Below are positions 1-24,000 of a DNA stretch of 24,000 bases, piece by piece. The stretch comes from Sulfolobaceae archaeon. Lineage in GTDB: Archaea > Thermoproteota > Thermoprotei_A > Sulfolobales > Sulfolobaceae. The DNA is taken from positions 32,054 through 56,053 of the forward strand of contig JAWARQ010000006.1 of NCBI GenBank assembly GCA_038893355.1, given 5' to 3'. The notes below the pieces were generated by a model, which was given only the letters and a program-made list of their open reading frames with translations, had not been told where the DNA came from and did no database searches. Numbering within the stretch: position 1 is the stretch's first letter; each line of letters opens with the position of its first letter. The position numbers and the translations under genes were made by a program.

Positions 1-202
1 AAGAGTATGGATTATGTATTATTAAATTGCCTCTATTATCGATTTCATAACTTGGATTTCTAAATAACTGTGATGATTGGGAAAGTAATTCAGTTAGACC
101 GTTCTGAAAATTATTAATGACATTTTGTGGCCCCGCAATAGTATAAACTAGTATAACAACAGTTATACTTACAATAGTACTTATAATTTTAGGATTTAAC
201 AT
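1..202 (-). CDS. Partial ORF (first 67 codons; continues beyond the window start): hypothetical protein with an N-terminal hydrophobic anchor or signal
   Basis: Absent from the supplied track because it runs off the window. Hand translation of the minus strand from ATG (200-202): MLNPKIISTIVSITVVILVYTIAGPQNVINNFQNGLTELLSQSSQLFRNPSYEIDNRGNLIIHNPYS, with no stop down to position 2. It starts 14 nt after the cobQ stop on the same strand. Confidence 0.45.
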   Translation of the reverse strand, partial: MLNPKIISTIVSITVVILVYTIAGPQNVINNFQNGLTELLSQSSQLFRNPSYEIDNRGNLIIHNPYS

Positions 203-216
203 TTTAAACACTCTTA

Positions 217-1620
217 TTAATTATTAAATATTTTTCTTATTTCATCAATATCTAAATATTTTTTAATTAATTCTTCTATTTTATTTACTTTTTCCTTTAT
301 GTGCTCAAATAAATTTCTCTCTTTTAGATAGATCCCATATTCCTTTAATAATTCTCTTCCAAATTCAGAGTAAAATACACCATGTATTGAAAATCCTATA
401 AAATTCCCGCTCCTTGCACCATCAAACACTTCAACGTCCCTTAAACCTCTCTTACTTATAAGTATAAGAGGCTTCTGTGAGAGGTACTTTATCCTACCCC
501 TTCTTATCTCATATCCTTCTACTTCTTGCCTATTCTCTAGATCTTCACCATAACTCCAACTTACGATTTTTTCGTTCTCATATATTACTTCTACATCAAA
601 TATTCCTAATCCCTTATATTCACCCTTATGTCCCGTCTCTAGACCATAAGGATCTATCAATCTTTTAGCCATTATTTGAAATCCACCACATATTCCTATT
701 ACTGGTTTCTCTCTTAATTTATTATGAAAATTATTATTAATTAACCATTTAAGCGATTCTAAAGTATTTTTTGAACCTGGTAAAATTATTATATCATAGC
801 CCTTTAATATTTCTGGATTCCTTATAAACTCTAACGATGCATTTGAACCTTCAAATGCAGAGAATTCATTAAAATTACTCATGTAAGGGTAGGCTATTAC
901 TCCTATTCTATACGACCCACTATTAACATTATGAATATTCATGGAATCTTCCGCCATAATTATATTTTCCTCGATGTATGGAATATAGCCAAGGTACTTC
1001 ATATTTGTTCTTTCTTCTAACCATTTAACTGCTGGTTCTAGGAGTTTATAATTTCCTCTAAATTTATTAATTATAAACCCCTTCAATTTACTTCTTAGAG
1101 AAGGAGGAAGCATATTATAAACACCATAAGCGGAGGCAAAGGCACCGCCCCTTTCTACATCTAAAATTAGAATTATTGGTAAGTCATAATAAATTGATGG
1201 AAGTATGGAAGAAATATCGATATTAAGAAAGTTTGGTTCGCCTATACTACCTGCACCTTCTACAATTCTATCATCAACTATAGCTAAATTCTCTCTTATC
1301 TTTTTCCAAATTGTTTCAATCATATCATAATACATCTCATAGGAGAAAATACCCATACTTCTTCCAAATAGTATTACCTCTACTTTTCCGTTACCACTCG
1401 GCTTTAATAGTACTGGATTAAGGTCAGTATCTAAATCTTGGTTAGCACCAATAGCCTGAAAAGCTTGAATAAATGCAATTTCTTCGTTTTCTTTCGAAGG
1501 GAAACTATTGAGTGACATATTTTGAAATTTTAAAGGGCGCATTTTTAGTATTTTAGCCAAACCGCTAACGAGGAGGGATTTGCCCGAGTCGCTCATAGTA
1601 GAAGCTATTAATCCTTTCAT
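217..1620 (-). CDS. cobQ: Cobyric acid synthase (CobQ/CbiP)
   Basis: 467 aa. N-terminal dethiobiotin-synthetase-like P-loop (STMSDSGKS). C-terminal triad glutamine amidotransferase domain (IGICGGFQ ... HGVF). The overall layout is typical of CobQ. Confidence 0.9.
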   Translation of the reverse strand: MKGLIASTMSDSGKSLLVSGLAKILKMRPLKFQNMSLNSFPSKENEEIAFIQAFQAIGANQDLDTDLNPVLLKPSGNGKVEVILFGRSMGIFSYEMYYDMIETIWKKIRENLAIVDDRIVEGAGSIGEPNFLNIDISSILPSIYYDLPIILILDVERGGAFASAYGVYNMLPPSLRSKLKGFIINKFRGNYKLLEPAVKWLEERTNMKYLGYIPYIEENIIMAEDSMNIHNVNSGSYRIGVIAYPYMSNFNEFSAFEGSNASLEFIRNPEILKGYDIIILPGSKNTLESLKWLINNNFHNKLREKPVIGICGGFQIMAKRLIDPYGLETGHKGEYKGLGIFDVEVIYENEKIVSWSYGEDLENRQEVEGYEIRRGRIKYLSQKPLILISKRGLRDVEVFDGARSGNFIGFSIHGVFYSEFGRELLKEYGIYLKERNLFEHIKEKVNKIEELIKKYLDIDEIRKIFNN

Positions 1621-1634
1621 AACAAACTAAAGAG

Positions 1635-2396
1635 ATGAGTACTAAAGATTATATAAAGATTGCTCTTGGTCAGCTTTCATTTTTTACGATACTACCTTCT
1701 CCTAAAGTTAGTATAGAAGAAGTTGCAAGGGGAAGCTTTATTGCACCATTAATAGTAGGTTTTATTCTCTCTATTATAGAATACGTTGTATATTACATAT
1801 TTTGGATAATACTAGGGGATTATTCAAAGTATACTATAATTATTATAGCTGAAATACTTCGCGGGTTTAATCATCTTGATGGGCTACTTGATTTTGGGGA
1901 TGGAATAATGGTGAAGGGAAGTGCAGATAAGAAAGTTTCCGCAATGAAGGATAAGATGGTTGGAAGTGGTGGATTAGGTATGTTCTTGATTTATCTATTG
2001 CTCATTTTGAGTACAATTAAATTTGTTCCAAATCCAAATTCAATTTCATCATTTCTTATCATTCTATTTGCTGATATTATTTCAAGAGCTTTATCTTTAA
2101 TACTATTAGCAATCACTAACCCGATCGTAGAAAGTCATTTAGCAAAATTATTTAACAAAGAACTCAAGAAAAAGTTGGGTATATTACTAATTTTATACTC
2201 TCCTTTCATTATTATTACCATACCAACATTTGTCGTATCTCTCCTTTCATTATTATTATTTAGAGAAATATCACTTAGAAGCTTTAAAGGAGTCTCTGGA
2301 GATGTTGCTGGTGCACTTATAACTTTATTATTCCCTATTCTATTAGCGTCTAATACATGCTTATCTCTCTCGCCTTATCATTATTTATTGACCTAG
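1635..2396 (+). CDS. cobS: Adenosylcobinamide-GDP ribazoletransferase (cobalamin 5'-phosphate synthase, CobS)
   Basis: 253 aa polytopic membrane protein. CobS-type motifs: LSFFTILP near the N-terminus and HLDGLLDFGDG ... KDKMVGSGG. Confidence 0.85.
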   Translation: MSTKDYIKIALGQLSFFTILPSPKVSIEEVARGSFIAPLIVGFILSIIEYVVYYIFWIILGDYSKYTIIIIAEILRGFNHLDGLLDFGDGIMVKGSADKKVSAMKDKMVGSGGLGMFLIYLLLILSTIKFVPNPNSISSFLIILFADIISRALSLILLAITNPIVESHLAKLFNKELKKKLGILLILYSPFIIITIPTFVVSLLSLLLFREISLRSFKGVSGDVAGALITLLFPILLASNTCLSLSPYHYLLT

Positions 2397-3292
2397 TGTT
2401 AGGAGAGCCACCAGCAAAAATTCATCCAGTAGTGTGGACTGGAAAGATAAGTGAGAGATTTATAAAGCCTTATTCTTCGAGACCTTACGGAATTTTTATA
2501 TGGTGCATATCCGTATTACCTATACTTTTACCATCGTCCTTAGCATTATACTATATAAGAGATCCAATATTTCAAATACTAGTAAGTACATATTTTATTA
2601 AGATTTCTTTCTCAATAAAATTACTTTATAAAATAGTATACAACTCAAAAGATTTAGATGAAAATGCAAAATATTGGGTACAACAGATAGTAAGAAGAAA
2701 CGTATATGAATTAGATAGGGGTCATGTAGCTTCAGCTGCAATCGAATCCTTGTTTGAGAGTACTGTTGATGGTATAACATCACCATTATTTTGGTACATA
2801 GTATTAGGCCCTTTTGGAGCGCTACTTCAAAGACTAAGTAATACTATGGATAGTATGGTAGGTTATAAAACGCCAGAACTTAAGGATCAGGGCTGGTTTT
2901 CTGCAAAAGTTGATACAATTCTTAACTTTATTCCAGCTAGGATTACTGGGTACCTGATGATCTTGCTGGGTATGATATTTAGATTAAATTGGAGGAACGC
3001 TATTAAAGCTTTAAAGGAATCTAAAATGGAAAGCGTAAACGCTAAGTATCCTATAGCAATTGCAGCAGGACTTTTAAACGTCAGACTAGAGAAACCCGGC
3101 TATTATTCAGTTGGATCTGGTAATTTACCAGATACTAAAGAAATTATAATTTCTTTAAATTTTTTTAAAGCTTTAGTTGCAACTTACTTAGCCTTAGTAC
3201 TAATCATAGATTATTACCTTTATGGCCTTACCTTCTTCAGCTACCCTTATGGCATTATAGAATTCTTCTATTCTAAATTTATGAGTTATTAA
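2357..3292 (+). CDS. cbiB: Adenosylcobinamide-phosphate synthase (CbiB/CobD family)
   Basis: 311 aa membrane protein. CbiB motifs: LGEPPAKIHPVVWTGK, SAAIESLFESTVDGITSPLFW, NTMDSMVGYK, FIPARITG. The start overlaps the cobS 3' end by 40 nt. Confidence 0.85.
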   Translation: MLISLALSLFIDLVLGEPPAKIHPVVWTGKISERFIKPYSSRPYGIFIWCISVLPILLPSSLALYYIRDPIFQILVSTYFIKISFSIKLLYKIVYNSKDLDENAKYWVQQIVRRNVYELDRGHVASAAIESLFESTVDGITSPLFWYIVLGPFGALLQRLSNTMDSMVGYKTPELKDQGWFSAKVDTILNFIPARITGYLMILLGMIFRLNWRNAIKALKESKMESVNAKYPIAIAAGLLNVRLEKPGYYSVGSGNLPDTKEIIISLNFFKALVATYLALVLIIDYYLYGLTFFSYPYGIIEFFYSKFMSY

Positions 3293-4222
3293 CTGTCTAA
3301 CGTTGATTTTCTCTTGGCTTATTAATCGTAGTGCTTCATTAGTATCTTCTTCAACTGCTGCATTGCTAGATATTATTGAAATTTCATTATTTAATAAATC
3401 ACTTATATCATAATCCAATTTAGAACCTTTATATGGAACTCCAAATAATAAAACCCTCCCGCCCTTTCTTGTAGAATATAAGCCTTGGAGTATGCCTTTT
3501 GGGTTACCGGTTGCAATTATGACTACATCAGCACCTCTTCCATCGCTTAACTTCCTTACTTCACTTACAATATCTGTTGAATTAGGATTTATTGCATAAT
3601 CTATAATCTTATGTTCTAGTGCGAAATTTAGTCTATAATCTGAAACGTCAGATGCTATTATCATATTTGCTCTATAAACCCTAGCCAGCAATGCATGTAA
3701 AAGACCCATAGGACCAGCACCTATTATTAATACAGTATCACCTTCCTCTATTCTTACCCTCCTTTGCGCCCTAATTACTGTCGCTAAAGGCTCTATAAAT
3801 ATACCATCTTCAAATGTAACATTTTGTGGTAGTTTTAATACTCCACCTCTCTCAATATTCCATGCCGGTACCCTAAAATATTCGCTAAAACCTCCGGGAT
3901 ATATGTTTGTTTTTCGATAATATTCGCACATCGTAGGACTTCCTTTCTTACAATAATAGCAGTTATAGCATGGTACATGATGGTGTGCAAAGACTCTATC
4001 CCCTTCCCTTATCCAATCCACTTTAGACTCTGCAACTATTCCCACGGGCTCATGACCTAAAATAGGTTGTGATGCGGTATATTCTCCCTTAATTTTCTCA
4101 ATATCTGTACCACACAAACCACAAGCTTTCATCTTTACTAATATCTCCCCATCAGTTATCTTAGGTATTTCGAGATCATTCCTTATTTCAAGCCTTCCGT
4201 TAGAAATTACTACAGCTTTCAT
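3200..4222 (-). CDS. Zinc-dependent medium-chain alcohol/polyol dehydrogenase (threonine/sorbitol dehydrogenase-like)
   Basis: 340 aa. Catalytic Zn ligands in CGLCGTD and GHEPVG. Structural Zn site CYNCYYCKKGSPTMC. Rossmann motif GAGPMG. Substrate cannot be assigned from sequence alone. Confidence 0.85.
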   Translation of the reverse strand: MKAVVISNGRLEIRNDLEIPKITDGEILVKMKACGLCGTDIEKIKGEYTASQPILGHEPVGIVAESKVDWIREGDRVFAHHHVPCYNCYYCKKGSPTMCEYYRKTNIYPGGFSEYFRVPAWNIERGGVLKLPQNVTFEDGIFIEPLATVIRAQRRVRIEEGDTVLIIGAGPMGLLHALLARVYRANMIIASDVSDYRLNFALEHKIIDYAINPNSTDIVSEVRKLSDGRGADVVIIATGNPKGILQGLYSTRKGGRVLLFGVPYKGSKLDYDISDLLNNEISIISSNAAVEEDTNEALRLISQEKINVRQLITHKFRIEEFYNAIRVAEEGKAIKVIIYD

Positions 4223-4330
4223 AAGTATAAGATAAATCTTTGTATTATTTTTAGTTCTTGGTATCTTAATACCTTAGACCTACTGAAGGCAAATATTTAT
4301 ATTTATCTAGTAGAAAAGAATAGGAAAAGA

Positions 4331-4651
4331 ATGAATAGTAGCAGGGTTATAACGATAGCAGAGGATGTAGTAAAGAGGGTAATAGATGACAATATAGTAA
4401 TTGTTACAGTAAAGAACTTAGGATTGAGTAAATATGTTCTTATTGATTTAAATATTATAGTATCACTTGAGAAGTATTTAGAATTAATTTTGCCCAAAAA
4501 CATTCAAAGAATGTTAGTAGTATTATCAACAAAAAGGATTAATAATTACTCAGATATTAAAATTATAATTAGTAAGGTAAGGAAAGATACAATAATTCAA
4601 TTTTTATTTTCTGAGAAATTAAAAGAAAATATTATGATTATATTCTATTAA
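4331..4651 (+). CDS. Hypothetical small protein (106 aa), no recognisable motif
   Basis: Longest ORF in a 468-bp gap. A TATA-like tttatatt lies about 27-34 nt upstream of the ATG. It competes with an antisense 66-aa low-complexity ORF (4303-4503). Coding status is uncertain. Confidence 0.35.
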   Translation: MNSSRVITIAEDVVKRVIDDNIVIVTVKNLGLSKYVLIDLNIIVSLEKYLELILPKNIQRMLVVLSTKRINNYSDIKIIISKVRKDTIIQFLFSEKLKENIMIIFY

Positions 4652-4658
4652 GAACACC

Positions 4659-4667
4659 TTTTTATAG
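4659..4667 (+). promoter_or_regulatory. TATA-like box for the PUA / Dpm1-like pair
   Basis: tttttatag lies 24-32 nt upstream of ATG 4691. Confidence 0.35.
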
Positions 4668-4690
4668 CTTTCAATTGTTTTATAATTTGA

Positions 4691-5152
4691 ATGAATAGAC
4701 ATGTACTATCAGAAAAGGATTCAAGAATCTTTATAGAACAAATAAAAAAGCGTTATGGATTTAATATAGAGGGAAAGATAGAATTAGGGAAGGATAAAAA
4801 AGAGAGATATTATTTTGTAAATGACGTTTTAGCATTTATAGGCGACGAATTAATCCCAACATTATGTGCAGTGACTAAATTAAAGCTCGAATTACCTTAC
4901 GTTACCATAGATGAAGGGGCAGTTAGGGCAGTTGCTAATGGGGCAGACCTCTTTGTTCCGGGTATTTTAGAGTATAATTGTGAATGTAAAGTAGGCGATA
5001 TAATTTTAGTTAAGACTAAAACTGGCCTACCAGTTGCCATAATGAAAGTAGTAATGGATAAAAAGAGCGCGATCGAAACTAAAAAAGGGAAGTTCGCAAT
5101 TAACCTACATTATGTCGGCGATAAAATTTGGGAAATGTGTAAGGGGAAGTAA
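4691..5152 (+). CDS. PUA-domain RNA-binding protein (archaeal Tma20/MCT-1-like, pre-PUA + PUA)
   Basis: 153 aa. PUA-type core: VTIDEGAVRAVANGADLFVPGI ... VGDIILV ... PVAIMKV ... HYVGDKIWE. Confidence 0.8.
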   Translation: MNRHVLSEKDSRIFIEQIKKRYGFNIEGKIELGKDKKERYYFVNDVLAFIGDELIPTLCAVTKLKLELPYVTIDEGAVRAVANGADLFVPGILEYNCECKVGDIILVKTKTGLPVAIMKVVMDKKSAIETKKGKFAINLHYVGDKIWEMCKGK

Positions 5153-5845
5153 ATGTTTTGTGTAGTTATCCCAACTTATAATGAGAGGAACAATATAGGA
5201 AATTTAATAAATTCTTTAATAAATTTAATAAATAACTTATATATTATTGTTGTTGATGATAATAGTCCAGACGGCACTGCAGAAGTTGTTAAAAATCTAG
5301 GGCATAATAATTTGTATTTAATTATTAGAAGTGGGAAGTTAGGATTAGGTTCAGCTTTACGGGACGGAATGAGGAAAGGGTTAGAGCTTGGTTGTGAAAG
5401 GATAGCAACAATGGACGCAGACTTTAGTCATGATCCTAGATATTTGAAAAATATGTATGAAGTTTCAGTGAAAAGTAATGCTGATTTAGTTATAGGCTCT
5501 AGATATATAAAAGGTGGAAAGATAGAGAATTGGGGATATCATAGGTTTATCATTAGTAAGGCTGCAAACCTATTAGCTAAGGTTTTATTACGTACAAAGG
5601 TTAATGATAATACTTCTAATTTTAGAATTTATTCAAGAATTGCAGTAGAGAGAGCAATAGAGTGTAATGATGCTAATGGTTTTGAATATCAAATTTGTAC
5701 TGTATATAAAATATCTAAGGCTAAGTTAAAAATTATAGAATTCCCAATAATATTTAAAGATAGAAAAGAGGGTTCAAGTAAGTTAAAATTTAATGATATA
5801 ATAAAATGGCTCGTATATATAATTAAACTTTCCCTTTCTTCTTAA
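5153..5845 (+). CDS. GT2 polyprenol/dolichol-phosphate mannosyltransferase-like (Dpm1-type)
   Basis: 230 aa. Motifs: VVIPTYNERNNI, VVDDNSPDGT, MDADFSHDP, GSRY. The ATG immediately follows the PUA gene stop (TAAATG). Confidence 0.8.
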   Translation: MFCVVIPTYNERNNIGNLINSLINLINNLYIIVVDDNSPDGTAEVVKNLGHNNLYLIIRSGKLGLGSALRDGMRKGLELGCERIATMDADFSHDPRYLKNMYEVSVKSNADLVIGSRYIKGGKIENWGYHRFIISKAANLLAKVLLRTKVNDNTSNFRIYSRIAVERAIECNDANGFEYQICTVYKISKAKLKIIEFPIIFKDRKEGSSKLKFNDIIKWLVYIIKLSLSS

Positions 5846-6137
5846 GCTTCGAGAGTTCTTCTTTTAGAGCTTCTAACTCCTTCTTGAGGTAAGCTATCTC
5901 ACTTTCATGAACATTTAATACTTTCTTTATTTCTTCAAAACTATCCTTATGGCTCTCCTTTAGTTTAATATTTCCTTCATTATCCACCTCTACAAATCCT
6001 AATCTTACTAATTCTCTAACATAACCTTTTACAGTCTTTGGAGAAACTTTTATTTCTAAAGCTAGATCTTTTATGTTAATAGTACCCTTCTCTTTTAGTA
6101 AATTTATAATATCTTGTAATCGTGGTGTTAATTCCAT
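5823..6137 (-). CDS. Small winged-helix DNA-binding protein with a C-terminal coiled coil (putative transcription regulator)
   Basis: 104 aa. The N-terminus (LQDIINLLKEKGTINIKDLALEIKVSPKTVKGYVRELVRLGFV) reads as a wHTH. The C-terminus (EIAYLKKELEALKEELSKLKKK) is heptad-like. It is divergent from the OCD-aminotransferase pair. Confidence 0.6.
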   Translation of the reverse strand: MELTPRLQDIINLLKEKGTINIKDLALEIKVSPKTVKGYVRELVRLGFVEVDNEGNIKLKESHKDSFEEIKKVLNVHESEIAYLKKELEALKEELSKLKKKGKV

Positions 6138-6196
6138 AGTTTAGAACTATTATAAAATTCTTTTTAAGCAATTTGGCATATTTCTCAAAGATAATT

Positions 6197-7156
6197 ATGG
6201 CATTATTAATCAAGGAGGAAGACGTAGAAGAATTGTTAACATTCGAAGATGCTTATAAAGCATTAAAAGATGCTTTTGGATTATTAGAGCATAAACTAAG
6301 CATAAATACAAAGAGGATTAGGACACCTTTTGCAGGAACTATCCTAGCTTATCAAGCTGGGGGGATGCTAGAGTATCTAGGCTTTAAAACCTATATTCCT
6401 GGTAGTAATGTAATTGGTATTTTGTTTAATAAAGAGGGAGAGCTGCTTGCAATTTTTGAGGCAGATAGATTAACTAGAGTCAGAACGACAGCTTTAGCTG
6501 TTTTAGCTTCGGATTTTATAAAGAAGAATTATTCTAATGTCGCAGTGATAGGATTAGGTAACCAAGGAATAGTTCAAGTCGAAGCATTTTATGAGTTAAA
6601 GAAATTAAAGGTTAAGGTATATACGAGAAGCAAGGAAAGGCTTGATAGAGCTCTAAAATTCTTTAGTAAGAGAGGCATAGATGTAGAAGTAAAAGATACG
6701 ATAAAAGATGCATGTAAGGAATCTGAAGTAATCACTACAATAACTTCTTCTAAAGACCCATTTATAAAATCAGAATATTTGGATAAAGGTTCACATATTA
6801 ATGCAATGGGTTCTGTAATTCCTGAAAGAGCTGAGATATTTCCTGAAGTTTTCAAAATGGCAAAATCAGTAGTTGTAGAGGATATAGAGCAAGCTAAGGA
6901 AGAGGCTGGTGATTTGATTTTAGCTTACAAAATGAAAATGCTTGAATGGTCTAAATTAATCCCACTTTCTTCTATCATCTTAGATAAGATTAGACCTAGA
7001 GAAAGTCAAGATGATATTACTGTATTTAAATCTGTTGGGATAGGACTAGAAGATGTAGCAGTAATGATAAGTCTTTACGAGAAAGCTAAAAAGAGGGGAG
7101 TTGGTACTGAAATAGAGGTAAAAGGTAAATGGTTTCCAAAATTGGAAGAGAAATAG
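6197..7156 (+). CDS. Ornithine cyclodeaminase/mu-crystallin family NAD(P)-dependent enzyme (archaeal alanine dehydrogenase / ketimine reductase-like)
   Basis: OCD-family layout with the Rossmann motif VIGLGNQG. The track ORF begins at TTG 6173. I prefer ATG 6197 (MALLIKEEDVEELL) because a TATA-like tttttaag (6161-6168) sits 29-36 nt upstream of it. Confidence 0.8.
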   Translation: MALLIKEEDVEELLTFEDAYKALKDAFGLLEHKLSINTKRIRTPFAGTILAYQAGGMLEYLGFKTYIPGSNVIGILFNKEGELLAIFEADRLTRVRTTALAVLASDFIKKNYSNVAVIGLGNQGIVQVEAFYELKKLKVKVYTRSKERLDRALKFFSKRGIDVEVKDTIKDACKESEVITTITSSKDPFIKSEYLDKGSHINAMGSVIPERAEIFPEVFKMAKSVVVEDIEQAKEEAGDLILAYKMKMLEWSKLIPLSSIILDKIRPRESQDDITVFKSVGIGLEDVAVMISLYEKAKKRGVGTEIEVKGKWFPKLEEK

Positions 7157-8268
7157 AGATTTCGCCAGTTGAATTAGCATCACAAATTGCAAAAAAGGTT
7201 GAAATAAATCTTGCCAGCGGGTCTCCTGACCCAAGGGTTATGCCTATAAAAGAAATTAATGAGGCTTATAATGAAGTATTAAGTGAAATAGGTGCAAGAG
7301 CCTTATTTTACCCGGGTGCAGGTGGTCAAGAAGAACTAATAAAGGAAGTTGATAATTTCATTAAATTAATAGATATAAAAAGAAATTCGAATGATAAAAT
7401 TGTTATAACTAGTGGGGCACAGCATGCAATAGAGTTAGTTAGTAAGTATTTTCTGGAAAATGATGTGATAGCCGTAGAAAATCCCACATTTGTAGAGACA
7501 TTTAATTCATTAAAGTTAAGGAGTAGTGTTGTATTACCTATCGATTTAGAAAATAATGGGCCAAATGTTAGTGAGTTAGAAATGTTACTAAAAATTGTTA
7601 AAATAAAACTAATTTACTTAATACCTAATTGTCATAATCCTGCAGGTATAACAACTTGTGAGGAGAAAAGAAAGAGAATTGTTGAGTTAGCAGAAAAACA
7701 TGATTTCTATATTTTAGAAGATGACCCTTATAGACCTATTGCAGGAGAATTACCTCCACCCATAAAGAACTTTGATAGAAGTGGTAGAGTTATATATGTA
7801 GGTAGCTTTAGTAAGATAATTGCGCCAGGCTTAAGGGTTGGGTTTATTATCGCAAGAGATGATATTGCGGATAAAATATCCTTACTAGAGCAACTTGATT
7901 TCTCGACCTCAACTATAAATCAGTATGTAGTGGCTAGGTTATTAAGAAAGGGAATAGTAAGGGATAGAATGTCGGCTTTAAGCGTATACTATAAAGAGAA
8001 AATGAAGGTAATGAGGGATAGTTTAATCGATAATGGCCTAGATTCGTTCAATCCACCTTCATGTGGATTCTTCGTACTGTTAGACTTAAAGAAGGATAGT
8101 TGGAAGGTATTTAATGAAGCTGTAAAAAGAGGATTAAGTTTTGTTCCAGCAAAACCATTCTTTCTTAGAGGCGGTGAGACTATGGCGCGATTAAGTATAA
8201 GTGTTGCAACTAAAGATCAAATACAGAAAGGCATAAAGATACTTAAGGAGAGTATAAATTCTATCTAG
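7129..8268 (+). CDS. Class I/II PLP-dependent aminotransferase (2-aminoadipate/aromatic aminotransferase-like)
   Basis: 379 aa. Motifs: ASGSPDPRVMP, IPNCHNPAGIT, and the PLP-lysine motif GSFSKIIAPGLRVGF. It overlaps the upstream OCD gene by 28 nt. Confidence 0.85.
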   Translation: MVSKIGREIEISPVELASQIAKKVEINLASGSPDPRVMPIKEINEAYNEVLSEIGARALFYPGAGGQEELIKEVDNFIKLIDIKRNSNDKIVITSGAQHAIELVSKYFLENDVIAVENPTFVETFNSLKLRSSVVLPIDLENNGPNVSELEMLLKIVKIKLIYLIPNCHNPAGITTCEEKRKRIVELAEKHDFYILEDDPYRPIAGELPPPIKNFDRSGRVIYVGSFSKIIAPGLRVGFIIARDDIADKISLLEQLDFSTSTINQYVVARLLRKGIVRDRMSALSVYYKEKMKVMRDSLIDNGLDSFNPPSCGFFVLLDLKKDSWKVFNEAVKRGLSFVPAKPFFLRGGETMARLSISVATKDQIQKGIKILKESINSI

Positions 8269-9323
8269 ACTATAATTATTTCATCTTGTTTTTTATTTAA
8301 TACGATTCCTCTTCCATTTAATATTACCATATCCTCTAATCTAATTCCAAATCTCCCTGGAAAGTAAATCCCTGGCTCTACAGTAAAAACCATTCTATTC
8401 TCTAATTTCTCGTTATAGTCAGGGGATAGAAATGGTGGTTCATGAACATCAATACCTATACCATGGCCAGTTCTATGAATAAATTTATCTCCATAGCCTT
8501 TAGAGGTAATATAATCTCTTGCAACCTTATCAGCCTCAAAACCCTTAATCCCTTCTACTAGATTATCTTCTACTAAATCTTTTGCATTCCTTACTATCTC
8601 AAATATTTTTAAAGCAAAAGCATCAGAAGGAGGCCCTAATGAAAGTGTTCTAGTTATGTCACTACAATAACCCTTATACTTCACTCCATAATCAATAATT
8701 ATTATGTCGCCCTTGTGTATCTTTCTGTTAGTATTCCTTAAATGTGGAATACTAGTATTTTCTGCAGAAGTCGTTATCGGATCAAAAGAAGGCTCTATGC
8801 CTAATTCTATCATTATTTTTCTTAACTCGATAGACAATTGAATTTCTGTCATTCCTTCTTTTATTCTATTTATAAATTCCTCAAAAACATTTTCAGCAAG
8901 CTTTACTGCACTTTCTATCCTTAATATTTCTTCTTCGTCCTTGCGCATCCTTAACTTTTTCATAGTGTCAGAAACAAGATCTATCGAAGATGGTTTTAAC
9001 TTATGGATTAGTTTAATTAAGAATCTTGAATGTAATGTCTCATCTACGAGTAATTTAAGACCAGTCTTAAGGTGTATTTTTTCATAAGGATCTTCACCAT
9101 CAAGGTAGGTGATTATGGGTAATCTTAATTGTGAGAGTTGCTCTTCATACATCTTTGGTGCTAGTATAAATTCTTCATCTTTAGTTACAAATAATAGTAT
9201 TGGCCTTTCCATAACTTCTTCCGTGAAGTCGATTAGGTATAGCATATTACTGCCAGGCTGAATTACTACAATTTCATCTTCTCTAATTAAGTTCCTGAGT
9301 TTAGCAATATTATTTTTAGCCAT
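8265..9323 (-). CDS. M24B Xaa-Pro dipeptidase/aminopeptidase (prolidase-like)
   Basis: 352 aa. Creatinase-like N-terminal domain plus a pita-bread fold. Metal ligands lie in IIDYGVKYKGYCSDITRT, HRTGHGIGIDVHEPP, VEPGIY and RLEDMV. Confidence 0.85.
   Translation of the reverse strand: MAKNNIAKLRNLIREDEIVVIQPGSNMLYLIDFTEEVMERPILLFVTKDEEFILAPKMYEEQLSQLRLPIITYLDGEDPYEKIHLKTGLKLLVDETLHSRFLIKLIHKLKPSSIDLVSDTMKKLRMRKDEEEILRIESAVKLAENVFEEFINRIKEGMTEIQLSIELRKIMIELGIEPSFDPITTSAENTSIPHLRNTNRKIHKGDIIIIDYGVKYKGYCSDITRTLSLGPPSDAFALKIFEIVRNAKDLVEDNLVEGIKGFEADKVARDYITSKGYGDKFIHRTGHGIGIDVHEPPFLSPDYNEKLENRMVFTVEPGIYFPGRFGIRLEDMVILNGRGIVLNKKQDEIIIV
9307..9318 (+). promoter_or_regulatory. TATA-like box for the HDAC-family gene, embedded in the first codons of the divergent prolidase gene
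   Basis: atattattttta lies 23-34 nt upstream of ATG 9341. The intergenic gap is only 17 bp. Confidence 0.35.
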
Positions 9324-9340
9324 GAATTATAATTTATCAT

Positions 9341-10324
9341 ATGGTTCCAATTATATTTTCTGATATTTATCTTTATCATAAACCGAGAGTAAATCATGTT
9401 GAAAATCCTACAAGATTAGTTAGAATTATTAAGAGTTTAGAACTTAAAGAAATTATTAAACCCAGTAAAGTAACGCTTAAGGATGTAGAGATAATACATG
9501 ATAAGGAATACATAGAGCTGGTTGAAGCATCTTCAAGATACGAAGAATGGCTAGATGATGACACCTATACTAATTCTTTCACGATAGAATCTGCACTTTA
9601 CGCTTTAGGTGGAACGCTCAAGGCTATGGAATTAAATGGATTTGCAATAGTAAGACCACCTGGTCATCATGCAGGGAAGAGTGGTAGAGCCCTTGGCGCT
9701 CCAACATTAGGTTTTTGTATATTTAATAATGTGGCTTTTGGTATTAAGAAATCTAGCGCTAAAAGAGCTGTAATAATAGACTTTGATGTTCATTACGGAA
9801 ATGGAACGCAAGAGATATTTTGGGACGATCCAAATGTAGTTCATATTGATATTCATCAAGATCCTATGACACTTTACCCTGGAACTGGTTTTCCAGAAAT
9901 GATTGGGGGTGAAGGTGCTGAGGGTACGAAGATTAATCTTATATTACCACCTTTAAGTTCTGATGACGTCTACCTAGAACTAATTCCTATAATCCAAGAA
10001 ATTATAGATGACTTTAAGCCAGATATAATTGCGTACTCTGCAGGATTTGATGCATTTGAAGGTGATGGACTAGCAGATATTATGGCAACAGAAGCTACTT
10101 ATTATCATTTAGGTTTAATCTCTAAAGGTTATAAAAGATTTGCAGTGTTAGAGGGTGGTTACAGTAGTGGGTTAGAAAGAGGAGTAAGGGCATTTATTGA
10201 TGGTCTTGATGGTCTTGATAAGGATTATAAACCTAAAAGTACTAAGGAAAGTGTAAAATCCATATTTAGAGAATATCTTAAAACCGAAAAGGATATCCTT
10301 AAAAAGTATTGGAAGATCACATAA
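9341..10324 (+). CDS. Histone deacetylase-family Zn amidohydrolase (AcuC / acetylpolyamine or protein-lysine deacetylase-like)
   Basis: 327 aa. Motifs: RPPGHHA, DFDVHYGNGTQ, SAGFDAFEGD, LEGGY. Confidence 0.85.
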   Translation: MVPIIFSDIYLYHKPRVNHVENPTRLVRIIKSLELKEIIKPSKVTLKDVEIIHDKEYIELVEASSRYEEWLDDDTYTNSFTIESALYALGGTLKAMELNGFAIVRPPGHHAGKSGRALGAPTLGFCIFNNVAFGIKKSSAKRAVIIDFDVHYGNGTQEIFWDDPNVVHIDIHQDPMTLYPGTGFPEMIGGEGAEGTKINLILPPLSSDDVYLELIPIIQEIIDDFKPDIIAYSAGFDAFEGDGLADIMATEATYYHLGLISKGYKRFAVLEGGYSSGLERGVRAFIDGLDGLDKDYKPKSTKESVKSIFREYLKTEKDILKKYWKIT

Positions 10325-10327
10325 TAG

Positions 10328-11185
10328 TTAGCAGGTATAATAACATTTTAGTGCAATATTGACAGAAGCGTTATAATCTCTATCAGCCTTCATTCCGCAT
10401 GATGGACAATAGAAGATTGAACCATAAACCTCACCATTCTTATAACCACAGTTTGAGCATATTTTAGAAGTAGCATATGCTTCAATTCTTTTATACTTTA
10501 TACCGCGGTAATATAGGCCCTTCTCTACTAAATTTTGAATAGACTTAAGTACCATTCCCCTTCTACCCTCAAATTCAGTTAGATCCTCTACTGCTACTAT
10601 CTTAGGATATAAACTTTCTATATAATTAATCACATCCTCAGCTATTTTTTGAATATATTTCCTTATTTTTTCTAGTTCTATAAAGGATTGTGGAGTTCCT
10701 ATAAATTTTGTTATATCTTCCGTAATTTCCTCTCCACTCCAAAATCTATACTTCCATACCTTTAAACCCTTTAATGCAACTACACTTACTATATTCCTTA
10801 TTCCAAAATCAATTCCAACAACGCTTTTCTCCCTCTCATATGCTAACAATACTTTTGTCCCCCTCTTTTTATCTATCTCGATAATTGCATATTTTGGTAT
10901 TCCAACTCTATTTGATTTTACTAATATATTTAATCTCTTTAACATATAAGGGTTATTTCCTTGAATATCAATTGGACCTATCTTTACCTTATCCTCCTCA
11001 ATGACTACTGGATACCCTTCTATATATGGGGGCCCTATTCCTCTTACTTTTTCATTTAATTTTTTAAGTGTGCTAATATAGTTTAGGTAATATAAGATAT
11101 CATTCTGAATCTTATCTAGCTTACCCTTTGAAATTATTACTGACTCATATAATTCATCTTCCATAACTGAAATCTCTTTGCTCAT
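10328..11185 (-). CDS. Miniature TnpB-like (IS200/IS605 OrfB / Cas12-related) RuvC + zinc-ribbon nuclease homologue
   Basis: 285 aa. RuvC-I VVGIDFGIRN (D126). RuvC-II IVAVEDL (E200). YATSKICSNCGY...YCPSCG is a CxxC...CxxC zinc ribbon. RuvC-III ADRDYNASVNIA. The ATG overlaps the upstream gene stop (ATGA). No TnpA is present in the window. Confidence 0.8.
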   Translation of the reverse strand: MSKEISVMEDELYESVIISKGKLDKIQNDILYYLNYISTLKKLNEKVRGIGPPYIEGYPVVIEEDKVKIGPIDIQGNNPYMLKRLNILVKSNRVGIPKYAIIEIDKKRGTKVLLAYEREKSVVGIDFGIRNIVSVVALKGLKVWKYRFWSGEEITEDITKFIGTPQSFIELEKIRKYIQKIAEDVINYIESLYPKIVAVEDLTEFEGRRGMVLKSIQNLVEKGLYYRGIKYKRIEAYATSKICSNCGYKNGEVYGSIFYCPSCGMKADRDYNASVNIALKCYYTC

Positions 11186-11886
11186 AAAGATAAAATTTCT
11201 CCTAATTCTAAACTTCTGGCTTCAATACCCAAGTAATACTTTAAGGTGGAAGAGAATACATATCCATTAACTTCATAGATTTTATAATACTCTTCTATAT
11301 CCCTTATTCTAAATTTATTATAATAGTGTGCGAAGTAGAGGTTCGGCTCATCATCCCAGAATACAAGAAGAGAGGAGTTTAAGCTAGTTGAGTATGGGCC
11401 TAGCCTATTGATTACTTGCTTATAACTTTCTAATACGTCAAAAGTATTAAGTAAGTCGATGATCTCCATAAACACTAAGTAACTATCAGTCCTTTGGAGT
11501 TCTTTATATTTAAATACATCCCTTTTCACAGAGCCATTATGGGCAAAAAATAATTCCTTATCCTTTAAACTATAATAGTAAGGGTGATTATGTAATACAC
11601 CCAATAAAAATTCTTTACTAGCCCTCCTAGCATGTATAATTCCAACTACTTCATCACCCTTAATTATGTCAAGGATCTCTACAAGACTTTCATCTTGATA
11701 AATGGGCAATGTGGATTTATGGTAAAGTATCCTCCATTTAGACCCTTTTTTAATGTAACAAACAATACCCCAACCATGTGGATGCATTCCGTATCTAGAA
11801 TAGATATCATTCTCTGCAGACTTTACCAGAGCACTAACAAAACTTCTATTAATTTCCTTACTCCTAAATGCAAGCAATCTACACAT
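11182..11886 (-). CDS. Class-II (Ntn) glutamine amidotransferase-like protein (YafJ/EgtC-type)
   Basis: 234 aa. It begins MC (Cys2 is the nucleophile after Met removal). Motifs: HPHGWG, IHARRAS, NHPY, FAHNGSV. It overlaps the upstream MBL gene by 8 nt. Confidence 0.8.
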   Translation of the reverse strand: MCRLLAFRSKEINRSFVSALVKSAENDIYSRYGMHPHGWGIVCYIKKGSKWRILYHKSTLPIYQDESLVEILDIIKGDEVVGIIHARRASKEFLLGVLHNHPYYYSLKDKELFFAHNGSVKRDVFKYKELQRTDSYLVFMEIIDLLNTFDVLESYKQVINRLGPYSTSLNSSLLVFWDDEPNLYFAHYYNKFRIRDIEEYYKIYEVNGYVFSSTLKYYLGIEARSLELGEILSL

Positions 11887-12576
11887 TTATAACTAATCCA
11901 TCTTCAGCTATCAAAAATTTATTTCTTGCACCTTCAATAATATCTTTCTCTATCTGAGAGGGAATATGTGTAAGTATAACTCTCTTTTCTGAAAATAACG
12001 AGATTAAATCCCTCAATGAAGAATGTCCCCATTTTCTACAATTATCTAGACAGCTACACTCATGAATAATTAGATCAGCATCTTTAGCTTCTTTTATAAT
12101 TTCCTCACAGGGTTCTGAAGTATCCCCAGAATATAATATTTTTCTATTCTTATCTAAAATTATGTATGATACTGCATAAATACTATGACATGATGGTATA
12201 GAATAAATATACAAATCATCCAGTTTAAGCTTTGGTAAATTATCTTCATAAATTATTGCCTCTACATTATTTCCTGCTCTAATATACGATTCTAAAATCT
12301 TAGAAAAGCCTACTGGAGAATGTACTTTAATTACCGGTAAATTGGAAAGTTTTCTTTGAACTAGATGATCGAAAATTCCATTAAAGTGATCAATATGAAG
12401 ATGTGTTATCATTATCGCTTCGAAGTTGTAGAGATTATAATCATCAATTCTCATATTTGCACCTGTTCCTAAATCTAATATTACTGAATTATTACCAGAA
12501 TTGATATAAATAGATGATTTAAACCTCTTAGTCCCCTTTGTAGATCCTGCACCAGTTCCCAGAAATATAATCTTCA
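11879..12576 (-). CDS. MBL-fold metallo-hydrolase (short RNase Z/PhnP-like phosphodiesterase type)
   Basis: Motifs: MKIIFLGTGAGS, DLGTG, ITHLHIDHFNG (HxHxDH), SGDT, HEC, GHSS. The track ORF starts at TTG 12589. I prefer ATG 12576 because a TATA-like ttttttaaat (minus strand, 12603-12612) lies 27-36 nt upstream of it. Confidence 0.8.
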
Positions 12577-12602
12577 TATTCTCGGTCAAATTTACTTACG
12601 AG

Positions 12603-12612
12603 ATTTAAAAAA
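12603..12612 (-). promoter_or_regulatory. TATA-like box for the MBL / amidotransferase / mini-TnpB operon
   Basis: The minus strand reads ttttttaaat, 27-36 nt upstream of ATG 12576. It sits in the 37-50-nt gap after the nitrilase stop. Confidence 0.4.
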
Positions 12613-12626
12613 TTCCGTATTTACTT

Positions 12627-13667
12627 CTACTTATCCTTTAACTTTAATCTCTTAATTAGCTTTTCAAATTTTTCAAAACCTATATCTATAGTTTCATCTC
12701 TTAGTCCTAGAGCCTTTCGTTCTATAGGCTTTCTCTCTTTTGCTCTATATAGTATACTAGCTATATCCCATCTTGTATAATGACCTAATGAGTCGAAATA
12801 AGCCTTTACTGCAAGAATTTCGTCAGTACTAATTTCAGCTACGATTATTTTCTCTTCATTAATCTGCGGTTTAACTATATATAATCCTGCTGGATTAACT
12901 ACCGAACTTCCTCCTGCTGCAATATCGAATTGATACTCTGCAATAAGGTCTGAAGGCATATACATATTAGCACTAACTACGAACGCCTGAGCTTCGAAAG
13001 CATATTCCCTGATTGCACTATCAATATCGCATTTACTTATTTCATCCTTAGATGGGTCGAATCTTCTTTTGGCGCCAGGATGACCTTCTTGAACCCAATA
13101 ACCGGGCCATACTGCAATATGAATCTCTTCTCCCATAGATTGCAAAACTGCTTTAATTATGTTCATGTGATTTTCGTAGCATACTAATCCTCCTACCCTT
13201 ATTCCACTGAGACTGCTAATTCTTAAAGTGGTTCCATCACCCATCTTCCATATCATTCTTTCTCCATGTGTTGGCATTACTTTTCTATGAACATTAGTTA
13301 TTTTACCTTTTTCATTTATAAAAACTAAAGAATTATATAAACTTCTACTGCCCTCTCTAGGATCCTTTTCAGAAATTCCTAAAACTATACTTATTTCCCT
13401 TTCTCTAGATATATCTTTAATGCTTTCTAGATCAGTTTTAACATTTACCGAATTCTTGTAGTATTCAACCATCATTTCAGTCCATTTACTTATTGGCAAA
13501 ATTCCCCTCCAATATGGATAGCCAGGAATAAATGCCTCTGGAAACACTATTAGCTTAGCACCTTGTTTTGCAGCATCTTCTATTGCCTTACATGCTCTAT
13601 TTATAGTTCCTTCTTTGTTCATATAATCTGGAGCTATTTGCGCTATAGCTACTTTTATTATACTCAT
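12627..13667 (-). CDS. Nitrilase-superfamily carbon-nitrogen hydrolase (nitrilase branch-like)
   Basis: 346 aa. The Glu-Lys-Cys triad context is visible: VFPEAF, HRKVMP, GLVCYENH. A roughly 50-aa charged C-terminal tail follows. Confidence 0.85.
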   Translation of the reverse strand: MSIIKVAIAQIAPDYMNKEGTINRACKAIEDAAKQGAKLIVFPEAFIPGYPYWRGILPISKWTEMMVEYYKNSVNVKTDLESIKDISREREISIVLGISEKDPREGSRSLYNSLVFINEKGKITNVHRKVMPTHGERMIWKMGDGTTLRISSLSGIRVGGLVCYENHMNIIKAVLQSMGEEIHIAVWPGYWVQEGHPGAKRRFDPSKDEISKCDIDSAIREYAFEAQAFVVSANMYMPSDLIAEYQFDIAAGGSSVVNPAGLYIVKPQINEEKIIVAEISTDEILAVKAYFDSLGHYTRWDIASILYRAKERKPIERKALGLRDETIDIGFEKFEKLIKRLKLKDK

Positions 13668-13818
13668 AAATAATAAATTGTCATAATAATTTTTAAGGCT
13701 TTTCTTTATATTAGAATTTTTAATATGACTTAAAATAATAAATTATTTAATTATAGAAACTAAAAATATACTAAGAACTAAGATAAGAGTGAAGTACAGC
13801 CATTAAGTTTTTACCGTG

Positions 13819-13933
13819 GCGTAACTTACTTACTTTTAATTACTTCTAATTTTGCCACTGTCACCTATATAATAAACATGTCCATGATAAAAATACTAAT
13901 TAGAAGTGATTAAAAAATAGTTAAAAGTTACGC
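13819..13933. repeat. Long imperfect inverted repeat (potential 115-nt hairpin or cruciform)
   Basis: Hand-paired. The outer 9-bp stem is 13819-13827 (gcgtaactt) with 13925-13933 (aagttacgc). The inner 18-bp stem is 13834-13851 with 13898-13915 and has one T:G position. There is an internal loop and a 46-nt apical loop (13852-13897). Confidence 0.75.
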
Positions 13934-13939
13934 AGAAAT

Positions 13940-13959
13940 ATTACAGTCTCTACTGTAAT
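13940..13959. repeat. Perfect 8-bp stem / 4-nt loop palindrome
   Basis: attacagt-ctct-actgtaat, read directly from the sequence. It is followed by the palindrome aattag-a-ctaatt (13957-13969). Confidence 0.7.
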
Positions 13960-14045
13960 TAGACTAATTGCTAGCAGTCCTACTAAGCTGTGAGCTTATA
14001 TACTTTACGATACTCAAAATCATGGTAGCTTGTCTTCAGAAAATG

Positions 14046-14053
14046 ATTTATAA
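14046..14053 (+). promoter_or_regulatory. TATA-like box for the GT2-Cas4-like pair
   Basis: atttataa lies 24-31 nt upstream of ATG 14077. Confidence 0.4.
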
Positions 14054-14076
14054 TATAAATAATTCATTAAAAACAG

Positions 14077-15243
14077 ATGCTAGATATTATCATTATCTCA
14101 TTCGGTATTATTGCCTCGTCATGGAGTATATATAATTCAGTATTGGGAATTATAGGTGTTTTATGGAGGAAAAATTATGAAGAAAAGGAATTTAGTAGTG
14201 TTACTTTTTCTCTAATAATTCCCGCAAAGAATGAGGAGAAAGTCTTACCTAGATTACTGGATAGACTAGTTAATCAAGAGTATGATAAATCTAAATTGGA
14301 AATTATAGTAGTAGAAGATGGTTCTACAGATTCAACTCTTGAAATTTGTGAAAAGTATCGCAATAGGTACGATTTTATTAAATGTATTCACCTAGAGCCT
14401 GCAACGGTACCTAATGGTAAAAGTAGAGCATTAAACTACGCTTTAAAAATCTCAAGAGGTGATATTATAGGAATATTTGATGCGGATACAGTTCCTAAAC
14501 TGGATGATTTGGCTTATGTTGCGTCTAAATTTAAAGATGAAAGAGTTGCTGCGGTACAAGGTATGTTGTTACCAATTAATGTTAGAGAAAGTATTATTAG
14601 TAGGTTTGCTTCGATTGAGGAATTAATTTATGAATATTCAATTGCAGGTAGGGCTAGGTTAGGTTTTTTTATTCCTTTAGAGGGTACTCTAACTTTCATA
14701 AGAAAAGATGTGATAGAGAAATTGGGCGGCTTTAATGAATACTCACTTACTGAAGATTTAGATCTTAGCTTAAAATTAATTGCAAATGGTTATAAGATAG
14801 TATATTTACCCTCTGCAGTAGCCTGGAGAGAAGTCCCCATTAGCCTTAGATCTCTAATAAAGCAAAGGCTTAGATGGTATAGAGGTCATTTAGAGGTAAG
14901 AATAGGTAAAGTGAGATTAGATTGGAGAATAATTGATGGTGTATTAATTTTAGCCACGCCAATATTTATAGTTATGAATGTTGTGAATTATTCTATTGCA
15001 ATATTTTTCCCTAATTTCATAGTTATTGTTGCAGCGTTAATATCTGGAGTAGCGAGTATAATCTCCTTAGGCCTAGTTATTATAATTTCTAGACTTCATA
15101 TGATTGAATTTTTCTATTCTTTCCTAACCTTCTTTTATTTCAATTTAGTCTTAGGGTTAAATATGACTGCAATCTTTATGGAAATTATAAAGTATCCAAG
15201 GTTCTGGATAAAAACTGAAAGAAGTGGAGGGATAACTATTTGA
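14077..15243 (+). CDS. Membrane-embedded processive family-2 glycosyltransferase (cellulose/chitin/PNAG synthase-like)
   Basis: 388 aa. N-terminal TM helix. Motifs: IIPAKNEE, VEDGSTD, FDADT (DxD), TEDLDLS (TED), QRLRWYRG (QxxRW, the processive signature). Several C-terminal TM helices follow. Confidence 0.8.
   Translation: MLDIIIISFGIIASSWSIYNSVLGIIGVLWRKNYEEKEFSSVTFSLIIPAKNEEKVLPRLLDRLVNQEYDKSKLEIIVVEDGSTDSTLEICEKYRNRYDFIKCIHLEPATVPNGKSRALNYALKISRGDIIGIFDADTVPKLDDLAYVASKFKDERVAAVQGMLLPINVRESIISRFASIEELIYEYSIAGRARLGFFIPLEGTLTFIRKDVIEKLGGFNEYSLTEDLDLSLKLIANGYKIVYLPSAVAWREVPISLRSLIKQRLRWYRGHLEVRIGKVRLDWRIIDGVLILATPIFIVMNVVNYSIAIFFPNFIVIVAALISGVASIISLGLVIIISRLHMIEFFYSFLTFFYFNLVLGLNMTAIFMEIIKYPRFWIKTERSGGITI
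15226..15230 (+). promoter_or_regulatory. Shine-Dalgarno-like site for the operon-internal Cas4-like gene
   Basis: GGAGG sits inside the GT2 3' end, 9 nt upstream of TTG 15240. Confidence 0.4.
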
Positions 15244-15860
15244 TCGTTGAATTACTCTATAAAAAGAAGCTTGAGGAGTATTACTCTCATGAAAGGAAAG
15301 AGAATGTATTTTATGTTACGGATCTTACTAGATGTCCACTTAAAGTAAAATTTGAGCAAGAATATAGGGAACTAGCTCTCTCAGAAATCTTTACACCAGC
15401 AGGAATATTAGGTGATTTAGTACATAGAGGTATACAAAGCTCTCTTAATATCGAAGGTTATGAGGCTGAAGTAGAAGTAGAGAAAGAAAAAGGTCTAGAG
15501 ATTGAGGGCAAGAGTTATATTATAAAGGGTAGAGCGGATATCGTGCTAAAGAGTAAGACTAATAATGAGACTCTTATAATTGAAATTAAGACTGCTAGGA
15601 GGGATGATGGATTACCTCAAAAGCATCATATTTTACAATTAAGGTTATATCTTTGGTTATTTGAAGTTAATAAAGGAATTTTACTTTATGTAACACCAGA
15701 TAGGATAACTGAATATATAATTGAAGGTGCATTGGATACTGCGAGTGTAATGAGGTTAGTAGAGGAAAATATTAGACTGGCCCCTGCTCCAAGATATATC
15801 TGGGAGTGTTCCTATTGTATATTTGCAAAGCTATGCCCAAATAAAGCTAGCAATAGATAA
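15240..15860 (+). CDS. Stand-alone Cas4-family PD-(D/E)XK nuclease with a 4-Cys Fe-S cluster motif
   Basis: 206 aa. N-terminal Cys in VTDLTRCPLK. Motifs: GRADIV (D), IIEIKT (ExK), QLRLYLW (QxxxY). C-terminal CSYCIFAKLC (CxxCx5C). The TTG start overlaps the GT2 stop (TTGA), and GGAGG lies 9 nt upstream. Confidence 0.8.
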   Translation: MIVELLYKKKLEEYYSHERKENVFYVTDLTRCPLKVKFEQEYRELALSEIFTPAGILGDLVHRGIQSSLNIEGYEAEVEVEKEKGLEIEGKSYIIKGRADIVLKSKTNNETLIIEIKTARRDDGLPQKHHILQLRLYLWLFEVNKGILLYVTPDRITEYIIEGALDTASVMRLVEENIRLAPAPRYIWECSYCIFAKLCPNKASNR

Positions 15861-16403
15861 TATTATACTAAATAAAGAGTAAATAGATAATATTCTATCA
15901 TAATTTACACTACAAATAACTTTTATTGCATTTATTGAATATTTTTTATAAATTAATAACATTATAGATTTTGTCAATAATGATATGAAATATACTGTAA
16001 TTATCGAATAATTCCAAAATATTTCATAAAATATTAAGAGAAAATAATCCATAGATATTAATGGGTTTAGAGATGACCATTTTACTATATTTGTCAATTC
16101 TACCTTTAAGCTGCCACTATAGTGGAATAATCTTCCGAAAAAGTATTTTAATATTGAATGAATTGCAATTATTATACCCATGATCAAGGTCAATAACAAT
16201 TTTCCATCGTAGGAAATTAAAAACGTTGAAACTATTAGAGCTGGAATTATAGATATAGTGGTAAAATTTATTATATTAAAAACTGCTAAGACTGGACTTC
16301 TCGTTGAAATATAATATGAAAAAAGACTTCCTTTAGATGGATCAACCCCTAATAGTATTCCAAATATGATACTAAGGATAGCAGTAAGAGTCTGAACTAG
16401 CAT
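15831..16403 (-). CDS. Polytopic membrane protein of unknown function (about 5-6 TM helices)
   Basis: A 190-aa open frame is unlikely to arise by chance in stop-rich AT-rich DNA. The sequence is strongly hydrophobic and periodic. It overlaps the SBP56 3' end by 32 nt on the same strand. Confidence 0.55.
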   Translation of the reverse strand: MLVQTLTAILSIIFGILLGVDPSKGSLFSYYISTRSPVLAVFNIINFTTISIIPALIVSTFLISYDGKLLLTLIMGIIIAIHSILKYFFGRLFHYSGSLKVELTNIVKWSSLNPLISMDYFLLIFYEIFWNYSIITVYFISLLTKSIMLLIYKKYSINAIKVICSVNYDRILSIYSLFSIILSIASFIWA

Positions 16404-17766
16404 CTCCTCCCCTTAGTCTAACTTGATGTGCTCTAGCATCACCGAAATCAACAAAGAATTTCTTATCCACCTCAAGACCACCTTCTGGATTAGCATTTAC
16501 CTTGACTACCCATCCTTTGATGCCTTCTGGATAAAATTGATTATCCCATGAGCTATATAGAGAGTTAGTCACATAAATTCTCCTTCCATCCCTGCTAATT
16601 TCTATCATTTGCGGTGCTCCAGTAAGCTTGTGCCCAGCTGGATGATTTGCTCTATGTAATATTCCACCCAATTTTACAACACCAGTTAGCCTAGGCCTAA
16701 ACGGATCAGACACATTATATTGCCTCAATTCGCCTATGCCCCATAGACTTACGTATAAGAATTTATCATCTAGCGATAAATCAATGTCAGTAACTAATGG
16801 TGGCACCGCCTTGAAAGGCTTAAGTATCTCTGGGAGTTGACCTTCCGTAGGTTCTGCAGGGATTTCAATAACTTTTTCAGCTTGAAACTTTCCATCTTCA
16901 TAGAACCATAGCCAGATTGAACTACTTAAGTCCTTCAAACTCACTACCACATTAACAAATCCCATTAGTTTCGTCGGGTCATGTAGAGGTCTTAGCTCTA
17001 GGACCATTCTATTTTCACTACCAAGTTCAACTGAGGCTATTTTCTTTCTCTTTCTCATATCCCAAAAATGAATTTTATTACCATATCTATCCTTTAAGTG
17101 CTCTAATTTTAATCCGTTCTCTATTGTATTTGGGACAGCCCATTCACTCGTAACCATTATTTCATTTGGTAAATTCCACCAAAAGTCGTATGCATAGTAC
17201 TGATCACCTCTATCAATTTCCCACCTTCCTAAAGGTTCGAAGGAATAGTGATCTAGTATAAATATTCCGCCAGGCCCTTCGCCTTCCGAATTCCCTAAAG
17301 CACTAATATATATCCCGTCTGGTCCACAGTGTACCGTATGTAATCTTGTATAGCCACTACTTTCAATAACTTCCTTAGGTTCAATGACTTTCACCAGCCT
17401 AGGATTTGTTGGGTCTTGTTTTGTATCATATATATATACTCTTGATGATCTTAACCCTGGAACGATTAAATATCTCCTTTGTAAGTTTGGTTTTGCATTA
17501 GGACATAATGCAGAACTGCAACTATTCCAGCCAAAATGATGAAATTCATCACCTACATACAATGCTTCTACTTTATTTATTATTTTAGAATAATTAGGGG
17601 ATTCTGGATTTACATCTACCACTGCTATAAAGTCTGGTTTTTGAATACCAGTACCTACGTATAGTCCTACAACATAAATAATATCCTCTGGCGGTGCTTT
17701 CATAGCCATTTTTGGCGATGGATAAAATGTTGGGTCTCCTTTAAATATATCAGTAATTGACTTCAT
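16372..17766 (-). CDS. Selenium-binding protein 56 family (SBP56 / methanethiol oxidase-like beta-propeller)
   Basis: 464 aa. SBP56-type N-terminus GDPTFYPSPKMAMKAPPE. Also HHFGWNSCSS, HTVHCGPDG and the C-terminal HQVRLRGGDASSDSYCY. Confidence 0.9.
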   Translation of the reverse strand: MKSITDIFKGDPTFYPSPKMAMKAPPEDIIYVVGLYVGTGIQKPDFIAVVDVNPESPNYSKIINKVEALYVGDEFHHFGWNSCSSALCPNAKPNLQRRYLIVPGLRSSRVYIYDTKQDPTNPRLVKVIEPKEVIESSGYTRLHTVHCGPDGIYISALGNSEGEGPGGIFILDHYSFEPLGRWEIDRGDQYYAYDFWWNLPNEIMVTSEWAVPNTIENGLKLEHLKDRYGNKIHFWDMRKRKKIASVELGSENRMVLELRPLHDPTKLMGFVNVVVSLKDLSSSIWLWFYEDGKFQAEKVIEIPAEPTEGQLPEILKPFKAVPPLVTDIDLSLDDKFLYVSLWGIGELRQYNVSDPFRPRLTGVVKLGGILHRANHPAGHKLTGAPQMIEISRDGRRIYVTNSLYSSWDNQFYPEGIKGWVVKVNANPEGGLEVDKKFFVDFGDARAHQVRLRGGDASSDSYCYP

Positions 17767-17839
17767 TATAATATAATTAGCTATCTTAACTTTAAAACTA
17801 TATTACACTGCAAGATTTGCACTAACTTATAAAATAGAG

Positions 17840-17848
17840 TTATAAATT
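17840..17848 (+). promoter_or_regulatory. TATA-like box for thiDN
   Basis: ttataaatt lies 21-29 nt upstream of ATG 17869. No SD is visible, which fits a leaderless or short-leader mRNA. Confidence 0.4.
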
Positions 17849-17868
17849 AGCTTATTAGACCTTATATT

Positions 17869-19059
17869 ATGAGAAAGAGACCAGTAGTTCTTACAATAGC
17901 TGGTAGTGATTCGGGAGGTGGGGCGGGACTTCAAGCCGATTTAAAGACATTTACTGCATTAGGAGTATTTGGAACTGTTGTTGTTACTGGAATAACTGCT
18001 CAAAATACTACTGGCGTATATGCTGTACATGAGGTGCCGATAGAGATAATAGAAGCTCAGTTCGATGTAATTATGAACGATTTAAATCCAAAATTTGCTA
18101 AAACTGGTATGTTAGCTTCAAATAAAATAATAAATTTAGTAAAAAGAAAAGTTGAACAATACGAAATAAAGTTAGTACTCGACCCAGTTATGGTAGCAAA
18201 AACTGGTTCTCCACTCGTTACGGAGGATATTGTACCTTCTCTAATCGAGCTAGCGAGGAAATCTATAATAGTAACTCCTAATAGATTCGAGGCTGAGAAA
18301 CTTCTTGGAGAGAAAATTGATGATATAAAGAATGCTGCAAAAAAACTATACGAAAAACTTTCTACAAATGTTGTGGTAAAGGGTATAAGGGGAATAGATT
18401 ATGCTATTATTGATGGAGAATTATTAGAGCTCAAAATGAAAGAGGTTGAAACAAGAAATACTCATGGTAGCGGTGATGTATTTTCTGCATCTTTAACTGC
18501 TTACCTGGCTTTAGGTTATAACGTTAAGGATGCAGTTATTAATGCAAAAAAATTTGTAACTTTCGCGCTAGAAAACTCACTAGATTTAGGGAAAGGAATA
18601 GGGCCTGTCGATCCTTTTTCACCTGCAGAAAGTTTAATTCAAAAAGAAATAGCAAGAGAAACTCTTGAGAAATTTCTTTACGAATTTGAAAAAGACCCTA
18701 TATATAGAGATCTCATTCCGCATGATGAAATGGCTAACGTAGGTTACTTAACGGATTACAATGAGGTTGCAACATTAGCAGGTGGTATTGTAAGATATAT
18801 TGACTGGCTGAAAATTAATGGTCCAATAATATTTGGGATAAATAATTTAGTTACGAAAGTACTATTAAATACGAAAAAGAGAATAGGGATTTCATTACCG
18901 TTAAGTAAAAAGATTCTGGATGCAGCTGAAAAAGGTATAATAAAATTAACAGAAAGTGGGGCTCTTGGTGATGCAATAGTTACAGAAGGTAAGGCAATTA
19001 TAACTGCTAATGATTATAATGAACTTTTAGAAAAGTTGAGGAGAGTAGTAAGTAGTTGA
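17869..19059 (+). CDS. thiDN: Bifunctional hydroxymethylpyrimidine/phosphomethylpyrimidine kinase + ThiN-type thiamine-phosphate synthase (archaeal ThiDN fusion)
   Basis: 396 aa. N-terminal ThiD: VLTIAGSDSGGGAGLQADLKT, DPVMVAKTG, THGSGDVFSA. The roughly 130-aa C-terminal extension is consistent with a ThiN domain. Confidence 0.85.
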   Translation: MRKRPVVLTIAGSDSGGGAGLQADLKTFTALGVFGTVVVTGITAQNTTGVYAVHEVPIEIIEAQFDVIMNDLNPKFAKTGMLASNKIINLVKRKVEQYEIKLVLDPVMVAKTGSPLVTEDIVPSLIELARKSIIVTPNRFEAEKLLGEKIDDIKNAAKKLYEKLSTNVVVKGIRGIDYAIIDGELLELKMKEVETRNTHGSGDVFSASLTAYLALGYNVKDAVINAKKFVTFALENSLDLGKGIGPVDPFSPAESLIQKEIARETLEKFLYEFEKDPIYRDLIPHDEMANVGYLTDYNEVATLAGGIVRYIDWLKINGPIIFGINNLVTKVLLNTKKRIGISLPLSKKILDAAEKGIIKLTESGALGDAIVTEGKAIITANDYNELLEKLRRVVSS

Positions 19060-19940
19060 TTACGGTAGTTGGTAGCTATAACGTTGATTTTATAATTAAA
19101 GTAAGAAGATTCCCAGAAGTAGATGAGACAATATTTGCAGAAGAAGTTATCATATCGCATGGAGGTAAGGGTTCTAATCAGGCAGTTTCTGCGCAGAGAC
19201 TAGAATCAAGGACAAGACTAATCGCTGCAGTAGGTGAAGATAGTTTTGGATATGATGCTTTAAAGTTTTGGAAAAATGAAGGCATTGATACGAAATACGT
19301 TAAGGTTAAGAGGGGTATAAAGACTGGAAATGCCTACATAATACTAAACCGGCAAGGAAAAAGTATGATAATTGTTGATCGAGGTGCAAATTCTGCATTG
19401 GAAATTGAGGATGTTAAAGATGGTCTAGATGGAAAAATTCTCTTAACTCAACTAGAAGTAAATGAGGATGTAGTAGCATATTCTTTAAAAAACTTTGATG
19501 GGTTAAGAATATTGAATCCAGCACCTGCAGTTCTCAGTAACACAGAAATCCTAAGAGACGTTGATATAATAACTCCTAACGAAGTAGAACTATCTGCTCT
19601 TGCTGGAACTAACAACATAATTGATGGGGCAGAAAGATTATTAAGAAGAGTAAGAGGAGCCGTAATAGTAACATTAGGCGAGAAGGGATGTCTTGTAGTA
19701 GATAGGTCAGGGAAAAAGGAATTAATAAGTGCACCCAAGGTTAACGTCGTTGATGAAACAGGAGCAGGGGATGTATTTAATGGTGCTTTAGCTTCTGCAT
19801 TATTAAAGGGGTATGATATAATAACTTCAGCAAGAATTGCTACGTATATTGCATCATACTCGGTAACAAAGATAGGGGCTTTAGGTCCCACGTTGAAAGA
19901 AGTTAAAGCTTTCCTGGAAAATTTAGGAGAAAGCTTCTAA
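19056..19940 (+). CDS. PfkB-family carbohydrate/nucleoside kinase (ribokinase-like)
   Basis: 294 aa. Motifs: [28 protein letters not shown]. The TTG start overlaps the thiDN stop (TTGA). Confidence 0.8.
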
Positions 19941-21275
19941 ATTAATGATACGCTTAGCATATTCTAAACTCCTCTGTATTAGCTCCCTATAAGAGCCGAG
20001 ATATTTAGTAGGATCAAGATATTCTCTGATCTCTTCCTCTTTTAAATATTCTCTAACCCTTTTATCATTTATTGCAACCTCAAGTAAGGATTTATCGTTT
20101 TGAATAACATTTCGTGATAATTCTCTAACTAATTCATGAGCTTTATGTCTAGGCATACCCTTCTGGGTTAGTGCAATCATTAAACTTTCTGCAACTATTA
20201 ATCCTTTAGTGACTTCTAAATTCTTTTTCATCCTCTCTTCATTTACTCTCAATCCATTTAGTAGTAAAATAGTACTATCTAGCATTTCATCAATTATTAA
20301 GAATGCATGTGGAATTACTATCCTTTCTGAAGAGCTATTTGTTAAATCCCTTTCATGCCACAATGGTATATTCTCTAAAGAGGTTATTACAAGACCTCTA
20401 ATAACTTTAGCCAATCCACTTATCTTTTCAGCTGTTACTGGATTCTCCTTCTGTGGCATTGTACTACTTCCTACTCTTCCTTCAACACCTTCAGCTAGTT
20501 CTCCAATTTCTGGCCTCATTAATTCTCTAACCTCTAAGCTTAGTCTGTCTAACTGTGATGCTAAAATCGCAAGGGTACATATTAACTCTGCAAAAGAATC
20601 TCTAGGCGCAACCTGAGTTGAAATTGGATGTGGTTCTAAGCCTAATATCTCACTCATAACTTTTTCTACTTCAAGACCTTTTCCCCTATAAGCAGCCATA
20701 GTACCTACTGCTCCTGAGAACTTTAGCCTAATTAGCCTCTTTTCTAGATCTAGTATTCTTTCATAACTTCGAGTTAATTCGTATACATAATTTGCAAATT
20801 TAAATCCTAAAGTTATTGGTAATGCATGTTGACCATGAGTTCTTCCTGGCATAATACTATTTTCATATTTTTCTGAAAGTAGTATTAAAATAGAAATTAT
20901 TTTTATTAATTTACTTTTTATTATATTTAGGGCATCTTTAAATAATAATGCATAGCTAGTATCAACTATGTCATAACTTGTAGCCCCGAAATGGACAAAA
21001 TTTCCTACCTCACCCCCTAACTTTTCTGCTATTAAGATTGCTAAAGCCATTACGTCATGGCCTATTTTCTTTTCTAGTTCTTCGACTTCATTAGCAGTTA
21101 TTTTAATTTCATCTAACTTTTTTTCATCTAATTGCTTAATGTAACCTAATTTGTGAAGGGATAATAATAATGCTTTTTCAACTTTGATAAAAGTATTTAT
21201 TATATTTTGTCTATTAAATACCTTTCTCATCTCTTTACTTCCATATCTCCACTCTAGTGGACAGACTTCTGACAT
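19923..21275 (-). CDS. purB: Adenylosuccinate lyase
   Basis: 450 aa. N-terminus [15 protein letters not shown]. Fumarate-lyase signature [11 protein letters not shown]. Purine-gene neighbourhood. Confidence 0.9.
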
Positions 21276-21327
21276 TTGATAAGAATACTTTTTATGATCT
21301 TAATAGTTTATTTTTTCTTGAGCTGAA

Positions 21328-22329
21328 ATGATAGTATCTACGATAGGAAGTCACTCATCTCTACAAATTTTGCATGGTGCTAAGAAAGAGGGATTTGAAA
21401 CTGCAGTAATTACTGAATCTAAAAGATTAAATTTTTATAAGCAATTTTGGTTTATAGACAAAATTTTAACTTTTGAAAGCTTAGATCAAGCAGTTTCGAA
21501 TATTAATCTATTACATGATTCGGTCTTTATCCCACACGGTAGTTTAGTCGAGTACCTAGGAATGGATAGAGTAAGGAAGATTAATGTAAGAATATTTGGT
21601 AATAAGAACATCTTCGAGTGGGAGTCAAATCAGTATAAGAAGATGGAGTTATTAAAAAGGTCAGGGATAAAAATTCCTACTCATTTTGAGTCTGTAGAAG
21701 ATGTAGATAGAATGGTTATAGTAAAATTACATGGCGCAAAGGGTGGAAGGGGTTATTTCGTTGCAAGGAATAAAGCAGAACTAAAAAATGGTTTAAAAGA
21801 ATTAATTGAAAAGAAATTAATTAATGATATAAATGATGTTATAATTCAAGAGTACATAATAGGAGTTCCAATGTATTTTCAGTTCTTTTACAGCCCACTA
21901 CTTAATAGAAATGAGATAATGGGAATAGATATCAGATATGAAACTAATATTGATGGATTAAGAAGGATCCCTTTTAATAGTATTAGTGTAAAGCCAACAT
22001 TTGTTGTAGTCGGAAATATTCCTGCAGTTGCAAGGGAAAGTTTGTTACCCAAAGTTTATGAGTACGCAGAAAATTTTGTGAAAACAACTAAAGAGCTTGT
22101 GCCTCCAGGGATGATTGGACCTTACTGTTTAGAGTCTATAGTTACTGACGAGCAGGAAATAGTAGTTTTTGAATTTTCTGGTAGAATCGTAGCAGGGACT
22201 AACTTATATACAAACGGAAGCCCATATAGCTGGTTCTACTGGGACGAACCAATGAGTATGGGTAAAAGAATTGCAAGAGAAGTTAAATTAGCAATAAGTA
22301 AAAATAGACTTAATGAGGTAACTACATAA
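21328..22329 (+). CDS. purP: 5-formaminoimidazole-4-carboxamide ribonucleotide (FAICAR) synthetase, ATP-grasp PurP
   Basis: 333 aa. Archaeal PurP layout: [16 protein letters not shown] at the N-terminus, the Gly-rich loop [10 protein letters not shown], and IQEYIIG. Confidence 0.85.
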
Positions 22330-23375
22330 TGAATAAGATTGCATGTTTGGCTAGTCATTCAGCACTAGACGTTTTCGATGGTGCAAAGGACGAAGGATTT
22401 AGAACAATAGCATTAGCTAAAAAAGGGAGAGAAAGACCTTATCTGGAATTTAAAAGAATAGTAGATGATATAATAATTTTGAATGATTTTAAAGAGATAG
22501 CATCTGAAGAAGTTCAAGAGAAGTTAGTTAAAGAAAATGCAATATTAGTCCCTAATAGAAGTTTGGCAGTATATCTAGGTTATGATAATATAGAGAGAAT
22601 GAGAGTAAAATTCTTCGGGAACAAATTTATGTTAAGATGGGAAGAGAGAATTGGTGAAAAGAATTATTATAAATTACTTGATGAAGCTAAGATTAATAGG
22701 CCAAGGAATTATAAGATTAACGAAGTTGATGGTCCAGTTATAGTAAAAATGCCAGAGGCTAAGAGAAGAATAGAGAGAGGTTTCTTTTTTGCTATAAATA
22801 GGGAAGATTTAGAATCTAAAATTTCTAGGCTAATAAAGCAAGGTATAATAGATGAGGAATCATTAAAGAGTATGATCATAGAAGAATTCATTTTTGGTGC
22901 ACATTTTAACGTCAATTACTTTAATAGTATAGTAGAGAATAGAGTAGAGATAATAAGCATAGATAGAAGAATTCAAAGTGATTGGGATTCTCTATATAGA
23001 TTGCCTGCAGAAATCCAAATAAAGCTAAATAGGACTCCAAGATTAATAGAAGTTGGTCATGAACCGGCGACGATCAGGGAAAGTTTGCTCGAAAAATTGT
23101 TTGAAATCGGTTATTCTTTCGTAGAGGCAACTAGAAAACTAGAACCACCTGGCATAATTGGACCTTTTACACTACAACTAATGGTAACACCAGATCTTGA
23201 TGTAGTAGTTTATGATGTAGCACCTAGGATAGGGGGAGGTACAAACGCCCATATGGGAATCGGTGGTAATTACTCTAAGCTTTACTTCGGTTACCCAGTG
23301 AGTATGGGAAGAAGGATTGCAATTGAAATAAAAAGAGCAATAAATAATGGAATGTTAGATAAAATCCTAACTTAA
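22329..23375 (+). CDS. purP: PurP-family paralogue (FAICAR synthetase-like ATP-grasp protein)
   Basis: 348 aa, colinear with the upstream PurP ([29 protein letters not shown]). The Gly-rich loop is replaced by [13 protein letters not shown]. The ATG shares 1 nt with the upstream stop (TAATG). Confidence 0.75.
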
Positions 23376-23494
23376 ATCTATAATTAACATATGCCACGTA
23401 CTAGAAATAGGTAATATTCTTGTTCTAAGGATATCTGTAATTATAAAACCATTATCGAATTCTTTTTATACTCATAAACGATAAATACCAAAAC

Positions 23495-23498
23495 GGTG
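23495..23498 (+). promoter_or_regulatory. Shine-Dalgarno-like GGTG for purA
   Basis: ggtg sits 4 nt upstream of ATG 23503. GGUG-type SDs are the usual Sulfolobales form. Confidence 0.3.
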
Positions 23499-23502
23499 CT
23501 TA

Positions 23503-24000
23503 ATGCTAGATATTGTAGTAGGCGGATTTTATGGTGATGAAGGAAAGGGAAAAATTGTATCTTACCTCGCACTAAATGATAACCCTAAGTTGGCTGTAAG
23601 AACTGGAGGTATTAACGCAGGACATACTGTAGTCTATCAAGGAAAAACTTGGAAAATAAGAATAGTACCATCTGCATTCATTAATAAGTCCACAAAATTA
23701 GCAATAGCACCTGGTGCTGTTACTTCATTAGAAGTTTTAATTTCAGAAATTACTCAGACAGAATCACAAGATAGGATAATAGTAGATTATAGGACTGCAA
23801 TAATAACTCAAAGTGAAATAGAAGAGGAGAGAAAAGATGAGTATTTAATGAAAGTTATAGGAAGTACTGGCCAAGGAGTAGGTTATGCAGAGGCTAAAAG
23901 GATATTGAGAAAGTTAAAACTAGCTAAAGATTACGACGAATTAAAGAAGTTTTTAGATAATGTACCATTATTAACTTTAGAAGAGATTGAGAGAGGTAAT
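23503..24000 (+). CDS. purA: Adenylosuccinate synthetase, 5' part (runs off the window end)
   Basis: Not in the track because it is open-ended. Hand translation from ATG 23503: [48 protein letters not shown]...[12 protein letters not shown]. The GDEGKGK and GxNAGHT motifs are diagnostic for PurA. Confidence 0.85.

Follow-up and report, generated by a model that had tools for sequence, protein, structure and literature searches.

The window analysed here, a 24,000-nt stretch of DNA from a Sulfolobaceae archaeon, carries an open reading frame on its minus strand (positions 10328 to 11185) that encodes 285 residues plus a stop codon from its first ATG, or 278 residues from its second. We refer to its product as mini-TnpB. 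An earlier reading of the sequence alone (the sequence-only reading) had described this frame as a miniature TnpB-like nuclease, and when the codons were checked against the sequence the frame and all of its motifs were found at the residues given. The segment holding RuvC-I and RuvC-II (residues 120-236; 10478 to 10828, minus strand), delimited by hhalign alignment to typical TnpB, contains a GIDFG motif, in which the codon for Asp126 lies at 10808-10810 (minus strand), and an AVEDL motif, in which that for Glu200 lies at 10586-10588 (minus strand). It is followed by the CxxC...CxxC zinc ribbon of the TNB domain (Pfam PF07282; residues 237-267; 10385 to 10477, minus strand), with Cys243 encoded at 10457-10459, Cys246 at 10448-10450, Cys260 at 10406-10408 and Cys263 at 10397-10399. 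The RuvC-III helix (residues 268-285; 10331 to 10384, minus strand) holds the catalytic Asp270 (codon 10376-10378), which together with Asp268 belongs to an ADRDYNAS motif, and the chain ends in a conserved KCYYTC sequence that includes Cys281 and Cys285. A database protein from a Sulfolobaceae MAG, entered as 'zinc ribbon domain-containing protein [Sulfolobaceae archaeon]', is 100% identical to mini-TnpB. Because most orthologues start at the position of the second ATG (M8; 11162 to 11164, minus strand), and because residues 1-7 have a pLDDT below 50 in the AF2 model, the protein may have 278 residues, with M8 as the start that it probably shares with its orthologues.

Mini-TnpB comes last in a compact gene unit in which a metallo-beta-lactamase-fold (MBL) gene is followed by a class-II amidotransferase gene and then by mini-TnpB, with a deacetylase gene facing them. 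The short MBL phosphodiesterase (11879 to 12589, minus strand; Pfam Lactamase_B_2) is of the RNase Z/ELAC/Apyc1 type, with PDB sequence matches to ELAC2, RNase Z and Apyc1, and is the first gene of the presumed operon; its true start is likely the ATG at 12575-12577. A TATA-like TTTTTTAAA box, read directly at 12604 to 12612 (minus strand), is centred about 31 nt before the ATG of the MBL gene and is a candidate archaeal promoter for the whole unit. The MBL gene overlaps by 8 nt the gene for a class-II (Ntn, YafJ/EgtC-like) glutamine amidotransferase (GATase; 11182 to 11886, minus strand; Pfam GATase_4, E 8e-8), and the stop codon of the latter overlaps the mini-TnpB ATG by 4 nt (ATGA). On the other side a convergent gene of the histone-deacetylase family (HDAC; 9341 to 10324, plus strand) reaches to within 3 nt of the stop codon of mini-TnpB, an abutting arrangement that recurs in most orthologous loci. 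No transposase was found in the 24-kb window, whose genes are housekeeping genes only, and no IS ends were found around mini-TnpB. Thiamine/pyridoxal-type kinases and other metabolic enzymes are encoded nearby.

The same context, MBL-GATase-mini-TnpB(-HDAC)-M24, was seen in Sulfurisphaera, Saccharolobus, Stygiolobus, Acidianus, Metallosphaera, Aramenus and Sulfuracidifex-like genomes, and of the 18 orthologous loci checked, 16 have the amidotransferase gene next to mini-TnpB. Downstream of mini-TnpB the sequence varies by lineage and may be an HDAC, an M24 peptidase or a proteasome subunit gene. An obligatory functional link to the GATase and MBL proteins was considered, and is weakened by Sulfodiicoccus, whose MBL-GATase locus lacks mini-TnpB, and by HS-7 (L014) and L007, in which mini-TnpB is present away from the pair. 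The linkage thus looks at least partly historical, and membership of the operon may reveal little about the function of mini-TnpB. In some lineages an orphan ORF of 88 aa, matching no known family, sits between the GATase and mini-TnpB genes; it was rejected as a universal partner, being confined to Acidianus, Sulfuracidifex, Aramenus and uncultured relatives.

Kinship, conservation and inheritance

The similarity of mini-TnpB to TnpB is far above chance. The Pfam model of the Cas12f1-like TNB domain (PF07282) matched at E 9.6e-16, above its curated cut-off, and the NCBIfam guided_TnpB model at E 5.5e-15, below the cut-off set for that model's full length. A phmmer search against the PDB matched Cas12f and TnpB chains with E down to 1e-9, and comparison by hhalign of a family profile with a typical-TnpB profile gave a probability of 99.9 and E 3.6e-34 over residues 116-279. 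Foldseek comparison of the AF2 model returned Cas12f, TnpB and Fanzor structures, and bacterial RuvC resolvases too; Cas12f dimers were the top full-length matches, and AsCas12f (8j12_A; E 3.5e-12) was the best match to the whole model. The protein has the split RuvC fold with its D...E...D triad, and the TNB zinc ribbon is inserted between RuvC-II and RuvC-III, as throughout the TnpB/Cas12 superfamily.

Across 28 orthologues Asp126, Glu200, Asp270 and the four zinc-ribbon cysteines are invariant, as are Arg130, Arg269, Asn272 and Asn276, among proteins that are only about 40% identical; Asp268, Cys281 and Cys285 are at least 90% conserved. The intact catalytic triad and strongly reduced N-terminal half described by the sequence-only reading were both borne out, and the conservation of catalytic residues and cysteines that it had proposed as a check was found, with Asp268 slightly variable. 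The family comprises 23 clusters with lengths of 272-285 aa. In a search of 1.84 billion representatives only seven relatives appeared at E <= 1e-30, followed by a gap to ordinary TnpBs at 2e-10, and the remaining short matches were fragments of 357- or 397-aa proteins. Relatives occur in Saccharolobus, Sulfurisphaera, Stygiolobus, Acidianus, Metallosphaera and Sulfuracidifex.

Mini-TnpB is a complete, selected derivative of TnpB that is immobile and vertically inherited. It is single-copy where copy number was checked, the complete HS-7 genome holding one copy of the family, and at least 16 genomes have it among syntenic housekeeping genes; its pairwise identities track those of the flanking genes (r = 0.74-0.85). 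Values of dN/dS, calculated for pairs with an estimable dS and at least 60% amino-acid identity, were 0.04-0.16, or about 0.1. A viral origin was rejected, no member of the family having been found in IMG/VR. The essential-gene lists of S. islandicus held no OrfB, IS605, COG0675, Mobilome or transposase entries and, on that one ground, mini-TnpB is probably nonessential in this species. The orthologue in M.16.4 is protein ACR42717.1.

The N-terminal part of the protein is a beta-rich domain (residues 9-119; 10829 to 11161, minus strand; AF2) in which strands 10-14 and 16-19 are followed by one helix, 23-42, and six strands between residues 60 and 117. Modelled alone it reached a pLDDT of 88.5, and Gly70, Pro71, Ala100 and Leu114 are invariant across genera. 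The beta-strand opening that the sequence-only reading had thought missing is predicted by AF2 to be present, as the two strands at residues 10-19, which are conserved. The helix occupies the REC position in the model. Where the typical-TnpB profile has 176 N-terminal columns mini-TnpB has 115 residues, and profile-profile comparison detected no similarity between these 115 residues and the N-termini of TnpBs. Foldseek with the domain alone gave nothing at E <= 1e-3, the highest TM-score, 0.40, being with ISDra2 TnpB (8h1j_A). The WED domain of TnpB binds the omega-RNA scaffold. The N-terminal domain of mini-TnpB is presumed to be derived from WED, although its likeness to that domain in the model is weak and statistically unsupported and sequence similarity is absent.

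These results also dispose of the idea that mini-TnpB is a 5'-truncated pseudogene of an ordinary TnpB of about 400 aa: short as it is, and with TnpB sequence similarity only in its C-terminal 165 residues, it has an N-terminal part of 115 residues that is conserved across genera and is modelled with confidence, a dN/dS of about 0.1 and orthologues all of like length, so that the data refute this explanation. The sequence-only reading had named longer near-identical copies, or remnants of the N-terminus upstream, as signs of truncation; neither was found, and the DNA upstream is the conserved amidotransferase coding sequence.

Search for a guide RNA

Mini-TnpB has no non-coding flanks, the 4-nt GATase overlap closing it at the 5' side and the 3 nt to the HDAC stop at the 3' side, and nothing pointed to a cis-encoded omega-RNA of its own. 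The ratio of observed to expected codon identity, computed over 19 orthologous CDSs, was 0.91-1.10 along the entire CDS and 1.02-1.03 at the 3' end; as synonymous sites are saturated between genera (dS >1.4 in most pairs), this constraint test could miss an RNA conserved in structure only. Sliding counts of synonymous differences in four closer pairs likewise showed the 3' end to be free of synonymous constraint. Around codons ~141-190 the close pairs had a slight dip, which was absent from the deep alignment and was taken as noise. The 3' 231 nt were predicted to fold no more stably than shuffled sequences (z = +0.47), and an Rfam search returned no matches. An omega-RNA embedded in the mini-TnpB coding sequence was therefore rejected, the Rfam, folding, codon-identity and synonymous tests all being blank at the 3' end, and no sign was seen of an omega/reRNA at and past the 3' end of the gene, of the kind that marks OMEGA-type TnpBs.

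Possible functions of mini-TnpB

Mini-TnpB belongs to the published GATase-TnpB clade, and we consider it probable that it is a metal-dependent nuclease that has been exapted and does not rely on a cis-encoded RNA for guidance. An ancestor of the Sulfolobaceae would have fixed an IS200/IS605-type tnpB in place, and this gene would afterwards have descended vertically as a single-copy host gene, losing its REC lobe down to one helix, and its own omega-RNA, and retaining the complete RuvC site (D126/E200/D270) and the zinc-ribbon TNB domain. We infer that the protein acts as a divalent-metal-dependent endonuclease whose own parts, the N-terminal beta domain and the zinc ribbon, would pick the substrate, perhaps with the help of partner proteins and with no cis-encoded guide. 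Its role would lie in a host nucleic-acid transaction, not in transposon maintenance, and as the last gene of the MBL-amidotransferase-mini-TnpB unit it is probably co-transcribed and translationally coupled. The sequence-only reading had offered a choice between a new minimal guided architecture and an exapted nuclease that has given up its guide. The exapted option fits better, since this is an immobile single-copy gene with conserved synteny and vertical inheritance, and has neither room for an omega-RNA nor the signature of one; the novelty of the architecture does not stand.

A TnpB core has thus been kept by a host lineage over many genera, under strong purifying selection and with its catalytic site intact, without REC, an omega-RNA of its own or mobility. 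Should mini-TnpB be independent of a guide, it would show an RNA-guided nuclease reverting to a protein-directed one, and would add to a model group of archaea a host nuclease not characterised before; should it still use RNA, it would set the lower size limit of programmable nucleases.

That mini-TnpB is still RNA-guided, as a minimal protein of ~280 aa that takes a trans guide (for example omega-RNAs of the resident IS200/IS605 copies, crRNAs or another small RNA) or one embedded in its coding region, perhaps as a Cas12f-like dimer, seems unlikely to us. The REC lobe that would cradle a guide-target duplex is absent, even if the RuvC/TNB core is intact, a beta-rich domain stands at the WED position and Cas12f dimers head the full-length structural matches. 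Many active TnpB/omega-RNA elements are present in Sulfolobales (PMC11043419; PMC10691335) and, by the published description, omega-RNA may overlap the CDS (PMC10691335), but here flanking non-coding DNA is missing, the 3' coding sequence has neither synonymous constraint nor a stable fold, and Rfam is blank. The sequence downstream also differs among lineages, so no fixed guide is conserved. The narrower form of this idea, in which the guide comes in trans, for instance from resident IS200/IS605 omega-RNAs or other cellular small RNA, and REC is dispensed with, perhaps through dimerisation, is more improbable still; such a protein would be smaller than any programmable nuclease core yet known, and would serve the host as a 'police' enzyme that exploits the RNAs of transposons.

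Also unlikely, and slightly more so than RNA guidance in general, is the idea that the three genes form a stress, defence or toxin module with mini-TnpB as its effector, in which the MBL and Ntn amidotransferase proteins would make or degrade a small-molecule or nucleotide signal controlling the nuclease. The three genes are tightly packed and overlap in the window, the MBL protein is similar to RNase Z and to Apyc1, a cyclic-nucleotide phosphodiesterase, and toxin roles have been suggested for some other active exapted TnpBs (PMC10691335). The family, however, is widespread in Sulfolobaceae genera, vertical and, where checked, single-copy, unlike patchy defence islands, and the genes surrounding it are metabolic. 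PADLOC gave nothing beyond generic Cas12-like matches for mini-TnpB, none for the GATase and no more than a marginal one for the MBL protein (E 0.0015), and the separate occurrence of the pair in Sulfodiicoccus and of mini-TnpB in HS-7 and L007 argues against a fixed module.

We also think it improbable, to a rather greater degree, that mini-TnpB does not cleave and is a nucleic-acid-binding regulator or structural factor like TldR or Cas12k, with its triad kept for metal-dependent binding or stability. The well-understood exaptations of TnpB are mostly regulatory (PMC10705468; PMC10691335), but in those regulatory derivatives that are known, RuvC residues are lost and an omega-RNA is kept, whereas in mini-TnpB the triad and the four neighbouring Arg and Asn residues are invariant among orthologues of ~40% identity and no omega-RNA is evident.

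Comparison with known systems

Like ISDra2 TnpB (408 aa) and SisTnpB of S. islandicus, mini-TnpB has the RuvC D-E-D fold and a CxxC...CxxC TNB zinc ribbon. It differs from canonical IS200/IS605 TnpB in being ~120 aa shorter, in having a REC of one helix and an N-terminus unrecognisable by sequence, and in being single-copy and syntenic, without omega-RNA evidence, IS ends or TnpA. The OMEGA-type arrangement, a WED interrupted by a helical REC in which the guide-target duplex is held, in a multi-copy mobile element of the IS200/IS605/IS607 kind with TnpA and LE/RE, is thus absent. Cas12f/Cas14 proteins, which are miniature type V effectors, provide the best whole-model structural match, yet with a TM-score of only 0.43-0.45, and no CRISPR array or tracrRNA lies near mini-TnpB. 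Cas12f proteins have 400-700 aa, with a REC domain.

TldR and other inactivated exapted TnpBs are, as mini-TnpB is, immobilised TnpB derivatives recruited by the host (PMC10705468). In TldRs, the TnpB-like nuclease-dead repressors, RuvC residues are gone and a neighbouring omega-RNA with a fixed guide has been kept, whereas mini-TnpB has an invariant triad and no RNA gene, and so has neither the inactivated RuvC nor the retained guide RNA of that group. The RuvC-only TnpBs of halobacteria, of ~220 aa, are non-mobile and apparently active, and guide binding by them was judged unlikely (PMC10691335). They are without any N-terminal domain, whereas mini-TnpB retains a conserved beta-rich domain of 110 aa.

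The closest counterpart is the GATase-TnpB clade of Sulfolobaceae described by Altae-Tran et al. (PNAS 2023; PMC10691335), whose members have ~280 aa with a wedge and an active RuvC, an adjacent glutamine amidotransferase and no room for an RNA downstream, and whose nuclease function was considered possibly RNA-independent. Mini-TnpB matches every defining feature of this clade, namely a Sulfolobaceae host and a length of ~280 aa, an amidotransferase neighbour, and a predicted active RuvC with no room for a downstream RNA, and does not differ from it in kind. Both the clade and this reading of it had therefore been published (PMC10691335), contrary to the novelty implied by the sequence-only reading; we found no experimental study of GATase-TnpB in the literature searched. 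With the bioinformatic description already in the literature, the present window adds a clade member and some negative evidence, and is not a discovery. Within the clade mini-TnpB is a further member, from an uncultured Sulfolobaceae archaeon, with the tightest possible packing of its gene (4-nt overlap on one side, 3 nt on the other).

Homology and completeness of mini-TnpB

The ORF of the miniature TnpB-like nuclease (mini-TnpB; 10328..11185, minus strand, 285 aa) carries every motif that a sequence-only reading had quoted for it. As checked against the sequence, these are GIDFG with D126 (codon 10808-10810), AVEDL with E200 (codon 10586-10588), a CxxC...CxxC ribbon (C243, C246, C260 and C263) and ADRDYNAS with D270 (codon 10376-10378), all on the minus strand. 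The homology with TnpB/Cas12 is unambiguous. A Pfam Cas12f1-like TNB domain is matched at E 9.6e-16, above its curated cut-off, and NCBIfam guided_TnpB at E 5.5e-15, under the full-length cut-off, as expected for so short a protein. Solved structures of Cas12f, TnpB and Fanzor2 were matched by phmmer over the C-terminal ~100 residues only, and in profile-profile comparison with a set of 18 ordinary TnpBs of 350-400 aa, residues 116-279 aligned with a probability of 99.9 (E 3.6e-34). The AlphaFold2 model, built with 21 orthologues as input, is confident (pLDDT 84.6), and Foldseek searches with it returned AsCas12f (E 3.5e-12), Fanzor2 and ISFba1 TnpB, with bacterial RuvC resolvases more distant.

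In this model two short strands (residues 10-19), a helix of 20 residues (23-42) and a loop precede a run of six strands (60-117), which leads into the RuvC fold (121-234); the zinc ribbon (240-268) and a C-terminal helix (269-284) come last. The predicted layout is that of a TnpB with REC cut to a single helix; the RuvC half, too, falls short of that of typical TnpBs by about 25 residues. The published description of this family is 'wedge and RuvC only' (PMC10691335). The N-terminal 115 residues showed no profile-profile similarity to the typical-TnpB profile, and Foldseek with the isolated N-terminal domain found nothing at E <= 1e-3; ISDra2 TnpB (0.40) and AsCas12f (0.36) had the highest TM-scores when normalised to the query. 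A WED identity for this domain is not demonstrable by sequence or by Foldseek statistics. At the other end, the family terminus ...KCYYTC-COOH (10331-10345, residues 281-285) is nearly invariant and places two extra cysteines, C281 and C285, one helical turn apart; the pair is missing only in the divergent protein of the HS-7 genome, and disulfide formation, metal binding or partner contact are candidate roles.

A 5'-truncated pseudogene of an ordinary TnpB had been named as the main way in which the sequence-only reading could fail, and the evidence excludes it. The N-terminal 115 residues are conserved between genera (G70, P71, A100 and L114 are invariant) and are modelled in isolation with a pLDDT of 88.5. 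The stop codon of a conserved amidotransferase gene, which has its 3' end directly upstream, overlaps the mini-TnpB ATG (ATGA), so that there is no space for a lost N-terminus. Purifying selection is evident from a dN/dS of 0.09 between S. solfataricus and S. islandicus (dS 0.49) and of 0.04-0.16 across seven pairs with at least 60% amino-acid identity and estimable dS. Relatives are of similar size: a word-indexed search gave 23 Sulfolobaceae clusters of 272-285 aa with 40-74% identity. When 1.84 billion representatives were scanned exhaustively with HMMER, just seven relatives came up at E <= 1e-30, then an E-value gap before ordinary TnpBs at 2e-10; two short matches just beyond the gap (P0032 and P0035) come from proteins of 357 and 397 aa that are cut off by contig ends. 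The sequence-only observation is correct: the gene is genuine, and its class is of biological interest. The true product may be 278 aa, translated from M8 (ATG 11162-11164) rather than M1, since most orthologues begin at the equivalent position and the model shows residues 1-7 as disordered. In one Sulfolobales MAG contig (L017:5409-5455) a run of N within the mini-TnpB gene splits the tblastn match; the break is an assembly gap rather than a frameshift.

Inheritance and organisation of the locus

Mini-TnpB is an immobile, vertically inherited host gene. It occupies the same place in S. tokodaii, S. solfataricus, S. islandicus, S. caldissimus, Stygiolobus, Acidianus, Metallosphaera, Ca. Aramenus and several uncultured lineages, in the order MBL-fold hydrolase, GATase_4, mini-TnpB; a convergent deacetylase gene and an M24 peptidase gene usually come next. 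Its pairwise identities correlate with those of flanking genes (Pearson 0.74-0.85) as the flanking genes do among themselves (0.68-0.80). The complete HS-7 genome holds one family copy, plus unrelated ordinary TnpBs. No transposase is present in the 24-kb window, which is housekeeping throughout (cobalamin, purine, thiamine-type kinases, glycosyltransferases and similar functions), and no family member was found in IMG/VR. Two further window loci were noted. A stand-alone Cas4-like PD-(D/E)xK nuclease gene (15240-15860, plus strand) overlaps the end of a glycosyltransferase gene, with no CRISPR context visible within the window, and accompanies this conserved neighbourhood in several genera (L001:1737-2357, L003:1750-2358). 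Two tandem paralogous DUF1246/DUF1297 genes (21328-23375), which we take to be PurP-type ATP-grasp genes, adjoin adenylosuccinate lyase and belong to ordinary purine metabolism.

The upstream GATase (11182..11886, minus strand) is an Ntn-type class-II amidotransferase of the YafJ/EgtC-like GATase_4 family with an N-terminal Met-Cys, and the MBL protein (11879..12589, minus strand) is an MBL-fold phosphodiesterase of 236 aa, similar to RNase Z/ELAC and Apyc1. The MBL start is probably the ATG at 12575-12577, not the TTG at 12587-12589. A TATA-like TTTTTTAAA (12604-12612), centred ~31 nt before this ATG, suggests that all three genes are transcribed as one unit, the first of them near-leaderless. 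An orphan ORF of 87-89 aa lies between GATase and mini-TnpB in Acidianus, Sulfuracidifex, Ca. Aramenus and some uncultured Sulfolobales (L006:4711-4977, L009:4671-4934, L010:4718-4978, L012:2140-2397, L016:725-985, L017:4711-4977). It has conserved NSVKEV and EG(Y/L)P motifs and no match in Pfam, NCBIfam or the PDB. It is missing from the window, Saccharolobus, Sulfurisphaera and Stygiolobus, and a universal partnership with mini-TnpB was rejected, the ORF being lineage-restricted.

Linkage to MBL-GATase is dispensable both ways. Sulfodiicoccus acidiphilus (L088, AP018553.1, 4177-6624) retains the synteny of glycosyltransferase, kinases, MBL and GATase with an alpha/beta-hydrolase gene in the mini-TnpB position, an arrangement that may help to date domestication relative to the Sulfodiicoccus split, and in HS-7 and contig L007 mini-TnpB sits amid unrelated housekeeping genes. 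Hence, in our reading, mini-TnpB inserted long ago at the tail of an operon that already existed and was kept there. Co-expression with MBL-GATase is possible and functional coupling unproven; that mini-TnpB serves as a signal-controlled effector of an MBL/GATase module is, given this two-way dispensability, improbable.

Tests for an embedded guide RNA

In the window mini-TnpB has no flanking non-coding DNA, with a 4-nt overlap with the upstream gene and 3 nt to the stop of the convergent deacetylase (9341..10324, plus strand). An omega-RNA that overlaps the CDS is allowed for in the published description of GATase-TnpB (PMC10691335); this possibility was therefore tested in four ways, and no such signature is present. 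When 19 orthologous CDSs were codon-aligned and codon identity at conserved amino acids was set against that expected from the codon usage of the family, all 15-codon windows had ratios of 0.91-1.10 and the final 30 codons 1.02-1.03, synonymous sites being saturated between genera. In four closer pairs (three including S. solfataricus, the fourth the window against L084) synonymous differences were as many at the 3' end as over the remaining codons. The final 231 nt, downstream sequence included, folded no better than dinucleotide shuffles (z = +0.47), and Rfam gave no credible match. What follows the stop depends on lineage: a gene for a deacetylase, an M24 peptidase or a proteasome subunit or, in S. 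caldissimus, a 537-nt insertion. A fixed guide is thus not conserved.

Three local features were also seen. All four closer pairs have fewer synonymous differences at codons ~141-190 (~10616-10765) than elsewhere in the gene, a dip that is probably noise as the 19-sequence alignment shows no constraint. A sub-threshold fluoride-riboswitch match inside the deacetylase CDS (9899-9979, plus strand; 17.8 bits against a gathering score of 34, E 0.24) is almost certainly due to chance. In Saccharolobus caldissimus a visibly GC-richer non-coding insertion of ~537 nt (L087:4850-5385) separates the mini-TnpB and deacetylase stops, which abut in other genomes; it has no Rfam match and might be a MITE or other mobile or structured element.

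Proposed activity and relation to GATase-TnpB

The most likely reading of mini-TnpB is an active endonuclease of the two-metal RuvC type. Target choice would lie with the protein, in its beta domain and zinc ribbon, rather than with a guide encoded in cis, and its role would be a host nucleic-acid function. A minimal nuclease guided in trans is unlikely. With synonymous sites saturated between genera, the constraint tests could still miss a structure-only or trans-supplied RNA. A binder that does not cleave is less likely still. Essential-gene lists for S. islandicus hold no entry annotated OrfB, IS605, COG0675, mobilome or transposase, a weak hint that the orthologue there is dispensable in culture.

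Elsewhere in the literature searched, no paper used the term GATase-TnpB or combined TnpB, glutamine amidotransferase and Sulfolobaceae, and no experimental characterisation was found; the S. islandicus TnpB genome-editing papers deal with ordinary IS605 TnpBs. The present analysis adds evidence against a CDS-embedded omega-RNA, the two-way dispensability of the GATase linkage, an N-terminal domain that is not demonstrably WED, the start-codon ambiguity and a lineage-specific small ORF within the locus. The novelty implied by the sequence-only reading does not hold, both readings it favoured, a new minimal RNA-guided nuclease and an exapted guide-free one, being already in print. The GATase-TnpBs of Altae-Tran et al. 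2023 (PMC10691335) have Sulfolobaceae hosts, a tnpB adjoining a glutamine amidotransferase gene, ~280 aa with wedge and catalytically active RuvC only, too little space for a downstream RNA gene and uncertain guide binding; theirs is exactly the clade of mini-TnpB, which is one further member.

Follow-up and report, generated by a model that had tools for sequence, protein, structure and literature searches.

Locus layout and gene families

Directly behind two enzyme genes in the genome of a Sulfolobaceae archaeon lies a short gene related to the transposon gene tnpB, and its position raises the question of whether it is the last cistron of a functional operon, the remnant of an insertion sequence (IS), or a host gene in its own right. 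The stretch of DNA analysed here (the window) comprises 24,000 nt of contig JAWARQ010000006.1 (assembly GCA_038893355.1). Three consecutive minus-strand open reading frames are present where the initial annotation had placed them (Table 1), and its family assignments hold: the first encodes a metallo-β-lactamase (MBL) fold protein matching Lactamase_B_2 with partial RNase Z/PhnP-like matches, the second a GATase_4 protein (GATase), and the third a Cas12f1-like_TNB/TnpB protein, hereafter mini-TnpB. A mechanical call starting the MBL gene at TTG 12589 was rejected, since orthologues and the NCBI gene call begin at ATG 12577. The convergent arrangement of the HDAC-family gene and tnpB is common to most relatives. 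We detected no Y1 domain in any real open reading frame of the window, as the initial annotation had noted, and found no tRNA genes and, close to the three genes, no non-coding DNA that is conserved.

Table 1. Positions of genes, sequence motifs and catalytic codons in the window
Feature	Position	Strand	Remarks
MBL-fold hydrolase gene, RNase Z/PhnP-like	11879..12577	minus	232 aa
Class-II (Ntn) glutamine-amidotransferase-like gene	11182..11886	minus	234 aa, begins MC...
mini-TnpB gene (GATase-TnpB clade)	10328..11185	minus	285 aa from ATG 11185, or 278 aa from Met8 (ATG 11164)
MBL/GATase start/stop overlap ATGTGTAG	11879..11886	minus	8 nt
TATA box TTTTTAAA of MBL-GATase unit	12604..12611	minus	~30 nt before ATG 12577
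Consensus TATA TTTAAATA	11514-11507	minus	sequence motif
Candidate internal TATA-like element AAATTTTATC	11190..11199	minus	within last GATase codons, ~30 nt upstream of Met8; function predicted from sequence
RuvC-I catalytic Asp D126 codon (GIDFG)	10808..10810	minus	invariant in 18 orthologues; aligns to Cas12f RuvC-I motif
RuvC-II catalytic Glu E200 codon (AVEDL)	10586..10588	minus	invariant in 18 orthologues; aligns to Cas12f MElL motif
RuvC-III catalytic Asp D270 codon (KADRDYNA)	10376..10378	minus	invariant in 18 orthologues; aligns to Cas12f aDyNAA motif
TNB zinc finger C243-x2-C246 ... C260-x2-C263	10397..10459	minus	4/4 Cys invariant in 18 orthologues
Convergent HDAC-family gene	9341..10324	plus	stops 3 nt from tnpB stop
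thiDN	17869-19059	plus	Pfam
pfkB/ribokinase-like gene	19056-19940	plus	Pfam

Domains and fold of mini-TnpB

Mini-TnpB matches the Pfam family Cas12f1-like_TNB (PF07282) over residues 216-277 (E 9.6e-16; 58 bits, cut-off 26.3). The catalytic residues that it was said to retain are indeed invariant, as is the CxxC...CxxC motif, and the RuvC Asp-Glu-Asp residues occur in order with the TNB finger inside RuvC, as in the TnpB/Cas12 superfamily. The AlphaFold2 model (pLDDT 85.6) comprises strands at 10-19, WED strands at 60-117 and RuvC from 121, followed by the zinc finger. Its REC lobe is shrunk to a single helix (23-42), so that the combination of WED and REC domains typical of TnpB/Cas12 is absent. 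In TnpB and Cas12f, REC holds the guide-target duplex. Foldseek placed the model closest to AsCas12f (E 9e-12), the ISFba1 TnpB and Fanzor2, and the PDB profiles matched by the sequence were those of Cas12f/TnpB. With the NCBIfam model guided_TnpB the score was 55.5 bits, short of the cut-off of 100, and the defence-system models returned Cas12f-type matches to the RuvC/TNB part along with an oddly named 'Csx1' profile. Because the WED barrel, the complete RuvC site and the zinc finger are all kept, mini-TnpB is predicted most likely still to cut nucleic acid.

Conservation and immobility of the tnpB gene

The tnpB orthologues are 40-74% identical across Sulfurisphaera, Saccharolobus, Sulfolobus, Acidianus, Metallosphaera and Stygiolobus, and at 12 of the 14 genome loci their position is the same. 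Values of dN/dS of 0.07-0.11 across the Sulfolobaceae, equal to or below those of the adjoining genes, indicate strong purifying selection; the catalytic residues do not vary even though synonymous sites have reached saturation. The initial annotation had asked whether the gene is single copy: there is one locus per genome, and 24 S. solfataricus contigs share a single genomic context. Only 7 cluster representatives among 1.84 billion matched mini-TnpB at E<1e-30; beyond those, matches were to ordinary TnpBs of 370-450 aa at no more than 84 bits. S. acidocaldarius yielded no match for MBL, GATase or tnpB. Absence from a genome is weak evidence here, since the scan of genome contigs was pattern-based and overlooked carriers already known, S. 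solfataricus for one; it was not used for claims of absence.

Plasmids and viruses carried no close copies of mini-TnpB, only ordinary TnpBs at <32% identity. Around tnpB we found only short chance repeats in place of IS ends, hairpins or terminal repeats, and the window holds no TnpA (Y1) partner. The marks of an IS200/IS605 mobile element (a TnpA or serine recombinase partner, LE/RE hairpins and many near-identical copies) are thus missing, as are the scattered, near-identical copies with IS ends that would have pointed to a recent insertion. Single copy number, synteny and purifying selection, together with the lack of TnpA, IS ends and plasmid or virus copies, support the proposal of an exapted TnpB, that is, an immobilised and vertically inherited gene that is catalytically intact (intact RuvC triad).

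A recent IS insertion or decaying IS fragment behind a metabolic operon, devoid of host function, might be read from membership in the TnpB superfamily, from truncation relative to TnpBs of 370-450 aa, and from the frameshift carried by the tnpB of one relative (L017). The frameshift sits in a metagenome-assembled genome of 5x coverage, and the comparative data have already refuted this reading: decay is at odds with orthologues in the same locus across genera, with dN/dS of about 0.1 and invariant catalytic residues, and with a single copy that has neither IS ends nor near-identical copies anywhere, which leaves it practically no credence. The alternative raised in the initial annotation, a metabolic operon that captured an IS fragment, is closer to the evidence, except that what was captured is no fragment but a host gene under selection.

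The two enzyme genes and their ancestral neighbours

The MBL protein carries an HLHIDH motif, and its best PDB matches are ELAC2/RNase Z, Apyc1 and PhnP. On the NCBIfam model RNase_Z (TIGR02651) its 99.5 bits fall far short of the cut-off (293), with the match in two pieces. Its family is Sulfolobaceae-specific; beyond it, the nearest sequences are true RNase Z proteins of 302-323 aa at 24-29% identity, about 70 aa longer than the MBL protein (232 aa vs about 305 aa). The features that define RNase Z, namely a full-length match above the curated cut-off, a tRNA-binding flexible arm and a length of about 300 aa, are not found, and to judge from these sequence relationships the MBL protein is a short paralogue derived from RNase Z. 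The GATase protein matches GATase_4 with E 8e-08, has Cys2 as its Ntn nucleophile and weakly matches PDB 1te5; its orthologues are restricted to the Sulfolobales. Among the defence-system models there was no match for GATase and only a chance-level one for MBL.

The 8-nt MBL/GATase overlap reported in the initial annotation is present, and its retention in 10/10 relatives with a junction readable from ORF coordinates argues that it is not due to chance. The order thiDN-pfkB-MBL-GATase recurs in S. solfataricus, S. tokodaii, two further relatives (L077 and L078) and Sulfodiicoccus, while in the window thiDN and the pfkB/ribokinase-like gene have been parted from MBL-GATase by an inversion. The ancestral unit, thiDN-ribokinase-MBL-GATase, looks metabolic. 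Within the S. solfataricus locus tags SSO0004-SSO0009, the literature searched mentions only SSO0004, which is listed as a ribokinase (PMC8551123).

Synteny across relatives

Whether the three genes are conserved as a unit, the check proposed in the initial annotation, has a divided answer: MBL, GATase and tnpB are adjacent in 12/14 loci, but only the MBL/GATase junction is conserved. In 7 loci an 88-aa gene stands between GATase and tnpB; it is absent from the window and the five other syntenic loci. This gene is under purifying selection (dN/dS 0.08), and its product has no Pfam, PADLOC or PDB match and no profile-profile relation to TnpB. In one lineage (L078-80) tnpB is inverted onto the opposite strand, and in two others (HS-7 and L006) it lies apart as a stand-alone gene. 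In UBA167 it is MBL that has moved away, with GATase and tnpB still together, and in Sulfodiicoccus the thiDN-pfkB-MBL-GATase series lacks an adjoining tnpB. With spacers bearing TATA motifs, an intervening gene and inverted or relocated copies among relatives, the description of tnpB as the conserved terminal cistron of a three-gene operon does not survive comparison. The signs of a conserved tricistronic operon (a common strand, no internal promoter and retained coupling) are lacking, as read from sequence alone.

Five or more independent rearrangements have nonetheless left GATase and tnpB side by side: a new block upstream (L008), loss of the HDAC gene (L005/L011/L017), inversion in the window and its relative L076, relocation of MBL in UBA167, and inversion in place in L078. 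A functional tie, and more than just a small target for breakpoints, could lie behind this persistence. The three families also have an equally narrow, Sulfolobaceae-centred distribution, which counts against the explanation that we favour below, a domesticated tnpB that is largely independent of its neighbours.

One reading makes MBL, GATase and mini-TnpB a single module encoded by a coupled tricistron, with the RNase Z-like MBL either maturing a guide or degrading nucleic acid together with mini-TnpB. The chaining of all three genes on one strand in the window and L076, the true RNase Z proteins that form the MBL's nearest outgroup, the frequent adjacency of the trio and its shared taxonomic range all fit such a module. 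Its difficulties are that MBL-GATase is the only conserved junction and forms the tail of the thiDN-ribokinase operon (SSO0004 ribokinase, PMC8551123), and that in relatives tnpB comes with a spacer and a promoter-like element of its own and can change strand, stand alone or do without an adjacent MBL. The MBL protein, moreover, is some 70 aa short of RNase Z and far below its cut-off, and no RNA substrate was found; the suggested role in guide maturation is not supported. We judge the single module very unlikely.

The GATase-tnpB junction and predicted promoters

The 4-nt ATGA overlap of GATase and tnpB, also claimed in the initial annotation, exists only if translation begins at ATG 11185. 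However, 16/18 orthologues begin at the position of Met8 in the window, so the overlap may be an artefact of choosing the longest reading frame. From the GATase stop to Met8 there are 17 nt in the window, compared with 16 nt in L077, which has no upstream ATG. Both the window and L076 have retained the upstream in-frame ATG that overlaps the stop of GATase, and coupling may therefore be real in that lineage.

The initial annotation described the TATA-like box upstream of MBL as the only one, which is incorrect: AAATTTTATC and TTTAAATA are also present. The distance from AAATTTTATC to Met8 matches the geometry of the MBL TATA box TTTTTAAA and of the promoter motifs of relatives' tnpB genes, where a TATA box stands ~25-30 nt upstream of the start within spacers of 16-115 nt. 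The box TTTTTAAA itself is specific to the window's lineage, because in relatives the ribokinase gene abuts the MBL start. These promoters are called as motifs in a genome of 32% GC, and use of a promoter at tnpB is predicted on that basis. A bacterial promoter/terminator scan stayed at the level of shuffled sequence and is uninformative for an archaeon.

Searches for a guide RNA

A cognate guide RNA encoded at the 3' end of the gene or beyond it is a mark of the TnpB/Cas12 superfamily, and no such RNA was found for mini-TnpB. The HDAC gene ends so close to the tnpB stop that no room is left for a downstream guide-RNA gene. A conserved RNA inside the tnpB coding sequence was considered and rejected: in a codon-aware alignment of 16 orthologues synonymous sites were saturated throughout, the 3' end included, and RNAalifold gave a structure conservation index (SCI) of about 0 in every 150-nt window on both strands. 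An RNA running across the tnpB stop, antisense to the HDAC 3' end, was likewise rejected (SCI <=0.08 over the 3' end and the following 130 nt). Rfam, searched at gathering thresholds and at E<=1, gave as its sole match a sub-threshold fluoride riboswitch inside the HDAC coding sequence, which we treat as chance. None of these tests would pick up a trans-encoded or rapidly evolving structured RNA. As no cis-encoded omega-RNA is detectable, mini-TnpB probably operates with no guide from its own locus, whether independently of RNA or with RNA made elsewhere.

Mini-TnpB may instead still be RNA-guided, by a guide that acts in trans or evolves fast, with the 88-aa protein perhaps replacing REC in some lineages. 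Retention of WED, RuvC and TNB, a fold closest to RNA-guided Cas12f/TnpB, and the selected 88-aa gene directly upstream in 7 loci are compatible with guidance. We nevertheless consider it unlikely, given a REC of one helix only, the lack of downstream room, the lack of conserved sequence or structure in or beside the coding sequence and of an Rfam match, and the loci, including the window, in which the 88-aa gene is missing; the available text of a published analysis (PMC10691335) also doubts RNA binding. More doubtful still is a bolder proposal, that the REC-less 278-aa protein is the smallest natural targeted TnpB-derived nuclease, directed by a trans RNA or a protein partner, which could be the 88-aa protein in some lineages and MBL or the Ntn hydrolase in others. 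Were this so, GATase-tnpB adjacency would mark a Sulfolobaceae-specific module for nucleic-acid processing or defence.

A model for the origin of mini-TnpB

We consider it likely that the gene is a domesticated, single-copy Sulfolobaceae GATase-TnpB, mostly its own transcription unit and without a cis-encoded guide. Under this model, an IS200/IS605-type tnpB would have been immobilised in a Sulfolobaceae ancestor just downstream of thiDN-ribokinase-MBL-GATase and before the convergent gene, would then have lost nearly all of its REC lobe, and would since have come down by vertical descent as a host gene present once per genome. In most relatives it would form its own transcription unit, the TATA box 25-30 nt before the start fitting a leaderless mRNA, and adjacency to GATase would be a legacy of where tnpB first inserted. 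The inversion in the window's lineage has cut the unit from thiDN-ribokinase, so that MBL has acquired its own TATA box; the spacer there is only 17 nt, with the in-frame upstream ATG giving an apparent ATGA overlap. Read-through co-transcription with MBL-GATase is conceivable in that lineage and would not be a conserved property. The operon-like fusion of tnpB to two enzyme genes is thus a local feature, itself uncertain, and comparison with relatives does not bear out a conserved functional link. On sequence grounds tnpB appears independent of MBL and GATase, and mini-TnpB most likely acts as a stand-alone nuclease without a cis-encoded guide.

Exapted TnpBs that keep the nuclease site are rare, and, among TnpB-like proteins whose RuvC site is intact, the GATase-TnpB clade is about the shortest, which makes it relevant both to minimal nucleases and to the routes by which transposon genes become host genes. 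The value of the comparison is also corrective, in that the proposed operon logic and the link between MBL and a guide fail across relatives. A promoter motif of its own, the Met8 start, the lack of a cis RNA, an optional 88-aa partner and the ancestral operon narrow the search for the function of tnpB.

Comparison with known systems

Mini-TnpB shares the RuvC triad, the CxxC...CxxC finger and the WED fold with IS200/IS605 TnpB (ISDra2 TnpB, PDB 8bf8/8exa), but is ~120 aa shorter, has a REC of one helix, and is single copy and vertically inherited without TnpA, LE/RE or omega-RNA. Cas12f (type V-F, AsCas12f 8j12) is its best structural and PDB sequence match, from which it differs in having no adjoining CRISPR array or cas genes, a length ~140-250 aa shorter and no REC lobe. 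The TldR repressors (10.1101/2023.11.30.569447), to which the initial annotation had likened it, are also domesticated tnpB genes fixed beside non-transposon genes; they have lost RuvC residues and kept a downstream guide RNA, whereas mini-TnpB keeps D126/E200/D270, all three invariant, and has no detectable guide. The MBL protein shares the HxHxDH motif and MBL fold with RNase Z/PhnP/Apyc1-type phosphodiesterases, its nearest outgroup being RNase Z, but falls below every curated cut-off, and its genomic partner is a ribokinase operon and not RNA genes.

The closest counterpart is the GATase-TnpB clade (Altae-Tran et al. 2023, PNAS, PMC10691335), and, on the available text of that publication, the window gene is a member of this already known clade. 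Both have a Sulfolobaceae host, a length of about 280 aa and an adjoining class-II GATase gene, and both are non-mobile, with WED, a catalytically intact RuvC and no downstream space for an omega-RNA. Every one of these traits was found in the window gene, and the window is identical in sequence to contigs of Sulfolobaceae metagenome-assembled genomes. Nothing essential differs from the clade as described there, and the literature searched contained no follow-up work on 'GATase-TnpB'. To the available text of PMC10691335 the present analysis adds the tight coupling of MBL to GATase, the thiDN-ribokinase genes upstream, the predicted promoter of tnpB itself, the 88-aa gene that intervenes in some loci, the cases of inversion and relocation, and explicit negative tests for a cis-encoded RNA.

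Gene organization and the ancestral operon

The window, whose sequence is identical to Sulfolobaceae MAG contigs, contains the three consecutive minus-strand ORFs described by the initial annotation, the first of which truly starts at ATG 12577 (232 aa), TTG 12589 being only the mechanical start. The MBL stop overlaps the GATase start by 8 nt (ATGTGTAG), as previously noted, and this overlap is kept in all ten relatives with a readable junction; between the stop of GATase and an ATG of the tnpB ORF the overlap is 4 nt (ATGA). Pfam scans of all real window ORFs agreed that no Y1 transposase is present and returned only housekeeping and metabolic genes. We also observed a tandem pair of paralogous DUF1246/DUF1297 ATP-grasp genes (PurP-like) whose stop and start abut, adjoining an adenylosuccinate lyase gene, and a stand-alone Cas4-like PD-(D/E)XK nuclease gene, corresponding to S. 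solfataricus SSO0001, that has no CRISPR array or cas genes around it in the window and that relatives also keep within this syntenic block.

Coordinates of features in the window and in relatives' loci (L-numbers)
Feature	Location	Strand	Remark
tnpB ORF	window 10328-11185	-	TnpB-like
GATase ORF	window 11182-11886	-	class-II (Ntn) amidotransferase-like
TATA-like AAATTTTATC	window 11199-11190
MBL ORF, mechanical call	window 11879-12589	-	MBL-fold hydrolase
Nitrilase gene	window 12627-13667
AT-rich intergenic region	window 13668-14076		409 nt
Inverted block	window 14077-19940		GT2, Cas4-like, thiDN, pfkB
Cas4-like gene	window 15240-15860	+
190-aa ORF	window 15831-16403
Selenium-binding-protein gene	window 16372-17766
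thiDN	window 17869-19059	opposite to MBL	~5 kb upstream of MBL start
pfkB	window 19056-19940	opposite to MBL	~5 kb upstream of MBL start
DUF1246/DUF1297 genes	window 21328-22329; 22329-23375	+
88-aa gene	L005 5711-5980; L008 5671-5937; L009 5718-5981; L010 5683-5952; L012 2140-2409; L016 725-988; L017 5711-5980
83-aa gene	L006 3332-3583	-
Frameshifted mini-TnpB	L017 6001-6833		153-aa and 101-aa ORFs
Inverted tnpB	L078 5438-6274		also in L079, L080
MBL of UBA167	L081 881-1582		between aldose epimerase and nadA

In S. solfataricus, S. tokodaii, L077, L078 and Sulfodiicoccus, MBL-GATase closes a thiDN-pfkB-MBL-GATase series whose genes overlap at starts and stops; from gene order we infer that pfkB is SSO0004, listed as the S. 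solfataricus ribokinase (PMC8551123). In the window, thiDN-pfkB is separated and its place immediately upstream of MBL is taken by the nitrilase gene, which explains why MBL has its own TATA box. The block carrying GT2, the Cas4-like gene, thiDN and pfkB is inverted relative to MBL in comparison with S. solfataricus and S. tokodaii; insertion of a selenium-binding-protein gene and an unknown 190-aa ORF has separated the Cas4-like gene from thiDN. The nitrilase and GT2 genes diverge from an unusually long intergenic region at the presumed inversion breakpoint, with no Rfam match and no conservation in relatives.

MBL has Lactamase_B_2 as its Pfam match and, over part of its length and below threshold, also resembles RNase Z, PhnP and cyclic-nucleotide phosphodiesterases; its nearest solved structures are ELAC2/RNase Z, Apyc1 and PhnP; GATase begins Met-Cys and matches GATase_4. 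The thiDN-pfkB context makes it more likely that the pair acts on small molecules (ribose/cofactor). As MBL is a paralogue derived from RNase Z, ~70 aa shorter than the true enzyme, its sequence would still allow an RNA-processing role.

Start codon and promoter of tnpB

The GATase-tnpB junction was variable, with a gap of 16-115 nt where no gene intervenes. A conserved 87-89-aa gene lies between the two in 7 of 12 syntenic relatives and is absent from the window; it is preceded by its own TATA-like element and is under purifying selection (dN/dS ~0.08), and its product, which has no relative in Pfam, PADLOC or PDB, could be a partner of mini-TnpB.

In nearly all relatives a TATA-like box (ATTTAAATAG, TTTTATAAGG, GTTTTTTAGG or similar) is centred 24-29 nt ahead of the tnpB start, the spacing expected of a leaderless gene in Sulfolobus. 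The initial annotation placed the only TATA-like box before MBL, which is wrong: AAATTTTATC lies ~30 nt upstream of Met8 (ATG 11164), the same spacing as from the MBL box to ATG 12577. The ATGA overlap does exist from the upstream ATG, but 16 of 18 orthologues begin at the Met8 equivalent, and an in-frame upstream ATG from ...TTATGA occurs only in the window and L076, a 74% relative. Given this conserved start, the TATA-like element and the 17 nt from GATase stop to Met8 (16 nt in L077, a 59% relative), the ATGA "coupling" may be a longest-ORF artefact.

Mini-TnpB lacks a recognizable cis guide RNA

Mini-TnpB matched Cas12f1-like_TNB, and TnpB models below cut-off. Its 18 orthologues (272-285 aa, 40-74% identity to the window protein) come from Sulfurisphaera, Saccharolobus, Sulfolobus, Acidianus, Metallosphaera and MAGs, and the catalytic residues are indeed kept: D126, E200 and D270, which align with the Cas12f RuvC-I, -II and -III motifs, are invariant, as are four zinc-finger Cys. 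An AlphaFold2 model (pLDDT 85.6, pTM 0.71) had two short strands and then a single helix (23-42) in place of the TnpB/Cas12f REC lobe, followed by a WED-like beta region (60-117), RuvC fold, zinc finger and C-terminal helix, and its Foldseek neighbours were Cas12f, ISFba1 TnpB and Fanzor2. Just seven of 1.84 billion cluster representatives reached E<1e-30, the next matches being ordinary 370-450-aa TnpBs aligned over the RuvC/TNB half only, so the family is small, isolated and confined to Sulfolobales-type archaea. PADLOC profile PDLC01039 ("Csx1") matches residues 116-278, the RuvC/TNB part (E 5e-17); this label looks misleading for a TnpB-like sequence.

Only 3 nt separate the tnpB stop from the convergent HDAC stop, and in relatives these genes abut or overlap. 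We found no suppression of synonymous change anywhere along the tnpB CDS, RNAalifold structure-conservation indices of ~0 in all CDS windows on both strands and <=0.08 across the stop codon, no Rfam match in the guide-RNA search and no conserved non-coding DNA in the tnpB neighbourhood. These results together make a cis-encoded omega-RNA of the usual type very unlikely. The proposed link of MBL to tnpB through guide-RNA maturation or nucleic-acid degradation is unsupported, and nothing but adjacency connects the two.

An immobile gene in a loosely kept neighbourhood

The genome scan found one tnpB locus per genome, with a single identical context across 24 S. solfataricus contigs, so tnpB is single copy as the initial annotation had asked. 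MBL-GATase-tnpB order is kept in 12 of 14 genome loci, usually followed by the convergent HDAC-family gene and pepQ. The dN/dS of tnpB (0.07-0.11, with synonymous sites saturated) is equal to or below the MBL and GATase values, terminal repeats and hairpins are absent around the gene, and plasmid and virus searches returned no close copy. These comparisons indicate that tnpB is an immobilised host gene, bearing out the suggested exaptation, which is already published. A recent IS insertion, which the initial annotation had tied beforehand to scattered near-identical copies with IS ends, was rejected, such copies not being seen. In L017, mini-TnpB is frameshifted with MBL, GATase and the 88-aa gene intact, which may be an assembly error (MAG at only ~5x coverage) or a real pseudogene.

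The trio is less firmly a unit. L078-L080 have their tnpB orthologue (42% identity) on the other strand, so that it and GATase converge; the L078 gene is inverted in place, as if both breakpoints flanked this one gene, with 38 nt between the stops. Sulfolobales archaeon HS-7 and L006 carry tnpB alone in unrelated contexts; ~350 nt upstream of the L006 gene, an 83-aa protein that by eye looks like a ribbon-helix-helix fold is encoded divergently, recalling the RHH-TnpB exaptations described in PMC10691335. Sulfolobus sp. UBA167 (L009 and L081) has MBL on a separate contig and keeps pfkB-GATase-88aa-tnpB as one cluster, and in Sulfodiicoccus acidiphilus the gene after thiDN-pfkB-MBL-GATase encodes an esterase, with no tnpB there. 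Conservation in most loci stands, but a conserved three-gene operon does not, given these exceptions, the variable gaps and the relatives' TATA boxes.

We suggest that mini-TnpB is probably a domesticated REC-less TnpB derivative, still a RuvC nuclease, that would normally be transcribed from its own promoter and adjoins GATase by descent. The adjacency has probably been retained because the ancestral element landed there and so short a spacer offers too little room for rearrangement breakpoints; read-through from the MBL promoter could occur in addition in the window lineage. Whether such a nuclease would use no guide RNA at all or one from elsewhere is roughly an even choice. The initial annotation instead envisaged MBL, GATase and mini-TnpB as a functional module of three proteins, which would fit the fact that GATase and tnpB stayed adjacent despite five rearrangements, and the narrow distribution shared by the families, but the variable junction and the tie of MBL-GATase to thiDN-pfkB make it improbable.

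Comparison with the GATase-TnpB clade

The earlier observation is thus partly confirmed and its interpretation partly supported: the main point was already known, the new mechanistic suggestion is unsupported, and the comparative details can inform the design of decisive experiments. Altae-Tran et al. 2023 (PMC10691335) described a "GATase-TnpB" clade of Sulfolobaceae TnpBs of ~280 aa adjoining a glutamine amidotransferase gene, and we found no later work on it in the literature searched. These proteins consist of a wedge and an active RuvC domain only, the downstream space is too small for an RNA gene, and their function was considered unclear, "possibly RNA-independent" (PMC10691335). The window gene shows every feature of this clade and is a member of it.
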